DNA of 64,000 nucleotides, from positions 1,786 through 65,785 of the forward strand of contig JAFGHP010000020.1 of assembly GCA_016930055.1 (NCBI GenBank), in the 5' to 3' direction. Below the pieces are notes generated by a model. That model saw only the letters and a program-made list of their open reading frames with translations, did no database searches and had not been told where the DNA came from. This document shows, in pieces, positions 1-64,000 of the stretch. This DNA comes from Candidatus Bathyarchaeota archaeon. Lineage in GTDB: Archaea; Thermoproteota; Bathyarchaeia; TCS64. The translations under genes were made by a program, and so were the position numbers. Each line of letters opens with the position of its first letter. Position 1 is the first letter of the stretch.

Positions 1-2
1 AT

Positions 3-440
3 ATTTTATGGAGAAACTTATTGATGCAGAATGCTTTCTGGTACTCAGATTATCCAAGCATGATTATTATTATTGCTTACCAGACTCTTCAAATTACAAT
101 AGTATCAATTCTTATATCAACTGTTGTTAAGAGATTCGTACCAGCTACAATAGTTTCTTTATTGGCTTTTCAAGCAATTTACTATTTATCAGAAATATTT
201 CGCAACACATATAATCCAATATTCTACTTGATGCCTCCGCAATCCTCTAATCTGTTATTTACTTTCCTGGGATACTTTGGTGATTTGCCTTATCCACATT
301 TTGACCAAATATTGGGCAATAATTTTGATTATTCTCTTTCAACTACATTGATTTTTGGTTCTATCACGATTTTAATTTTAGCAGTTATTTCTGGTTATTA
401 TGTTTTCACTAAAAAGTTGGAGTTTGAGAAAGAACAATGA
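3..440 (+). CDS. ABC-2 type permease-like membrane protein, C-terminal part (5' truncated by window)
   Basis: Frame open from base 3; several hydrophobic helices; C-terminal YYVFTKKLE resembles ABC-2 permease ends. Confidence 0.5.
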   Translation: MLWRNLLMQNAFWYSDYPSMIIIIAYQTLQITIVSILISTVVKRFVPATIVSLLAFQAIYYLSEIFRNTYNPIFYLMPPQSSNLLFTFLGYFGDLPYPHFDQILGNNFDYSLSTTLIFGSITILILAVISGYYVFTKKLEFEKEQ

Positions 441-946
441 GAAGAATTGGTATAATCATATTAATTTTAACTGTAGGGATTTATTTGTCAGATAACACTA
501 TATTTGAGATGGCTGCAAACTATTCGGATACTCTTAATCCTTTAAATAAAGGGCAAGATAATGTCATTCAAATTTTTCGTTTGAATCGTGGTGTTAACAA
601 CTTTGCTTTTAGGTTCAATGAAGTGGATAATTTATTGAATAAGACAAATATGGTTCAAATACAAGTAATGTCTGTTGATCAAGGACTAAAATTACAGTCC
701 GATGAGTATGATACAATTTACTCTAAGAACGTTACTTTTGTTGGTTCAAACGTTAATGAGTCTTTTGATATAGATTTCAAGAACAACGGATTATTTCTCG
801 TTTATCTTCAGAATCTCGGTGAAACAAATTTAGGTGTTAATGGCAAAATCAACACCATAAGAATGGATGCTAATTACCTCACTTACCTTATATTAGTAAT
901 TTTAAGTGTATCATTAATACTATTTGATTCAATTAAAAAAACCTAA
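437..946 (+). CDS. Hypothetical protein with N- and C-terminal hydrophobic segments
   Basis: 169 aa ORF overlapping the upstream stop by ATGA; signal-like N-terminus, TM-like C-terminus. Confidence 0.55.
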   Translation: MRRIGIIILILTVGIYLSDNTIFEMAANYSDTLNPLNKGQDNVIQIFRLNRGVNNFAFRFNEVDNLLNKTNMVQIQVMSVDQGLKLQSDEYDTIYSKNVTFVGSNVNESFDIDFKNNGLFLVYLQNLGETNLGVNGKINTIRMDANYLTYLILVILSVSLILFDSIKKT

Positions 947-998
947 GCCGATCGGTTATTAATGGATTAAATAAATATTTGAGCATATGATATGATTG

Positions 999-1877
999 TT
1001 ACTTAGAGTAATATTCGTATACAGTTTTTGATACTTCTGCTATTGCTTCTTCACCTTCATTACTGTCTTTTAGGTGTTTTGTGAAGCAGCATAATATGTA
1101 TGGTTTAAAGTTTTTTGGGTATATTATTGCTGTATCATTAACTACGCCTCTGATAGACCCTGTTTTATGAGCTATTTTAACTAATTCTCTTGGAAGATGT
1201 TTTGGGATCCTGTTTCCACCTGTTTGGCATAATTTCATTAATTCGATGATTTCGTCACATGAATTGCGTGATGCTGCTTCACCGTTATAGATTTTTTCTA
1301 AAAGTGTTAACATCTCCTTAGGCGTAGTTACTCCACGGGTCTCATCGACTTCTGATCTTGGACGGATTGACGCTGGTACACTCATTTCAGATTTGTAACG
1401 TTCAATAGTACGATCCTCGTAGGGAAGGTCCAAGAGACCTCCTAGTTCGAAAAGAATCTCTCGACAGGTTGTTATATTCGTTTTTTCTAAGCCAAGCTGC
1501 TTCATGTTGAGATTAATTTTGTTTTTACCAAGAAGTTGAACTATAATATCTGTAGCAGTGTTATCACTTATCATCATCATGAGGCTTCGATAATCACGAA
1601 TACTTAAAACAAGTCCAGGAGTCAATTCTCTAAGGACTCCTGAGCCTGGAACTCTTGAAAAAGCAGTCATAGGAACCTTCTCTTCAAGACCAATTTTACC
1701 GTCATCAACTCTATTATAAAGGGTTACAATTACGGGAACTTTGAAAATACTCGCAAAAGGAAAGAGAACATCACCATTAATAAAAATCTCTTCGCCAGTT
1801 TCTAGATATTTTAAAGAAATACCTAATATTCCCTGAATATTATTAGAAATTTTTTCCAACTTCTCTATAAGACTCAT
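999..1877 (-). CDS. Class A beta-lactamase-fold serine hydrolase
   Basis: SxxK (ASIFK), SDN (ISDNTATD) and KTG (HKTGS) motifs; probable start MSLIEKL at 1877. Confidence 0.85.
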   Translation of the reverse strand: MSLIEKLEKISNNIQGILGISLKYLETGEEIFINGDVLFPFASIFKVPVIVTLYNRVDDGKIGLEEKVPMTAFSRVPGSGVLRELTPGLVLSIRDYRSLMMMISDNTATDIIVQLLGKNKINLNMKQLGLEKTNITTCREILFELGGLLDLPYEDRTIERYKSEMSVPASIRPRSEVDETRGVTTPKEMLTLLEKIYNGEAASRNSCDEIIELMKLCQTGGNRIPKHLPRELVKIAHKTGSIRGVVNDTAIIYPKNFKPYILCCFTKHLKDSNEGEEAIAEVSKTVYEYYSK

Positions 1878-1986
1878 TTTGATCGAATTAATTATAATAG
1901 TATAACTAAATATTTGTTTATAGGTTAACAATTCTAATTGATTCAATAAATTTAAAAAAGATGGTTAACATTTTAATGGAGTATAA

Positions 1987-2472
1987 GTGGATATCCCAAA
2001 TTTTAATCGGATTCCTGCAGATAAGTTAAATAAACAAACAAACATCAAAGATAAGATTATTCAATTTGATGTCGAGAAAGTTGCTACTTCCGATGAGACA
2101 AGCGTTGACGTGCAAATTCAAAATAAAATAAAAAGTTTAAACAAAAAAGAGTTTGACTCTTTTTCAGAGTATGTTTTAATCAGGAAACTAAAAATTAATG
2201 GGCATAAGGTAGAGGGCGATTTAAAAAACCTAGATGTTGATGATGAAAGAACTTTTGTCATTGGATTCAGAAATTATATGGATCTTATTGAAGTCCCAGC
2301 GATACAAGTGAATGAACATATACCTAAAACAACTTACCTGCATCTAATATTTCTTAAAAACCATGTGGAATATTATGAAGAAAATGAGAAATATTTTGGG
2401 CAAATTGGATATGATAAGATCATTCAGTATTGGAATGAATGGTATAAAAAAATTAGTAAAAATAAAAACTGA
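1987..2472 (+). CDS. Hypothetical protein
   Basis: 161 aa ORF, GTG start with GGAG upstream; no motif recognised. Confidence 0.5.
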   Translation: MDIPNFNRIPADKLNKQTNIKDKIIQFDVEKVATSDETSVDVQIQNKIKSLNKKEFDSFSEYVLIRKLKINGHKVEGDLKNLDVDDERTFVIGFRNYMDLIEVPAIQVNEHIPKTTYLHLIFLKNHVEYYEENEKYFGQIGYDKIIQYWNEWYKKISKNKN

Positions 2473-2550
2473 AAAACCCTAAATTTCTTTAAAAACAAAC
2501 AAAAGACTTTAATATCTTTAAGTGAAGATTGTTGGCTTACAGGTGAATAT

Positions 2551-3508
2551 ATGAGGAATTATTTTTGCTGAATCCTGTAAACGAGATAGTTTAAGTTATT
2601 CTCCGAGTTCCTTACCTTCTTTAATTGGTAAAACTCCTTTATTAGAATTAACAAAAATTAATGAAACAAAAAACTGTAAGCTTTATGCTAAAGCAGAATT
2701 CTTGAATCCAAGTGGAAGCATCAAAGACCGTATGGTAAATTATGCTTTAGAAGCAGCTGAAAAAAGGGGTGAATTAAAGCACGGAGACACTATTGTTGAG
2801 GCTTCTAGTGGTAACACTGGTGTATCTCTGTCAATGTTATCTGCTCTAAAAAAATATAAATCAATAATTGTTGTCCCTGACTCAACTAGTTTAGTTAAAG
2901 TTAAAATGATGGAAGCATACGGCTCAAAAATTGTTTATACTAATTCGAAAGACGGCGTAAATGAGACGCTACAGAAAGCTAAACAAGTCGCTGAAGAAAA
3001 CAATGCATTTCTTCTTAACCAGTTTGAGAACCAAGACAACATTAAAGCACATAACATAACTGGAAAGGAAATATTAGACCAAGTAGGCAACGTAGACATA
3101 TTTGTTGCAGGAATTGGAACCGGGGGAACTCTTCTAGGAGTAGCAGAGATATTAAAAAAATCAAATCCAGAAACAAGGATAATAGCGGTTGAACCAAAAA
3201 AAGCACCAGCTTTCTACAACATGTTCTATGACAAAAACCTACCAATAGCTGAAGGAATACCCCACAAAATTGAAGGTATAGGCGAATCCTTCGTACCTGA
3301 GCTATTGAAACGAAACCAAAACATTGTAGACGAAGTATCATTAGTTACGGATAATGAAGCATTCATGATGAAAAGTCGACTCGCAATAGAAGAAGGACTA
3401 TTTATCGGAAACTCATCAGGAGCTAACGTATATGTTGCACAAAAGTATCTTCACAAAAACAAAATAGTCATAACAATTTTACCCGATACAGGAATGAGAT
3501 ATATCTAA
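2551..3508 (+). CDS. cysK: Cysteine synthase (PLP-dependent CysK/CysM family); start problematic, see findings
   Basis: LIGKTPL (from 2621), NPSGSIKDR PLP lysine, EASSGNTG, GIGTGGT, HKIEGIG; the conserved N-terminus lies upstream of the first in-frame start (TTG 2702). Confidence 0.85.
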
Positions 3509-3652
3509 AACACTTTATATCAATATATAAATAAAATATTATAATATTATGAGAAGAAATTATTTTAATTTTAAAATCTATTTGGTAATGGGTTATGGTA
3601 TTAAATAATTTAAATTCTCATTTAATAGTTTTATATCCAATCCAAATATACA

Positions 3653-4990
3653 TTACATCATATTTTCAGTAACAGGTTCTAAAGTTTTTAGAATCATTAT
3701 ACCTATTATTCCTGAAATAATTGAAGCTGTGATAACACCAATTTTAGCATTAGATATATAGTTCGGGATTTTAAAAGCCAAACTGGAGATGAAAATTGAC
3801 ATAGTGAAACCTATTCCTCCTAAAAATCCTACTCCCACTATATGCTTCCATGTTATTCCTTGAGGCAGAGAAGCAATTTTCAGTTTAATTGCCAACCAAG
3901 AGAAGAAGGTTATTCCTATGGGTTTACCTAAAACAAGACCAGTTATTATACCTAGACTAATAGTATTCGTTAATGATGAAATCCCTGTTTGTGATAGATT
4001 GACACCAGAGTTAACGAGGGCAAACAAAGGTATAATTATAAAAGATGTAAAATTATGTAATTCTCTTTCCCATTTTTGTATTAAAGGCTCTACCTGAGCG
4101 ATGTTTTCTTCTAAGTTTGATATTGCATCAATGCATAATTTATTCAGAAAGATATCATCATTGGCTGGTGCTGAAGTCTCAAATGATTCTAATATTGTCA
4201 ATGAATCTGTGATGAATTTTTGGGGATTAAGTTTTGATCTTGCTGGCACTGTTATAGCTAATAATACTCCAGCAATTGTTGCATGTAAACCAGATGATAA
4301 GACAGCTAACCATAAGGCAATACCAAGGGTTGAGTAAACAATTGGTCGTTTTACTCCCAATCTATTAGCAAAAACGAGGATTAGAAATATTTGTATAGCA
4401 ATTAATAGTGGAGTAATTGCTATTTGATTTGTATAAAATATAGCAATCACAAATATTGCTCCCAAATCATCAATGATTGCTGTAGCGGTTAAGAATACTT
4501 TCAGAGAGAGAGGTATTTTATTTCCAAGTAATGAAAGGATGCCGAGAGCAAAGGCTATATCTGTTGCCATAGGAATCCCCCAGCCTGAAAATGTTGTTTC
4601 TTGTTGATTCAAATAAATATATATTAGAGCGGGTATTCCCATACCCCCAATTGCAGCAAAAAAGGGTAATATCGCATCTTTAATTTCACTCAGTTCCCCA
4701 ACCATAAATTCTCGTTTAATTTCTAAACCAATAATGAGAAAGAAAATGGCCATTAGGCCATCATTTATCCAATGTGATAATGTTTTACTTAGTATATATG
4801 ATCCGAGAGCTATTGAGAGGTGGTTTTCCCAAAGATCAAAGTATATTTGGGATAGATGAGAATTTGACCAGATTAATGCAATAATTGTAGTTATTAGTAA
4901 TATAGTACTACTTGATGCCGTTGTTTTAAAAAACTGGTTAAACCTATTCCTAGTTCTTTCTAACATTTCATTTGACCAAAAAGGAATCAT
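3653..4990 (-). CDS. nhaA: Na+/H+ antiporter NhaA
   Basis: WINDGLMAIFF, GLEIKRE, GIPMATDIAFALG, IIDDLGAI, GIGFTMSIFI motifs. Confidence 0.93.
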   Translation of the reverse strand: MIPFWSNEMLERTRNRFNQFFKTTASSSTILLITTIIALIWSNSHLSQIYFDLWENHLSIALGSYILSKTLSHWINDGLMAIFFLIIGLEIKREFMVGELSEIKDAILPFFAAIGGMGIPALIYIYLNQQETTFSGWGIPMATDIAFALGILSLLGNKIPLSLKVFLTATAIIDDLGAIFVIAIFYTNQIAITPLLIAIQIFLILVFANRLGVKRPIVYSTLGIALWLAVLSSGLHATIAGVLLAITVPARSKLNPQKFITDSLTILESFETSAPANDDIFLNKLCIDAISNLEENIAQVEPLIQKWERELHNFTSFIIIPLFALVNSGVNLSQTGISSLTNTISLGIITGLVLGKPIGITFFSWLAIKLKIASLPQGITWKHIVGVGFLGGIGFTMSIFISSLAFKIPNYISNAKIGVITASIISGIIGIMILKTLEPVTENMM

Positions 4991-5152
4991 ATATCAAAAT
5001 ATCATATATGAAGATTTTTAAACATATATAAAAAATATTAAAAGTTTATATAACTTCAATTGAAATAATCGGATAATTTACTATTACACCAGATTTAGCT
5101 AATATATATCGATTATTAAAAAGAGCCTTGTTAACTATTTTATTCAAAGCTC

Positions 5153-5211
5153 AGCCTCAGGGTAACTCTGATCGCTCATGTATTCGCTCTAATGCCTTCA
5201 CATCATTGGCT
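5153..5211 (-). ncRNA. Box C/D methylation-guide sRNA
   Basis: AGCC/GGCU terminal stem, C-like box AUGAUG, D box CUGA; D guide complementary to GGUAACUCUGA (23S H69); TATA-like element ~24 nt upstream. Confidence 0.75.
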
Positions 5212-5249
5212 ATGCTTTTAAATTGTTTTTAGGTTATATATGTTACTAA

Positions 5250-5843
5250 TTATTGGATTTTAATTTTTGTTTGTCCAAGATTTTCTTCTGTTTTCTTTTT
5301 AATTGTAGTTTCTAATATACCGTTTTTATATGTTGAGGTGGCTGTGTTTTCATCTACTTCGAATAAGAAGTCTATTTCTTTAAAATATTTTTTATCGGGG
5401 TTAGTAACATTAATTGTAAGTTTTTTTGGGATCAAGAAAAGGTTAATTTCTTCTTTTTCAACACCTGGTATTTCAGCAATTATTTTTACTTGATCTATTT
5501 CTTCAATGATATCGATTAATGGTTCTCTTGCTTCTTGTAAATAGACTGGTTTATTGCTTTTATTATCTAGGTTTTGTTTCATGTTACCAAATTCTCTGAT
5601 TATTGGTTTACCGTCTTTACCTATTTTTACACTATAACCATATACAAATGGACCGTATTCTTTTTTTATCGAACCATTTGGTAAAACTCGTTCATGCGAA
5701 AGATCATCTGGAATTTCTTCTTCCATTTCTTTAAAAAAATCTGCGATCTCTTTCTCCATATCTTCTATCATTTTTTCGATATCAGGAAAAAAAGGCGATC
5801 CGCGTTTCTTTCGTCTTTTTTCCCAATCTTCCCAAAAAGTCAT
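5250..5843 (-). CDS. hsp20: Archaeal small heat shock protein Hsp20
   Basis: GPFVYGYSVKIGKDGKPIIREFGN, EPLIDI, AEIPGVEKEEI, YKNGILE. Confidence 0.93.
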   Translation of the reverse strand: MTFWEDWEKRRKKRGSPFFPDIEKMIEDMEKEIADFFKEMEEEIPDDLSHERVLPNGSIKKEYGPFVYGYSVKIGKDGKPIIREFGNMKQNLDNKSNKPVYLQEAREPLIDIIEEIDQVKIIAEIPGVEKEEINLFLIPKKLTINVTNPDKKYFKEIDFLFEVDENTATSTYKNGILETTIKKKTEENLGQTKIKIQ

Positions 5844-5922
5844 TGTACCTATCAAGAAAATCTATTATATATTAGACTATAAGCATATCTTATTAACATT
5901 CAGAAAATCTGAAACTTTTCAC

Positions 5923-5938
5923 TAGACTAATTAGTCTA
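5923..5938. promoter_or_regulatory. Perfect 16-bp palindrome TAGACT-AATT-AGTCTA upstream of hsp20, candidate heat-shock operator
   Basis: Seen directly; additional half-site TAGACT at 5873. Confidence 0.5.
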
Positions 5939-6188
5939 AATAACGAATTTAAATTTTAAATAAAAAAAATCAGGTGTTTTACTATTGTAATAAAGAAATT
6001 AATCTAAATGAAGTATAAGAGTTCTTGTCTATTATGTCTAAACTAAAAATTTTAATTAATATAAAATAAGGATTTAAGCCATAATTCATTTCAACGATTA
6101 AGCATATTATTTGGTGACTTAGGTTTTAAAATAAAGTGATTAGTTCTTTCCACTCACCTTAAGAGTAGGTTTACAGAAATTAGACATA

Positions 6189-7337
6189 ATGCCAATCTTA
6201 GTAGCATATAATGAAATTGCACTCAAAAGCCGTTATGTGAGATCAAGTCTTGAAAGAAAATTAGTATCACAAATAAGTTTTTCATTAAAAAGAGAAGGCT
6301 ATACTAATTTTAATGTAACTAGAAGTTTTGGTAGAATCATTATTAATAGTATACCTGATACAGCAGTTGATGTTGTTTCAAGAGTTTTTGGTGTAGTTTT
6401 CTCAATTCCTGCAGAAGCTACAGATACAACAATAGAATCAGTGATAAGTAAGGCTGTAGAAATAGCTGACAGAGAATTATCAGATAATAACACATTTGCG
6501 GTTAGACCAAAAGTAGTTGGAGAACATCCATATAATAGTAGAGATTTAGCTGTTAAAATCGGGTCAGAAATTTTAGAAAAATGCAAAAATAAAAACCCTA
6601 AAGTTAACTTAACTAAACCAGAAGTCACAATTTTTATTGAAGTAAGAAATTCTTCTGCATACATCTATACAAAAACTGTTCCAGGAGTATCGGGTTTACC
6701 TTATGGAAGCCAAGGAGTTGCCATTTCGCTTTTTAGTGGAGGAATTGACAGTCCAGTAGCATCCTGGTTTATGATGAAAAGAGGGGTAGCAATATACCCA
6801 CTTTTTATGGATCAAACACCATATGTTGGCGAATCCTATATTTCAAGAGCAGTTGATGCTTTCGAAAAAATTAAAAAATATGCTCCTACAGATCATTTCC
6901 ATCTACATATTGCGCCTATGGGTGAAATAATGGAGATAATTTCGGAAACTAGAGAACCACGTTTCAATTGTATTCTTTGTAAAAGGTCAATGTATAGGAT
7001 AGCTGAAGAGTTTAGTAAGCAAAATAATGCTAAAGGCATTGTCACCGGTGAAAGCTTAGGTCAAGTCGCCTCTCAAACATTAGATAATCTTAATGTTCTA
7101 AACGCAGCAGTAAAAATACCTGTTTTTAGACCATTAATAGGTTTAGATAAAGTCGAGATAGAAGAATACGCTCGTCAAATAAACACATATAATATTACAG
7201 CAAAAAAAATTGAGGGATGTAAAATTACCCCTTCTTCTGCTGCCACCACTTCTAAACTGGAAAAAATCGAAGCTTTAGAAGAAGAACTGGATTTAAAAAC
7301 ACTGTGTATTAAAGCTGCAAACTTGATACACATTTGA
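6189..7337 (+). CDS. thiI: tRNA 4-thiouridine synthase ThiI (THUMP + PP-loop, CxxC type, no rhodanese domain)
   Basis: YNEIALKS, GLPYGSQG, SGGIDS, CILCKR, GESLGQVASQT. Confidence 0.93.
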   Translation: MPILVAYNEIALKSRYVRSSLERKLVSQISFSLKREGYTNFNVTRSFGRIIINSIPDTAVDVVSRVFGVVFSIPAEATDTTIESVISKAVEIADRELSDNNTFAVRPKVVGEHPYNSRDLAVKIGSEILEKCKNKNPKVNLTKPEVTIFIEVRNSSAYIYTKTVPGVSGLPYGSQGVAISLFSGGIDSPVASWFMMKRGVAIYPLFMDQTPYVGESYISRAVDAFEKIKKYAPTDHFHLHIAPMGEIMEIISETREPRFNCILCKRSMYRIAEEFSKQNNAKGIVTGESLGQVASQTLDNLNVLNAAVKIPVFRPLIGLDKVEIEEYARQINTYNITAKKIEGCKITPSSAATTSKLEKIEALEEELDLKTLCIKAANLIHI

Positions 7338-7387
7338 AATCATGCTAAAGATATAATATTCTGTAGATACATTGTAATGCGATAATT

Positions 7388-7648
7388 ATGGTTATACCCC
7401 CAGAAGCTTTGGCTGATAGTGTGGACATAGACTTTGATGAAGTTGAAGAGCATTGGAATGTCTATAAACTTAGTGACGGCACTAAATTAAAAGTAAAATT
7501 AATTCTTAGAGGTGTTAAAAGGCTCCCTCAATACGAGCCTGATGGAACACCCGTTTATGTAATTAACAGTATGAATGTTGTAAGAGCATTGGATGTTCCA
7601 TCTGAAATAAAAGCAAAACCCAAAAAATCAAGCATGCCTCCGGTGTAA
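7388..7648 (+). CDS. Small hypothetical protein
   Basis: 86 aa, EHWNVYKLSDGTKLKVK; co-oriented between thiI and the thyX-like genes. Confidence 0.7.
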   Translation: MVIPPEALADSVDIDFDEVEEHWNVYKLSDGTKLKVKLILRGVKRLPQYEPDGTPVYVINSMNVVRALDVPSEIKAKPKKSSMPPV

Positions 7649-7652
7649 AACA

Positions 7653-8069
7653 ATGAAAATTCAGCTAATCGCAACAACGCCAAATATTGAAACCCTTGTT
7701 GCGACAGCTGTTCTAACAACTACTAGTGGTGCACAACCATCAATTTTATTTGATAGGATGAGAGAAAAACCAGATAAAGTGAATGAAATTATAGAAAAAA
7801 TTGAGGTCCAACATGGAAGTATTTTAGAACATAATAGAATTATTTGGAGTGTAGAAGCAGAAGAATTTGAAATACTTGACATTCTTTTAAAAACAAAATT
7901 CTTTACGTTCACTAGAATTGGATCAAATTACTGGATAATCAGCGGTAATTTAAGAACAATTATTGAATACTGGAATGAACAAAAAGACGATTTTTCTAAA
8001 AAATTACTGAATTCTTTGAAAGACATCGTACCAAGCATATATTCAAATATTAAGGAGGAGAGTAATTGA
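7653..8069 (+). CDS. ThyX-related short protein (N-terminal-like, degenerate half)
   Basis: HGSILEH and SGNLR resemble ThyX motifs; no RHR motif; overlaps the thyX start. Confidence 0.65.
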   Translation: MKIQLIATTPNIETLVATAVLTTTSGAQPSILFDRMREKPDKVNEIIEKIEVQHGSILEHNRIIWSVEAEEFEILDILLKTKFFTFTRIGSNYWIISGNLRTIIEYWNEQKDDFSKKLLNSLKDIVPSIYSNIKEESN

Positions 8070-8665
8070 AAGTAAGTTTGCTTGTTAGCACAAATTCTAC
8101 TAAAATATTAGAAAAGCTACCTCAGATCGAAATACCTGAATCAGGTTTTTTACAACATTTAAGCTTCACTTTTGCTATAGAAGGAATAAGCAGAGCATGC
8201 AGCCATCAACTTGTTAGACATAGAATTGCTAGTTTTAGTCAACAAAGCCAAAGATACATCCAAGTGAAGAAATTAGAACAAAACATAGTAGTTCCTCCTA
8301 AAATGAGCGAAAACGCTAAAAATCATTTTCTTTCTAACATTGAGAAAATCAGAGAAACCTATGATGTTTTAATAAATGAAGGAGTACCACGAGAAGACGC
8401 ACGTTTTATTCTACCTAATGCAACACAAACAAGTCTATTATTGACTATGGATGGTAAGAGTTTAAAACATTTTTTTGGTTTAAGATTGTGCACTAGAGCT
8501 CAATGGGAGATTAGATTATTAGCCGAAGAAATGTTAAAATTAGTAAAAAAAATCGAACCAGAACTGTTCTGTGATGTGGGTCCTTATTGTGTTCAACTTG
8601 GTAAATGTCCTGAAGGACGTTTTAGTTGTGGGAAAATTAGTGAAATGAAATTAAAATATCTTTAG
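8066..8665 (+). CDS. thyX: FAD-dependent thymidylate synthase
   Basis: SRACSHQLVRHRIASFSQQSQRY, EDARFILP, RAQWEIR. Confidence 0.92.
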   Translation: MKVSLLVSTNSTKILEKLPQIEIPESGFLQHLSFTFAIEGISRACSHQLVRHRIASFSQQSQRYIQVKKLEQNIVVPPKMSENAKNHFLSNIEKIRETYDVLINEGVPREDARFILPNATQTSLLLTMDGKSLKHFFGLRLCTRAQWEIRLLAEEMLKLVKKIEPELFCDVGPYCVQLGKCPEGRFSCGKISEMKLKYL

Positions 8666-8669
8666 AGAT

Positions 8670-9284
8670 CTATCTTATTTGATATTTTTTTTCTTCGTTT
8701 TGCCACCAAATATCTAACGAAATTAATATTGCATAACCTATACTACTAAATACAGTAAACCACTCAACTATTGGAGATCCGTTCAGTAATAAAAAAGAAG
8801 CAAGCGTTATAAGTTGACATAAATAACTGTAAAAAATTATACGTTTACTAATTTTTCTCATAAAAAATAAGGATGTATTTACAGCTAACATAGCTAAGAA
8901 GTTGAATTGAAAAAAAATGCTACTCCAGAATGCGTGTTGTGCGGGAAAATCTTCAGGGTAAATGCCAATTAAGATTAATGCTATTCCTGAAAATAATCCT
9001 ACTAGTTGACCCAGGATTAATAAATATCTCCAATTTACATCAGTAAATAATTCAATTAATCCAATATAGAAAAAAATAACTGAAATCCCTGTAAGGATGC
9101 AACCAATATTATAATAGTTACTCCCTATAGAGCTTATTCTCATGTTACCAAAATCACTCAAATAGGTTGTAAAAGGACTAAAAGGATGGGGATAATAAAT
9201 AATTGATAGTAATGTGAAAATTATATAAAAAAAGGTTAAACAGAAGCCAGCTATGCAACTTAAGGGTATTCCTCTTATTTTCAT
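8670..9284 (-). CDS. DUF998/Frag1-like multi-pass membrane protein
   Basis: About 6 TM helices; YLSDFG and IGIYPED...H motifs. Confidence 0.6.
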   Translation of the reverse strand: MKIRGIPLSCIAGFCLTFFYIIFTLLSIIYYPHPFSPFTTYLSDFGNMRISSIGSNYYNIGCILTGISVIFFYIGLIELFTDVNWRYLLILGQLVGLFSGIALILIGIYPEDFPAQHAFWSSIFFQFNFLAMLAVNTSLFFMRKISKRIIFYSYLCQLITLASFLLLNGSPIVEWFTVFSSIGYAILISLDIWWQNEEKKYQIR

Positions 9285-9289
9285 ATTAA

Positions 9290-10360
9290 CTAACCCTTCG
9301 GTTCGGAGTCTCTTTCAAGGCTTCCACAAGTGCAATGTATGCTTCCACTGTTACGAGGTCTCACTAGACTACTACATTCAACTTCAATTACATCACAACC
9401 AATACTTTCAAGCCATTTTATACTTTTAGGATTGCTTTCCGGAACTAACAATTTTAAAGGTTCTAATACAACCCCGGTATCAGGTCCTTTTTTAAAGCCA
9501 CGAGTATCAATGCTAACAAGCTCGTCTGGAGGTTTAATAAAAACCCAGTTCATTTCTCTTTTCATCCATTCAACAAGATAAGGATCATAAAAACTTGGAT
9601 CTCCTATGCTTGTATGTTTATCAATCATGCTATAATGTATTGTTCCTTTTCTAGTTCCATAACCTGGACCTAATTTTATATCTACTTCAGGATCCTGTGC
9701 TCTAACTATATGTGCATATTGTTTATGCCCCCATTCATTAGCTTTAGTAATATTAGGATCCGCAGTATTTCCACGAGGATAATGAACTTCAATTAAAAGA
9801 TGTTTTTCATCAAGCCATCCACATGGACCCCCCTCTACCATTCCATTACCAATTATCATGCCAACCACTGGACACCCAATTTCAGCAAGGGTTTGATATG
9901 TTGGAACTTCTTCCCCTTTCCTAATCCAGTCATACATTCGAAGTATTACTTGTCCATACACGGCTGCATGACAAACATCATCGGTATAAATCGATTTTAC
10001 TTGATAAGGGGGATAATAAGGATCTGGTTTTCTGATAACAACTTTGATTCCCTCATCTTTGTATGCTTTAACTAAATTTTCATGATGCTGAATTAACTCA
10101 TCTAAATTTGGTTTAAAGGTCATTCTCCATGCATCTAAACTATTCTCATAAGGAGACCAAGGAGTTGGTTTTCCTACGCTTAAAAATTCTTTTCCTGGTC
10201 GATGGAGAAGGACTGTTCGAAGTTTACCAATAGTAGTATTTGATTTCCACTTATTACCCCAATATTTGGGTAACTCATCTTCAAAACTACTGTAAACTTG
10301 AGGGTGTAAACGATTATAGATATCATGAAGTTGTTGAACTGCGTCTTTAATAGAAGACAT
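9290..10360 (-). CDS. Amidinotransferase / arginine deiminase (pentein) superfamily protein
   Basis: GKLRTVLLHRPG, IYTDD, RKGEE, VEGG, GSIHCT with C-terminal catalytic Cys. Confidence 0.85.
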   Translation of the reverse strand: MSSIKDAVQQLHDIYNRLHPQVYSSFEDELPKYWGNKWKSNTTIGKLRTVLLHRPGKEFLSVGKPTPWSPYENSLDAWRMTFKPNLDELIQHHENLVKAYKDEGIKVVIRKPDPYYPPYQVKSIYTDDVCHAAVYGQVILRMYDWIRKGEEVPTYQTLAEIGCPVVGMIIGNGMVEGGPCGWLDEKHLLIEVHYPRGNTADPNITKANEWGHKQYAHIVRAQDPEVDIKLGPGYGTRKGTIHYSMIDKHTSIGDPSFYDPYLVEWMKREMNWVFIKPPDELVSIDTRGFKKGPDTGVVLEPLKLLVPESNPKSIKWLESIGCDVIEVECSSLVRPRNSGSIHCTCGSLERDSEPKG

Positions 10361-10517
10361 GATTTGTTTTTATCCTCTTAATATAAAAAATTTGATAGTC
10401 ATTACTTCTTGCTTATCACTGGTAGGCTATGATAAGAAAAAAGGGTAAGTCAATATTTTAAAAATATGAGTTTCATTAATCTAGTATCTTTATAAAGATA
10501 AAAAGAAATTTTCTTTT

Positions 10518-11564
10518 ATGGCTATTAAAAAGCGGATTTTAGGAAAAACCAGTCTTAACATTACTGAGATGGGCTTTGGTGGTATTCCTATTCAGCGTAT
10601 TTCAGAAGATGAAGCAATTAAAGTAGTTAGACATTGCTATGAATTAGGTATAAATTATTTTGATACAGCAAGAGGATATACTACAAGTGAAGAAAGAATT
10701 GGTAAAGCTCTTGAAGAAGTGAGAGAAAACGTGTATATTGCTTCAAAAAGTCATGCACGGACATCAAAAGACCTTTGGGAAAATCTAAAGACTACATTAA
10801 ATAATTTACGTACTGATTATCTTGATGTTTATCAACTTCATAATGTAAACGAAGAGAGTTGGAAATTCATCTCTTCACCAAATGGTGCTTTAGAAGCCAT
10901 TAAAGATGCAAAAAAGGAGGGGATTATCAAACACATAGGAATAACTAGTCATAGCCCAGCATTTCTAATAAAAATGGTAGAGGAACAAGAAATTTTTGAA
11001 ACAATTATGGTGGGTTATAATTTTATTGCTCAACAACCAGCCGAAATTTTATTACCACTATGTAAAAGAAAAAACGTTGGAACCATAATTATGAAGCCTT
11101 TTGGTGGTGGTGCTTTTACTAATGCATCAACTGCTCTAAAATTTATTTTAGTTAATAAAAATGTAAGTTGCACAATTCCGGGTATGTTAAGTGTAGAAGA
11201 AGTTGAAGAGAACGTAAAAATATGTAGCGAGTCTCTTGAACTCTCAGAGGAAGAGAAAAAAATAATTGAAGAAGACAGAAAAATATTAGGTGAAGAATTT
11301 TGTGCAGCTTGTGATTATTGTCAACCATGTCCTTCAGGTATTCCAATTAGTTTTGTTTTAAGAACAGAATTAAGTAGTCTACGACGGATGGGCTGGACAG
11401 AGTCTCTAATAAAACAGACACAGGATACAGCACAAAAGGTTGATGCTTGTTTACAATGTGGTGTATGCGAAATTAGATGTCCCTATCAGTTACCTATAAG
11501 AAAGTTACTCCCTGAAAAAATGGAAAGGCTTAAAAAACTATCTGAAACAAGAAGCATTCCTTAA
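10518..11564 (+). CDS. Aldo/keto reductase with C-terminal 4Fe-4S dicluster domain
   Basis: GFGGIPI, YFDTARGY, DVYQLH; CAACDYCQPCP and CLQCGVCEIRCP. Confidence 0.92.
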   Translation: MAIKKRILGKTSLNITEMGFGGIPIQRISEDEAIKVVRHCYELGINYFDTARGYTTSEERIGKALEEVRENVYIASKSHARTSKDLWENLKTTLNNLRTDYLDVYQLHNVNEESWKFISSPNGALEAIKDAKKEGIIKHIGITSHSPAFLIKMVEEQEIFETIMVGYNFIAQQPAEILLPLCKRKNVGTIIMKPFGGGAFTNASTALKFILVNKNVSCTIPGMLSVEEVEENVKICSESLELSEEEKKIIEEDRKILGEEFCAACDYCQPCPSGIPISFVLRTELSSLRRMGWTESLIKQTQDTAQKVDACLQCGVCEIRCPYQLPIRKLLPEKMERLKKLSETRSIP

Positions 11565-11688
11565 AAAGTTTTATTACTTTTTTTCAAATAAAAATTTGGG
11601 GTATAAGATTTAATAAAAGTTTGTTAGGTTATTTAAAAATGCTTTTTTTATCGAAGATAATAAAACCTATAAAATACATGTTTAAATT

Positions 11689-12975
11689 ATGAGTCTCTCG
11701 AAAATTTTCTCTGAATCTGAGAAAGCACAAAATGAAGTAAGTGAAATTGCGTCAGGTTTAGTCAAATTAAATTCAGCCCATCCTGATGGGAAAACAGTTG
11801 ATTGTGTGGAATACATAAGAAAATATTTTGATGAAAAAGGAATCGAATATTACATTCATGCGAAAGAGGATAATAAGCCAAATATTGTTGGAGTTTTAAA
11901 AGGACAATCCAAAAAGAAAATACTATGGGTTGGACATTTAGATGTAGTTCCAGTAGGAGAAATTGATACTTGGACTTATCATCCTTTTAGTGGCAAAATA
12001 ATTGATGGCAAAGTATGGGGTAGAGGATCTAGTGATATGAAAGGAAGTTGCGCTGCTGCAATGGTAGCTGCACGAATATTATCTAAACAAAAAAGCATAC
12101 CAAACACTGTTGAATTCTGGTTTACTGCTGATGAAGAAATAGGAGGAGGAGCTGGTGCAAGATGGTTATCTGAAACAAAAAAACTGAATGGTGATGTTTG
12201 TATTATCGGTGATGGAAATGGAGGAGGATACAAGAATCCAAGCATTGATTTAGGATGTAAAGGCGGGGCAGGTACAAAACTGATCGCAAGAGGAAAAACC
12301 GCTCATGGTAGTACTCCTTACCTTGGAGATAATGCAATTATGAAACTTCTTAAAGTCATACCTTACATTTACAAGATTGGAGATTATAAATTAAAACTTC
12401 CTGCGGAATTAGAAAAAACATTTAAAGTGAGTACAAAATTCTATATGGCTGAAGCATCTACACCTTTACAGAAAAAAGCAGTAAAAAAATTGTTTTTTTA
12501 TCCAACGGTAGCATGTAATATTATTAATGGTGGTGTAAAAACAAATGTTGTACCTGATTATGCAGAAGCGGATTTTGACATTCGTTTATCACCAGGAGCT
12601 AAAGTAAGTGAAGTAAGAGCAGAAATTGAGCGTTTAGTTAAAGAAGCTGGAATTCCAGGAGTTGAAGTAGATAAAACTAGAATTAGAACTCCAACAAATA
12701 GTAAAATGGATAGTGCTGGTTATTATGAGTCACCTAATTCAGAATTTATGGAAAAATTATCATTAACAATAAAAAAAGCAACAAAAAAGAAACCAAAAAC
12801 AAAGATCCTTACTGGAGGAACAGATGGAGTTAGTACAAGTAAAATTGCAGGTATACCTAGTCTTGGATATGGTACAAGTTTAACAGGTAAAGCCCATCAA
12901 CCAGATGAGTATATCACAATCGAAAATCTGGTGCTGGGAATAAAAGTTTATGCAGGTTTCCCAATTATATTTTAA
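11689..12975 (+). CDS. M20 metallopeptidase/deacylase (ArgE/DapE family)
   Basis: GHLDVVP, GRGSSDMKG, DEEIGG, AHQPDE. Confidence 0.92.
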   Translation: MSLSKIFSESEKAQNEVSEIASGLVKLNSAHPDGKTVDCVEYIRKYFDEKGIEYYIHAKEDNKPNIVGVLKGQSKKKILWVGHLDVVPVGEIDTWTYHPFSGKIIDGKVWGRGSSDMKGSCAAAMVAARILSKQKSIPNTVEFWFTADEEIGGGAGARWLSETKKLNGDVCIIGDGNGGGYKNPSIDLGCKGGAGTKLIARGKTAHGSTPYLGDNAIMKLLKVIPYIYKIGDYKLKLPAELEKTFKVSTKFYMAEASTPLQKKAVKKLFFYPTVACNIINGGVKTNVVPDYAEADFDIRLSPGAKVSEVRAEIERLVKEAGIPGVEVDKTRIRTPTNSKMDSAGYYESPNSEFMEKLSLTIKKATKKKPKTKILTGGTDGVSTSKIAGIPSLGYGTSLTGKAHQPDEYITIENLVLGIKVYAGFPIIF

Positions 12976-12996
12976 TTAAAAAAAAATTAGATTTAA

Positions 12997-13087
12997 CGCG
13001 GTCGGCAGGATTCGAACCCGCGACCATAGGCTATCTTCCAGATACTGTTCGAAGGCCCATGCTCTATCCTGGCTGAGCCACGACCGC
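12997..13087 (-). tRNA. tRNA-Arg(UCG) with 16-nt intron at 37/38 (13033-13048)
   Basis: Cloverleaf GCGGTCG...CGACCGC-G; canonical bulge-helix-bulge (CUUC/GAAG). Confidence 0.93.
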
Positions 13088-13176
13088 ATTAGAGGAAAAA
13101 CTCATTTCAAACTAGTTAAGGTTTACCAAATATAAGAAACCATAAGTACCAAATCGTGGAGGATTAAACAACAACA

Positions 13177-13653
13177 TTGATTGAAGGATTGAGAATAATC
13201 AGAGCAATAGAGATAACAGTATTTTCACATGCTACAGAAGACATTGAAAAAGTCAAAAAAGCAGTAGAAAAATTATTACCAAACTCATTAAAACTTAAAA
13301 ATTTTGAAACAATAAAATTGACTGGCCATTATAATGACCCAATACTTTTTCTTACACTTAGAGTAGAGAATAAAAAAGAGTCAACAACAATAGTAAATTA
13401 CCTTTTCTATAAATTATCAACCCTTAATCAACAAACCATTCTTGACGAGTTACCAAATAGAGTTGATGCTTCTGGTAACCTATACTTGCGTTTAGATAAA
13501 CAAAAAGCATACAAAGATAAATTAGTTTTAACCGAAAATGATCCAATTAGAATAAAAATAAAAAGTCAATTACCACATAAATCAGACCCAGTCAAAATGT
13601 ATAGACAATATTTACTGAATTTAATAAATTTTGGAGAAATAGTGAATGAATAA
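13177..13653 (+). CDS. RNA-binding protein (DUF54, exosome/RNase P superoperon)
   Basis: HATEDIEKV, GHYNDPI, LYLRLDKQ. Confidence 0.85.
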   Translation: MIEGLRIIRAIEITVFSHATEDIEKVKKAVEKLLPNSLKLKNFETIKLTGHYNDPILFLTLRVENKKESTTIVNYLFYKLSTLNQQTILDELPNRVDASGNLYLRLDKQKAYKDKLVLTENDPIRIKIKSQLPHKSDPVKMYRQYLLNLINFGEIVNE

Positions 13654-14335
13654 ATATATAGATCTACATTTAAAACAACCTATTGATGTTTTTGAAGCAA
13701 AACAAATGGTTGACCTAGCAGAAATTCTTGGTTATTCAGGTGTTGCATTAGCTGTTGATAATAATTCTAAAATATTTAAAATTGAATCAAAAATTGATAT
13801 TATTACCAGACTAAATTTAAGTTGCACAACCCAAAAACAACTATTAGATAGTTTAAATAAATATCGGAAAAAATTTGAAATAATATCTGTTCAAAGTTTA
13901 ACTAAAGAAGTAGCTAGGCAAGCTGCGAAGGATCATCGTGTAGATATTTTAACATTTCCCAGAGATCCATTATTGAGAAAAAATGTATGGCTAGATTATA
14001 GAGTAGCCTCATTAGCTGGAGACTCTACTTGTTCATATGAAATCAATTTTTTTGATTTAATTAATAAAAAAATATTGGCTAATTCAGTATTAAATATAAT
14101 TAAAAAAGAAGTATTAAACGCGAAAAAAAGGAAGATTCCCATTATTTTAGCTAGCGGAGCGAGTGAAGCGTTGGAAATGAGAGAACCGAAAGCACTTACT
14201 TCTATATTAAACTTGATAGATGTTTCAGAGGAAGAAGCAAAGAAAATGATTACAATTAATCCAGCAAACATTATTAAATTAAATAGAATGAAACTTAGCT
14301 CAAAATTTGTACAACCAGGAGTAAGGAGAGTGTAA
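13646..14335 (+). CDS. rnp3: RNase P protein component 3 (Rpp30)
   Basis: YIDLH, RQAAKDHRVDIL, ASGA...MREP; gene context. Confidence 0.88.
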   Translation: MNKYIDLHLKQPIDVFEAKQMVDLAEILGYSGVALAVDNNSKIFKIESKIDIITRLNLSCTTQKQLLDSLNKYRKKFEIISVQSLTKEVARQAAKDHRVDILTFPRDPLLRKNVWLDYRVASLAGDSTCSYEINFFDLINKKILANSVLNIIKKEVLNAKKRKIPIILASGASEALEMREPKALTSILNLIDVSEEEAKKMITINPANIIKLNRMKLSSKFVQPGVRRV

Positions 14336-14338
14336 AAT

Positions 14339-14668
14339 ATGCCAGTTAGAAACATTAGAAGAAGATACCTAAGATTCAATGTTTACTCAAAAAATGAATT
14401 AAATGGTATAAATGTCTATGAAGGCATTAAAACAAGTATTAAAGAATTGTATGGATTAAAAGGTCTAATAAAGGCTGATCCTAAATTAATTGAATATGAT
14501 CCATTAAAAAAAAGTGGTATTTTAAGATGCACCCATAATGAACTTATAAATACAAGAGCTGCAATTGCTTCAATAACCAAAATTCAAGACTGTGAATTAG
14601 CTATACATGTCTTAAAAGTCTCTGGGACAATAAAAGCTCTTAAAAGAAAAACCTCTTCGGACTTTTAG
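14339..14668 (+). CDS. rnp2: RNase P protein component 2 (Pop5/Rpp14)
   Basis: RRRYLRF, GILRC, VSGTIKAL. Confidence 0.88.
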   Translation: MPVRNIRRRYLRFNVYSKNELNGINVYEGIKTSIKELYGLKGLIKADPKLIEYDPLKKSGILRCTHNELINTRAAIASITKIQDCELAIHVLKVSGTIKALKRKTSSDF

Positions 14669-14776
14669 AATATTAAAGGATTAATACAATACTTATATTT
14701 TTAATATAGGGAAGTGTTTTTATTCAACATAATAATTGTTGAGTTGGAACATTACTGAGGCGTGGGATAAAATAAG

Positions 14777-15004
14777 ATGATAGTGCCAATAAGATGCTTT
14801 TCATGTGGTAAAGTGATAGGCGATAAATGGGAAGCATTTAAAAAACGTGTAGATTTAGGAGAAGAACCAGATAAGATTTTAGATGACTTAGGCGTAACAA
14901 GATATTGTTGTAGAAGAATGTTAATATCTCATGTGGAAGTAATAGACGATGTAATGAAATTTCATGAGGGAAAGGAACCCATTAATCACAGAGGAGGAAA
15001 ATAA
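14777..15004 (+). CDS. rpoN: RNA polymerase subunit N (Rpo10)
   Basis: [19 protein letters not shown]. Confidence 0.97.
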
Positions 15005-15634
15005 TTGGAATCAAATGTTGATACACAACAACAAATAAGTGAAACCCTTCTACTACCTCAAGAAGTTCTACTATCAGCAGGAGTCCATATAGGTACAAGA
15101 GTTAAAACAAAAGATATGGAACCCTTCATCTATAAAGTAAGACCTGATGGTCTATATGTTTTAGATATGGAAAAGATGAATGATAGAATAAAAATTGCTT
15201 CAAAGTTTTTAAGCAGAATGAATTTGAGTAAAGTAGTCGTAGCTTCATCAAAAAGATATGGTCGTAGTCCTGTTGAAATGTTTTGCAAAGTTATTGGATG
15301 TAAACCAATGACTGGAAGATTTACTTCAGGTACTTTCACTAATCCAGCATATTCAGATTTTTTTGAGCCTACAGCAGTGATTGTAACAGATAGTTTAGCA
15401 GACGATCAAATAGTAGAGGAAGCAAGCCAATGTGGAGTACCAGTTATTGCATTAGCTAGCACGGACAATTCTAAAATGAATGCGGATCTTATTATACCAA
15501 TGAATAATAAGGGAAGAAGAGCTCTAGCAATTGCTTTCTGGTTGATAGCCAAAGAAATTTTAAAAGAAAAAAACGAATTACCAGCTAATGGTGAAATGCG
15601 TTACAGTATTGATGATTTTGAAACTAATGGTTAA
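15005..15634 (+). CDS. rps2: 30S ribosomal protein S2
   Basis: AGVHIGT, GRFTSGTFTNP, PMNNKGRRA. Confidence 0.96.
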   Translation: MESNVDTQQQISETLLLPQEVLLSAGVHIGTRVKTKDMEPFIYKVRPDGLYVLDMEKMNDRIKIASKFLSRMNLSKVVVASSKRYGRSPVEMFCKVIGCKPMTGRFTSGTFTNPAYSDFFEPTAVIVTDSLADDQIVEEASQCGVPVIALASTDNSKMNADLIIPMNNKGRRALAIAFWLIAKEILKEKNELPANGEMRYSIDDFETNG

Positions 15635-15649
15635 TAGGAGGCTTTTTTC

Positions 15650-16504
15650 TTGAGTATTAGACGCCCATATGTCGCGGGAGCTTTTTATCCCGGTGACATG
15701 AAGCGTCTAATTCAAAGTATAGAGGAATGCTATCTTCATAAACTAGGGCCAGGCAAACTTCCTATTTTAGGAAATAAAAATCGTACAATAATTGCCTTAG
15801 TTTGTCCTCACGCAGCTTATATGTATTCTGGACCCGTTGCAGCACATAGTTATCTAGCATTGTCTGAAGAATCTGCTCCAGAAACTGCAATAATCTTATG
15901 TCCAAACCATACTGGTTTAGGTTCAGCAATATCTATAATGGGAAAAGGAGTCTGGGAGACGCCTTTAGGAAAAATAAATATCGACGAGTCTCTTGCACAA
16001 ACTATTTCCCAGAAATCAAATTTAATAAAAAACGATATATCTGCACATATCTATGAGCACTCTATTGAAGTACAACTTCCATTCTTACAACATTTATATC
16101 AAAATAATATCAAATTAATTCCAATTTGTATGGGATATCAAGATCTTGATATAAGCACCGAATTAGGAAAAGTTTTAGCTGAATCAACTAAAAATAAAAA
16201 TGTGATAATTATTGCATCAACTGATTTAAATCATCAAGAATCCCAACAAATTTCTATTCAAAAAGATAAAATCGTCTTAGAATGCATAAAAGACATGGAT
16301 GAAAAAAGACTTCAAAATGAAGTGAAAAAAAATAGAATAACTATGTGTGGGTATGGACCAGTCTCAGCTGCATTGGTTGCAGCAAAGATTTTAGGTGCAA
16401 ACAAAACAGAAATCTTATCCCATCAAACCAGTGGAGATATTACTGGTGACCTTGATGCAGTAGTTGGATATGCTGCTGCTACAATCACACGCATGGTGCA
16501 ATAG
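15650..16504 (+). CDS. MEMO1-family protein (AmmeMemoRadiSam protein B)
   Basis: VAGAFYP, PHAAYMYSG, PNHTG, EHSIEVQLPF, STDLNH, MCGYGP. Confidence 0.92.
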   Translation: MSIRRPYVAGAFYPGDMKRLIQSIEECYLHKLGPGKLPILGNKNRTIIALVCPHAAYMYSGPVAAHSYLALSEESAPETAIILCPNHTGLGSAISIMGKGVWETPLGKINIDESLAQTISQKSNLIKNDISAHIYEHSIEVQLPFLQHLYQNNIKLIPICMGYQDLDISTELGKVLAESTKNKNVIIIASTDLNHQESQQISIQKDKIVLECIKDMDEKRLQNEVKKNRITMCGYGPVSAALVAAKILGANKTEILSHQTSGDITGDLDAVVGYAAATITRMVQ

Positions 16505-17500
16505 ATGTCTGTTGAAGCAACAGCTCCTGGTAAGATGATTTTATTTGGAGAACATAGTGTTGTTTATAGAGGCCCCGCAATTGTTTTAGCAATCGATCGT
16601 AGGGCAAGTGTGATAGCTTCTAAGCGTGATGATAAAAGAGTGTATGTTGACGCTGAAGATCTTGGTTTTTCAGGATATTTTGAAGAAAACATCTATTATC
16701 CAATAACGGGAAAAGCCTGGAGAGGAAGAAACTTATCTGCTCTTAATGTTGCATCAAAAAAAGTAATGGAACACTTAAACGTTGATGGGGGGGTAAATCT
16801 AAAAGTACGTAGTATGATACCTATAGCAGTAGGATTAGGTTCTTCAGCAGCAGTATGTGTAGCTACTACAGCTGCAGTTGGAGAATTATATGAAGGCAAG
16901 TTAACAAAAGAAGAAATTGCTGAACTATCTTTCGAAGGAGAAAAAATTATTCATGGTACCCCAAGTGGAGTAGATAATAATGTATCTACTTATGGGGGAA
17001 TAATGAAGTATGAGAGAAATCAGCCTTTTAATCGATTTAAAATTGAGAACCAATTACCTTTCGTAATTGGGAATACAAGAAGAAAAAGGTCAACAAAAAA
17101 TTTAGTTGATGAAGTTAGATTATTACATGAACGAAATTCAGATTTGGTTGACAACATCATTGATACTATAGGTCTAATATCTACTCAAGGACTTGAATCT
17201 TTATTTAAAAATGACCATTATATGATAGGTGAATTAATGAACATTAACCATGGGTTACTTTCAGCTTTAGGCGTATCAACACCCGAATTAGATCAACTTG
17301 TACACTCTGCAAGAAGAGAGGGAGCTTATGGAGCGAAACTAACAGGAGCTGGTGGGGGAGGCTGTATGATAGCAATTTCATCAGAAGAGAATCTTAGTAG
17401 TATTGAAAGAGGAATAAGACGTTATAGAGGTCAATCAATTAGAGTCAACAACACAAATGAAGGAGTAATTACTAGGAGGATAAATAATGGAGATAATTAA
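16505..17500 (+). CDS. mvk: Mevalonate kinase
   Basis: PGKMILFGEHSVVY, PIAVGLGSSAA, HGTPSGVD, KLTGAGGGG. Confidence 0.95.
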   Translation: MSVEATAPGKMILFGEHSVVYRGPAIVLAIDRRASVIASKRDDKRVYVDAEDLGFSGYFEENIYYPITGKAWRGRNLSALNVASKKVMEHLNVDGGVNLKVRSMIPIAVGLGSSAAVCVATTAAVGELYEGKLTKEEIAELSFEGEKIIHGTPSGVDNNVSTYGGIMKYERNQPFNRFKIENQLPFVIGNTRRKRSTKNLVDEVRLLHERNSDLVDNIIDTIGLISTQGLESLFKNDHYMIGELMNINHGLLSALGVSTPELDQLVHSARREGAYGAKLTGAGGGGCMIAISSEENLSSIERGIRRYRGQSIRVNNTNEGVITRRINNGDN

Positions 17501-18263
17501 ACTCGGAGGCTCAGTTATAACAAACAAAGAAAAACCTATGACACCTAACTTGAATAGCATTTTTAGGCTTTCAAGAGAAATCTCATCAGCAAAACCAAAA
17601 GAACTAATAATAATCCATGGAGGAGGATCTTTTGGTCACCCATTAGCAAAAGAGTATTTGATTTCAGAAGGATATGTTCAAAAAAAGCAACTTATCGGAT
17701 ATTCTTTAACACATCAATCCATGGTGAAACTAAATACAATAATTGTAGAAGCTCTATTAGATTCTGGAGTACCCGCAGTATCAGTAGCTCCTTCAAGTTT
17801 TATCACAACCACAAAAAAAAGGATAACTCAAATAGATATATCAATTATTTTAAATTATTTGAAAATGGGTATGATCCCAGTCCTCTATGGTGATACTATA
17901 TTGGATTCTGAAATGGGGTTCACAATTTTATCAGGAGATCAATTAGCTGTTCGATTAGCTATTGAATTAAAAGCAAATAGGCTAATTTTTGGTGTAGATG
18001 TTGATGGAGTATACTCTACTAATCCTAAAATAGATAATAAAGCTGAATTTTTTAATGAATTTTCTTTAAGTCAATTAAACAATAATCAAATAAGTGGATC
18101 TTCAGAAACAGATGTAACTGGTGGTATGTTAGGCAAAATTATGGAAGCTGAAAATGCTGTTAAAACAGGAATAAATGTTGTTCTACTAAATGCTTTGAAA
18201 GTTGGTCTAATATATCAAGTACTTAAAGGTGAAAGTGTAAAGGGCACAATTCTCAGGAGATAA
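17487..18263 (+). CDS. ipk: Isopentenyl phosphate kinase
   Basis: KLGGSVIT, HGGGSFGH, SGDQL, DVTGGM; located between mvk and fni. Confidence 0.92.
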   Translation: MEIIKLGGSVITNKEKPMTPNLNSIFRLSREISSAKPKELIIIHGGGSFGHPLAKEYLISEGYVQKKQLIGYSLTHQSMVKLNTIIVEALLDSGVPAVSVAPSSFITTTKKRITQIDISIILNYLKMGMIPVLYGDTILDSEMGFTILSGDQLAVRLAIELKANRLIFGVDVDGVYSTNPKIDNKAEFFNEFSLSQLNNNQISGSSETDVTGGMLGKIMEAENAVKTGINVVLLNALKVGLIYQVLKGESVKGTILRR

Positions 18264-18266
18264 AAA

Positions 18267-19361
18267 ATGACTCATATTGAAACAAGAAAACAACGTCATA
18301 TCAGAGTAAGTCTTAAAGAAAAAGTTGAAGCAAATATAACTAATGGGTTCGAAGATATTAATTTAATACATAGAGCAATACCTGAGGTTGATTTTTCGGA
18401 GATAGACACATCAATAATTCTTTATGGAAAAAAACTTTCGGTACCACTAATAATTTCAGCAATTACTGGGGGTACCGAAGAAGCAAAAAAAATCAATCAA
18501 ACTTTAGCAACTGTTGCTGAAAAAATGAGAATAGGTATGAGTGTAGGTAGTCAAAGAATTGCATTACAACAACCAGAGACAATAGACTCTTTTAGTGTTG
18601 TCCGTGATAATGCGCCTAATACGTTTATAATGGGTAATATTGGCTGTCCCCAATTATCTCTTGGGCTTGATAAAAATCAAGCACAGAAATGTATTGATAT
18701 GATTCAAGCTGATGCATTAGCTATACATATGAATGCTACCCAAGAAGCAGTTCAAATTAAGGGAGAAAAAAATTATAAAAATATTTTAACCAAATTAAAG
18801 GAATTAAATAACGAAGTTTATACACCTATAGTTATGAAAGAAACAGGTTGTGGAATCAGTTACGAAGATGCTTTAAAACTAGAAAAAGCAGGAGCATCGG
18901 GCTTTGAGATAAGTGGTTTAGGTGGAACAAGTTGGGCTGCTGTTGAATATTATATAGCTAAAGAAGTTGAAGACCCCTTGCAAGAACATCTCGGAAAATC
19001 GTTATGGGATTGGGGAATACCAACTGCTGCAAGTTTAATCGAAGTTAGGGAAGCTTCAAAGTTACCAATAATATCATCTGGTGGATTACGTTCAGGAGCA
19101 GATATGGCTAAATCAATAGTTATGGGAGCAAACGCAGCTGGTATTGCTAGGCCATTCCTAGAAAAAGCAATAGAAGGAGAGAAAGCCTTAGAAGAACATA
19201 TAACAAAAATTATTACAGAATTTAAATCAATAATGTTTCTTCTTGGTACAAGAAATATTCAAGAATTAACTAACACGCCTTTCGTAATAACTGGATGGAC
19301 TTCTGAATGGTTAAGACAAAGAGGATTTAACATTCAAAAAAACGCAGTTAAAGGAAGATGA
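18267..19361 (+). CDS. fni: Type 2 isopentenyl-diphosphate delta-isomerase
   Basis: RKQRHI, SAITGG, VGSQR, QEAVQ, KETGCG, GGTSWAAVE. Confidence 0.95.
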   Translation: MTHIETRKQRHIRVSLKEKVEANITNGFEDINLIHRAIPEVDFSEIDTSIILYGKKLSVPLIISAITGGTEEAKKINQTLATVAEKMRIGMSVGSQRIALQQPETIDSFSVVRDNAPNTFIMGNIGCPQLSLGLDKNQAQKCIDMIQADALAIHMNATQEAVQIKGEKNYKNILTKLKELNNEVYTPIVMKETGCGISYEDALKLEKAGASGFEISGLGGTSWAAVEYYIAKEVEDPLQEHLGKSLWDWGIPTAASLIEVREASKLPIISSGGLRSGADMAKSIVMGANAAGIARPFLEKAIEGEKALEEHITKIITEFKSIMFLLGTRNIQELTNTPFVITGWTSEWLRQRGFNIQKNAVKGR

Positions 19362-19406
19362 TTCCTTAGATAAGCTTATTATTCTTTAAAAACTGTAATC
19401 TCATAA

Positions 19407-20426
19407 TTGGAAGGTTACACATTGTCTAATGAAAACGACATCAAAAAAAAATTGTCTGATAATGCAATCAAAGTCGATAAATTTATCGATTCTATTTTAA
19501 CACCTAAAAGACCTGAAATACTTTACAATGCTTCAAAATACCTGATTTCAGCTGGAGGAAAAAGACTTCGTCCCTTTCTAACACTAAAATCATGTGAAGC
19601 AGTTGGAGGAGATCCAGATTTAGCTATACCCTTTGCTGGAGCACTAGAAATATTACATAATTTTACATTAGTTCATGACGATATTTTAGATAATGATCCT
19701 ATTAGAAGAGGAAACCCATCAGTACATATAAAATTCGGTGTTCCTCTAGCTATATGTGCAGGCGACTTATTATTCGCTAAAGTTTTTGAAGCCATGACAA
19801 TTTACTCACCAAAAAAAATAAACAACAAGCAGATACGTAAAAGCATCGAAATTGCTTCAAAAGCAACAATAGAAATATGTGAAGGTCAAGTTCTTGATGT
19901 TACATTTGCAGATACAGAAAAAGTAAGTGAAGAAGATTATATTTTTATGGTGAGTGGAAAAACAGGTGCATTATTCCGAGCGTGTGCTGAGATCGGTGGA
20001 ACCATTGGTAAAGGTAAAAAGAGCCAAATAAAGGCTTTAGGAAAATTCGCTTATAACGCAGGTATTGCTTTTCAAATTGTTGATGATATTCTAGGTTTGA
20101 CAGCAGATGAAAAAACTCTTGGAAAACCGACTGGCAGTGATATTAGAGAAGGAAAAAAGACCATTATAATAATTCATGCAATGTCAAAAATATCTAAAAA
20201 AGACTTGAGAATAATAAGAACAGCCCTTGGTAACCACAGAGCATCAAAAAGCGACATTGAAAATTCAATAGAACTCATCAAAAATTTAGGTTCAATAGAA
20301 TATGCTTCAAAAAGAGCGGATAAATACATTTCTACTGCTAAAAAACAATTAAAAAAATTACCAGACTCTGAATCAAAAAAGGATCTAAACGAATTAATTG
20401 ACTATTTTACTAAGCGTAACTATTAA
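19407..20426 (+). CDS. idsA: Geranylgeranyl diphosphate synthase (polyprenyl synthetase)
   Basis: GGKRLRP, LVHDDILD, RRG, FQIVDDIL. Confidence 0.92.
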   Translation: MEGYTLSNENDIKKKLSDNAIKVDKFIDSILTPKRPEILYNASKYLISAGGKRLRPFLTLKSCEAVGGDPDLAIPFAGALEILHNFTLVHDDILDNDPIRRGNPSVHIKFGVPLAICAGDLLFAKVFEAMTIYSPKKINNKQIRKSIEIASKATIEICEGQVLDVTFADTEKVSEEDYIFMVSGKTGALFRACAEIGGTIGKGKKSQIKALGKFAYNAGIAFQIVDDILGLTADEKTLGKPTGSDIREGKKTIIIIHAMSKISKKDLRIIRTALGNHRASKSDIENSIELIKNLGSIEYASKRADKYISTAKKQLKKLPDSESKKDLNELIDYFTKRNY

Positions 20427-20501
20427 AAATAAAGGGTAAGGTATAATAGGTCTTACCTTAGGCTATTGAAACATATGAGGTTAATCTTAAGGTGATCAAT
20501 T

Positions 20502-22214
20502 TTGGATAAAATAAAAGAATCTGCCATAAAATATGCATTATTTAACGCTATACAATATAACGGTAAAGCCAATATAGGATCTGTTATAGGCAGAATTTTT
20601 GCAGAGTTTACTGATGCAAAATTAAATGCGAAAGAGATCCAAAAAATAGTCATAGAAGTGGTCACCGAAGTAAATTCATGGTCAAACGAAAAACAAAAGG
20701 AAGAAATAAAAAAATGGCCAGAATTAGTTGAAATTAAAAAAGTTGAAGAAAAAAAGACACTTCCCCCCCTAAAAAATGTGAAAAAAGATGTTATGGTTAA
20801 AACCAGATTTGCACCAAATCCTGATGGTCCCCTTCATATGGGTAGTGCAGAGCCCATAATTTTCTGTGACGAATATGCAAAAATGTATGATGGTCATTTT
20901 ATTTTAAGATTCGAAGATACATCAGCCGATGTCAAACCACCAATAATTGAAATGTATGATAAAATAATTAACGATCTTGAATGGCTAAGAGTAAAAATAG
21001 ATGAAAAATATATTCAATCTGATAGACTTGAAATTTATTATAAATATGCAGTAGAATTAATCAAAAAAGGTGCAGCCTATATTTGTATTTGCCCAAGCGA
21101 GTTATTCAAGTCATTATATATGGCAAAAAAGCCTTGCCCCTGTAGAAATCTATCACCTAATGAGCAGTTAAAAAGATGGGAAGACATGCTAAATGGTACT
21201 TATAAAAAAGGTGATGCGGTAGTTAGAATAAAAACAAATATTGAACACCCTAACCCTGCTATAAGAGATTGGCCAGCCTTAAGAATATCAACCCGTTCAC
21301 ATCCAAGAGTTAAAAGAAAATATAGAGTATGGCCTTTATACAATTTTAGTTGCGCTATTGATGATCATTTAATGAAGGTAACCCACATAATAAGAGGAAA
21401 AGAACACGAAGTTAATGGTACACGACAAAAATGGATTTATGATTATATGAATTGGGAATATCCCGAGATCATTAATATTGGTAGATTAGGTATAGAAGCA
21501 GGGATATTAAGTAAATCTAAAATTAGAGCAGGTGTTGAAAATGGAACTTTCACTGGATGGGATGATCCCCGGTTAGGAACCTTATGTGCTTTAAGGAAAC
21601 GTGGTATACAACCAGAAACGATAAGAGATATTATGATACAAGTAGGTCCTAAACCAATAAATGCAACTCTGAGTTGGGGTAACATTGCTGCAGCAAACAA
21701 AAAAATAGTTGAACCAAAAGCTAATAGGTATTTTTTTGTAAATAATCCAGTTGAAATAAAAGTTACTGGTTTACCAAATATATTAACTGCAAAACTTGCT
21801 TTACATCCTGACCATCCTGATAGAGGTTACAGAGAATATATCATTAAATCTATTAAGGGTGAAACTAATGTTATTGTTCCTAGAAAAGACCTTGAGGAAA
21901 ATATAGGAAAACTTGCTAGATTGATGGGTTTAATGAATCTAATAATTGAACAAGAAGAGGGCAAATTCATCGCGAAATTCAACTCAAAAGAACATCAAGT
22001 TGCTAGGGAAAAAGGTGCTAATTTCCTTCATTGGGTAATTCCAGATAAAAGCGAAGAGGCTTATGTAGTTATGCCAGATGCAACGAAATCTTTTGGTAGA
22101 GTAGAAAGTTTATGTACAAAATTAAATGTTGATAACATTATTCAATTTGAGCGGTTTGGGTTTGTAAGAGTTGATTCTTTAACGCCTTTAATCTATTATT
22201 ATGCTCATAATTAA
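20502..22214 (+). CDS. gltX: Glutamate--tRNA ligase
   Basis: RFAPNPDGPLHMG, LRFEDT, LSKSK, QFERFGF. Confidence 0.95.
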   Translation: MDKIKESAIKYALFNAIQYNGKANIGSVIGRIFAEFTDAKLNAKEIQKIVIEVVTEVNSWSNEKQKEEIKKWPELVEIKKVEEKKTLPPLKNVKKDVMVKTRFAPNPDGPLHMGSAEPIIFCDEYAKMYDGHFILRFEDTSADVKPPIIEMYDKIINDLEWLRVKIDEKYIQSDRLEIYYKYAVELIKKGAAYICICPSELFKSLYMAKKPCPCRNLSPNEQLKRWEDMLNGTYKKGDAVVRIKTNIEHPNPAIRDWPALRISTRSHPRVKRKYRVWPLYNFSCAIDDHLMKVTHIIRGKEHEVNGTRQKWIYDYMNWEYPEIINIGRLGIEAGILSKSKIRAGVENGTFTGWDDPRLGTLCALRKRGIQPETIRDIMIQVGPKPINATLSWGNIAAANKKIVEPKANRYFFVNNPVEIKVTGLPNILTAKLALHPDHPDRGYREYIIKSIKGETNVIVPRKDLEENIGKLARLMGLMNLIIEQEEGKFIAKFNSKEHQVAREKGANFLHWVIPDKSEEAYVVMPDATKSFGRVESLCTKLNVDNIIQFERFGFVRVDSLTPLIYYYAHN

Positions 22215-22294
22215 TCCTAATTTTTGCATTATAGGCATAAACTTTAAAAATGAAGGTTCACGGTATTGTTTGCACAAATGGAGGAAATGACCAA

Positions 22295-22678
22295 ATGTCC
22301 GAGGATCCTTCGAAACCATTCTATGTAAAATTTACAGTACCTAAAGAAGTAGCAGAAGCAGCATATGAAGCTTTAAAAATCGCTTCTGAATCTGGAAAAA
22401 TTAGAAAAGGAACAAATGAAACAACAAAAACTGTTGAGCGAGGAAAAGCTAAACTTGTTTTAATTGCTGAGAATGTTACACCACCAGAAGTAGTTGCGCA
22501 TCTGCCATTATTATGTGAAGAAAGAAAAGCACCTTATGTCTATGTTCCTGATAAACAAAAGATTGGAGAATCTTTAGGATTAGGAGTAGGTTCAGCAGCT
22601 GCAGCCATTGAAGAAGTAGGCGACGCAGATAAATTAATTGCTGAAATAATAACAAAAATAAAGGGTATAGTGAAATAG
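22295..22678 (+). CDS. rpl7ae: 50S ribosomal protein L7Ae
   Basis: RKGTNETTK, HLPLLCEE; start MSEDPSK at 22295 after GGAGG. Confidence 0.96.
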   Translation: MSEDPSKPFYVKFTVPKEVAEAAYEALKIASESGKIRKGTNETTKTVERGKAKLVLIAENVTPPEVVAHLPLLCEERKAPYVYVPDKQKIGESLGLGVGSAAAAIEEVGDADKLIAEIITKIKGIVK

Positions 22679-22688
22679 GTGACTTCCC

Positions 22689-22901
22689 ATGTCTGAGGAA
22701 GCAGATATACTTACGCCTGCAACCGTTATACAAATATTAGGGAGAACGGGTTTGACAGGTGAAGTTATGCAGGTACGTGTTAGAATAGAAGAAGGTAGAG
22801 ATAAAGGTAGAATAATAACAAGAAATGTTAAAGGCCCAGTAAGAATAGATGATTTATTATTACTAAGAGAAACAGAGCGTGAAGCCAGGAAAATAAGGTA
22901 G
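22689..22901 (+). CDS. rps28e: 30S ribosomal protein S28e
   Basis: [25 protein letters not shown]. Confidence 0.96.
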
Positions 22902-23096
22902 GTGTATGAATTGCCAACAATATACAAATGTTCGTTCTGCGGAGAAGATATTGCTCCAGGAACAGGCATAAACTTTGTACGTCGAGACGGCCGTATACTA
23001 CGCTTTTGTTCCTCAAAATGTAGAAAAAGCACTTTAAAACTTAAAAAAGATCCACGTAAATTTAAGTGGACCAAAAGCTGGGGTCTACAAAGATAA
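22902..23096 (+). CDS. rpl24e: 50S ribosomal protein L24e
   Basis: CSFCG..I.PGTG, FCSSKC, PRKFKWT. Confidence 0.95.
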   Translation: MYELPTIYKCSFCGEDIAPGTGINFVRRDGRILRFCSSKCRKSTLKLKKDPRKFKWTKSWGLQR

Positions 23097-23188
23097 ATTC
23101 ATTTTTCTCTTTTTTTTAAATTCTAAGTAATAACATTTTTAGTAAATAGAATAATTTTTAATTTAGATCATTATTTTTTCCAGATGAT

Positions 23189-23692
23189 ATGATTCAGGAG
23201 ACTTTAGTTATTCTAAAACCAGATGCCTTGGAAAGGAATCTTGTTGGTACAATAATAAAAAGATACGAAGATTCTGGATTAAAAATACGTGACATTAAAT
23301 ATTATAAGAAGGTTGATGACGAATTATTAAATCAGCATTATCCAGATTCGATGGCATTATCTATTGGTAAAAAAGCTCAAGCAGTTTCAGCAGAAATCAC
23401 AGACCCATATACACATGGATTAAAAGTACTTGAAAGGCTTAGAAAATACTTTTCAAGAAATCCTGTTATAGCAATAATATTTTCAGGTGAAGAAGCTATT
23501 CCTCAAGTAAGAAAGATTACAGGTTATACTGATCCAATTTCTGCAGATAAAGGAACAATACGCGGAGATTTTGGTGTAGATAGTATACAGAAAAGTACCG
23601 TAGAGCAGAGAGCCTGCGAAAATCTTATTCACGCTTCGGGTAATGTTGATGAAGCAAAAAAAGAAATGGCTCTTTGGTTTCCTGAGCTTTAG
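23189..23692 (+). CDS. ndk: Nucleoside diphosphate kinase
   Basis: TLVILKPD, GTIRGDFG, NLIHAS. Confidence 0.92.
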   Translation: MIQETLVILKPDALERNLVGTIIKRYEDSGLKIRDIKYYKKVDDELLNQHYPDSMALSIGKKAQAVSAEITDPYTHGLKVLERLRKYFSRNPVIAIIFSGEEAIPQVRKITGYTDPISADKGTIRGDFGVDSIQKSTVEQRACENLIHASGNVDEAKKEMALWFPEL

Positions 23693-24759
23693 CGTTCTTT
23701 TTTACCTGAAATAAAATCTTCAACCCACTGCTTAGCTTGATCGTCGGTTGTTTGTATTGGTGGATGCTTGAAACTATAACTGCTTATACTTAATAATGGT
23801 CCTGAGATTTCCCTATCAAGAGCGATCTTAACTGCTCTAATAACATCAATAACCACACCCCCACTGTTAGGACTGTCATTAACCACTAGTTTTCCATCAA
23901 ATACTAAATCAAGATCACCGAAAGCTTTACCATTTATTCTAATATAACATATCTTGTGATCTTTAAGGAAAGGTACATAATCACTTGGACCAATCCTTGT
24001 TGGCATATCGTAGGGGATTAGACTTTTTACAGCATCTGTTTTACTGATTCTTTTTGTTTTTAACCGATTTTCAACAGTCATATTTAGAAAATCGGTGTTA
24101 CCACCAATGTTAAGTTGATAAGTTGAATCTATTTTTACACCTCTATCATAGAATAGTTTAGCTAAAACTCTATGAATGATTGTAGCACCGACTTGACTTT
24201 TAATATCATCTCCTGCCACAGGTAATCCTTTTTCTTCAAATTTTTTTGCCCATGAAGGTACAGATGTAATAAATTCTGGGATGCAATTAATAAATGCACA
24301 ACCCGCGTCTAAACAGGCTTGAGCATAAAGTTCAGTGCCTTTTGCACTTCCTACAGGTAAATAATTTATCAACATATCTGCATTAGAATCATGGAGAATC
24401 TGTGTAACATCAACTGGTTTAATATTTGAATCAGCGTGGAATGCTTCATACATATGGGCAGCAACTCCATCACTTATTGGTCCGGGTTTAACTATACAAC
24501 CAGTTTCAGGAACTTCACTAAATTTTGCACAACAATTAGGTTCAACCCAAATAGCTTCTGAAAGATCTTTCCCTATTTTATATTTATTAACATCAAAAGC
24601 AGCAACAAATTTTATGTCTCTTATATGATATTTCCCAAAATATGCATGCATCACACCTGGAATATCTTCATCTTTTTCCACATTTTTATAGAATTCGACT
24701 CCTTGAATTAAGGCGGATGCACAATTACCAATTCCTGCTACTGCTACTTTTATTACCAT
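23689..24759 (-). CDS. ino1: Inositol-3-phosphate synthase
   Basis: GIGNCASALIQG, NYLPVGS, GDDIKSQVGAT, GGNTDFLNM, DSPNSGG. Confidence 0.95.
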   Translation of the reverse strand: MVIKVAVAGIGNCASALIQGVEFYKNVEKDEDIPGVMHAYFGKYHIRDIKFVAAFDVNKYKIGKDLSEAIWVEPNCCAKFSEVPETGCIVKPGPISDGVAAHMYEAFHADSNIKPVDVTQILHDSNADMLINYLPVGSAKGTELYAQACLDAGCAFINCIPEFITSVPSWAKKFEEKGLPVAGDDIKSQVGATIIHRVLAKLFYDRGVKIDSTYQLNIGGNTDFLNMTVENRLKTKRISKTDAVKSLIPYDMPTRIGPSDYVPFLKDHKICYIRINGKAFGDLDLVFDGKLVVNDSPNSGGVVIDVIRAVKIALDREISGPLLSISSYSFKHPPIQTTDDQAKQWVEDFISGKKER

Positions 24760-24836
24760 TTAGACTCTCCTGTTGATTTTTGGGATATCATATTCCCATA
24801 TACTTATCCGTTTAAGCATTTCCACTTTGGATTATA

Positions 24837-26882
24837 TTAAGTGGCTCTCTTATAGTATCCTGGTCTAGGTGAATATATTGTACCATCTCTCATCAAGGTA
24901 CTTATCAGTTTACTTGCCTCAGTTCTACTTATTCCATGATCTTCGGCGAGAACCTCGTATAAGTCATCATCTTTAACAGGACCAGTCTTCTCCATAGAAG
25001 CTAATGTGCTTAAAAGTTTCTGTAATTGTAATTGTAGACTTCTGGGTTTGCCAGTATAGAGAATATCGATGTCAACCTGTCCAGTTGAAACATCTATACC
25101 TACTTGCTCGAGGCTACTCTGCATTAAAGTTATTACAGCTTCAGCGTCTTCAACTGTTACTGTTTCTCTTAAATGTGCTCTTGCACGTGCTTCTGCAAGT
25201 CTAACTAAGCTTTCAAGTTGACGAGCAGTAATAGCAACTGCTGAAGCTTCACCACCCTCCATCGAAGCGGTTCTCATTTTTACATAGAAATCTCTGAAAC
25301 GAATAATTACTTCATCAGTTATTGTGGGTTTAACTCTTTTAGCATAACTAATATACTTCCTAAGAAGCGGTGGATCAATCGAAGAAGTTACTGAAGAACC
25401 AGATTCCTTATGTAATCCTAAAATATGTTCAGCCATCACAGCATCTTTTTCTGCGTCAGGGATATCCTTCAATACGAAGATTGCGTCAAATCTACTTAAT
25501 ATGGTGACAGGCAAGTTAATGTTTTGAGCAATTGTTTGGTAAGGATTATATCTCCCAAGAGTCGGATTTGCTGCAGCTAAAATGCTTGTTCTAGCATTTA
25601 ATGTAGCAACTATTCCTCCTTTGGCAATGGGAACAATTTGCTGCTCCATAGCGGGGTGTATTGCTCCACGATCCTCTTCTTTCATTTTATCAATTTCATC
25701 AATACAACATATTCCTTTATCAGCTAACACTAAAGCCCCGGCTTCAAGAATGAAATTACCTGTACCACCTTCCTTAACTACTGCAGCAGTTAAACCAGCA
25801 GCTGTCGAACCTCTGCCTGTAGTAATTAACCCCCTCGGAGCTATCTTAGCAGCAAATTGGAGTAATTGGCTTTTACCTGTTCCAGGGTCACCAACTAAAA
25901 GAACATTAATATCTCCACGTATTTTCAAGTCTGGGAGCTCTTTGTTTACTCCACCTAATAAAAGGTAAAGAATTGATTCTTTTATGTTATCATATCCATA
26001 AATACTTGGGGCAATTGATTGTAAGAGTCTTCTATGAACCCATGGATCTGTGGCAATCTCTTTGATAGCAACCTCGTCTTCAGGAGATATCTCCAGTAAC
26101 TCCATTTCACGACCACTTACTTCAATATTATTTGACTCCATTACCATATCAAAGATACGTAAAGGTCCTCCTCTACCATATCTTTGAATTAAATTAACCC
26201 ATCCGACAACAGTTATCCTGTCACCTGGCCTAGCATTATCGACAAGATCATCTTTCAAGTCAATATGCAAGGATCTAGGAAGCTGTCCAGGGGGCAGATC
26301 TTCAGGTCTTTCTTGAATTGTAACCCTTTGAGAATCTATAAACACTGATTCTCTGGGAACTATTATGAAACCTCGTTTATTATCACATCCATCACATTTT
26401 AATGGAGTTTTTAAAGTTTCACCATCTTGTATGACATAATTTAACTCGCCACATAAAGGACACCGATAAACAGCTTTAATTATTAAGGGAGTAACAGCTG
26501 ATGCCCTTACGATTATTCCATGAAGAAGTACAAGTTTACCAATGTGATCGGAGCCAATTTTTCTTAATGGCGTCTCTGAAGGAAGCCCTCTTATTCTTAT
26601 ATGTATTTCTTTATGAGTTTCAGCATATATTGGGTCCTTTACTTTTAATTTAGAAGAAACAACATTACTAAAATCATCAAATAATTTTTCTGGTTCAGAA
26701 AGAATACTTGTAGCTAACTCCATATCAAAAGAATAAATATCATTAAATTCTACTATCAAAGATTTAGTTCCTTTAACAGCAAGCTCAGAAATTGCTTGAT
26801 CATATACTAAAGTACCATTAATGTCTCTAAAATCCTCAATAAATCTAGTAAAAACCTCTTCATATGAAGTTAATTTTGCCAC
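24837..26882 (-). CDS. mcm: Replicative helicase MCM
   Basis: Zn finger CPLC/CDGC, GDPGTGKSQ, IDEIDKM, SRFD, TARQLES; no intein. Confidence 0.97.
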   Translation of the reverse strand: MAKLTSYEEVFTRFIEDFRDINGTLVYDQAISELAVKGTKSLIVEFNDIYSFDMELATSILSEPEKLFDDFSNVVSSKLKVKDPIYAETHKEIHIRIRGLPSETPLRKIGSDHIGKLVLLHGIIVRASAVTPLIIKAVYRCPLCGELNYVIQDGETLKTPLKCDGCDNKRGFIIVPRESVFIDSQRVTIQERPEDLPPGQLPRSLHIDLKDDLVDNARPGDRITVVGWVNLIQRYGRGGPLRIFDMVMESNNIEVSGREMELLEISPEDEVAIKEIATDPWVHRRLLQSIAPSIYGYDNIKESILYLLLGGVNKELPDLKIRGDINVLLVGDPGTGKSQLLQFAAKIAPRGLITTGRGSTAAGLTAAVVKEGGTGNFILEAGALVLADKGICCIDEIDKMKEEDRGAIHPAMEQQIVPIAKGGIVATLNARTSILAAANPTLGRYNPYQTIAQNINLPVTILSRFDAIFVLKDIPDAEKDAVMAEHILGLHKESGSSVTSSIDPPLLRKYISYAKRVKPTITDEVIIRFRDFYVKMRTASMEGGEASAVAITARQLESLVRLAEARARAHLRETVTVEDAEAVITLMQSSLEQVGIDVSTGQVDIDILYTGKPRSLQLQLQKLLSTLASMEKTGPVKDDDLYEVLAEDHGISRTEASKLISTLMRDGTIYSPRPGYYKRAT

Positions 26883-27437
26883 TTATTCTGCCCCCAATTT
26901 ACGCATATCTTCACGCCATCTCTTGATAAATGATTCTAATACTTCAAAGAGCCGAACTTCTTCTGTTTCTAAATTTTTTGGAGTCGATGAAGCTTCAGCT
27001 GCTGCTACTCTAACCAATTTTCCTATTCTACTTTCAAGAACATCCCTATAGCGTGCTTGAATTCGATTTAATTGTTCTTGCTTAGCTCTATTATCCTCAA
27101 CATTTTCTGAAGCAAGATTTAAACTAACGTATGCTCTAGAGTAGAAACCATTTGGTAAAACCGATAAAGGACCTGTAGGATTAAAACGTTCTTTAAAATG
27201 CACTTGGGTCCATTCATCATTATTAATACCTTCATCAATTAACCTAACTAATCCAGACTCTACAAAAATTTTTGCTATCCAATAAGGTAAAGTAAACTCT
27301 TTCCGCTCGTCAACATCTACTAAATTTAAACCAGGTGTATCAACCTTGGAAATTTTCCTCAAAGCAACTACTTTAACAGGAGTATTTTCGTATTCAATTA
27401 AATTTTTATTTAAAGCCAAGATGAATACACCTGACAA
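26883..27437 (-). CDS. GINS23 (Psf2/Psf3-like) replication factor
   Basis: N-terminal B domain with LPYWIA, helical A domain; abuts mcm. Confidence 0.8.
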   Translation of the reverse strand: MSGVFILALNKNLIEYENTPVKVVALRKISKVDTPGLNLVDVDERKEFTLPYWIAKIFVESGLVRLIDEGINNDEWTQVHFKERFNPTGPLSVLPNGFYSRAYVSLNLASENVEDNRAKQEQLNRIQARYRDVLESRIGKLVRVAAAEASSTPKNLETEEVRLFEVLESFIKRWREDMRKLGAE

Positions 27438-27537
27438 AATACATATTTACAACGCTTTAAACACTATTCTAATAACAAATGAAAATAACTTAAGAATAAG
27501 AGGCATTTTTTAATCAGTATTATTTACTATTTAAGTA

Positions 27538-28194
27538 ATGCAAAAATCTGTTCCAGGTCTTAATAAGTTAGTTAAACTTGTAAAAGAAATCAAATCTGAT
27601 CCAGTTATTCATAAAAAGGTTGAAGCAAAGATCTTGGAATTTAAAACTATTCAAAACGAAGATTCTGAGAAATGGTTTGAAGAACTGGTTTTTTGTCTTT
27701 TAACCGCAAATTACAGTGCTAAAGGTGCCCTAAGTTGTCTAGCAGCTTTAGAAAACAACAATATATTACAGGAAGGTAATGTTGAAGAGGTTAAAATTTG
27801 TTTGACTCATAAACACCGTTATCCAACTAAAAGAGCAGAATACATAATTAAAGCTCGAGAACAGAAACCATACCTCAAAAAAATCATCACAAGTCAAATA
27901 TCAATACATGCTGCGCGAGAATGGTTAGTAGAAAATATTCTTGGAATTGGTATGAAAGAAGCAAGCCATTTTTTAAGGAATGTGGGTTACCTTGATTTAG
28001 CAATAATTGATAAGCATATAATATCTCATATGATAGAACAAGGCATTATAAATGAACGCCCCAAAACCATTACTAAAAAAAAGTATCTAGAGTATGAAGC
28101 TTTATTAAATCAAGCAGCATTGATTTTGGAAATGCCTTTAGGTAAAATGGATCTCTACTTATGGGCAAATAAAAGTGGAGAAGTAATAAAATAA
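27538..28194 (+). CDS. ogg: 8-oxoguanine DNA glycosylase/AP lyase
   Basis: ELVFCLLTAN, GIGMKEASHFLRNVG, AIIDKH, DLYLW. Confidence 0.93.
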   Translation: MQKSVPGLNKLVKLVKEIKSDPVIHKKVEAKILEFKTIQNEDSEKWFEELVFCLLTANYSAKGALSCLAALENNNILQEGNVEEVKICLTHKHRYPTKRAEYIIKAREQKPYLKKIITSQISIHAAREWLVENILGIGMKEASHFLRNVGYLDLAIIDKHIISHMIEQGIINERPKTITKKKYLEYEALLNQAALILEMPLGKMDLYLWANKSGEVIK

Positions 28195-28225
28195 TCATAT
28201 AACTTCGTTTAATAATCTATTCTAT

Positions 28226-29302
28226 ATGAGTGTCGATGAAAAACTAAAAAAAATTTTTGCTATTAAGCGTGAAAATAAAAAAATAAAATTAATTGATCAA
28301 AGACTACTTCCACATAAAGTTAAGATAATTACACTACATAACTATAATGAAACTATTGAAGCAATAAGAGATATGGCAGTTAGAGGTGCTGGTTCAATTG
28401 GGGTTGCAGCTGGTTATGGATTAGCTCAAGCAGCTTTAGAAGCAAAACATTTGAATCTTGAAAAGTTTAACAAATTTATTAAGGCAGCATCTGATAAACT
28501 TCTTTCTTCCCGTCCGACTGCAATTAATTTAAGGCATTCTATTGATAGGTGTTTAAAGGTAGCTGAAAACGGTACTGTAACTGAAAGAATTCAAAATATA
28601 TGTAATGAATCAGATAAAATTGCGTTTGATGACATTAAAGCATCCAGACTAATTGGTGTTTATGGAGAACAACTACTCAAAGAAAATTCAAACATTCTAA
28701 CACATTGTAATGCGGGAGCTTTAGCGTATATTGATCAAGGAACAGCTCTAAGTCCAATTATTGAAGCAAAAAGAAGACATAAACCAATTTTTGTTTATGT
28801 TGATGAAACTAGACCAAGAAACCAAGGAGCAAAAATCACTGCGTGGGAGCTTTCAAAATTAGAGATTCCATATGCCCTAATTGTAGATAACGCTGCAGGC
28901 TATTTTATGATAAATAAAAAAATTGATGTTGTTATTGTCGGTGCAGACCGAATAGCAGTAAATGGAGATACTGCAAATAAAATTGGTACCTACGAAAAAG
29001 CTGTTTTAGCGAAAGAAAATAACATCCCATTTTATGTTGCAGCACCTAGTATGAGTTTTGATCTAAAATGCGAATCAGGAGAGAGAATCGAGATAGAACA
29101 TAGAAGCTCTGAAGAAATAACTCATATCTCTGGAGTAAATGATTCCAATGAATATACAAAATTAAGAATTACTGCAAAAAATACTAAGGCATATAATCCA
29201 AGCTTCGACATTACACCAGCAAAATATATATCAGGATTCATAACTGAAAAAGGGCTTCTAAAAAAGCCTTTTAAAAAATCTATAAAAAATGCTTTCAAAT
29301 AA
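28226..29302 (+). CDS. mtnA: Methylthioribose-1-phosphate isomerase (eIF-2B family)
   Basis: IDQRLLP, VRGAG, RPTAINL, THCNAG, DETRP, NKIGTY. Confidence 0.9.
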   Translation: MSVDEKLKKIFAIKRENKKIKLIDQRLLPHKVKIITLHNYNETIEAIRDMAVRGAGSIGVAAGYGLAQAALEAKHLNLEKFNKFIKAASDKLLSSRPTAINLRHSIDRCLKVAENGTVTERIQNICNESDKIAFDDIKASRLIGVYGEQLLKENSNILTHCNAGALAYIDQGTALSPIIEAKRRHKPIFVYVDETRPRNQGAKITAWELSKLEIPYALIVDNAAGYFMINKKIDVVIVGADRIAVNGDTANKIGTYEKAVLAKENNIPFYVAAPSMSFDLKCESGERIEIEHRSSEEITHISGVNDSNEYTKLRITAKNTKAYNPSFDITPAKYISGFITEKGLLKKPFKKSIKNAFK

Positions 29303-29367
29303 ACCATTGGACAGGGCCTCCTGACCATATTACTTAAATTTCTGTCGAACTTAAGTTTCGTAGCTAT

Positions 29368-29485
29368 CCCGCCTTAGCTCAATGGTAGAGCAATCGGCTG
29401 TAGTCTCCGCCCTGCGGGGCGAAGGCAATCAGACCTTTGAGCAGACACCGATGGGTTCCCGGTTCAAATCCTGGAGGCGGGACCA
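29368..29485 (+). tRNA. tRNA-Tyr(GUA) with 43-nt intron at 37/38 (29404-29446), encoded CCA
   Basis: CCCGCCT/AGGCGGG acceptor, ATCGG/CCGAT anticodon stem, BHB helix CUGU/GCAG. Confidence 0.92.
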
Positions 29486-29490
29486 TTCAC

Positions 29491-30378
29491 TTAATTTGTA
29501 AACTTTTCCCCAGCTAAATTTTCTATAACTGTAATTAATGCTTGGGTTCCTTTATTATTCATTTTTTCTGCATCCAAATTTCTGAATAGTTGTTGTACTA
29601 ATGATGTACCTAAAAGAGGCGTCTTCGTTTCTTGAGCAGTCTCCATTATTATTCTCAAATCTTTGATGTAATCTTTTACTTTAAACCCAGGTTCTAAATC
29701 GTTTTTCAAAAGTTTCATGCCATTATTAGTTAATTGCCAACTTCCAGCAGCCCCTCCCGAGATCGCATTATAACATTTTTGAAGGTCTATCCCAGCTTTT
29801 TTAGCAAACATTAATGCCTCAGCAACAGCTAACATGTTTATGCCTACTAAAATCTGATTTACAGCTTTAGTTGCTTGTCCTGAACCAACATCACCAATAT
29901 GGGTAATTGTTTTACCCATCGCTTCAAATATTGGTAAGACTTCTTGAAATGTCTCTTTTGGTCCACCAACCATAATACTTAATGTTCCATTTCGAGCTCC
30001 TACATCTCCACCACTTACAGGAGCATCAAGCATTATAGCTCCTTTCTCTCTTAACTTTCTGGCAATCTCCCGTGTTTTAATTGGACTAATAGTACTCATA
30101 TCTATAATGACTGCTCCAGGTTTAACACCTTCATGAACACCATTTGGACCCAATAAAACCATTTCAACATCTTTACCATCTGTAACAATGGTTATGATTA
30201 CATCTGAATTTTCGGCAACCGCTTTTGGTGAAGTAGCAGCATTAGCTCCCGCTTCTACAAGTGGTTTAGTCTTAGATGAAGTCCTATTCCAAACAGTAAC
30301 AGAAAACCCTGCTTTAACTAAATTAAGGGACATACCACTGCCCATTAAACCTAAACCTATAAAGCCTATACGTTTCAT
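29491..30378 (-). CDS. Beta-hydroxyacid dehydrogenase (GarR/MmsB family)
   Basis: GFIGLGLMG, DMSTISP, DAPVSGG, KAVNQ. Confidence 0.9.
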   Translation of the reverse strand: MKRIGFIGLGLMGSGMSLNLVKAGFSVTVWNRTSSKTKPLVEAGANAATSPKAVAENSDVIITIVTDGKDVEMVLLGPNGVHEGVKPGAVIIDMSTISPIKTREIARKLREKGAIMLDAPVSGGDVGARNGTLSIMVGGPKETFQEVLPIFEAMGKTITHIGDVGSGQATKAVNQILVGINMLAVAEALMFAKKAGIDLQKCYNAISGGAAGSWQLTNNGMKLLKNDLEPGFKVKDYIKDLRIIMETAQETKTPLLGTSLVQQLFRNLDAEKMNNKGTQALITVIENLAGEKFTN

Positions 30379-30821
30379 TAATTAATCATAAATAATTGTT
30401 TAATAAAGCTTAATAAGTCTTCAAAGTAACTAAATTTTAGATTTAATAATTGATAATTTCCTAATATACCTATAAAAATTAATAGTAAACCACCTGAAAA
30501 AAAGAGGTTGGCTCGATTTCTATCATACATTACTTCTGTACCTTTATAACATAAGAAAAGCCCCAAAATACCTAGCCCATACAATACCATTACAGTCAAA
30601 CTTTCATTTAATGTCTGACCATCATAACCAGGATAAACTGAATACATGTTACCATAATCATCATATACAACTCCCGCAGGACGATATTTGAGGTCGTATA
30701 TACCTCCACCCAATAAAAAAATCGATAAAAGAATACATCCAATTAATGCATATCTTTCTAATCCTTTGAATTTTTCTTCGCTAATAAGAGGTAATTTACT
30801 GCGCCTTTTTTTAGATGACAT
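30378..30821 (-). CDS. OSTC/DC2 (OST3/OST6 C-terminal)-like membrane protein
   Basis: FLLGGGIYD...P, GQTLNES, LYGLGILG; three TM helices; 147 aa. Confidence 0.65.
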   Translation of the reverse strand: MSSKKRRSKLPLISEEKFKGLERYALIGCILLSIFLLGGGIYDLKYRPAGVVYDDYGNMYSVYPGYDGQTLNESLTVMVLYGLGILGLFLCYKGTEVMYDRNRANLFFSGGLLLIFIGILGNYQLLNLKFSYFEDLLSFIKQLFMIN

Positions 30822-30952
30822 GGATTACTTTCTCCTCTATATGGTAAAGGGATTATGAATATATTCTTTTTTAAAAAAATTATAAAAGCAAAAGGTTAGA
30901 AAGAAGAAGTTTATAAGTAATCTTCTAGGTCTACTTAATTACTTGATTTACA

Positions 30953-31117
30953 TTGCCTCAAAAAATAATATGTTCAAACTGTAAGGAAATCCTCTACGAA
31001 GGAGAATTGTTAAAATCACCGCAAGATATCATAAAAAAATATGAAGGTAAATGCCCTAAATGTAAAAAAGAACTTAATTTTACTACTGACGGGGTTATAG
31101 TAAAACCAACGGATTAA
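30953..31117 (+). CDS. Small zinc-ribbon protein (54 aa), absent from ORF track
   Basis: TTG start; MPQKIICSNCKEILYEG...GKCPKCKKEL, two CxxC pairs. Confidence 0.8.
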   Translation: MPQKIICSNCKEILYEGELLKSPQDIIKKYEGKCPKCKKELNFTTDGVIVKPTD

Positions 31118-31172
31118 ACAAATATTGTATAAATAGTTTTAACTTTGTTAAACTAGAATTACAATCTGATAT

Positions 31173-32297
31173 ATGATGGAACTTAAAAAAACTCATATTT
31201 ATGCATATCACTTAGAAAATGGTAACATAGTAGATTTTGGTGGATATGCAATGCCAATATGGTATGAGGGAATCATACCTGAACATCATTCAGTAAGAAA
31301 CAGTTGCGGAATATTTGATACAAGTCACATGGGCAGAGTATGGGCAGAAGGCCCCGATGTAGTAAAATTTCTAGACTATGTAGTAACTAATGATGCAAGC
31401 TCACTTTCAGATAGTAAAGGACTTTATACGGTAATGTGTAAACCTGACGGAGGAATAATCGACGATTTAATATTTTATCGCGTAAATAATGAGAAATTCC
31501 TTGTCGTATATAATGCAAGTAACCGTAAAAAAGACTTTGAATGGCTAAATAAAAATTCGAAAGGATTTAAAGTAAAATTAACTGATGTTAGCGACAACGT
31601 CGCTATGATTGCTTTACAAGGACCTTCAGCTGTTCAGGTACTCCAAAAAGTTTGTCAAACTGATGTCAATTCGATTAAACGCTTCCACTTAGCTGAATTA
31701 AACATTTCTGAAGAAGATTGCTTAGCAGCAAGAACAGGATATACAGGTGAAGATGGTTTTGAAATTTTTGTCATAGATTCTCCCCTTGAAAAACCGGAAA
31801 AAGCTTTGAAAATTTGGAATAAACTTATAGAAAATGGTGCTAAACCATGTGGATTAGGAGCTAGAGACAGCCTTAGATTAGAAGCGGGATTATGGCTCTA
31901 TGGTAACGAGATTAATGAAGATACTAACCCGATAGAAGCAGGTTTAAAATGGACAATTAAAATGAATAAAAATTACTTTATAGGAAAAAAAGCAATCCAA
32001 CAAATAATCGAAAATGGCATACAGAGAAACTTAGTAGGATTAATGTTAACTGAAAGAGGAATCCCGCGACATGGTTATGAAATATTTGATGGCGAAAAAC
32101 AAATAGGAATAGTTACTAGTGGAGGCATGAGTCCAACATTAGAGGCTGGCATCGCTTTAGGCTATGTACCTCCTGATTATAAGAAAGTAGGTACAGAAAT
32201 AAGTGTAAAGATACGTAATAATTTCGTAAAGGGAAAAGTTGTTAAGCATCGTCCCTTTTATGATGAAAGTAAGTATGGATGGAAGAGGAATAAGTAA
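31173..32297 (+). CDS. gcvT: Glycine cleavage system aminomethyltransferase T
   Basis: FDTSHMG, GIIDD, RTGYTGEDGFE, GLGARDSLRLEAG. Confidence 0.95.
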   Translation: MMELKKTHIYAYHLENGNIVDFGGYAMPIWYEGIIPEHHSVRNSCGIFDTSHMGRVWAEGPDVVKFLDYVVTNDASSLSDSKGLYTVMCKPDGGIIDDLIFYRVNNEKFLVVYNASNRKKDFEWLNKNSKGFKVKLTDVSDNVAMIALQGPSAVQVLQKVCQTDVNSIKRFHLAELNISEEDCLAARTGYTGEDGFEIFVIDSPLEKPEKALKIWNKLIENGAKPCGLGARDSLRLEAGLWLYGNEINEDTNPIEAGLKWTIKMNKNYFIGKKAIQQIIENGIQRNLVGLMLTERGIPRHGYEIFDGEKQIGIVTSGGMSPTLEAGIALGYVPPDYKKVGTEISVKIRNNFVKGKVVKHRPFYDESKYGWKRNK

Positions 32298-32704
32298 TGA
32301 CTGATGAGATAAAAGTTGTTTCTGGATTTTATTATACAAAAGAACATGAATGGGCTAAACCCCAAGAAGATGGAACCGTATTAGTGGGTATTGATGATTA
32401 CGCTCAGGGGCAACTACACGAGATAGTTTATGTAGAGCTCCCTAAAGTAGAATCAGATGTAGTACAAGGAAAATCAATTGGAGCAGTAGAATCCGTTAAA
32501 GCTGTATCAGACATGTTTTCACCTATTTCAGGGAAAATAATCGAAGTAAATCAAGACCTATTGGATAACCCAGACAAAATAAACAAAGACCCATATGGAG
32601 AAGGATGGATAGCAAAAATACAACCAACAAACCTAGAAACAGATTTAGCCAAACTATACGACTCAGAAAAATATAAAACATACCTCGGAACCTTAAAACA
32701 TTAA
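32297..32704 (+). CDS. gcvH: Glycine cleavage system protein H
   Basis: KEHEW, ESVKAVSD lipoyl lysine, DPYGEGW. Confidence 0.95.
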   Translation: MTDEIKVVSGFYYTKEHEWAKPQEDGTVLVGIDDYAQGQLHEIVYVELPKVESDVVQGKSIGAVESVKAVSDMFSPISGKIIEVNQDLLDNPDKINKDPYGEGWIAKIQPTNLETDLAKLYDSEKYKTYLGTLKH

Positions 32705-32716
32705 TTTTTATAAAAC

Positions 32717-32801
32717 GCGGGGGTTCCCGAGTGGCCAAAGGGGTCAGGTTCAGGACCTGATGGTTAGTCCTCCGTGGGTTCGAACCCCACCCCCCGCACC
32801 A
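32717..32801 (+). tRNA. tRNA-Leu(CAG), encoded CCA
   Basis: GCGGGGG/CCCCCGC acceptor, TCAGG-TT-CAG-GA-CCTGA, long variable arm. Confidence 0.95.
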
Positions 32802-32815
32802 TTTGAAAGAAGTGT

Positions 32816-33553
32816 TTATGTTAAGTTTTCTTCGAGTTTAATTCGATTTTTTATGTTTACTGAATCAAATAGTTTGAGTAGGTCATCTGATATTGTAGTG
32901 ATGTTGTTTACGTTTTGTTCAATTGATGCTTTTTTGGGTTTATAATTTGGGTCATAACTGTATTCTATTGCTTCTGTTTGTTTCTCTATAAGTGGGGGTG
33001 TTGTTATGGGTGGCTCTGGGAAGCTTTCTTGTAAACAGTTTTCAATGTTGTTGGATACTTCTTCTAATATTTGTATGCTTTCAGAACTATTTGCATTAAA
33101 AACATCTTCAAGTACTGGTTGCTGGAAACTGATTGTTGTCTGTTTTAGGGTATCGCTAGCTAGTTTTGATAGGTTTTCTAGTCCAGAGATGAATTCTGGT
33201 GAAATACCTTGGATGTCCATAACTACTTCTTTTATTACTTCGGAGATTGGTTCAAGTTGTATTACGTTATGAAGTTCTAGAAGGTTTTCCATCCTAATGG
33301 TGATACATTCCATAACTAGTTGACATTGAGAAAAGACTTTCTTTAAGTGTCGAACTTTAGTTAATTCATTAGCAAACATATTGGCTCTAAGTTTGTCTTT
33401 TTTACGGATGGCATTCTCAATCATTTTATAAAGTTCTTTATCTCTTTGAGTAAGCCTTGTGCTAGATTCTTCAAAAAGTATGCTCTGTTTTTTTAATTCA
33501 TTTATTGATTCTTGAGAAACTTGTATATTCTGCTGAGATTTTCGTCTTTCCAA
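32816..33553 (-). CDS. ESCRT-III/CdvB (Snf7)-like paralog 2
   Basis: RANMFANELTKVR...MECITIRME; proline-rich FPEPP tail. Confidence 0.75.
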   Translation of the reverse strand: MERRKSQQNIQVSQESINELKKQSILFEESSTRLTQRDKELYKMIENAIRKKDKLRANMFANELTKVRHLKKVFSQCQLVMECITIRMENLLELHNVIQLEPISEVIKEVVMDIQGISPEFISGLENLSKLASDTLKQTTISFQQPVLEDVFNANSSESIQILEEVSNNIENCLQESFPEPPITTPPLIEKQTEAIEYSYDPNYKPKKASIEQNVNNITTISDDLLKLFDSVNIKNRIKLEENLT

Positions 33554-33568
33554 ATATTTTTTCTCCTA

Positions 33569-34219
33569 CTAATTATTAGTCTCTGAATTGACCTCATTAC
33601 TACTAACTTTTTGTGATGATTTAGATCCAGGTGGCTTTTCTAAATTGTAATTGATTCTTGATTCTGCTAAAAGTTGAGCTTCTTCTAAAATTTTATCAGA
33701 CCCATCATTTATTGGTTCAAAGTTGAAATTCATGTTAGTTACAGTACCTGTTTCTATAATTATCCCACTTAATAAATTATTTATTTGATCAAGCTCCCCC
33801 ACAGCTTGAGGATTAATCACATCTATCCCTGATTGAATTCCTTTCATAACATTAACTACAGGCAAAAGGGTGTAAGCTACATCACCAATTTCAGTCATCG
33901 TTTTCAATCTTAACGATAATTGTTCAAGAGTTAATTTTAGATTAAAAATTAATTTTTCAACTTTACGCACTTCTGCAAGCTCATTAGCATAAACATTTGC
34001 TCTTATATTATCATGTTTCGCATATGCATCTACAATTTTATCATAAATTTCTTTTCCTCTATTTTGAAAACGTGCTACAGCTTGATCTAATTTTCGATTC
34101 TCAACATCTATTCGATTTATTGAATCATTGAGCCTTGATTTTAGTGTGTCAGAATTATTGACAGCCTTATTTGTTCCTTTATATTCATTTTTATTAATCC
34201 ATTTCTTATCAAAGCTCAT
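33569..34219 (-). CDS. ESCRT-III/CdvB (Snf7)-like paralog 1
   Basis: RANVYANELAEVRK...LEQLSLRL..MTEIGDV...ILEEA. Confidence 0.85.
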   Translation of the reverse strand: MSFDKKWINKNEYKGTNKAVNNSDTLKSRLNDSINRIDVENRKLDQAVARFQNRGKEIYDKIVDAYAKHDNIRANVYANELAEVRKVEKLIFNLKLTLEQLSLRLKTMTEIGDVAYTLLPVVNVMKGIQSGIDVINPQAVGELDQINNLLSGIIIETGTVTNMNFNFEPINDGSDKILEEAQLLAESRINYNLEKPPGSKSSQKVSSNEVNSETNN

Positions 34220-34474
34220 TATAAGTTACACTTAAAAATTATGAGCATACTTAAACCTAATAAAGTATGTAATAACATATGTAAATATTTACACAATTTT
34301 TGATTATATTATTCATAGAATTAACATATTTATGTTAAAAATAATTATTACTCTTTCATTAAATGAATAAAGTTAATTATTAAAAGATTCTAAATTAACA
34401 TAAAAATTAATTATTTAAAAAATATTCATTAATATATAAAACGAAGAAATTTGTATTAAAAAATATTGAAAAAA

Positions 34475-36244
34475 TCAGTTAATTGGTTTTTCTCTTATAC
34501 CTAAATAATATGCAGTATTTGCGTGTGGATCAATTTTTGTTTTAATTTTTCCAGGTAAAGCACTTAGTATTGGATCCACTCCAGGACCATGACCTGCTGA
34601 ACCACTGAAACCGTGAATTACAGTACCAATAGTTATTGCGCCTTTGTATCTTCCTCTTCCCCAAAAATCGTAATGGTCTTTAATCGCTACTATATCACCT
34701 AATTTTAAGCTTGTAAGATTGAATTCATCCACTACTTCTTGACAAGTTGTTTGTATGTCATAATCTCCTGGTTCAATGAATGATCCTCCGATGCCTGAAC
34801 CCATAATATGCCCAGGGACTTCCATCACTACTGGTACAACAAGTTGTCCATCATCTATTGTTATCCCTAAATTTTCCAATAATTCTGGAGATAATTTATT
34901 TACTCGGACATCTTCGTATCCATCAATTTTAAGACCTACTCCCCGTGCCATTATCTGTATTTTGTCATTTATTGTGAGTTTTTGTAGTGTTTCTTTTGGG
35001 AACCAAACCAGATCATCTGAACCAGCATGTCTACCAATAAAGTAACCTTTGTCTCCTTTAGCATCACCAGATACTACTTTTGCTTCATTACCAATACAAG
35101 CTAAAATTGCTAATGCACAATCACTTGGAACTGGTTTATCTCTTCCTTGAATAGTGACATCTGGCTCCACATGGTCTGCGTTTGCCCAGCCATATGTTGA
35201 ATCACCAAGAGATACTGTATAATTAATTGAAGCCATACCTACAGTTAATCTTGGTTTACCATCATAGGTCGTAGAATAGCCCCTGCTTGAAAAAGGTTGA
35301 ACTACTCCCTGGACAGCTGTGGTTATTAATTTATCTTTATTTGTTTTTATAACTCCCGTAGAGTTAGTCTGTATTTCAGAAGTTTTCTTTTTAATATCAA
35401 GGTATTTACCAATATTTGCTTCACGATCAATTCGTGTACTAATCATACCGAATCTTGTTGAAAGGACAGGAGTTACACCTATACCATACCCTGATATGTC
35501 ACTTGGACCACAGCAAACAACGCCAACAGTAGCTCCACCTCTATAATACCCTTTACCATAGTCTGTTTGAAAGTTTTCAAGCAAAACTATATCTCCGAAA
35601 CGTAGTTCATCTAAACCATATTCACGAATATCTGGTGGATAACAGGTTTGAATATGCCAATTACCTGATAAACTTGACCCCCCAGAGCCTTGACCAACAA
35701 TTTCTTCAGGAATAACCTTTACAACGGGAACTTCAAGTTTACCATCTACTTCTCTAATATCCATTTTTTCTAAAACTTCAGGAGCTAAACTATGTACAAC
35801 TACTTTATCATAACCTTCAATATTTAATCCAACGCCTTTTGCGTTAACATGTATTGAATCGCCAATACTTAATTTTAATAGAGTATCGTCTTCAAAATGG
35901 ATCTGTATGTATTGACCAAATTTACCGATTACAACTCCTTTATCTCCTTTTGCTTCTCCCGTAAGCACTCTAACTTCATTGCCAATGGATAGATTATTCA
36001 AATATCCTTGCTTGAAATTAGCTTCTCCTACTCCTTCTGTTGAGACCCCTACTGTTGCGCGATCTCCAGATGCCCATCCAAAAACTTTATCCCAGATTCT
36101 TAAATTATAATTGATACCTCCGGTACCTATTACCATTTTAGGTTTTCCATCCCAGGTTGTTGCATAAGGCCTTAGAGGTTGAGCTGGTGAAATTGTACCC
36201 TGTGCAGCAAGAGTCAGAAGTTTTTCTTTATTTGTTCTAATCAT
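34475..36244 (-). CDS. Tandem two-domain DUF4438 (TM1086-like) protein
   Basis: Internal repeat (MIRTNKEKL / VIKTNKDKL); second copy has DHVEP, GRHAG, DYDI, GHGPGV. Confidence 0.8.
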   Translation of the reverse strand: MIRTNKEKLLTLAAQGTISPAQPLRPYATTWDGKPKMVIGTGGINYNLRIWDKVFGWASGDRATVGVSTEGVGEANFKQGYLNNLSIGNEVRVLTGEAKGDKGVVIGKFGQYIQIHFEDDTLLKLSIGDSIHVNAKGVGLNIEGYDKVVVHSLAPEVLEKMDIREVDGKLEVPVVKVIPEEIVGQGSGGSSLSGNWHIQTCYPPDIREYGLDELRFGDIVLLENFQTDYGKGYYRGGATVGVVCCGPSDISGYGIGVTPVLSTRFGMISTRIDREANIGKYLDIKKKTSEIQTNSTGVIKTNKDKLITTAVQGVVQPFSSRGYSTTYDGKPRLTVGMASINYTVSLGDSTYGWANADHVEPDVTIQGRDKPVPSDCALAILACIGNEAKVVSGDAKGDKGYFIGRHAGSDDLVWFPKETLQKLTINDKIQIMARGVGLKIDGYEDVRVNKLSPELLENLGITIDDGQLVVPVVMEVPGHIMGSGIGGSFIEPGDYDIQTTCQEVVDEFNLTSLKLGDIVAIKDHYDFWGRGRYKGAITIGTVIHGFSGSAGHGPGVDPILSALPGKIKTKIDPHANTAYYLGIREKPIN

Positions 36245-36310
36245 AAAGTATCAAAACAATGTCTTCAAAACAATATTTAACGTTTATCAGTAACATAAAA
36301 ATTAGAAAAA

Positions 36311-36937
36311 TTATGATTCTACAGGAATCCTTTTTGTTATTGGTTTAGCAAGAATTTCTTCCACATCTAAATCAAAAAAATTGCTTGAATTCGCTGATTT
36401 TAATACTATTGCAGTGTCTGCACCTCTTCCTTGACCACCAACTGCAATCACATTTATGCCAACAGGGATAACTCCTGCGTCTGCTGCCATCACTACAATT
36501 TCAAAACAAACCTTCATTCCTTGAGAGAATAGACGAAGAACATTAGCTATTAGCTCCCCAGTTGAAGGCACATATGCTGGCCAAAATGGTTCAGGTCTTG
36601 GTTTTCCTGCTTCCATTTTTGGTGATCTACGTAAACTTCCTGAAACGCCACCAAAAGCATGGGTACATGTCACAATCTTTGCTCCCAGTGCTCTAATTTT
36701 TACCTCGTTTTTTTGTGTCAATTCAGGACCAGATGGACCTACTTGGTGAGTGACAACTATTGCTTGTATTCCTGTGCCTCTGAAATATTCTGCAGCTCTA
36801 GCTCCTGTCTCACCACGGGTTGATGCAATAACGATGTGTTTAATTCCCTTTTCTATTGCTTTCTGTTTAACAAGTTTAAGTAAAAGATCAATATTCTCTT
36901 GTTTTTCTTCTTTAAAATATAGAATATCTCTCTTCAA
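36311..36937 (-). CDS. Pyruvate-kinase alpha/beta (PK_C)-domain protein
   Basis: IVIASTRGETG, VVTHQVG, LRLFSQGMKVCFEIVVMAADAG, GGQGRGADTA. Confidence 0.85.
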   Translation of the reverse strand: MKRDILYFKEEKQENIDLLLKLVKQKAIEKGIKHIVIASTRGETGARAAEYFRGTGIQAIVVTHQVGPSGPELTQKNEVKIRALGAKIVTCTHAFGGVSGSLRRSPKMEAGKPRPEPFWPAYVPSTGELIANVLRLFSQGMKVCFEIVVMAADAGVIPVGINVIAVGGQGRGADTAIVLKSANSSNFFDLDVEEILAKPITKRIPVES

Positions 36938-37030
36938 TTTACATCCAAATAGGTATAGTAAAAACTAATATAAAAATAAAAACAAGAAAATAATTTAACA
37001 GCAGATAAATATTTTAAAAAATGTGTATTA

Positions 37031-38788
37031 TTATTCTCTTCGAAGTATTTTCCCAGGTGTTTTACCAGTATGTTTATTCTCATTTACAACGAGAACACCG
37101 TTAATAATTACATATTCTATCCCTTCAGGATATAATCTAGGTTCCATCTGGTCTCCTTTATCATTAATAGTTTCTAGATTAAATATAGTTAAATCAGCAA
37201 AATAACCAGGTTTAATTATTCCTCTTTTAGGTATTTTAAATTTACATGCAGGATTATAGGTTATTTTCATAATCGCTTCTTCTAAAGTTAACGTGTTAGT
37301 TTCCCTAACTGCTCGTTTAATATAATGTGGAAAACCTCCAAAACTGTTTTCGCTGGGAAGCCCAGGTGCTGGACCACTACCAATTCGTGTTTCATCTACT
37401 GCAAATGTATCAATTCCAACCATCATTTTAGGGTGTTTCATGAAAGTTAAGAGACTTGAGTCATCTCTAGGTTTACGAAATATCTTTGAGTTAGGATCAG
37501 CTATTATTGCTTGCATTAAAGCTTCTAGTTCGTCGATGTTCATCTCTTTAGCTATTTGACTTATTGTTTTATTTTTGAACCTTGAATCAGAGTGTTCAAT
37601 TAAAATTCCTCCCTCTGCCCATGTAGGAGTAATGTTTGGATTTAATCCATAATATTTGCCTGACATCACGCTGTTTTTAATCTCTTCTCTCCAATCTGGC
37701 ATTCGTAAAGCTTTTGCGAATTGTTCTAAACTACCAGCAATCTTGAGCCAAGGTCTTAATCTTGCTGCAAGATAGTGATTACCTCCAATTCCCCCACTCG
37801 CACTATTGGGTATTACATCAAAACTAATATCTAATCCTTCATGATTTGCGTCATTTACAAGTTTTAAAGTTGCTTTGATCCCTGCTTCAGTTAAAATTTT
37901 GCTATCACCTGGATTAACGGAGTAAAGATTACCTAAATGACTTATTTGAACAGAAGCCTTCGCTTTTCTACCAATATCAATAGTCTCGAGTACACCTTTT
38001 GTCGCTGGAATACTTGCCTCTCCTGGGCGACGGGCTTTCCTATGACTTGTCCGCAAACTGTGAGCTGCATAAACTCCATCATATTTTGCTACAATTTTTG
38101 CACATTCAAATATTTCTTCAAAATTAGCCCATATACCTGGATCATAATCACGTCCAACTGTAAGACCTATACAGCCATCAATCATCGCTTCTTCTGTGAT
38201 TTTAACCATCTGTTCAATCTCTTTCTTTGTAGACTCTCTACGATAATCTGGACCTAAAACAACGCTTCTAATCTCACCATGACCTACCATTGGTACATAA
38301 TTTGGACTAAACCCCTTTCCTTCGAGTTTATTGAAAAATTCCCCCATAGTATTCCAATCAATTTCCCAACCAAATTTTTCCTTATGTAACTTATTTACTT
38401 CTTCTCTTGGGTGAAGCCAATCAGCATCATACATTGTCGGAGAAACTTCTTGATGAAGCTCACTTAACATCCACGGATTTCCAACATAATTACCAACTGG
38501 TGCTGGACTATTACCACACTGCCCCCCAACAAAAGTAGTAATACCTTGTCTAACAAACCCATCTGCTTTAGGATAATATAAAATCGTCAGATCTCCATGA
38601 TTATGGACGTCAATCCAACCAGGACTAACCACGAGTCCCTTTGCATCAATATTTATTTCTGATATACCCTGAACTTCACCTATAGAATGGATTTTTTCAT
38701 CTTTTATTGCTATTGATCCATTAATGCATGTTGAACCAGAACCATCAACTATCTTTGCATTATTTATTAAAATATCATATTTTTCCAT
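37031..38788 (-). CDS. N-acyl-D-amino-acid deacylase (D-aminoacylase)
   Basis: PGWIDVHNH, QGITT..GQCG, GHGEIR, QISHL, GYFADLTIF; probable start MEKYDIL. Confidence 0.88.
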   Translation of the reverse strand: MEKYDILINNAKIVDGSGSTCINGSIAIKDEKIHSIGEVQGISEINIDAKGLVVSPGWIDVHNHGDLTILYYPKADGFVRQGITTFVGGQCGNSPAPVGNYVGNPWMLSELHQEVSPTMYDADWLHPREEVNKLHKEKFGWEIDWNTMGEFFNKLEGKGFSPNYVPMVGHGEIRSVVLGPDYRRESTKKEIEQMVKITEEAMIDGCIGLTVGRDYDPGIWANFEEIFECAKIVAKYDGVYAAHSLRTSHRKARRPGEASIPATKGVLETIDIGRKAKASVQISHLGNLYSVNPGDSKILTEAGIKATLKLVNDANHEGLDISFDVIPNSASGGIGGNHYLAARLRPWLKIAGSLEQFAKALRMPDWREEIKNSVMSGKYYGLNPNITPTWAEGGILIEHSDSRFKNKTISQIAKEMNIDELEALMQAIIADPNSKIFRKPRDDSSLLTFMKHPKMMVGIDTFAVDETRIGSGPAPGLPSENSFGGFPHYIKRAVRETNTLTLEEAIMKITYNPACKFKIPKRGIIKPGYFADLTIFNLETINDKGDQMEPRLYPEGIEYVIINGVLVVNENKHTGKTPGKILRRE

Positions 38789-38850
38789 GCCATTTAATAT
38801 GAGCTTTCTGCGTTTAACTTTTAGCATTTTTTATTTTTATCCAAAAAAAT

Positions 38851-39174
38851 TTATATAATTTTCTCTCTTTTCTTAATAATCTTTAAGATCCAATAATCAT
38901 TAAAATAATTCATTATAGTTACTCCTGAAAAGAAAATAATTACTTCATAATAATACCCAACTAAATAAATCAAATAAAAAACAGGTATTAATAGCAAAGT
39001 TTCAATTATCATTACTTTTAAAGCACCAAATTTTTTAAATAATTTAGAGTTAATCGGATTTACTTCGATACTAACATGCTTATATTTAGTAAAAGCCTCA
39101 TAATTAATACGCACTAAATCCAATCTTAGAATTATTACAATTATTGTACATATTGCCATAAAATAGAAATCCAT
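38851..39174 (-). CDS. Small membrane protein (DUF5658-like)
   Basis: Three hydrophobic helices, EVNP motif. Confidence 0.5.
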   Translation of the reverse strand: MDFYFMAICTIIVIILRLDLVRINYEAFTKYKHVSIEVNPINSKLFKKFGALKVMIIETLLLIPVFYLIYLVGYYYEVIIFFSGVTIMNYFNDYWILKIIKKREKII

Positions 39175-39241
39175 GTTTTCACCTTTCTACAATAATAACG
39201 GATTAATATATAAATTAAGAATTTTAAATGGTAAAAAAGTC

Positions 39242-39697
39242 TTAATCAATATATAGAAGTGCAGGATTTTTTGATTCAATTAATTTATCCACATTAAACA
39301 GTTTGGCATATAATAGAGGAAAAAATCTAGCAATATCTGTAAGTGAAAGCAAACCTACTAATTCACTATCCTTGTAACCACTTAAAACTGGTAATTTTTT
39401 AATCTTATTAAAGACCATCAACTGAGCAGCAAACTCAAGATCAGCTTCAGGCATTGTTGTTAAAAGAGGAGTAGTCATAACTTCACTAACCATTAACTTA
39501 TTAGGGTTTTTATCTTTAGACACGACTCTAGAAATTATGTCTCCCTTCGTAATTATGCCCACAACAACATTATTTTCAACAACTACAAGACTACTAACTT
39601 GTAAATAAGCCATCATTCTAGCAGCATTTTTTACAGAAAGATCCGAATCAACTATCATTACATTACGAATCATAGCGTCTTGTACTTGTAGCCTCAT
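39242..39697 (-). CDS. CBS-domain protein
   Basis: Two CBS repeats (GIITKGDI; KKLPV..GLLSLTDI). Confidence 0.9.
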   Translation of the reverse strand: MRLQVQDAMIRNVMIVDSDLSVKNAARMMAYLQVSSLVVVENNVVVGIITKGDIISRVVSKDKNPNKLMVSEVMTTPLLTTMPEADLEFAAQLMVFNKIKKLPVLSGYKDSELVGLLSLTDIARFFPLLYAKLFNVDKLIESKNPALLYID

Positions 39698-39832
39698 TTA
39701 AACCAGCTATGAGGGAAATATATTGAAAAATAGATAAAATAATTATGGATCTTAAAACTATATTAAAAAATAATTAAAATAGAATTATTTTTAATTTCTA
39801 AGACTAATAAAAAACTCTAAAAAATTAATTAT

Positions 39833-40813
39833 TTAAATCGATTTAAATGAATTAAAAATTTTTGTTATCCTTAATGTTACCCAACTTTTTTCCAATATTT
39901 CTGATTTTTTGCTTATTTTATTATTTGGAAAATAACTTGTATGCCATGAGCCATCTTCTTCTTGATGTTCTTTAAACCATTGAAGCGCTTTCTGAACATC
40001 AGGATCATCTGCCTGAAATCCGAACTGAATTAATGACTCTAAGCTTGTAATTAAGTTTGGCCACCAGTGTATGAACCTAACCCAATAATTTTTATTTTTA
40101 TAGCTATTATAAGCATCTTCTTTAAAGAAACGTGATTTCAGTAGATTTGCTGCGTGTAGTGCTGAGGGGTTTTTTCTCCATTTAGGATGAGCTGCGAAAG
40201 CTCTTAAAACCATATCTGTACAGTTATGACTAAAAGGTCTGGTTTTATCAGGTTCAATAGGGTCTGCTGGTGAACTTGTTAATGAAATTAATCTTTTTAT
40301 TCCCCCACCTGGAGGACGAGTTAATATTGGCACAATCCATCCACCATCGTTTTGACGAATCGACAAAAGCCATCTGAATGCTAGCTCTATTCTTATGTCA
40401 TCTATGTATCCTGCTTTTATGAGTAAAGCTGTTACTTCACCTGTATAATAAGTTGCATATTGATCACCAATGAACCCCCTGAAATCACCTTCAAGAGTCT
40501 GGGTATTAAAAATAAATTCTGAACATGAAGCAATTTGATGATGATTATTATTTAATTCATATCTTTCGATTAACAATCTAAACCGTTTAAATGTTTCAAT
40601 TAATTTATTATGATATAGAGGGTATCCGCCTTCCTTCCCCCATGATCCATCTCTATTTTGATTCTTAAGCAGTTTTTTTACTTCAGGAAGAACCCATATT
40701 TTTTTGATATTATCAACAGATTCATTTAGTAAATCTCTTTTTGTAAAATAATTAATCGCTATTCCTGAGTTTAGTAAATAGGGTATAGGATTTTTATTTA
40801 ATTGAGGGATCAT
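39833..40813 (-). CDS. Prenyltransferase/squalene-oxidase repeat (QW-motif) protein
   Basis: QNRDGSW, RQNDGGW, HQEEDGSW repeats. Confidence 0.8.
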   Translation of the reverse strand: MIPQLNKNPIPYLLNSGIAINYFTKRDLLNESVDNIKKIWVLPEVKKLLKNQNRDGSWGKEGGYPLYHNKLIETFKRFRLLIERYELNNNHHQIASCSEFIFNTQTLEGDFRGFIGDQYATYYTGEVTALLIKAGYIDDIRIELAFRWLLSIRQNDGGWIVPILTRPPGGGIKRLISLTSSPADPIEPDKTRPFSHNCTDMVLRAFAAHPKWRKNPSALHAANLLKSRFFKEDAYNSYKNKNYWVRFIHWWPNLITSLESLIQFGFQADDPDVQKALQWFKEHQEEDGSWHTSYFPNNKISKKSEILEKSWVTLRITKIFNSFKSI

Positions 40814-40866
40814 TAATATTGTCTATTTTTATTAAAATATTTAAAATTGATTGATTTAATAAATAA

Positions 40867-43404
40867 TTATTTGTACAACGCATTAAAGAAGAATTTGAAG
40901 GTTGCTTCAGTCATAGCTCTTGATATTGGAGAGAATCCATATAGAATAGCTTTTCCTTTACCATACTTTGCTTCAATGATTGCTGCTTTATTGCTAAGGT
41001 ATTTTTCCCCTATAAGCCAACCTGTTTTAAGTATTTGTTCTTCTGGATAACTAGCAACAATTGAATAGTCGTCATTTTTAGGTGTATTTAGTATTTCGAA
41101 AGCTACATCATTTCTTTTAAATAGAATGTTTGTGTTCTTGGATACCCCATAAGTTAATGGATGTGTTGTATCAATATCGATTTTTAGTGTTGATCCTGGA
41201 CAAAAGAACTCCTTAGCATTGATATCTTTAATTACATTTCTAATTGGTAACTTCAGTTCTTCTAATGCAAATATACATGCTTCTGAAAGAGTAATAAGTG
41301 TCCCTCCAGCTTCAACAAACTCTCTAATTTTTTCAGTTCCTTCTTTTCCGATTCCGCTTCTAAATTCTGGAGGGTATTTCGGTTGAACATATTTTGGATT
41401 AGTTTTCCTATAATGTTCTTCAATACCTTCACCTGTAATCATGCATTTAATATCACCTGGAAATATGATGACATCAAATTTTTCAATTAATTTACCTTCT
41501 TTAACTTCTAAATCTAAAAGAGTTTTATATTCAAAATTATATTCTCCGTCGAATAACCATCGAAGCCAGCCCTCTTCCATGTTACCTCCAGAATAACGTT
41601 GGTAAAGACCTATCTTAAGAGATTTAAGTTGCTTTTTTTCAAAATTAATTACTTTAGGTGATATAAAAGAAATATGGTGTTGTTGGGAGAGTGCTTTTAT
41701 TTCTTCTTCTATTCCTTCCTGATGGGGTATATAAAAAGAACCTATAGTCATTTTTTCTACGGATTCAAGTATTCTATATACTAACTTACCTTTCTTCAAT
41801 AACTTGTTAATAACTGAATAACTTTGATTTAATTTTACGTTAAGAAGATAACCATTATTATTCGAAACTATTTTTGGTTCTGGATATTGAATGTCTTTAG
41901 ATTCTACAAATTCTCCCTCAATCGGTTCAGTAACTTCAATTATTTTTACACCCCAGAAATCTCCAAAATAATTTGATGCAAGATCATACGGTGCTAAAGG
42001 TGTTCCATCATTTCTTCTTGACCATGGACCATCATGATAATATGATTGTTTAAGTAATCTCAAAATGTATGGTCGCGATATTTGAGATGTAAAAATGATA
42101 TATGTTCCTTTAGGATATGTTACTCCTTCATATTTAAAATTTTTATTTGCTTGATGTATGTTTACATCAGCTAAATTAAGAACTTTTAGAAGCTTTATTG
42201 TAGTTAATTCGTCATGTTGGTCTGGTGATATTATAAATGCATAAGGTGGCTGATTTTCTCCAGCAACTATTTGTCTCTCTGCTTTAAGTACCATGTTCCT
42301 TAAAATCCTTTCACGGAAATTTGATGCAGCATTTAGAGTAGCAAATGCAGCGATTTTTTGTTGCTCTACAATATCTCTAAGCTTCCACCACCCTCCTTCC
42401 CAAGGATGAGGAAAATTCATCTGTATTCTATTCTCAGGTCTTCCTCTCCTTGAAGCTTCTAATTGTTGTTTATGAATGAAAATGGGTGATGCTAAGTTTG
42501 CACTTGCAGATTCTGTTAACATTCCACATATCCCATGCATACAAGGTGATTCATCCCAGTATGGTCCACCATCTGCTGGATAACTTGCTTGTGTTTCTAT
42601 CCCTTTTTTACCTGCAGCTTCAAGTTCTAAAATCATTGATGCCCCATATAATTGCTGCTCAGTCCAAACCAGTGGATCAATATATTCATAAAGAGGATCC
42701 ATATGAGGCGGAATATAGAAACGTGCAGAATAGCTTCCCATATGATGAAAATCAACTTGTGCTTGAGGATACCAATCTTTAAATAAAATCTTTGTAAGCA
42801 TTTTAGACTCCGCTTGAGTTATGTGGAAAGCATCTCGATTATTATCATGACCAACATATTTATTGTAAAGAAAGGGCAAAGGACCTCCTTCATATTCAGT
42901 ATCTAACCATTTGTTATACCAGTCAACAACCATGATATTGCCATCAGGATTTGAGCTTGGAACAAGAACTAAGACAGCGTTATCTCTTATTTTTTGTGTT
43001 ACTTGATCATTTATGGTAGCTAATTCATATGCTAATTCTGAACACATTTGTGTACCGCCAATCTCCGAAGCATGTACACTCATCGTCATAGAAACAATTG
43101 TTTTACCATCAACAATCATTTTTTCTATTTCATCCTTACTTAATCCCTTAGGATGAGACAGTTTTAAGCTAATTTCTCTAATTTTATCTAAATTTTGAAT
43201 ATTTTGAGGAGATGAAATATACGCAACAATAAATGGATTACCCATCGTAGTTTTTCCAATCTCCTCAACTTTGATGCAAGGAGAGTTCGAAAGAATTTCA
43301 AAATATTCTATAATTTTATCCCAACGAACCAATTTTTTGTCAGAACCAATTTTAAAACCATAGAACTCTTCAGGGGAAAGTATCTGTGTTTCCATAAAAA
43401 ACAT
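40867..43404 (-). CDS. M14 zinc carboxypeptidase with C-terminal GATase-like domain
   Basis: HASE, NPDG, DNNRD, DFHHM; EGWLRWLFD and DVIIFPG tail; no signal peptide. Confidence 0.88.
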   Translation of the reverse strand: MFFMETQILSPEEFYGFKIGSDKKLVRWDKIIEYFEILSNSPCIKVEEIGKTTMGNPFIVAYISSPQNIQNLDKIREISLKLSHPKGLSKDEIEKMIVDGKTIVSMTMSVHASEIGGTQMCSELAYELATINDQVTQKIRDNAVLVLVPSSNPDGNIMVVDWYNKWLDTEYEGGPLPFLYNKYVGHDNNRDAFHITQAESKMLTKILFKDWYPQAQVDFHHMGSYSARFYIPPHMDPLYEYIDPLVWTEQQLYGASMILELEAAGKKGIETQASYPADGGPYWDESPCMHGICGMLTESASANLASPIFIHKQQLEASRRGRPENRIQMNFPHPWEGGWWKLRDIVEQQKIAAFATLNAASNFRERILRNMVLKAERQIVAGENQPPYAFIISPDQHDELTTIKLLKVLNLADVNIHQANKNFKYEGVTYPKGTYIIFTSQISRPYILRLLKQSYYHDGPWSRRNDGTPLAPYDLASNYFGDFWGVKIIEVTEPIEGEFVESKDIQYPEPKIVSNNNGYLLNVKLNQSYSVINKLLKKGKLVYRILESVEKMTIGSFYIPHQEGIEEEIKALSQQHHISFISPKVINFEKKQLKSLKIGLYQRYSGGNMEEGWLRWLFDGEYNFEYKTLLDLEVKEGKLIEKFDVIIFPGDIKCMITGEGIEEHYRKTNPKYVQPKYPPEFRSGIGKEGTEKIREFVEAGGTLITLSEACIFALEELKLPIRNVIKDINAKEFFCPGSTLKIDIDTTHPLTYGVSKNTNILFKRNDVAFEILNTPKNDDYSIVASYPEEQILKTGWLIGEKYLSNKAAIIEAKYGKGKAILYGFSPISRAMTEATFKFFFNALYK

Positions 43405-43505
43405 TCATTTATCTTGTTTACTTAAAATTTGTGTATAAAAAAATAAAATTTTTAAAGTAATCGTATTTCTTAAAAAGTTGTTGATAAATAGAATTATTGA
43501 TTTAA

Positions 43506-44504
43506 TTGAGGAAGCACGGGGTTTATAACTCGATTTGTGATGTTAAAGGAATTCTTGTTGGTCATTTTACTGATGATGCAATTCTTTCAGGAGTAACTGT
43601 AATTATTGCAGAACATAATGCAATTGGTGGAGTTGATGTAAGGGGTAGTGCCCCTGGAACATGGGAGACAGATTTGCTTAATTCAATAAATCTTATTGAT
43701 CAAATTAACGCTGTTACTCTAACAGGTAATAGTGTTTATGGGTTGGATTCAGGTGTAGGAGTTAGAAAATGGTTGACAGAAAAAGGATACGGGTATCCTA
43801 TTGGTACTTTGAAAGTCCCAATAGCTCCAGGAGCTGTAATTTTTGATTTAAACCGAGGCAAAACTAAGGAACACCTAAACATAGAGTCAGGGTATAAAGC
43901 ATGTCAAAACGCAATTTCTGGTAAAATAACTGAAGGGAATATCGGTGCAGGAACAGGAGCTGTTTCAGGTGGTTTAAAAGGAGGCGTAGGTACAGCGAGT
44001 GAAGTATTAGAAAACGGAATCACTGTTGGAGCTATCGCTGTAATAAACTCTGCTGGAAAAATATTTTATCCAGAGACAGGAGCAATTTATGCTCGACATC
44101 TTGAACTTGGTAATGAATTCGGTAAATTGAAGTCAAATATTATTCTTGGTACCCCGACTTATTCAATTCCTACTAGCATTGGTGCAAATACTACAATAGG
44201 TGTTATCGCGACGGATGCAAAATTAACCAAGACTCAATCCAATAAAATAGCTCAAATGGCTCATGATGGAATAGCCAGAGCAATTTATCCATGTCATACA
44301 ATGGGTGATGGAGACACTATTTTTGTTATGGCTACAGGAGAAAAGAATCTTTCTAATGACAAAATATTAAGAGAAATAACTTTGTTAGGTTCAGTTGCTG
44401 CAGATGTATTTGCTAGAGCTATAGTTAAAGGTGTTTTAGCTGCAGACTCGGTTGGTAAATATAAAAGCTATAAAGACTCATACCCTGATTCTTTTGAAAA
44501 TTAA
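43506..44504 (+). CDS. P1/DmpA-family aminopeptidase (L-aminopeptidase/D-esterase)
   Basis: DVRGSAPGT, GNIGAGTGA, NTTIGVIATDA, AHDGIARAI, DGDTIF. Confidence 0.9.
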   Translation: MRKHGVYNSICDVKGILVGHFTDDAILSGVTVIIAEHNAIGGVDVRGSAPGTWETDLLNSINLIDQINAVTLTGNSVYGLDSGVGVRKWLTEKGYGYPIGTLKVPIAPGAVIFDLNRGKTKEHLNIESGYKACQNAISGKITEGNIGAGTGAVSGGLKGGVGTASEVLENGITVGAIAVINSAGKIFYPETGAIYARHLELGNEFGKLKSNIILGTPTYSIPTSIGANTTIGVIATDAKLTKTQSNKIAQMAHDGIARAIYPCHTMGDGDTIFVMATGEKNLSNDKILREITLLGSVAADVFARAIVKGVLAADSVGKYKSYKDSYPDSFEN

Positions 44505-44541
44505 ATGTTTTGTTTAGAGGTTATTGTTTTAAAAAATTGTT

Positions 44542-45126
44542 TTATTTCTTTTTCAGTGAAAACTCCAATTTCCTTTTTTGTTTCAAATTCTTTAATTTTT
44601 TTTCAATTGGTATTTTAGTATTAAAAGATATCTCTTCAACTGTTTTGTAATGTATTTTACGAAGTCTCTTTAAAGCTACTCCATAATAAGCTAAACCACC
44701 TTTAGTGGCTAATAAATATTTAAATCCTTTCCAAGAAGGGCATCGTCTAATTTTAATACTTATTTCGCCGTTATCATTTTTAAATAATTTAAATCTTCCT
44801 TCTAATGCTGTTTTATTAGGCTCTAACACCAATTGTTGAAGAATATATTTTGAAGCAATACATAATCTTTTAGCTATTATCCAAAATTCTAAACTATGCC
44901 CTCCTGGTACTATGCTGTGTATTAATTCATGTTTAATAAGTTCTTCAACTTTTTTTTGAGGGGTTTTTGCTTAAGAATAAGGTTCACTAATGTATATTGC
45001 TTCTCCAGTATTCTCGCCTTCATAATCGTTACTCTGTATAATAATTATTTCAAGAGGATTTATTTTTCTAAAAGTTATATATTTTTTAATAATATCTTTT
45101 TCAATATTAAATAAAGCTTTAAGCAT
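44542..45126 (-). pseudogene. SprT/YgjP-like HEXXH metalloprotease gene interrupted by one in-frame TAA (44971-44973)
   Basis: ATG at 45126 is in frame with the 96-aa ORF; after the TAA the frame reads KHELIHSIVPGGHSLEFW. Confidence 0.7.
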
Positions 45127-45138
45127 TTAATATTATAG

Positions 45139-45753
45139 TTATGGCATTGCTTCTTCTCTAATCTGAACTGTTGATCCGCAGTTTTTACATTTAATTATTA
45201 TACCTCTAAGAAACTGTTTTTTCTCTTCTATACAATCATTACATATTTGACCACATTTTGGACAATGATAGGATACCTTTCCCCATTTTGGGGGCATACC
45301 TCCTTTTGCTTCTATAAGACATCTATAATCTGTAAAGAAAGTGTCATAGCAATCTCCACATGCTTTAGATATTGGCAAAGTCTCATCTTTTTCTCCTTTT
45401 GCTTCTCTTTCTAAGCAACTTCTACAGGTAATAAACGCATATTTTCCACATAAGGTACAAGCTTCATTTGCTGCCAAAAGACAACTTTTACAAACATATC
45501 CTCCAGGGTTTAGTAATGATACGCAGTCTTCGCAAAGATCATATTTTCCACAGCGCATACATTTTATTCCAGTACCGGGTTGTATTGGTTTCCCACAAAT
45601 TGGGCAATTATGTGTTACTACATCCTGTTTTTGAATGTCTGGTCTAATGAAATGGAAAGAAGTCCCACAGCTTCTACAATAATATTGATCTTGGGAGGTT
45701 GTTGTTACTTCGTTAGATCCACAATTTGGGCATCTTATCATTACTACAGTCAT
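45139..45753 (-). CDS. Multi-zinc-finger protein (12 CxxC pairs)
   Basis: CPNC, CRSC, CPIC, CMRC, CEDC, CKSC, CTLC, CRSC, CGDC, CPKC, CNDC, CKNC. Confidence 0.8.
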   Translation of the reverse strand: MTVVMIRCPNCGSNEVTTTSQDQYYCRSCGTSFHFIRPDIQKQDVVTHNCPICGKPIQPGTGIKCMRCGKYDLCEDCVSLLNPGGYVCKSCLLAANEACTLCGKYAFITCRSCLEREAKGEKDETLPISKACGDCYDTFFTDYRCLIEAKGGMPPKWGKVSYHCPKCGQICNDCIEEKKQFLRGIIIKCKNCGSTVQIREEAMP

Positions 45754-45756
45754 TTT

Positions 45757-46830
45757 TTATTCCTCTTTTTTTGCTTCCCATTTTTCTTTTAGTTTTTTAT
45801 AGGTTTCTTCACTAATTTCACCTTTAGCGAGTCTTATATCAAGACCATCAAGAACCTCTTGTATGTTTTCTTTATTTTTTGTATTTTCCTTTTCTTCTTT
45901 TGGTTTTGATATATTTGTATTTGCATCTGAATATTTTGGGAACATTTGTTGTAAAGAATTCTTAATATCTTTGGGTATGCTATTATCTTTCATTAATACG
46001 CCAAAAAATACAAGGGGCATAAGTAAATCGCCTCCAATTAATGAGCCTTCTCCACTTGGTTTTTCTGCATATTTCATGAGTGCTTCAGCTGCTTTATATT
46101 GAACAGGATCTACGCCAGCTTCCCGCATTTTTCCTAGAATTTGCGCTGTAGCGGTTCCAGTCTGAATTAATGCTTGAGCTTCTTTAGAGGCTATTAGGGG
46201 TTTTCTTAATGCACTTATTACATCATCTGGTAAAAGAAAATTTGGGATTTCAACGCTTCTAAACTCAAGACCGATATCACCGAACATTTCATCAAGTTTA
46301 ACACGTGCAACACTAACGAACATGTCTCTTTCAAGGTATAATGATTGAACATCGTAATGTCCCATTTCTGCTCTCATTATACTGTTTAGTTGATCTCTTA
46401 AGAAAACTTCAAGATCATTTGAAAAATACAGTTCTTTAGCGGTTACTAAATTTATAATAAATTTTTCTGCGTTCGAAACACGTAAATATACTACACCATT
46501 AGCTCCTAATTCTACTCCATCTGATGTTAAAGTTCTTAGACCAAATCTTATTCTTTGTATTCCAGTATCTACCCAAATAAAATCCATTTTTCCTACTACA
46601 GGCATTCTTGAAAGAAGCCACCTACCTGGAGGAACCACTGCATAAAGTTTTCCGTCTCTTAAAAAAATTCCTGACTCATACTCCTTAACTAAAACAACTT
46701 TAAGGAACCTCATTTGATTACTTGGTAAATGATATATTAATCCTGGATTAAGCATATGATTCCATTCAGTATGACTTCCGCCCTTCTCATTTGCTGGAAT
46801 TATCCCTAATGCTGATAGAATGCTTGACAT
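45757..46830 (-). CDS. SPFH/band-7 domain protein with C-terminal SHOCT-like domain
   Basis: VKEYESGIFLRDGK..VVPPGR, LTSDGVEL, RSVEIPNFLLPD; RLAKGEISEETYKKLK. Confidence 0.82.
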   Translation of the reverse strand: MSSILSALGIIPANEKGGSHTEWNHMLNPGLIYHLPSNQMRFLKVVLVKEYESGIFLRDGKLYAVVPPGRWLLSRMPVVGKMDFIWVDTGIQRIRFGLRTLTSDGVELGANGVVYLRVSNAEKFIINLVTAKELYFSNDLEVFLRDQLNSIMRAEMGHYDVQSLYLERDMFVSVARVKLDEMFGDIGLEFRSVEIPNFLLPDDVISALRKPLIASKEAQALIQTGTATAQILGKMREAGVDPVQYKAAEALMKYAEKPSGEGSLIGGDLLMPLVFFGVLMKDNSIPKDIKNSLQQMFPKYSDANTNISKPKEEKENTKNKENIQEVLDGLDIRLAKGEISEETYKKLKEKWEAKKEE

Positions 46831-46831
46831 T

Positions 46832-47347
46832 TTAAACCTCCGAGAAACCTGTTCTTGAAAGTCGTTCTCTTTCCAATAAAAGTTGGTCTAATGGTTGAAG
46901 GCTACGTTTAATTTCGATATTATTAAAATTTTCTTCACCTAGAAGATTTTCAGTATAGGTTTTTAATGAAGAATATAATTTTTCTGAATGTTGAACAATA
47001 GAGTCATCTATGTCAATAATTTTTTCAAGAACCTTTTTATCAATTTTAATAGGACTCATCATCGGAAAATAGCTGTATGCTTGTGTTTTTATTCGATCTT
47101 TAACTAAATGTATATCTTTTCTAGAATCTTCTAAACTCCTAATTAATTCTCTATTCCTTTTATCAACTGCTCGTTTTAAAAGATTGTTTAATGAAGACTC
47201 ACACTCTGTCAAATATTTGACAGCTTCGTCTCGGACACTTCTATCCCATTCTCTTAACTCTTCTTCTATTTTATAATGACCATAACCTGGTATGAATTCT
47301 AAAATCCTTTTCCGTAGAGTCATTCTTTTTGCTTTTTCTACAACCAA
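46832..47347 (-). CDS. Conserved helical hypothetical protein
   Basis: FIPGYGHYK.EEELREWDRSVR; 1-nt gap to the SPFH gene. Confidence 0.7.
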   Translation of the reverse strand: MVVEKAKRMTLRKRILEFIPGYGHYKIEEELREWDRSVRDEAVKYLTECESSLNNLLKRAVDKRNRELIRSLEDSRKDIHLVKDRIKTQAYSYFPMMSPIKIDKKVLEKIIDIDDSIVQHSEKLYSSLKTYTENLLGEENFNNIEIKRSLQPLDQLLLERERLSRTGFSEV

Positions 47348-47437
47348 TTAAATCCAATCCTTATAATATAAAATTAATATAATATGAATTAACTTAATTA
47401 GATTTTATGTGAATTATAAAAATATTTTAAAATTTTT

Positions 47438-47749
47438 TTATCTTCTAACAATTATGAAAATAATTATTAAAGCAATGACTGCAATTATTTGAAAAATTTT
47501 TATTAAGGTACCATTCCTTTCCCAAATTAATAATTTGCCATTTAATACTTCTAATGGGTTTTTCGAAATTAGTAAACGGTATAAATATTTAGCTTCTTCA
47601 ATTGTGTATAGTCTTCCATCAATTTCTAAATTACCTTTCTTAGTGATTCTGAATTTATGGCCTTTTATCCATACTTGGTCAATAAACCTAGTTTTTAGCC
47701 ATAATTCAAAATCCTCTATCTCAGGTTTTTCTTGATACATTTCTATCAC
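47438..47749 (-). CDS. Small C-terminally anchored membrane protein
   Basis: GTG start overlapping the upstream stop; C-terminal TM helix. Confidence 0.6.
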   Translation of the reverse strand: MIEMYQEKPEIEDFELWLKTRFIDQVWIKGHKFRITKKGNLEIDGRLYTIEEAKYLYRLLISKNPLEVLNGKLLIWERNGTLIKIFQIIAVIALIIIFIIVRR

Positions 47750-50502
47750 TTTATTTTTATACTAATATAATGGAGTTCGTTCACTCCTTTTTGCGTAGTT
47801 TTGAATACTCCATAATTTAGTATATTTTCGTTGCTTATCCATTTATATACATCGGGACCATAAATTTTAACCTTGTTTTCAATGAAATTTAATACTACGT
47901 TTTCCATCGTATCTTTTTGTTGAAGATTAATGTATGTTATATTAGAGACTTGTATGAATACTTCTGCATTAATTGCAGTTACGTTAATAGGTGTGTAACC
48001 ATTTTCTGTAAAAATGTTATAGGTATCATTGATTCTTTCTTCTTCACCTGGTTGTACGATTGGTGCTTGTTGAGTTAGACTATAAAATGCTACTGAGGAG
48101 TCAATACCTATTGCTACATCTCTAGTTAAAGCATCTACAACACCTATAAAGGGCATCTTTGAAATTATTCCTCCTCCAGAAGTTATGTAAACGGGTATAA
48201 AATAGTATAATTTTTGATTAATTCTATAGAGTAAAACATTGCCTAACTTATAGTTACTACCAAAAAGTGTAAGCTTTTCACGAACTTCGCTGTTTGTTTG
48301 GAATGCACTAACTGCTCCTGTTGGTCCAATTAATGATGATGTTCCATTGCCTGATGTTACTTTTAAAAGTTGTATCTCACCAAGTTTTGTACCACTTCCT
48401 ATAATATACATTCCTGCAAGGTTTTTTCCTGCTGAGCTAACATATTCAGCTAATTGGACTCCAACAAATAATACTTGATTATCTTCAGTTAATAGAATGT
48501 AGTTGACTTCTGTGCTAGGTGGTCTTTCGAAAAAGTCTGATCCTGAACGCCATACATATGGGTCTGACACATGATAGACAAAATCAATGTCGAGCTGTCC
48601 TTTTATGTCAAACATTACACTACCAAGTAATGCTTCAGGGTATCTTAATTGAGGTACTAACCATTCTGGTATGGATCCCCAATTTGAATAATAATTTTTG
48701 TAAAAGGTTGCTAGAAAACCATCATCTTCTCCTACAGTATAGCATGACATTTCGCCATCTTCCACATTAACTAAAATTACTGCAAAAAATCTGTAATAAT
48801 CACTTGCTACGAATCTTGAATTCATCTTATATTGTATGTAAACTTGTATCGCATAATATACAGTATTATTATTTGCTACAATATAGGGATCTGGATCAAT
48901 TTTTAATCCATCAATTAGAATTTTTTCAGCTCTATTCACAATATCTCTGTTATATAACATCTCAATTGATTCTTGTGGAGGTGCAAAAGCAAATCCGAGC
49001 TGTCCTTGAGCTAAAAACCACATCATTCGTTGCCATCCTGAGAGAGTGTAATCTGATTCTCCACGATAGGTGATGTTTTCAACTTCGTTGAAGCCTTTTA
49101 CTTTAATATAAACAGTATCAGATATTTCTTCACCATAATATATTTCAGGTTCTTTTGTCAAATGTAATGCTTCTGTGATCGGAACAGATTCGCCTGAATG
49201 ACTTTCAATAGCAAAAATATTCGATGCATGGGTATAAATTAGTTGATGGCTGATCCAGTCTTCACTTGGATATTTAATTGTAGTTGGTGAAATCCAGTAT
49301 TCTTTTCCGTAAACATATACTATATCTGGTGTAATAATTTTTAGCCAATTTACTGGTATTAAATTTACCATTCGAGTTAAAGCAGATTCATAATCCCATT
49401 GCCTAACTACGCTAAGTATTTTTGTTTCATTCCCAACCGGATAATCTTCTATTGGACGAGTTACAATTGAATCAATACCTGATGCCCATTGTGTAGCATC
49501 AATTTGTTTTGATGTAAAAGGATACCATTCATAGGCTACCCAATTGTTGTTCCAATTAAAATTATATAAAGCAATTATTCCAGCATTTATAGCAATAATC
49601 CCAATCAGAATAATAATTGAACCTGTTACAATAATATTTTGTCTTCTTAATTTAGTAAACTGAAGAGGTGTTACCCCTCGATCAAGCAAAATAGATATTA
49701 AAATGAAACTGAATAATAGTGTTAATGCAATATAATAGTAATGAGGGGTAGTTATGTCCATCCTCCAGTAAGGAGAATCAAATATAAATGCCAAGGTTAT
49801 TAAAGAGAAAATTATGAAGATATTTCTCATTCCAGTGGAATACTTTGCGTTTATAAATTCTTTAATTGATTTTAAAATTAATCTTAACGAAATTACCCCA
49901 AAAACAGTCAATATTAAAATGAATATTAGTCGATATTGTACTTCCATTGTTGGCATTAAATTAATTAATTCTCCACTTGTTACAGGTTGTATTGCTAATA
50001 AAAATATTCTAGGGACGAGAGACCAATCACCTATACCACTTATAATCATATAAAAAATATTCATAAAAGGACCAATAAACGGAATTCTCATAGAAGAAAC
50101 CATTAATGAAAAAGCTAAGAACCATTTAATTACTTGCCAAAATAACCATAGAAGCTTTTTTTGTTTTAACACAATAGTTGGCATTGAAAAATTTGTAGGA
50201 ATGCCTGAAGTTGCTGCTGTAATTTTTATATATTGTTGAATGCTGTTATAAACTTCGAATAAATCACTTTTACCTATTATTGGATTAATTGTTAATAAAG
50301 CCAAAAAGCCTGCAATGAGAAAAAGGTAATTATTATAAAAGACTGTTTGAAACCAATTTATATCTGCTTTTTTAAAATACATTGTTTGATTAATATTAAA
50401 ATCTAGATAAACATAAAGCCCGAAAAAAATTGTTATTAGTAATAAAATGGACAGTATTATCCAAATTTGATTACGTTTAATATACCCAGGTTTTTTAAAC
50501 AA
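47746..50502 (-). CDS. UPF0182-family large membrane protein
   Basis: Multi-TM N-terminal half; VRQWD, HQLIYTH, PEIYYGE, DPDPY, QLRYPE, GNVLLY. Confidence 0.8.
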   Translation of the reverse strand: MFKKPGYIKRNQIWIILSILLLITIFFGLYVYLDFNINQTMYFKKADINWFQTVFYNNYLFLIAGFLALLTINPIIGKSDLFEVYNSIQQYIKITAATSGIPTNFSMPTIVLKQKKLLWLFWQVIKWFLAFSLMVSSMRIPFIGPFMNIFYMIISGIGDWSLVPRIFLLAIQPVTSGELINLMPTMEVQYRLIFILILTVFGVISLRLILKSIKEFINAKYSTGMRNIFIIFSLITLAFIFDSPYWRMDITTPHYYYIALTLLFSFILISILLDRGVTPLQFTKLRRQNIIVTGSIIILIGIIAINAGIIALYNFNWNNNWVAYEWYPFTSKQIDATQWASGIDSIVTRPIEDYPVGNETKILSVVRQWDYESALTRMVNLIPVNWLKIITPDIVYVYGKEYWISPTTIKYPSEDWISHQLIYTHASNIFAIESHSGESVPITEALHLTKEPEIYYGEEISDTVYIKVKGFNEVENITYRGESDYTLSGWQRMMWFLAQGQLGFAFAPPQESIEMLYNRDIVNRAEKILIDGLKIDPDPYIVANNNTVYYAIQVYIQYKMNSRFVASDYYRFFAVILVNVEDGEMSCYTVGEDDGFLATFYKNYYSNWGSIPEWLVPQLRYPEALLGSVMFDIKGQLDIDFVYHVSDPYVWRSGSDFFERPPSTEVNYILLTEDNQVLFVGVQLAEYVSSAGKNLAGMYIIGSGTKLGEIQLLKVTSGNGTSSLIGPTGAVSAFQTNSEVREKLTLFGSNYKLGNVLLYRINQKLYYFIPVYITSGGGIISKMPFIGVVDALTRDVAIGIDSSVAFYSLTQQAPIVQPGEEERINDTYNIFTENGYTPINVTAINAEVFIQVSNITYINLQQKDTMENVVLNFIENKVKIYGPDVYKWISNENILNYGVFKTTQKGVNELHYISIKIK

Positions 50503-50691
50503 TCATAATAGCTCCTATCTGTTATTATCTAATATTATATGATTGCATATGTACTTGTATTTTATTAATATCTCTATTAAAGAATATTTGATAAAGATAT
50601 TTATATTAATTACAAATTGTACTTGTTTCAAGAGCTTATTACTACTGAGTTGGATTTAAAAAGTAAGTTTTAGTCACCTTTTTCGATATTA

Positions 50692-51960
50692 ATGGATGAA
50701 TTAAAAAAAATATTTAATCAGAATCTTGATGATGTTTTAAATAAAATCAATATTGAAAGCGTAAATATTGAAAAGAAAGTCATTAAATGGCGTCGAATAA
50801 TTCATCAAAACCCGGAACTGGGTAACAGAGAATATAAAACAGCTGAACTCGTTGCTCAACATCTTGAAAAAATAGGATTAGAAGTTACTAGAAATGTTGC
50901 TTATACCGGTGTAGTTGGTCTTCTTCGTGGAAATAGATCTGAACCTGTAGTGGCATTAAGGGCAGATATGGATGCTTTACCTATTAAAGAAGCACTTGAT
51001 TTACCTTTTTCTTCTAAAATAACTACAATTTATAATGGTGAAGAAGTGCCAGTTATGCATGCTTGTGGACATGATGCTCACACTGCAATTTTAATGGGCG
51101 TTGCAGAGGTTTTATCTAAAATATCTTCAGATATTCCTGGCACTATTAAATTTATTTTTCAACCATCAGAAGACAGTCGACCAGATGGCGAGGAGGGAGG
51201 AGCAAAATTAATGATAGATAAAGGAATCCTTGAAAACCCTCAAGTTAATGCAATTTTTGGTTTACATGTTGTTCCTTTTCCAGTTGGAAAAATCGGTGTA
51301 CGTGAAGGGGGTTTAATGGCGGGTGTTGATAATTTCTGGATAAAAGTTAAAGGTAGAGCAACACATGGAGCAATGCCATGGACTGGAATAGATCCAATAC
51401 CTATTGCAGCTCAAATAATTCTTGGTTTACAGAACATTATTAGTAGACAAATAGATTCAACTCAAGATTCTGCAATATTAACTATCGGAAAAATTCATGG
51501 CGGAGAGCAACCTAACATGATACCAAATGAAGTACAAATTATAGGCACGGTTAGAACTTTTAATGAGGCTTTAAACTCTTTCATTAGAAAAAAGATAGAA
51601 TTAATTTCTGTGAATATTGCAGACAGTTTTGGTGCTTGTGCTGAGGTTACTTTTTCCAACGAAAAATCACCAGTGACTTATAATGATGCTGAATTAACAA
51701 AAAACATGTATCCTTTCATTGAAAGAGTTGTTGGTAAAGAAAATATTTTCAACCCAAATCCAATACCGGTTGGTGAAGATTTTGCTTATTATCAACAAAA
51801 AATACCTGGACTTTTTCTTTTACTTGGTACAGCCCCTATAGATGAACATTTAGTTGCATTGAACCATTCTCCTTACTTTTACGTTGAAGAAAGCGGATTA
51901 ATACAGGGAATAAAAACTCTATCTTATTTAGCATATAGTTGGTTAGAACAAAAAAAATAA
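50692..51960 (+). CDS. M20D-family amidohydrolase
   Basis: HQNPELG, RADMDALP, MHACGHDAH, FQPSE, GEDF, NHSP. Confidence 0.92.
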   Translation: MDELKKIFNQNLDDVLNKINIESVNIEKKVIKWRRIIHQNPELGNREYKTAELVAQHLEKIGLEVTRNVAYTGVVGLLRGNRSEPVVALRADMDALPIKEALDLPFSSKITTIYNGEEVPVMHACGHDAHTAILMGVAEVLSKISSDIPGTIKFIFQPSEDSRPDGEEGGAKLMIDKGILENPQVNAIFGLHVVPFPVGKIGVREGGLMAGVDNFWIKVKGRATHGAMPWTGIDPIPIAAQIILGLQNIISRQIDSTQDSAILTIGKIHGGEQPNMIPNEVQIIGTVRTFNEALNSFIRKKIELISVNIADSFGACAEVTFSNEKSPVTYNDAELTKNMYPFIERVVGKENIFNPNPIPVGEDFAYYQQKIPGLFLLLGTAPIDEHLVALNHSPYFYVEESGLIQGIKTLSYLAYSWLEQKK

Positions 51961-51994
51961 AAAAATTAATTTTTTAAACTAAGTTAAAAAGAAT

Positions 51995-53641
51995 TTACTC
52001 GTCGTAATCGCTTGCTCCGGGTGCTCCACCGGGGCCTCCTGGGCCACCGGGACCGCCACTACTCTTTGCTGCTACTACGTCATCGATTCTCAGAATCATG
52101 CTAGTGACTTCTAGACCTGATTTGATTGCTTGTTTCTTTACAACCATTGGTTCTATTACTCCTTCGTTTAGCATGTTTTTTACTCCTCCTTCGAAGACGT
52201 TTACACCCATAACTATACCGTTTTCATTTTCGTGAGCTGCTTTCATTGATACTAATGTGTCCAATATGTCTAATCCTGCGTTTTCAGCGAGTGTTCTTGG
52301 TATAACTTCTAAAGCATCTGCAAAAGCTTCAATAGCTAATTGTTCTCTACCACCAATTTGACGTGCGTAACTTCTAACTTCTTTAGAGAGCTCCATCTCG
52401 ATAGCTCCGCCTCCTGGAACCATCTTAGGTACTTCAGCGACATCACTTACTACATATAATGCATCATTTAGGCTTCTTTCTGCTTCATCCATCATTCTTT
52501 CTAATCCTGCACGTATAAAGATTGCAACTGATGAGGGGTTTTTACATTCTTCTACAAAGATCATTTTTTCGTTGCCAATTTTTCTTTCTTCAACTAGTCC
52601 ACACACACCTAAATCGGAGGTTTTTAAGTCTGCTAAGTTATTAATCACTTTTCCACCCGTAGCTTTGGCTAGTTTTTCCATGTCGCTTTCTTTTAGACGG
52701 CGAGCTGCCAGCATACCACTTTTAGATAGGTAATGTTGAGCTACATCATCGATGCCTTTTTGACAGAATAATACGTTTGCTCCGGAACTTACGACGGTGT
52801 CAACCATCTTTTTTAGCATTAATGCTTCTTGGTCAAGGAAAGCTTTGATTCCTTCAGGGGTTCTTATTCTGATTTCTGCGTCAATTTCTGTTTTCTCGAT
52901 CTCTATTGCTGTATTTATTAAAGCAATTTTAGCATCTTTTATTTTTTTGGGCATTCCATCATGTACAACTTCTTTATCGACAATTATCCCGCTTATCAAT
53001 TTAGTTTCTTGAAGACTTTTTCCTTCTTTTTTGACTATTTGAATATTATCCACGTCTGCTATTGTTTGTCCGTCTCTTTTCTGAACGATTTGTTTTATTG
53101 CATCAACAACTATCTCTGAGAGGTGATCTCTATCAGTGGAGACTGTTTTACTCCTCATCGAGGTACTGGCTAATTTTATTAAGGTATCTCTATCATCCAA
53201 GTTAACGTCTAATGCTATCTTTTCTAGGTATTCCAATGCTTTATCGGCTGCTTTCTGATAACCAGAGATAATGATTGAAGGGTGGATCTCTTGTTCAAGA
53301 AGACCATCTGCTTTTTTGAGTAATTCTCCTGCAAAGATTACTGCGGTTGTTGTTCCATCTCCAACTTCTTTGTCTTGAGTTTTAGCGACTTCAATAACCA
53401 TTTTTGCTGCTGGGTGTTGTACATCGATCTCTTCAAGGACTTTTGCTCCATCGCTCGTTATTGTTATATCTCCTAAACTATCGATTAGCATTTTGTCCAT
53501 GCCACGTGGTCCTAAAGTGCTTTTTAATACTTCAGCAATTATTTGACCAGCCATCATGTTACTTCTACGAGCTTCTTTTCCTCTATTTCTTTTAGTGTCT
53601 TCTTTTAGGATTATTACCGGTTTTCCACTCATGCTTGCCAT
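51995..53641 (-). CDS. thsB: Thermosome subunit (second, beta-like)
   Basis: [19 protein letters not shown]; start MASMSGKP at 53641 with GAGGTGA SD; GGP-repeat tail. Confidence 0.95.
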
Positions 53642-53651
53642 TTTTTTCACC

Positions 53652-55310
53652 TCACATTGGGGGCATGCCACCAGGCATTCCACCCATTCCTCCCATTCCG
53701 CCATAGCCTCCTTCACCGCCAGGTGGTGTTTTTGGTTTTGTAGAAGCAATAATATCATCAATTTTTAGTAATAGTGTTGCTGCTTCAGTAGCTGATTTTA
53801 TTGCTTGTGCTTTAACTGCTTTAGGTTCGAGTATTCCTTTTTTCTCCATATCAATGATTTTTGATTCAAAAGCTTCAATTCCGGTCCATATTTCACCGTT
53901 AGCATGGCGACTCTGTAATTCAGCTAATGCATCTATTGGATCCATACCTGCGTTTTCTGATAAAGCGTTTGGAATTACTTCAAGTGCATCAGCAAAAACT
54001 GCTACTGCTAAACGTTCTCTGCCTTTTAATTTCTGAGCATAATCTCGGATTCTTAAAGCGATCTCTACCTCTGAAGCGCCTCCACCAGCAACAATCTTTG
54101 GCTCTTCAACAACGTCTTTTACTACACATAAAGCGTCGTGAAGGCTACGTTCTGCTTCATCTACTACTCTTTCTGATCCACCACGGATTAGTATGCTAAT
54201 GGCTTTTGGGTTCTTGCATCCTTCAACAAAAATTAATTTATCTGATCCAATCTTTCTCTCTTCGACTAATTCAGAAAAGCCACTATCGTTTGTAGATAAT
54301 TCTTCTATATTGGATACTACTTTAGCTCCTGTTGCCTTGGCTAAGGCTTCCATGTCACTTTTTTTAAGTCTTCTTGCAGCCATAATTCCTTCTCTAGCTA
54401 AAAAGTGTTGTACCATATCATCGATGCCTTTTTGACATAGAAGAACAGTTATTCCTGCCTCCTTAATTTTTGCAACCATATCTCTCATCATGTGTTCTTC
54501 TTCATCTAGGTATTGTTGCATTTGTTCTGGTGTTTCAATGCTAATTTTACTTGTAAACTCAGTTTTTTCGATTTCTAATGCGGCATCTAGTAAACCAATT
54601 TTAGCGTTTCTAACGAGTTTTGGCATGTCACTATGGACGACATCTTTGTCAATGATTAATCCATTTATCAGAGTAGTATCTGTTAAGCTACCGCCTGGCT
54701 TTTTTTCTACTTTAACCATGTCAAGGTCAACTTTCCAGCCTCCATTAATATCCTCAGCTACTTGTAATATCGCATTTGTTGCTAATTCTGCTAAATAGCC
54801 ACTATGTCCAGATACAAGTTTTGTTGACATCGTAGTTTTTGCTACTCTTTTTAGGGTCTCTTTATCTTTTGGTTCAACTTTTATTGCGATTTCGTCTAGT
54901 ATTTTTAATGCTTGCTCTTGTGCATCTCTAAAACCATCAATTATTATTGTTGGATGAACCTTTTTATCGATAAGATCTTCTGCTTTTCCTAGAAGTTCAC
55001 CAGTTAAAACAGCAACAGTTGTAGTACCATCTCCAACTTCAGAATCTTGTGTTTTGGAGACTTCCACCATCATTTTAGCTGCAGGATGTTGAATATCCAT
55101 CTCTTTCAACATTGTAGCACCATCATTTGTGATAGTTACATCACCAAAACTATCAACAAGCATTTTATCCATGCCTTTTGGGCCTAAGCTTGTTTTGATT
55201 GCTTCAGAGACTATTCTTGCAGCCATAATGTTGTTGCTTCTGGCATCAGACCCTCTAGAACGCTCAGTACCTTCTTTTAAAATATATATTTGTTGATTTG
55301 GGTCACTCAT
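53652..55310 (-). CDS. thsA: Thermosome subunit (first, alpha-like)
   Basis: [19 protein letters not shown]; GGM-repeat tail. Confidence 0.95.
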
Positions 55311-55414
55311 AGATTATTCACCTTACATACTATTAGTGCACAACTGGATGTGTTAACATCATATACAACTATTTGTAATTCTTCACACATTTAACAGTTT
55401 ACCACCTTTAGTTG

Positions 55415-55430
55415 TAAACCATAAGTTGTA
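55415..55430. promoter_or_regulatory. Operator-like site TAAACC-ATAA-GTTGTA upstream of the thermosome operon
   Basis: 15/16 identical to the site at 56196-56211. Confidence 0.6.
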
Positions 55431-55475
55431 TTCTTAATCTGATTAAAAACATTTCGGTAATTTAAATAATAAGAA

Positions 55476-56189
55476 TTAGACTTCTAGAAAAACAATATCA
55501 CCTTCGATTTTAACAACACCATCACTTTCTAGTTTAATGATAGTATCTTTTACTAACTCTTCTGATATGTCCAATGTTTTTGATAATAATTGAATACTGA
55601 TTGGTCCTTGATCAACAAGGTAATGAATAATTTGTTTTTTCTTATAATCTACATCTTCTAAAGCTTCTTGTGTTGCCCCTAAAGCCAGATTTCTTATGTA
55701 TAATAGTCGTGCTCGGCGTTTTTCTAAACTTTCTAATTCTTCATCAATAATTTGTATAACTTGTTTAAGTTCTGAAATATCATCAACATTAATTTTATCA
55801 TTATCTAGGTTAATCACTTGTTCTTCTAATTGATTCATATAATTGTCTTGTTGTATCCAATGGTTAGGATTATTAAAACTAATTAACCGCTCATTGTAAA
55901 GATTTGGGCTAAAATCAATTTGTAAACTATAAAATTTATTTATTTGAAAAACATTCTTGTCAGCACCAAATCTGCTTTTCTCTCTAATTACATTAACTAA
56001 TTCTGCATCTTGAATTATTTTCAAATGTTTCGCTGCTAACTGTTGAGCAATATTTAATTCGTTACTTAACCTAAGGGTATAATCTGGACCCTGACTAAGT
56101 TTTTTTATAATACTACGTCTAACAGGATTACCTAAAATACCTACCAAAGTCTCGAAGTCTTTTTTAACAACTTTATTAACTTCAGACAT
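55476..56189 (-). CDS. ArsR-family wHTH regulator, Phr/HSR1-like heat-shock regulator
   Basis: ILGNPVRRSIIKKLS, AKHLK; central coiled coil and second wHTH; directly upstream of thermosome; probable start MSEVNK. Confidence 0.75.
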   Translation of the reverse strand: MSEVNKVVKKDFETLVGILGNPVRRSIIKKLSQGPDYTLRLSNELNIAQQLAAKHLKIIQDAELVNVIREKSRFGADKNVFQINKFYSLQIDFSPNLYNERLISFNNPNHWIQQDNYMNQLEEQVINLDNDKINVDDISELKQVIQIIDEELESLEKRRARLLYIRNLALGATQEALEDVDYKKKQIIHYLVDQGPISIQLLSKTLDISEELVKDTIIKLESDGVVKIEGDIVFLEV

Positions 56190-56195
56190 TGGATA

Positions 56196-56211
56196 TAAAC
56201 CAAAAGTTGTA
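56196..56211. promoter_or_regulatory. Operator-like site TAAACC-AAAA-GTTGTA between the TATA-like box and ATG of the regulator
   Basis: Near-identical copy at 55415. Confidence 0.6.
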
Positions 56212-56267
56212 AACCAAATTACCATTTAAACTTTATGTAGCAAATCAAAATATTTTAAAAAAAATTA

Positions 56268-56720
56268 CTATATAATGTCAAAAGAAACCTCTAATAATTT
56301 TTTATTTAATCTAAATCTACTTTTTTGAATTTTTATTTCAACAATTTCTCCTGTTTTTTGCGTGTGTTTTTTATTACAAGTATTAATATTCCAACCAGGA
56401 ATTTCAACAATTTTTAATGTAGTTAATCCTGGGGGTAGAGGAAAAAGATCATATATTATGTCTCCCCATTTTTTCTCTGCTTCAATTTTTGATAATTCAT
56501 GAATTTTTATTTTGATATCCTGTTTAATAATTTCATTTGAAGTTTTTTCGATAAGGTTAATTTCTTCATCAGTTGGTTTCCTATCAAATTGCACAGCAAT
56601 TCCACCATGTAAACCAGAAGCATAAACACTTGAAGTCCATTTAGCTCCAAGAATTTTTTGTATAGCACCTTTAACTATATGTATTGCAGTATGAGTTCGA
56701 ATCTCGATATCTGAAGACAT
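56268..56720 (-). CDS. alaXS: AlaX-S trans-editing protein (Ser-tRNA(Ala) deacylase)
   Basis: HTAIH (HxxxH) and CNKKH (CxxxH) Zn motifs; 150 aa. Confidence 0.88.
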   Translation of the reverse strand: MSSDIEIRTHTAIHIVKGAIQKILGAKWTSSVYASGLHGGIAVQFDRKPTDEEINLIEKTSNEIIKQDIKIKIHELSKIEAEKKWGDIIYDLFPLPPGLTTLKIVEIPGWNINTCNKKHTQKTGEIVEIKIQKSRFRLNKKLLEVSFDII

Positions 56721-56810
56721 ATTATTCTACATAGGATGTTCTCTAACTAATATATTTAATTTTTATTTTTATAGAAATTTAGATGTTTAAATTTTTTTTA
56801 TAAAATGAAA

Positions 56811-57018
56811 GTGCCCAAGTGTAGATTGCCATAAGCGATTTTCAGGTCTGTTTTACACCGTTCCCGGGTACGTCACGCGTGAACATGTAGTCGCTTGAGA
56901 AGTGTAGTTTTCTCAGCGAGCCTAAGCCTACCGAGTTCTTTACAGCCCACTCCTCATGGCTCTGCGATGCATAAGATCTTACGCTGTTTAGATCTTTAGT
57001 TCGCTCCCACTTGGGCAA
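56811..57018 (-). ncRNA. Unassigned ~205-nt structured non-coding RNA
   Basis: About 49% GC island; 10-bp terminal helix, several internal hairpins, GGAA tetraloop; TATA-like element upstream, U-rich tract downstream. Confidence 0.7.
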
Positions 57019-57314
57019 TCAATACACCTACTTATGTTCTATTAAGTAGTTATGTTTCACGAATAAATTATTTGGCTATTTTCTAAACTATTAATTCAAT
57101 AGATTTTTGTAATAAAATAGTTAATAATATCTCTATTATTGGAGACAATGTATTCTTGGTGTGTTTATTGAAAAAAGATAGTCTGTAGATTAGATATTTA
57201 ATATATTCATTTTATGTTAGTACCAAAAAATGAGGATGATATAGCGTTAATAAAAAAATTATTTTGATTAGGAAGCTAAACCTTAAAACCATATAATAAG
57301 GAGCTATAAAACAT

Positions 57315-57866
57315 ATGTTGAATCGCGATGAAGCAATAACTCTAGTCCGACAATATGTCACAAATGATAATCTAATAAAACATATGATTTCAGTTGGCGC
57401 AATTATGAAGGGATTAGCATTACATTTTAACGAAGATGCTGAGCTTTGGGAAGCTGTAGGTATTCTTCACGATATTGATTATGAGAAGGTTGGGCAAGAT
57501 TGGGAAAAACATGGTGCTATTTCAGCTGAGATGGTTAAAGACTTATTACCTGAAAAAGGATTGTATGCGATTAGAGCTCATAATGAACAAACGGGTTATA
57601 GTCCTAAAAATTTAATAGATATCTGTCTTTATTCAGCTGATGCTTTATCAGGTTTAGTTATAGCAATGGGATTAATGTTACCAGATAAAAAATTGGCTAA
57701 TGTTAAAGTATCAAGTCTCGTTAAGAGAATGAAAGATAAAAGTTTTGCTAGAGGAGTAAGTAGAGAGAATATAAATAGATGTTCTGAAGTTGGTTTAGAA
57801 CTACAAGACTTCCTTCAAATTGGTTTGACATCTATGAAAGCAATTGCTTCAGAAATTGGTATGTAA
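57315..57866 (+). CDS. HDIG/HD-domain metal-dependent phosphohydrolase
   Basis: IKHM, ILHDIDYE, KHG, AIRAHN, ADALSG, DKSFARGVSRE. Confidence 0.9.
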   Translation: MLNRDEAITLVRQYVTNDNLIKHMISVGAIMKGLALHFNEDAELWEAVGILHDIDYEKVGQDWEKHGAISAEMVKDLLPEKGLYAIRAHNEQTGYSPKNLIDICLYSADALSGLVIAMGLMLPDKKLANVKVSSLVKRMKDKSFARGVSRENINRCSEVGLELQDFLQIGLTSMKAIASEIGM

Positions 57867-57868
57867 TT

Positions 57869-59584
57869 TTAAAAAAAACCCCCAAATGGGAATAATCCCG
57901 CGGTGATCCAAGAATAAAGAAGAGTATTAAAGATAACTCCAGCCCCTATTCTTCTTGTATAGTTGTTTAACCACCAAGAAGAAAAAGTTGATATAATCAA
58001 CATTGGGATTATTGCGAATAAAAATTCTACAAAGAATGCTGCGAAACTTGGGATTAATCTTATTCCAAAAAAATACATTGGAATATATTGTATACACAAT
58101 AAAATTATGTATGGAGAAATTTTTAGTATTAATGTCATTAAAAAATCAATTATTTTTGAATTATAAGGTAATCTTGCTCTATAAACGTGTAGGTAAAGTC
58201 CCTCTGATAAAAAATAAATTATATAAAACAATAAAAATTGTGGTAGAATTATTAATCTAGTTGTAGTTAAGACTGGGAGAATTGGTACAAATATTCTCAC
58301 TTTTTGTAGCAAAAATAATTGTGAAAAACTAGATAAAAGATACAAACAGACTATTAGGAAAAGCGCTAAATATACATCTTTATATTTGAAAGATAAACGT
58401 ATTACTTTCTGTAAGTCTTTATACTCTTTTAATCTTCTTTGGTTTAATAAATATAAAATTACTAATCCTATTAATCCTGTTGATAAAAGCCACCATGCCA
58501 TTGATGAACCTATAAGCAATGTTGGAAAGGGGATTAATGCTCCAACAAGCATTGTGGGTATAAAAAGAATTACTCCTAGAAAACCCCAAGCAAATAACAC
58601 TTCTTTTTCGCTCAAAAAACGGTGTTTAATTATAATCTCTTCGTTCTTTGTATAAAGAATTTTTTCATTAAATATCTGTGAAATAGGGATTATTGTTAAA
58701 ATTAAAGTGGTTAATGCAAAAATTAGTGTAATTTCTCTAATAATATAAGTGAAACCCTTTATTTGTATGTTGTTTATATCTGAATAAAACGAAGAATTAA
58801 ACCAATCCACAATATTATGTACTGAATATAAATCTAAAGGTTCTAACAGATGTATTGTAGATAATATTAGTAATTTTCTTGCGTTTCCAGAACTAAAGTC
58901 TCCATAAACTTGTTCTGAAATAATTTTTTCATTAGTATTAAATATGTGTCTTAAAGTAGGTTCAAGACTATCTATATTAAATAATACGTCGTGTTCACCA
59001 ACAATAATTAACAAATTTTTGGGTAATGTTGCAGATAATGTATTTGAATTCGAAACATTATTGCTTCCACCTACTCCTCCTCCAATAAAAATTGTTGAAG
59101 TGATATTGATATTATTTAAAGCGAGTGTTCGTATAGCACCGGCTCCTAAACTATGACCGACTACTCCAATTTTTGTTTGATCAACATTATTCATTTGTGC
59201 TAAATAATTGAATGCTGCTTCAGCTCCTAATGTTGGATCTTCTCCTCCCAAGATACCGCCAGATTCGCCATGTCCAGCTAGATCTATAGTTAATGAGATG
59301 AACCCTGCTTTCGTTGTTTCTAAAGCGAGACCACTTAACATTTCTTTTGTGCAACTAATCCCATGAAGTATTAGAATTCCAGGTACTTTCGTGTCTGTAT
59401 TGTAGACTATTTTTGGTATGTATAATCTGCCTGATATTTGATAATTGTTTGATTGAATTTTTATTTCTTTAACGATTATACTCTCATTGTCGGTATCTAA
59501 TTTTTCAGCAAAACATACAGTATTTAGAAACAGTAAGAGTAGTAATATTAAAACTAAGTAATGGTTTTCTTTAATCTTTTCCAT
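57869..59584 (-). CDS. Secreted-type alpha/beta hydrolase with C-terminal multi-TM domain
   Basis: Signal-like N-terminus, LHG, DLAGHGES, GHSLGA nucleophile elbow, about 8 C-terminal TM helices. Confidence 0.85.
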   Translation of the reverse strand: MEKIKENHYLVLILLLLLFLNTVCFAEKLDTDNESIIVKEIKIQSNNYQISGRLYIPKIVYNTDTKVPGILILHGISCTKEMLSGLALETTKAGFISLTIDLAGHGESGGILGGEDPTLGAEAAFNYLAQMNNVDQTKIGVVGHSLGAGAIRTLALNNINITSTIFIGGGVGGSNNVSNSNTLSATLPKNLLIIVGEHDVLFNIDSLEPTLRHIFNTNEKIISEQVYGDFSSGNARKLLILSTIHLLEPLDLYSVHNIVDWFNSSFYSDINNIQIKGFTYIIREITLIFALTTLILTIIPISQIFNEKILYTKNEEIIIKHRFLSEKEVLFAWGFLGVILFIPTMLVGALIPFPTLLIGSSMAWWLLSTGLIGLVILYLLNQRRLKEYKDLQKVIRLSFKYKDVYLALFLIVCLYLLSSFSQLFLLQKVRIFVPILPVLTTTRLIILPQFLLFYIIYFLSEGLYLHVYRARLPYNSKIIDFLMTLILKISPYIILLCIQYIPMYFFGIRLIPSFAAFFVEFLFAIIPMLIISTFSSWWLNNYTRRIGAGVIFNTLLYSWITAGLFPFGGFF

Positions 59585-59643
59585 GTATTATCTTATTAAG
59601 TACTAGGTAAAAAACTGAGTTGTTAATTTATTCTTTTATTATT

Positions 59644-60111
59644 TTAACCTAATTGGATTGTTAATTCTTGGACTATTAATTCGGGTGTATTACTTTTTCC
59701 AGTCTTTATAAAGGTTATAAAACCTATTGATTCAAGAAATTTGAGATCATTATATACGTTTTTAACATTTCTTTTAAGAACTTTTGCCAGTTCATTTATT
59801 GAGGTAACGTGATTATCTGCAATGTAATCGCAGAGTTCTAGTTTTTTTAAGGTAAGTTTTTTTATTTTTTGCTCAGATATTTCGAATTCTTCATCTACAT
59901 AGTACTCGAAGTCCTCTCCCTCATTTGCGGCATTTAATGCATGATTTATTCCACTCCATTCAACATAATCTATAAAACTTTCTCGATCTAAACGACCCCG
60001 TAAAAAATCTTCTTTAAGTTGATTTAATTTATCTCCATATTTTTTTTCTATTTTGGAGATTCGGATTAATGCTTCATTTAATGGTACTCTTTTTACTATT
60101 CGCCAAAGCAT
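59644..60111 (-). CDS. Winged-helix DNA-binding protein (HVO_A0114-like)
   Basis: SINELAKVLKRNVKNVYNDLKFLESIG. Confidence 0.75.
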   Translation of the reverse strand: MLWRIVKRVPLNEALIRISKIEKKYGDKLNQLKEDFLRGRLDRESFIDYVEWSGINHALNAANEGEDFEYYVDEEFEISEQKIKKLTLKKLELCDYIADNHVTSINELAKVLKRNVKNVYNDLKFLESIGFITFIKTGKSNTPELIVQELTIQLG

Positions 60112-60181
60112 ATATTATCATTGGTATTTAGACCAATAAATGTTTATAACTTTATGTCCTACGATCCCGTATAGATAAATA

Positions 60182-61630
60182 ATGACATATACTGTAGAAA
60201 AAATTTCTAATCTAATATGGGAGGTCCCTAAAAATTCAGTACCTGGGATGAAGGTTCCAGCCAGAATTTATGCTGATGAAGACCTCTTATCTGCAATGAA
60301 AGAAGATGCAACCTTAACTCAAGCTGTAAATCTTACTCAGCTTCCGGGTTTACAAAAATATGGCATCACTTTACCTGATGGTCATCAAGGTTATGGTTTT
60401 CCAATTGGCGGAGTTGCTGCATTTGATATTGATGAAGGTATAATTACTCCTGGAGGAGTGGGATATGACATTAATTGTGGCGTACTTTTAATGCGTAGTG
60501 ATCTGAAATATAAAGATATTAAACCAAAAATTGATGAATTAATTGACAGAATTTTTAATACGGTTCCATGTGGGGTAGGTGTCGGAAGCAAAATTAGGTT
60601 AAGTAACCAAGAATTAGATAGAGCAGTTACTGGTGGGGTAAGCTGGGCTATTTCTAAAGGGTATGGATGGTCAGGTGACGAAAAACATATGGAAGAAAGT
60701 GGATGCATGAAAGAAGCAAATCCAGATGTTGTAAGTGGAAGAGCAAAAAGTCGTGGTTCATCTCAACTTGGTACACTTGGTGCTGGAAACCATTTTCTTG
60801 AAGTTGCTAGGGTCCAAGAGATTTTTGATTCTAAAGTAGCGAAAGTATTCGGAATAACGGAACCAGATCAAGTAGTTTGTTGGATACATACAGGTAGTAG
60901 GGGTTATGGTCATCAAATTGCTACTGATTATATTAGGGTAATGGAACGAGCAACATCAAAATATAAAATTAGTCTACCTGATCGAGAACTTGCTTGTGCC
61001 CCTATTAAAAGTAGGGAAGCTGAAGATTATTATCAAGCAATGGCTTGCGCAGTAAATTGGGCTTTCATAAATAGACATGTAATTCTTCACCAAGTTAGGC
61101 AAGCTTTTGAACAGACATTCAATCAAAAAGCGGATCGTATGGGTTTAGATTTAGTTTATAGTATGACACATAATACAGCTAAACGTGAAGAGCATATTAT
61201 TGATGGAAAAAGAAAAATGACTGTAGTACATAGAAAAGGGGCAAGCCGTGCTTTTGGACCAGGTAGAGACGACTTACCAGATGATTATAAGAGTACTGGG
61301 CAACCCGTGTTGTTAGTAGGAACAATGGGCACCGCAAGTTATTTGCTTAAAGGAACTGAGAAAGGAGAAGAAATTAGTTTCGCTTCAACAGCACATGGTG
61401 CAGGTAGAGTTCTTTCGCGAGCTGGTGCACGTAGAGCATGGACTGCTAATGAGATTATAGCTGATTTAAAGAAGAAAGGCATAGTTATTCGTGCAGCTTC
61501 AGGGAGAGTAGTAGAAGAAGAAAGCCCAGATAGTTATAAAGACATTCATAAAGTAGCTGATGTCAGTCACAGATTAGGATTAGCAGAAAAAGTAATGATG
61601 TCTGTTCCTGTTGCTGTTGCCAAAGGATAA
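60182..61630 (+). CDS. rtcB: RNA-splicing ligase RtcB
   Basis: LPDGHQGYGFPIGG, GYDINCG, GAGNHFLE, HTGSRG, HRKGA, HGAGR, EESPDSYK. Confidence 0.97.
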   Translation: MTYTVEKISNLIWEVPKNSVPGMKVPARIYADEDLLSAMKEDATLTQAVNLTQLPGLQKYGITLPDGHQGYGFPIGGVAAFDIDEGIITPGGVGYDINCGVLLMRSDLKYKDIKPKIDELIDRIFNTVPCGVGVGSKIRLSNQELDRAVTGGVSWAISKGYGWSGDEKHMEESGCMKEANPDVVSGRAKSRGSSQLGTLGAGNHFLEVARVQEIFDSKVAKVFGITEPDQVVCWIHTGSRGYGHQIATDYIRVMERATSKYKISLPDRELACAPIKSREAEDYYQAMACAVNWAFINRHVILHQVRQAFEQTFNQKADRMGLDLVYSMTHNTAKREEHIIDGKRKMTVVHRKGASRAFGPGRDDLPDDYKSTGQPVLLVGTMGTASYLLKGTEKGEEISFASTAHGAGRVLSRAGARRAWTANEIIADLKKKGIVIRAASGRVVEEESPDSYKDIHKVADVSHRLGLAEKVMMSVPVAVAKG

Positions 61631-61633
61631 TTT

Positions 61634-62638
61634 TCAAATCCATTTTTTTCTTCTAAAATATAATATCATAACAATTCCAACAATTAACATCATTACTAAA
61701 GATGCAGGGTATCCCCACCATTCTTTTAATTCTGGCATATAATTAAAGTTCATTCCGTATACTCCTGCTATGAAGGTTAATGGAATAAAAATAGTACCAA
61801 TTATTGTTAGAAACTTCATTATTTCATTCATTTTGTTGCTTACGCTTGACAGATAAATATCTAGCATACCACTTAACAGATCTCGATTAGTTTCTATTGC
61901 ATCAATAATTTGGATTGTATGATCATAAATATCTCGAATATAAATTCGAGTTGAATCATTAATTAAAAAAGACCCACATCTGTCGATAAAGTTTAGAACT
62001 TCCCTTAAAGGCCATACTCCTCTCCTAACTGTTATCATCTGACGTCTAATTCTATGTATCTCCTGTAGTGTCAAATTCGTCGGGTTAATAACTAATTCCT
62101 CTTCAAGGTCCTCTACTTTATCACCAAGCTTTTCTAAGATTACAAAATAATTATCAACAACAGCATCAATTAATGAATAAGCTAGATAGTCTGCACCCAT
62201 TTTCCGGATAGGCCCCTTATTATTGCGTAAACGTTCTCTAACTAAGTCAAAAACGTCAATAGGATCTTCTTGAAAACTAGCAATTGTATCTTTTGTCAAA
62301 ACAATACTAACTTGTTCATCTTTAACTTCATATTTATTATCTATGTCAATCATTTTTAGAATTATGAATATGTAATTTTCGAATTCCTCGATTTTAGGTC
62401 GTTGACCCTTATTAATAATATCTTCAACAGTTAATGGGTGAAGCTCTAATTTTTTTCCTACATCTTCTATCGCTTTTACATCTTCAATACTGCTAATATT
62501 AATCCATGTAGTTGCTCCAGCTGGTTTCAATTTTAGACAATCTTCAACAGAATGGGATTTACACTCTTCAAAATAGGAATCATTATAAAAATAAACTGAA
62601 ACGTTTTCTCCATCTGTTGAATTCAACATACTTATCAA
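61634..62638 (-). CDS. corA: Magnesium/cobalt transporter CorA
   Basis: HPLTVEDI, QRPKIE, GVYGMNF signature, MPEL. Confidence 0.95.
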   Translation of the reverse strand: MISMLNSTDGENVSVYFYNDSYFEECKSHSVEDCLKLKPAGATTWINISSIEDVKAIEDVGKKLELHPLTVEDIINKGQRPKIEEFENYIFIILKMIDIDNKYEVKDEQVSIVLTKDTIASFQEDPIDVFDLVRERLRNNKGPIRKMGADYLAYSLIDAVVDNYFVILEKLGDKVEDLEEELVINPTNLTLQEIHRIRRQMITVRRGVWPLREVLNFIDRCGSFLINDSTRIYIRDIYDHTIQIIDAIETNRDLLSGMLDIYLSSVSNKMNEIMKFLTIIGTIFIPLTFIAGVYGMNFNYMPELKEWWGYPASLVMMLIVGIVMILYFRRKKWI

Positions 62639-62694
62639 ATTATTAAATCTTGATTCTCTTATAGGTTTATCCCTAACCGAATCTTTCTATTACT

Positions 62695-62708
62695 ACTCAA
62701 GAATGAGT
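62695..62708. promoter_or_regulatory. Palindrome ACTCA-AGAA-TGAGT abutting the TATA-like box of ribK; candidate RbkR operator
   Basis: Seen directly; immediately upstream of TTTAAATA (62708-62715). Confidence 0.5.
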
Positions 62709-62744
62709 TTAAATATGTGAACTCTACCCATTTAGCGATAACCT

Positions 62745-63446
62745 TTGGCAAGTAAAACTCTGAAACCACATCTGTGGTTCACATTATACAGTATATTAAA
62801 GCTAGGTGGTGGTAAGGCACCAATTAAGGTATCAACAACAGAATTAAGCAAAGCTCTAGGAGGTTCACAACAATCAGCCTCACGTCATCTTCAGATCTTA
62901 GAGAAAGAAGGTTACATTACTAGAAGAATCGATTCGGATGGCAGTTTAATTAATGTTTCAAACAAAGGCCTAAAAGTCTTAGATGATATGCTTCAAGATC
63001 TTAAAGGATATTTAGAAGGAGATGCTTCAGAACCCTTTATTTTTGAAGGTACAGTTACTACTGGATTATTTGAGGGAGCATACTATATGCAGAAGGATGG
63101 TTATCGGCAACAAATCAAAGAAAAACTTGGATTTGATCCTTTCCCAGGTACATTAAATCTTAAGATCGAAGAAGAAGACTTTGAAAAACGGCGAAGGTTA
63201 GAAAAAACCCCATCAGCAATTTTAGAGGGGTTTAAAGATGGTGAACGAAGTTTTGGTGCTGTAAAATGTTACCCTCTTCTTTTATTTAATGAGGTTAGAG
63301 GTGCTTTGGTGGTTGCTGACAGAACAATACATGATTTAGCTACAATGGAGATAATTAGTCCAATATATCTTCGAAGGCATTTCCAACTTGCTGATGGTGA
63401 TAAAGTTAAAATTTCTTTCCTGAGCCCTCGACGATCTTCTTCTTAA
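62745..63446 (+). CDS. ribK: CTP-dependent riboflavin kinase with N-terminal wHTH (RbkR-type)
   Basis: SQQSASRHL HTH; GLFEGAYY, PFPGTLN, EIISPIYLR. Confidence 0.92.
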   Translation: MASKTLKPHLWFTLYSILKLGGGKAPIKVSTTELSKALGGSQQSASRHLQILEKEGYITRRIDSDGSLINVSNKGLKVLDDMLQDLKGYLEGDASEPFIFEGTVTTGLFEGAYYMQKDGYRQQIKEKLGFDPFPGTLNLKIEEEDFEKRRRLEKTPSAILEGFKDGERSFGAVKCYPLLLFNEVRGALVVADRTIHDLATMEIISPIYLRRHFQLADGDKVKISFLSPRRSSS

Positions 63447-63849
63447 TTTTACTGCTACTATCTAAATTATCTTGACTGAAATGTGGGATCTTTTTTATCC
63501 TTATTTTATAGTTTTTATTGAGGATTAACTTCTTGACCTGTTCTTCAATATCATGTTGATCATGTCCAATTGCTACAATGTCTGGTTTAATTTTCTGAAT
63601 AACTTTATCAAAATCTAAATCCTTATAACCTATAATGACTTCATCAACCATTTTTAGCGACTCAACTAGAGCCTTACGCTGATTTTCGGGCATTATAGGG
63701 GGGTGCCCTTTAACCCTACTTACTGTTTCATCACTAGCTACAATAACAATTAAATAAGAATCATCTCCTCCTAAATTCTTTGATTCTTCGAGATATCTAA
63801 TATGACCATAATGAATTAAATCAAACACACCTGAAGCTAGAACTTTCAT
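63406..63849 (-). CDS. ribL: FAD synthase (cytidyltransferase-like)
   Basis: GVFDLIHYGH, KPDIVAIGHDQ, SSSKIK; convergent with ribK, 41-nt overlap. Confidence 0.88.
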   Translation of the reverse strand: MKVLASGVFDLIHYGHIRYLEESKNLGGDDSYLIVIVASDETVSRVKGHPPIMPENQRKALVESLKMVDEVIIGYKDLDFDKVIQKIKPDIVAIGHDQHDIEEQVKKLILNKNYKIRIKKIPHFSQDNLDSSSKIKKKIVEGSGKKF

Positions 63850-63854
63850 TACAT

Positions 63855-64000
63855 TCACCATTCAAACTCTGCTAATCCTAATAACTTTAAAGCATCAAGT
63901 ATTCCTTCGGCATAAGCAACGCTTGTTAACGCAGTTGGTTTATTATCTGCCATATAGTACTCAGCGTCATCCAAGTATCTATTTACATGATCAATCAAAT
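63855..64000 (-). CDS. DUF357-family protein, C-terminal part (truncated by window)
   Basis: Translates to YLDDAEYY...ALTSVAYAEGILDALKLLG. Confidence 0.75.
   Translation of the reverse strand, partial: LIDHVNRYLDDAEYYMADNKPTALTSVAYAEGILDALKLLGLAEFEW

What the first reader, a model, noticed from the sequence alone, without database searches (positions are those of the whole stretch)
56801..57046. Unrecognised ~205-nt highly structured stand-alone ncRNA
Seen: a ~49% GC island in very AT-rich spacer DNA with no listed ORF. The ends pair in a 10-bp helix (56812-21/57008-17). There is a second long-range helix GAGCGA/UCGCUU, hairpins AAGAUCU/AGAUCUU and UCGC-UGAGAA/UUCUCA-A-GCGA, the stem UACCCG-GGAA-CGGUGUA, and a possible pseudoknot GCCAU/AUGGC. 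G-U pairs and the GNRA loop work only on the minus strand, which also has a CTTAATAG TATA-like box 22-29 nt upstream (like the tRNA promoters here) and a U-rich tract just after. It lacks RNase P, SRP helix 8, tRNA, C/D and H/ACA hallmarks. It is flanked by tRNA-editing AlaX-S and an HD hydrolase, with RtcB 3 kb away, hinting at a translation or RNA quality-control role (inference). It could be a new ribozyme or structural RNA class in archaea.
Basis: partly seen in the sequence, partly recalled or inferred. Interest (0 to 1): 0.82.

Follow-up and report, generated by a model that had tools for sequence, protein, structure and literature searches.

The report
New pseudoknotted structured RNA, Bathyarchaeia
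The GC-rich island encodes a real, independently transcribed, tightly folded non-coding RNA that belongs to a previously undescribed family found only in one group of uncultivated sediment and soil archaea, and whose job is still unknown.

Summary
The finding is real. Window 56812-57017 (minus strand) encodes a ~206-nt member of an RNA family that matches none of 4227 Rfam families. It is not RNase P or SRP RNA; both lie elsewhere in this genome. Covariance models find it in 51 of 71 genomes of one GTDB family of Bathyarchaeia, and in 0 of 123 other-family genomes of a class sample and 0 of 150 of a phylum sample. Covariation is strong: 34 of 55 pairs show compensatory changes, with 90% of cells paired against 32-40% in slid controls. 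An independent metagenome set repeats this.

The core is a three-way junction whose two arms are clamped by a 5-bp loop/internal-loop pseudoknot.

The gene has a conserved BRE/TATA promoter and a T-run. It sits upstream of alaX in 33 of 51 genomes, and a subset of copies lies beside tRNA-Arg(CCU).

Function is unknown. My best guess is a stable trans-acting RNA (an RNP scaffold or a ligand/substrate binder). No expression data could be obtained.

The parts
56812..57017 (-). Structured core of the ncRNA (long form, 206 nt), from the 5' strand to the 3' strand of P1. The covariance-model match spans 56807-57019.
   Evidence: cmsearch with R1 scores 139.7 bits, E 1.9e-27. The helices were checked base by base.
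57039..57062 (-). Putative archaeal promoter: the TATA-like box CUUAAUAG (57039-57046), preceded by a BRE-like purine-rich stretch (CGUGAAACAUAAC).
   Evidence: Sequence. A/T-rich boxes centred a median 25 nt before P1, preceded by similar GUGAAAC/ACAACGCAG motifs, occur in 31 of 38 homologous loci scored. Promoter function is inferred, not shown.
57102..57130 (-). Conserved upstream motif, about 85-115 nt before the RNA (AUAUUAUUAAC...UUACAAAAAUC). Its role is unknown.
   Evidence: Similar CRTTMTTAAC...ACAATAA motifs sit at the same distance in most of the 31 loci printed. Judged by eye only, not quantified.
56797..56811 (-). 3' tail and T-run (CUUUCAUUUUAUAAA). This is the probable termination site, with an A-run just after it.
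   Evidence: A run of at least four T starts within 3 nt of the tail (-3 to +3) in 25 of the 29 chromosomal (non-dispersed) copies scored. In the 9 dispersed same-genus copies, none has a T-run there (one has a run 29 nt on); most carry ATTCTT instead.
57008..57017 (-). P1, 5' strand (UGCCCAAGUG). It pairs with 56812-56821 (CACUUGGGCA).
   Evidence: Three pairs covary between A-U and G-C.
56964..57004 (-). P2-P3 arm. P2 is GCGA/UCGC (57001-57004 / 56964-56967). P3 is AAGAUCU/AGAUCUU (56990-56996 / 56973-56979). The 10-nt loop holds the 5' half of the pseudoknot.
   Evidence: All 5 P3 pairs show compensatory changes.
56983..56987 (-). Pseudoknot, 5' half: ACAGC in the P3 loop. It pairs with GCUGU at 56942-56946 in the P4/P5 internal loop.
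   Evidence: Predicted by RNAalifold on a structure-blind MAFFT alignment. The middle pair is AU 22 / CG 14 / GU 2 / UG 1. The helix is 99.4% paired, with 2 of 5 pairs compensatory, in metagenome sequences. It ranks 11th in the mutual-information scan.
56942..56946 (-). Pseudoknot, 3' half: GCUGU, within the internal loop GGCUGUAA between P4 and P5.
56828..56960 (-). P8 (GCCAU 56956-56960 / AUGGC 56828-56832). It encloses the P4-P5-P6 arm and the P7 arm.
   Evidence: Three of 4 pairs show compensatory changes.
56897..56955 (-). P4-P5-P6 arm. P4 is GAGGAGUG/CACUUCUC (56948-56955 / 56897-56904). P5 is AG/CU (56938-56939 / 56906-56907). P6 is 56926-56935 / 56912-56921.
   Evidence: P4 has 6 of 7, P5 3 of 3 and P6 7 of 10 pairs with compensatory changes.
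56919..56928 (-). Invariant apex of P6, GGCUUAGGCU (family consensus GGCUUWGGCU).
   Evidence: Its three closing pairs never vary in 40 of 40 sequences, while the neighbouring pairs vary freely. The metagenome set was selected with this motif, so its invariance there is not independent.
56833..56896 (-). P7 arm, an accessory element absent from the ~140-nt core form. Its base is AAGCGA/UCGCUU (56891-56896 / 56833-56838). It holds the palindrome CACGCGUG (56874-56881) and a hairpin with a GGAA tetraloop (56854-56870).
   Evidence: The arm is present in the ~175-nt and 205-215-nt forms of the same genus only. The stretch CACGCGUGACGU is identical in all 7 long-form copies aligned.
56268..56720 (-). 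The alaX-type gene (150 aa), 87 nt downstream on the same strand. It is a conserved neighbour and is not shown to be part of the RNA's function.
   Evidence: The RNA lies 87-4645 nt upstream of alaX on the same strand in 32 genomes (manual cross-match), plus a copy cut by a contig end in G014. The same holds for 9 of 36 metagenome contigs.

Best explanation
Shown: the island is a gene for a member of a previously undescribed family of compactly folded ncRNAs.
- The family is confined to a sub-clade (five genera) of one GTDB family of Bathyarchaeia.
- The shared ~140-nt core has a terminal helix P1 that opens into a three-way junction with purine-rich joining strands.
- One arm is P2-P3. The other is P8-P4-P5-P6.
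- The P3 loop pairs with the P4/P5 internal loop in a 5-bp pseudoknot that clamps the arms side by side.
- The P6 apex GGCUUWGGCU is invariant.
- The window's copy is a long form with an extra arm (P7) ending in a GNRA-type tetraloop.

Inferred: each copy is its own transcription unit (BRE/TATA about 25 nt upstream, a T-run just after P1). It gives a stable RNA that acts in trans. It most likely works as the RNA part of an RNP, or as a folded RNA that binds a conserved partner (protein, small ligand or RNA) through the junction and the invariant apex. The recurring neighbourhood (alaX downstream; tRNA-Arg(CCU) or tRNA-Gly genes upstream) makes tRNA or translation quality control the leading guess for the pathway.

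My odds: about 0.9 that it is a genuine new structured ncRNA family, and about 0.4 that it works in trans as a partner-binding or RNP RNA.
For: No known family matches:
- Rfam gathering scan of the window found only 3 tRNAs elsewhere.
- An E<=10 scan of 56700-57150 found only a 12.8-bit chance hit.
- Ten diverse homolog loci gave no family hit on the RNA.
- RNase P RNA (205 bits) and SRP RNA (130 bits) lie on other contigs.

Family and spread:
- R1 hits 51 of 71 family genomes: genus g1 16/17, g5 4/5, g6 1/1, g8 28/32, g20 1/1.
- All 32 confirmed GTDB loci carry Bathyarchaeota or Bathyarchaeia titles.
- 36 of 80 metagenome pattern hits were confirmed.

Structure:
- 90.3% of cells are paired, 34 of 55 pairs are compensatory, 0 of 500 shuffles reach the observed values, and slid controls are 32-40% paired.
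- On metagenome sequences: 87.6% paired, 30 of 51 pairs compensatory.
- In a structure-blind mutual-information scan, the top 16 column pairs are all proposed pairs or the pseudoknot.
- The pseudoknot is supported. Covariance models cannot fit pseudoknots, so this signal is not an alignment artefact.

Stand-alone gene: conserved promoter-like and T-run flanks surround copies in different contexts. G000 has a single copy.

Neighbours: alaX linkage in 33 of 51 genomes. tRNA-Arg(CCU) lies 278-305 nt upstream, divergent, in 10 of 31 loci and in 8 of 36 metagenome contigs.
Against: - No transcript evidence was obtained, so transcription, RNA ends and stability are all inferred.
- No partner has been identified.
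- No Ro60/TROVE gene was found in G000.
- alaX is present in 69 of 71 family genomes, including genera that lack the RNA. Nothing RNA-like lies upstream of alaX in those genera. The linkage may therefore be inherited gene order rather than function.
- One same-genus genome (G006, 88% complete) has alaX but no detectable RNA, so the RNA may be dispensable.
- The narrow distribution argues against a core housekeeping role.
- The architecture (junction plus clamped arms) would suit a riboswitch aptamer or a ribozyme equally well.
- Sequences in the alignments are related, so shuffle statistics overstate significance.
Confidence: 0.55

Rival explanations
1. Cis-regulatory leader (riboswitch-like aptamer). 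The folded domain senses a ligand and controls read-through past the T-run into the downstream same-strand gene (alaX here).
For: - A three-way junction with arms clamped by a distal tertiary contact and conserved junction purines is a typical aptamer design (general knowledge).
- The RNA always lies upstream of alaX on the same strand, in 33 genomes.
- In genus g8 the nearest downstream ORF is usually on the same strand, 8-150 nt away.
Against: - The downstream genes are unrelated: AlaX, gamma-glutamyltranspeptidase, an SPFH protein and unknowns.
- In four of the same-genus copies examined (L017, L025, L109, L111) an opposite-strand Yip1-family gene lies between the RNA and alaX.
- Distances to alaX reach 4.6 kb.
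- Nine of 16 dispersed same-genus copies have no shared downstream gene.
- The region before alaX in the window is A/T-rich enough to hold a promoter of its own (inference).
Confidence: 0.15
2. Base-pairing regulatory sRNA. Conserved single-stranded segments act as seeds against mRNA or stable-RNA targets.
For: It is a stand-alone gene with its own promoter and terminator. The apex GGCUUWGGCU is invariant.
Against: - The most conserved loop (P3) and internal loop pair with each other, so they are not free seeds.
- No extended complementarity to this genome's 16S rRNA or partial 23S rRNA was found. The best antisense match is 10 nt at E 0.55.
- The sense-strand form of the apex motif (GGCTTAGGCT or GGCTTTGGCT) occurs at only three other places in G000, with no pattern seen. 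Complementary target sites were not searched as such genome-wide.
- The elaborate tertiary fold is unusual for seed-type sRNAs.
Confidence: 0.12
3. Ribozyme, either self-cleaving or acting on another RNA such as a tRNA precursor.
For: - The fold is compact and pseudoknotted, with an optional peripheral arm (P7, ending in a GNRA-type loop) around a conserved core. Ribozymes often vary in this way.
- tRNA genes lie nearby.
Against: - No Rfam ribozyme family matches.
- The junction strands (about 3, 3-4 and 5-6 nt) do not fit the hammerhead layout as I recall it.
- Nothing in the sequence identifies a cleavage site.
Confidence: 0.1
4. RNA of a mobile element: a MITE, a transposon guide RNA (TnpB type) or a passenger of integron-like cassettes.
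For: - Relatives carry up to 5 copies.
- Three of 16 dispersed same-genus copies are bounded on both sides, and 4 of 16 on one side, by a ~100-nt repeat that bounds single-gene units in same-orientation clusters.
- One copy lies 360 nt downstream of a tnpB gene.
Against: - G000 has one copy and none of that repeat.
- One copy per genome is syntenic across three genera.
- Only 1 of 16 dispersed copies is near tnpB.
- There is no variable guide-like end segment.
- 0 of 5 viral-contig pattern hits were confirmed.
Confidence: 0.06
5. Protein-coding gene or chance GC island.
For: There is a 58-aa TTG ORF on the RNA strand. Antisense ORFs of 71-138 aa overlap many GC-rich copies.
Against: - 1-nt indels separate the two closest orthologs inside the ORF.
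- Substitutions follow base-pair covariation.
- Insert lengths between size classes are not all multiples of three.
Confidence: 0.02

Closest known systems
Junction-type riboswitch aptamers and the hammerhead ribozyme (three-way junction with two arms held together by a distal loop contact)
   Same: A terminal P1, a three-way junction with conserved purine-rich joining strands, and two side-by-side arms clamped by a loop/internal-loop pseudoknot.
   Different: No sequence or covariance-model similarity to any of them. There is no coherent set of downstream genes. It has its own promoter and terminator. The junction strand lengths do not fit the hammerhead as I recall it.
Orphan large structured ncRNAs of bacteria (raiA, OLE, ROOL and GOLLD classes, as listed in Rfam)
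   Same: A stand-alone, well-conserved, complex fold of unknown function, found by comparative genomics. It is multi-copy, or sits in mobile contexts, in some genomes.
   Different: It is archaeal, shorter (about 140-215 nt), and confined to one family-level clade. It gives no Rfam match.
Archaeal stable RNAs: RNase P RNA and SRP (7S) RNA
   Same: A GC-rich structured island in an AT-rich genome. An independent gene. It is often next to tRNA genes.
   Different: Canonical copies of both lie elsewhere in this genome. The family is absent from most Bathyarchaeia sampled, so it is not a universal RNA.
TnpB/IscB transposon guide RNAs
   Same: A structured RNA of 100-250 nt with several copies per genome in some relatives. 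One copy lies near tnpB.
   Different: The 5' and 3' ends are closed by P1, and there is no variable guide segment. No nuclease gene lies beside the window copy, nor beside 15 of the 16 dispersed copies.

Membership tests
Archaeal RNase P RNA (Rfam RF00373) | Match to the family covariance model. | tested here: not met
   No hit at the locus at gathering score or at E<=10.
Archaeal RNase P RNA (Rfam RF00373) | One essential copy per genome. | tested here: not met
   A full-length canonical copy scores 205.4 bits on contig C61.
Archaeal SRP RNA (Rfam RF01857) | Match to the family covariance model, as the single genomic copy. | tested here: not met
   No hit at the locus. A canonical copy scores 129.7 bits on contig C103.
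tRNA or tRNA-like gene | Cloverleaf detectable by ARAGORN or the Rfam tRNA model. | tested here: not met
   ARAGORN finds 0 genes in 56600-57250. Rfam tRNA hits lie only elsewhere in the window.
Box C/D and H/ACA guide sRNAs | Conserved box motifs at the ends (definitions recalled) and a match to any Rfam guide-RNA family. | tested here: not met
   No such Rfam hit at E<=10. By eye, no conserved box-like motif appears in the 40-sequence alignment, and the 3' tail is CAC-YUY followed by a U-run.
TnpB/IscB guide RNA | Encoded at the end of, or beside, the nuclease gene. | tested here: not met
   The window neighbours are alaX and an HD gene. tnpB was found near 1 of 16 dispersed copies.
TnpB/IscB guide RNA | A variable guide segment at one end of the RNA. 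| tested here: not met
   Both ends are locked in the conserved P1 helix, and no hypervariable end is seen.
MITE | Many copies per genome, with terminal inverted repeats and target-site duplications. | tested here: not met
   G000 has one copy at E<=10. The copy upstream of alaX is syntenic across genera. Flanks of paralogs were inspected by eye only; no formal repeat search was run.
Riboswitch (generic) | Lies in the 5' leader of genes with one coherent function. | tested here: inconclusive
   Same-strand downstream genes are common, but they are unrelated in function. A T-run follows P1.
Riboswitch (generic) | Binding of a ligand. | not testable with these tools
   This needs in-line probing or a binding assay.
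Y RNA / Ro60 RNP | A Ro60 (TROVE) partner gene in the genome. | tested here: not met
   PF05731 gives 0 matches in G000, which is 94% complete.
Self-cleaving ribozymes in Rfam (hammerhead, twister, pistol, hatchet, HDV-like) | Match to a family covariance model. | tested here: not met
   No match at E<=10 in the window region, or at E<=5 in ten homolog loci.
Self-cleaving ribozymes in Rfam (hammerhead, twister, pistol, hatchet, HDV-like) | Catalytic activity. | not testable with these tools
   This needs an in-vitro cleavage assay.

The most novel reading that the evidence does not exclude
A new class of trans-acting functional RNA in archaea: a ribozyme, or a stand-alone ligand- or tRNA-sensing RNA. 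Its pseudoknot-clamped three-way junction would work in tRNA or aminoacylation quality control together with the AlaX editing protein and the neighbouring tRNA genes. In one genus it has also been copied into mobile cassette-like units.
Probability: 0.15. Interest if true: 0.9.

Novelty: categorically new. Interest (0 to 1): 0.68.

Why it matters
Complex, pseudoknotted RNAs of 140-215 nt with this much covariation are usually ribozymes, riboswitches or RNP cores, and very few such classes are known from archaea. This one gives a defined structure, a covariance model and more than 100 sequences from uncultivated Bathyarchaeia, a major group in sediments and soils. That makes a specific set of experiments possible: probing, ligand screens, cleavage assays and AlaX binding.

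Its repeated placement beside an aminoacyl-tRNA editing gene and tRNA genes offers a testable link to translation quality control. The extra copies inside cassette-like units in one genus would be an unusual case of an ncRNA gene spreading as a mobile cassette.

Two limits apply. The family has a narrow taxonomic range, and there is no cultured host and no expression data yet. By 'categorically new' I mean new as an RNA class by sequence and structure. The mechanism is unknown.

Tried and rejected
RNase P RNA, SRP RNA, tRNA-like RNA, guide sRNAs, Y RNA, known ribozymes, MITE and TnpB guide RNA were rejected; see the membership tests.

Protein coding was rejected.

- The hairpin UCGCUGAGAA/UUCUCAAGCGA, tested as a conserved alternative fold, is 50.2% paired against 39-56% in slid controls. 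Rejected.
- The helix GAGCGA/UCGCUU is absent from all short forms and from the nearest ortholog. Rejected.

rRNA mimicry or antisense pairing: short-word BLAST against this genome's 16S and partial 23S rRNA gave only 7-11-nt matches with E>=0.55. A loose cluster of sense matches lies in one 23S region, but it is not collinear, and the family's U variant of the apex does not share it. I treat it as chance.

A further tertiary contact for the invariant apex: the mutual-information scan found none.

Wider distribution:
- Class sample: 0 of 123 genomes outside the family.
- Phylum sample: 0 of 150.
- Five complete-ish genomes of sister genera, with lax filters: 0 of 5.
- The 3.5 kb upstream of alaX in 8 genomes without the RNA, with filters off: best hit 9.6 bits.
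- These are samples, so the correct statement is 'not found in those searched'.

Viral contigs: two pattern scans gave 5 matches, and 0 were confirmed by R2.

Expression: no RNA holder is listed for the stretch. Two metatranscriptome runs from the same study as the best DNA holder laid 0 contigs. This says nothing either way.

Literature:
- Four full-text searches listed no paper whose title or abstract describes such an RNA in Bathyarchaeia.
- I read passages of PMC9668308 (archaeal integrons). Its data supplements could not be seen; they might list these cassette arrays.
- I read passages of bioRxiv 10.64898/2026.10.21.760802, which does not mention Bathyarchaeia.

Full report
**The observation.** Window 56800-56999 is a GC island (0.46-0.51) inside spacer DNA of 0.18-0.22 GC. 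It lies between a 150-aa gene (56268-56720, minus) and an HD-domain gene (57315-57866, plus). The only ORF in it is a 58-aa TTG ORF. Folding the single sequence is only modestly better than shuffles on either strand (z = -2.96 and -3.12). Whether the structure is real therefore had to be settled by comparison with relatives.

**What it is not.**
- A gathering-threshold Rfam scan of the whole window finds three tRNAs elsewhere and nothing at the locus.
- An E<=10 scan of 56700-57150 gives one 12.8-bit chance hit.
- Ten diverse homolog loci also give no family hit on the RNA.
- The genome has a canonical RNase P RNA (205 bits, contig C61) and a canonical SRP RNA (130 bits, contig C103).
- ARAGORN finds no tRNA at the locus.
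- No Ro60/TROVE gene is present in G000.

**Relatives and spread.**
- BLASTN found homologs in 14 of 17 other genomes of the genus and in 0 of 24 genomes outside it.
- An exact-pattern scan of GTDB species genomes gave 51 matches. BLASTN confirmed 32 of them, all in records titled Candidatus Bathyarchaeota or Bathyarchaeia. The other 19, mostly bacterial records, did not confirm.
- Model R1, built from 20 sequences with a hand-set structure, hits 51 of 71 genomes of the GTDB family.
  - With the RNA: g1 16/17, g5 4/5, g6 1/1, g8 28/32, g20 1/1.
  - Without: g21 0/5, g23 0/4, and g2, g3, g4, g7, g22 each 0/1.
- A class-wide sample gave 16 of 27 genomes in the family and 0 of 123 in about 30 other families.
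- A broader model R2 gave:
  - 0 of 150 genomes in a phylum sample;
  - 0 of 5 high-quality genomes of g21, g23 and g2 with lax filters;
  - nothing above 9.6 bits upstream of alaX in 8 genomes that lack the RNA.
- G000 holds exactly one copy, even at E<=10. Relatives hold 1-5 copies.
- Of 80 metagenome pattern matches listed, 36 were confirmed. Of 5 viral-contig matches, none was.

**Structure.** There are three size classes.
- A core form of about 136-151 nt is found in all five genera.
- A ~175-nt form and a 205-215-nt form occur only in the window's genus. Both add an arm, P7.
- The window copy is a long form.

The consensus has these parts:
- P1 closes the ends.
- P2 and P3 form one arm.
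- P8, P4, P5 and P6 form the other arm.
- The joining strands are short and purine-rich (GGA, AGA and AAUCUA in the window).

Support for this structure:
- On the 40-sequence model alignment, 90.3% of cells pair and 34 of 55 pairs show changes on both sides. None of 500 column shuffles reaches the observed values. Sliding the partners by 1-3 columns gives 32-40% pairing.
- That alignment was fitted to the structure, so I used three checks that were not:
  - RNAalifold on a MAFFT alignment of the first 20 sequences recovers P1-P6, with 13 of 39 pairs compensatory.
  - In a mutual-information scan of all column pairs, the top 16 are all proposed pairs or the pseudoknot.
  - A separate metagenome set of 33 distinct sequences gives 87.6% pairing and 30 of 51 compensatory pairs. 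This set was chosen with three invariant motifs, so only the helices count as independent.

**The pseudoknot.** RNAalifold on a MAFFT alignment of 26 short forms unexpectedly paired the P3 loop with the internal loop between P4 and P5.
- On the 40-sequence alignment, the five pairs are paired in 37-40 of 40 sequences each. The second pair switches between A-U (22) and C-G (14). The two flanking positions do not pair.
- In the metagenome set the helix is 99.4% paired, with two compensatory pairs.
- Four versions occur in the alignments: GAAGC/GCUUC, GCAGC/GCUGC, GAGGC/GCCUC, and ACAGC/GCUGU in the window.
- Covariance models cannot represent pseudoknots, so this signal cannot come from the alignment procedure.
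- This accounts for why both loops are conserved. It leaves the junction purines and the apex GGCUUWGGCU as the unexplained invariant parts. The apex's three closing pairs never vary in 40 of 40 sequences.

- Correct: P1, the P3 hairpin, the GGAA-loop hairpin (inside P7), and GCCAU/AUGGC.
- GCCAU/AUGGC is the nested helix P8, not a pseudoknot.
- Wrong: GAGCGA/UCGCUU. The GCGA part pairs locally with UCGC as P2. UCGCUU pairs with the near-identical AAGCGA as the base of P7.
- Wrong: the hairpin UCGCUGAGAA/UUCUCAAGCGA. The single-sequence fold also prefers it, but it is not conserved. It is 50% paired, no better than slid controls.
- The strand call is right. The many G-U pairs would be A-C mismatches on the plus strand.

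**Gene anatomy.**
- An A/T-rich box sits a median 25 nt before the first G of P1 in 31 of 38 loci scored (CUUAAUAG in the window). A similar purine-rich motif precedes it.
- A run of at least four T starts within 3 nt of the short tail in 25 of 29 chromosomal copies.
- A further motif about 85-115 nt upstream recurs in most loci (by eye). Its role is unknown.
- These flanks travel with the RNA into different genomic contexts. That is what an autonomous RNA gene would look like. Transcription itself is not shown.

**Neighbours.**
- The 150-aa neighbour is an AlaX-type editing protein. Orthologs hit the tRNA_SAD domain. The protein also matches roughly 590-990-aa open frames at about 25-38% identity, which I take, without testing, to be synthetases that carry the editing domain.
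- An RNA copy lies 87-4645 nt upstream of alaX on the same strand in 32 genomes: 15 in g1, 16 in g8 and 1 in g20. This is my manual cross-match.
- G014 adds a copy cut by a contig end, and 9 of 36 metagenome contigs show the same arrangement.
- Against a functional link: alaX occurs in 69 of 71 family genomes, including all genera without the RNA. G006 has alaX but no detectable RNA. An opposite-strand Yip1-family gene often lies in between.
- tRNA-Arg(CCU) lies 278-305 nt upstream in divergent orientation in 10 of 31 loci and in 8 of 36 metagenome contigs.
- Another paralog group lies 0.8-1.4 kb from tRNA-Gly(CCC).
- Other paralogs precede a gamma-glutamyltranspeptidase, an SPFH protein or unknown genes. 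No single regulon appears.
- RtcB is indeed 3.2 kb away, but I did not test that linkage elsewhere. The HD gene matched only in the closest relative among the 25 loci compared.

**Extra copies in the genus.** The dispersed ~175-nt and 205-215-nt copies share about 150 nt of upstream sequence.
- Three of 16 are bounded on both sides, and four on one side, by a ~100-nt repeat.
- That repeat occurs in same-orientation clusters that bound single genes of miscellaneous function. G008 has 75 copies and G000 has none.
- This resembles the cassette arrays described for archaeal integrons (PMC9668308; passages read). I found no integrase and ran no attC model.
- One copy lies 360 nt downstream of a tnpB gene.
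- The window genome has none of this, so mobility is a side story of the family. It is not the nature of the window's gene.

**Mechanism.**
- Shown: a conserved, compact, pseudoknotted fold, autonomous-looking gene flanks, and a narrow clade.
- Inferred: a stable trans-acting RNA that binds a conserved partner through the junction and apex.
- I rank that reading first (about 0.4 of the total). It fits the own-terminator design, the lack of a coherent downstream regulon, the lack of free seed-like loops and the tRNA-gene neighbourhood.
- The riboswitch-like (0.15), seed-type sRNA (0.12), ribozyme (0.10) and mobile-element (0.06) readings remain open.

**Expression.** No RNA run is listed as holding the stretch, and the two metatranscriptomes laid gave no contigs. 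This is no evidence either way.

**Verdict.** This is a genuine and, as far as Rfam release 15 and four literature searches show, undescribed class of structured ncRNA. Interest is high for RNA biology. It is tempered by the narrow range, the uncultured hosts and the absence of transcript data.

Noticed in passing
G008:C3 (L079), G016:C28 (L080), G016:C20, G012:C1; none in the window: A ~100-nt repeat (core CTTATCCT-5 nt-CCACCTGAT, followed by a short hairpin) occurs in same-orientation clusters 0.1-3.5 kb apart. The clusters bound single genes of mixed function (decarboxylases, hydrolases, aminotransferases). Counts at up to 2 mismatches: G008 75, G016 35, G012 15, G015 9, G000 0. This looks like integron-type cassette arrays. 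No integrase was seen in the pieces fetched.
   Followed up: partly
L022, L016, L010, L015, L009, L013 (loci in same-genus genomes): Runs of alternating GC (8-12 nt) sit exactly where RNA copies or the cassette repeat break off. This could be a recombination or target site, or an assembly artefact at repeats.
   Followed up: no
G016:C20, L018 2027-3166 (minus): A TnpB-type gene (OrfB_IS605 plus the Cas12f1-like TNB domain) ends 360 nt upstream of a long-form RNA copy on the same strand. This is the only such case among the 16 dispersed copies.
   Followed up: partly
G017:C154, G011:C9, G007:C33, G005:C295, G012:C6, G010:C206, G008:C67, G002:C59, G015:C23: A weakly scoring (28-40 bits) ~139-nt match occurs about once per genome in the genus. 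It may be a more divergent paralog class. None is found in G000. I did not inspect these matches.
   Followed up: no
window 12997-13087 (-), 29368-29482 (+): tRNA genes with inserts of 18 and 46 nt in the anticodon-arm region of the Rfam alignment. These are probably introns, as is common in this phylum.
   Followed up: no
window 51995-53761 (-) and 53652-55310 (-): Two adjacent thermosome (Cpn60/TCP-1) paralogs. The listed ORFs overlap by about 110 nt, so the upstream start call is probably too long.
   Followed up: no
window 47746-50502 (-): A 918-aa ORF with no Pfam family at E<=0.001.
   Followed up: no
L124 391-486, L125 2651-2746, L153 (metagenome): ARAGORN reports a 96-nt 'tRNA-???' with a two-letter anticodon next to tRNA-Gly(CCC). 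In a related contig (L184) the same position holds tRNA-Lys(UUU). It is probably an intron-bearing tRNA-Lys that was mis-parsed.
   Followed up: no
window 57102-57130 (-) and the equivalent place in homolog loci: A conserved motif about 85-115 nt upstream of every copy, partly palindromic (ATTATT...AATAAT type), well beyond the core promoter. It could be a regulator site or an insulating terminator.
   Followed up: partly
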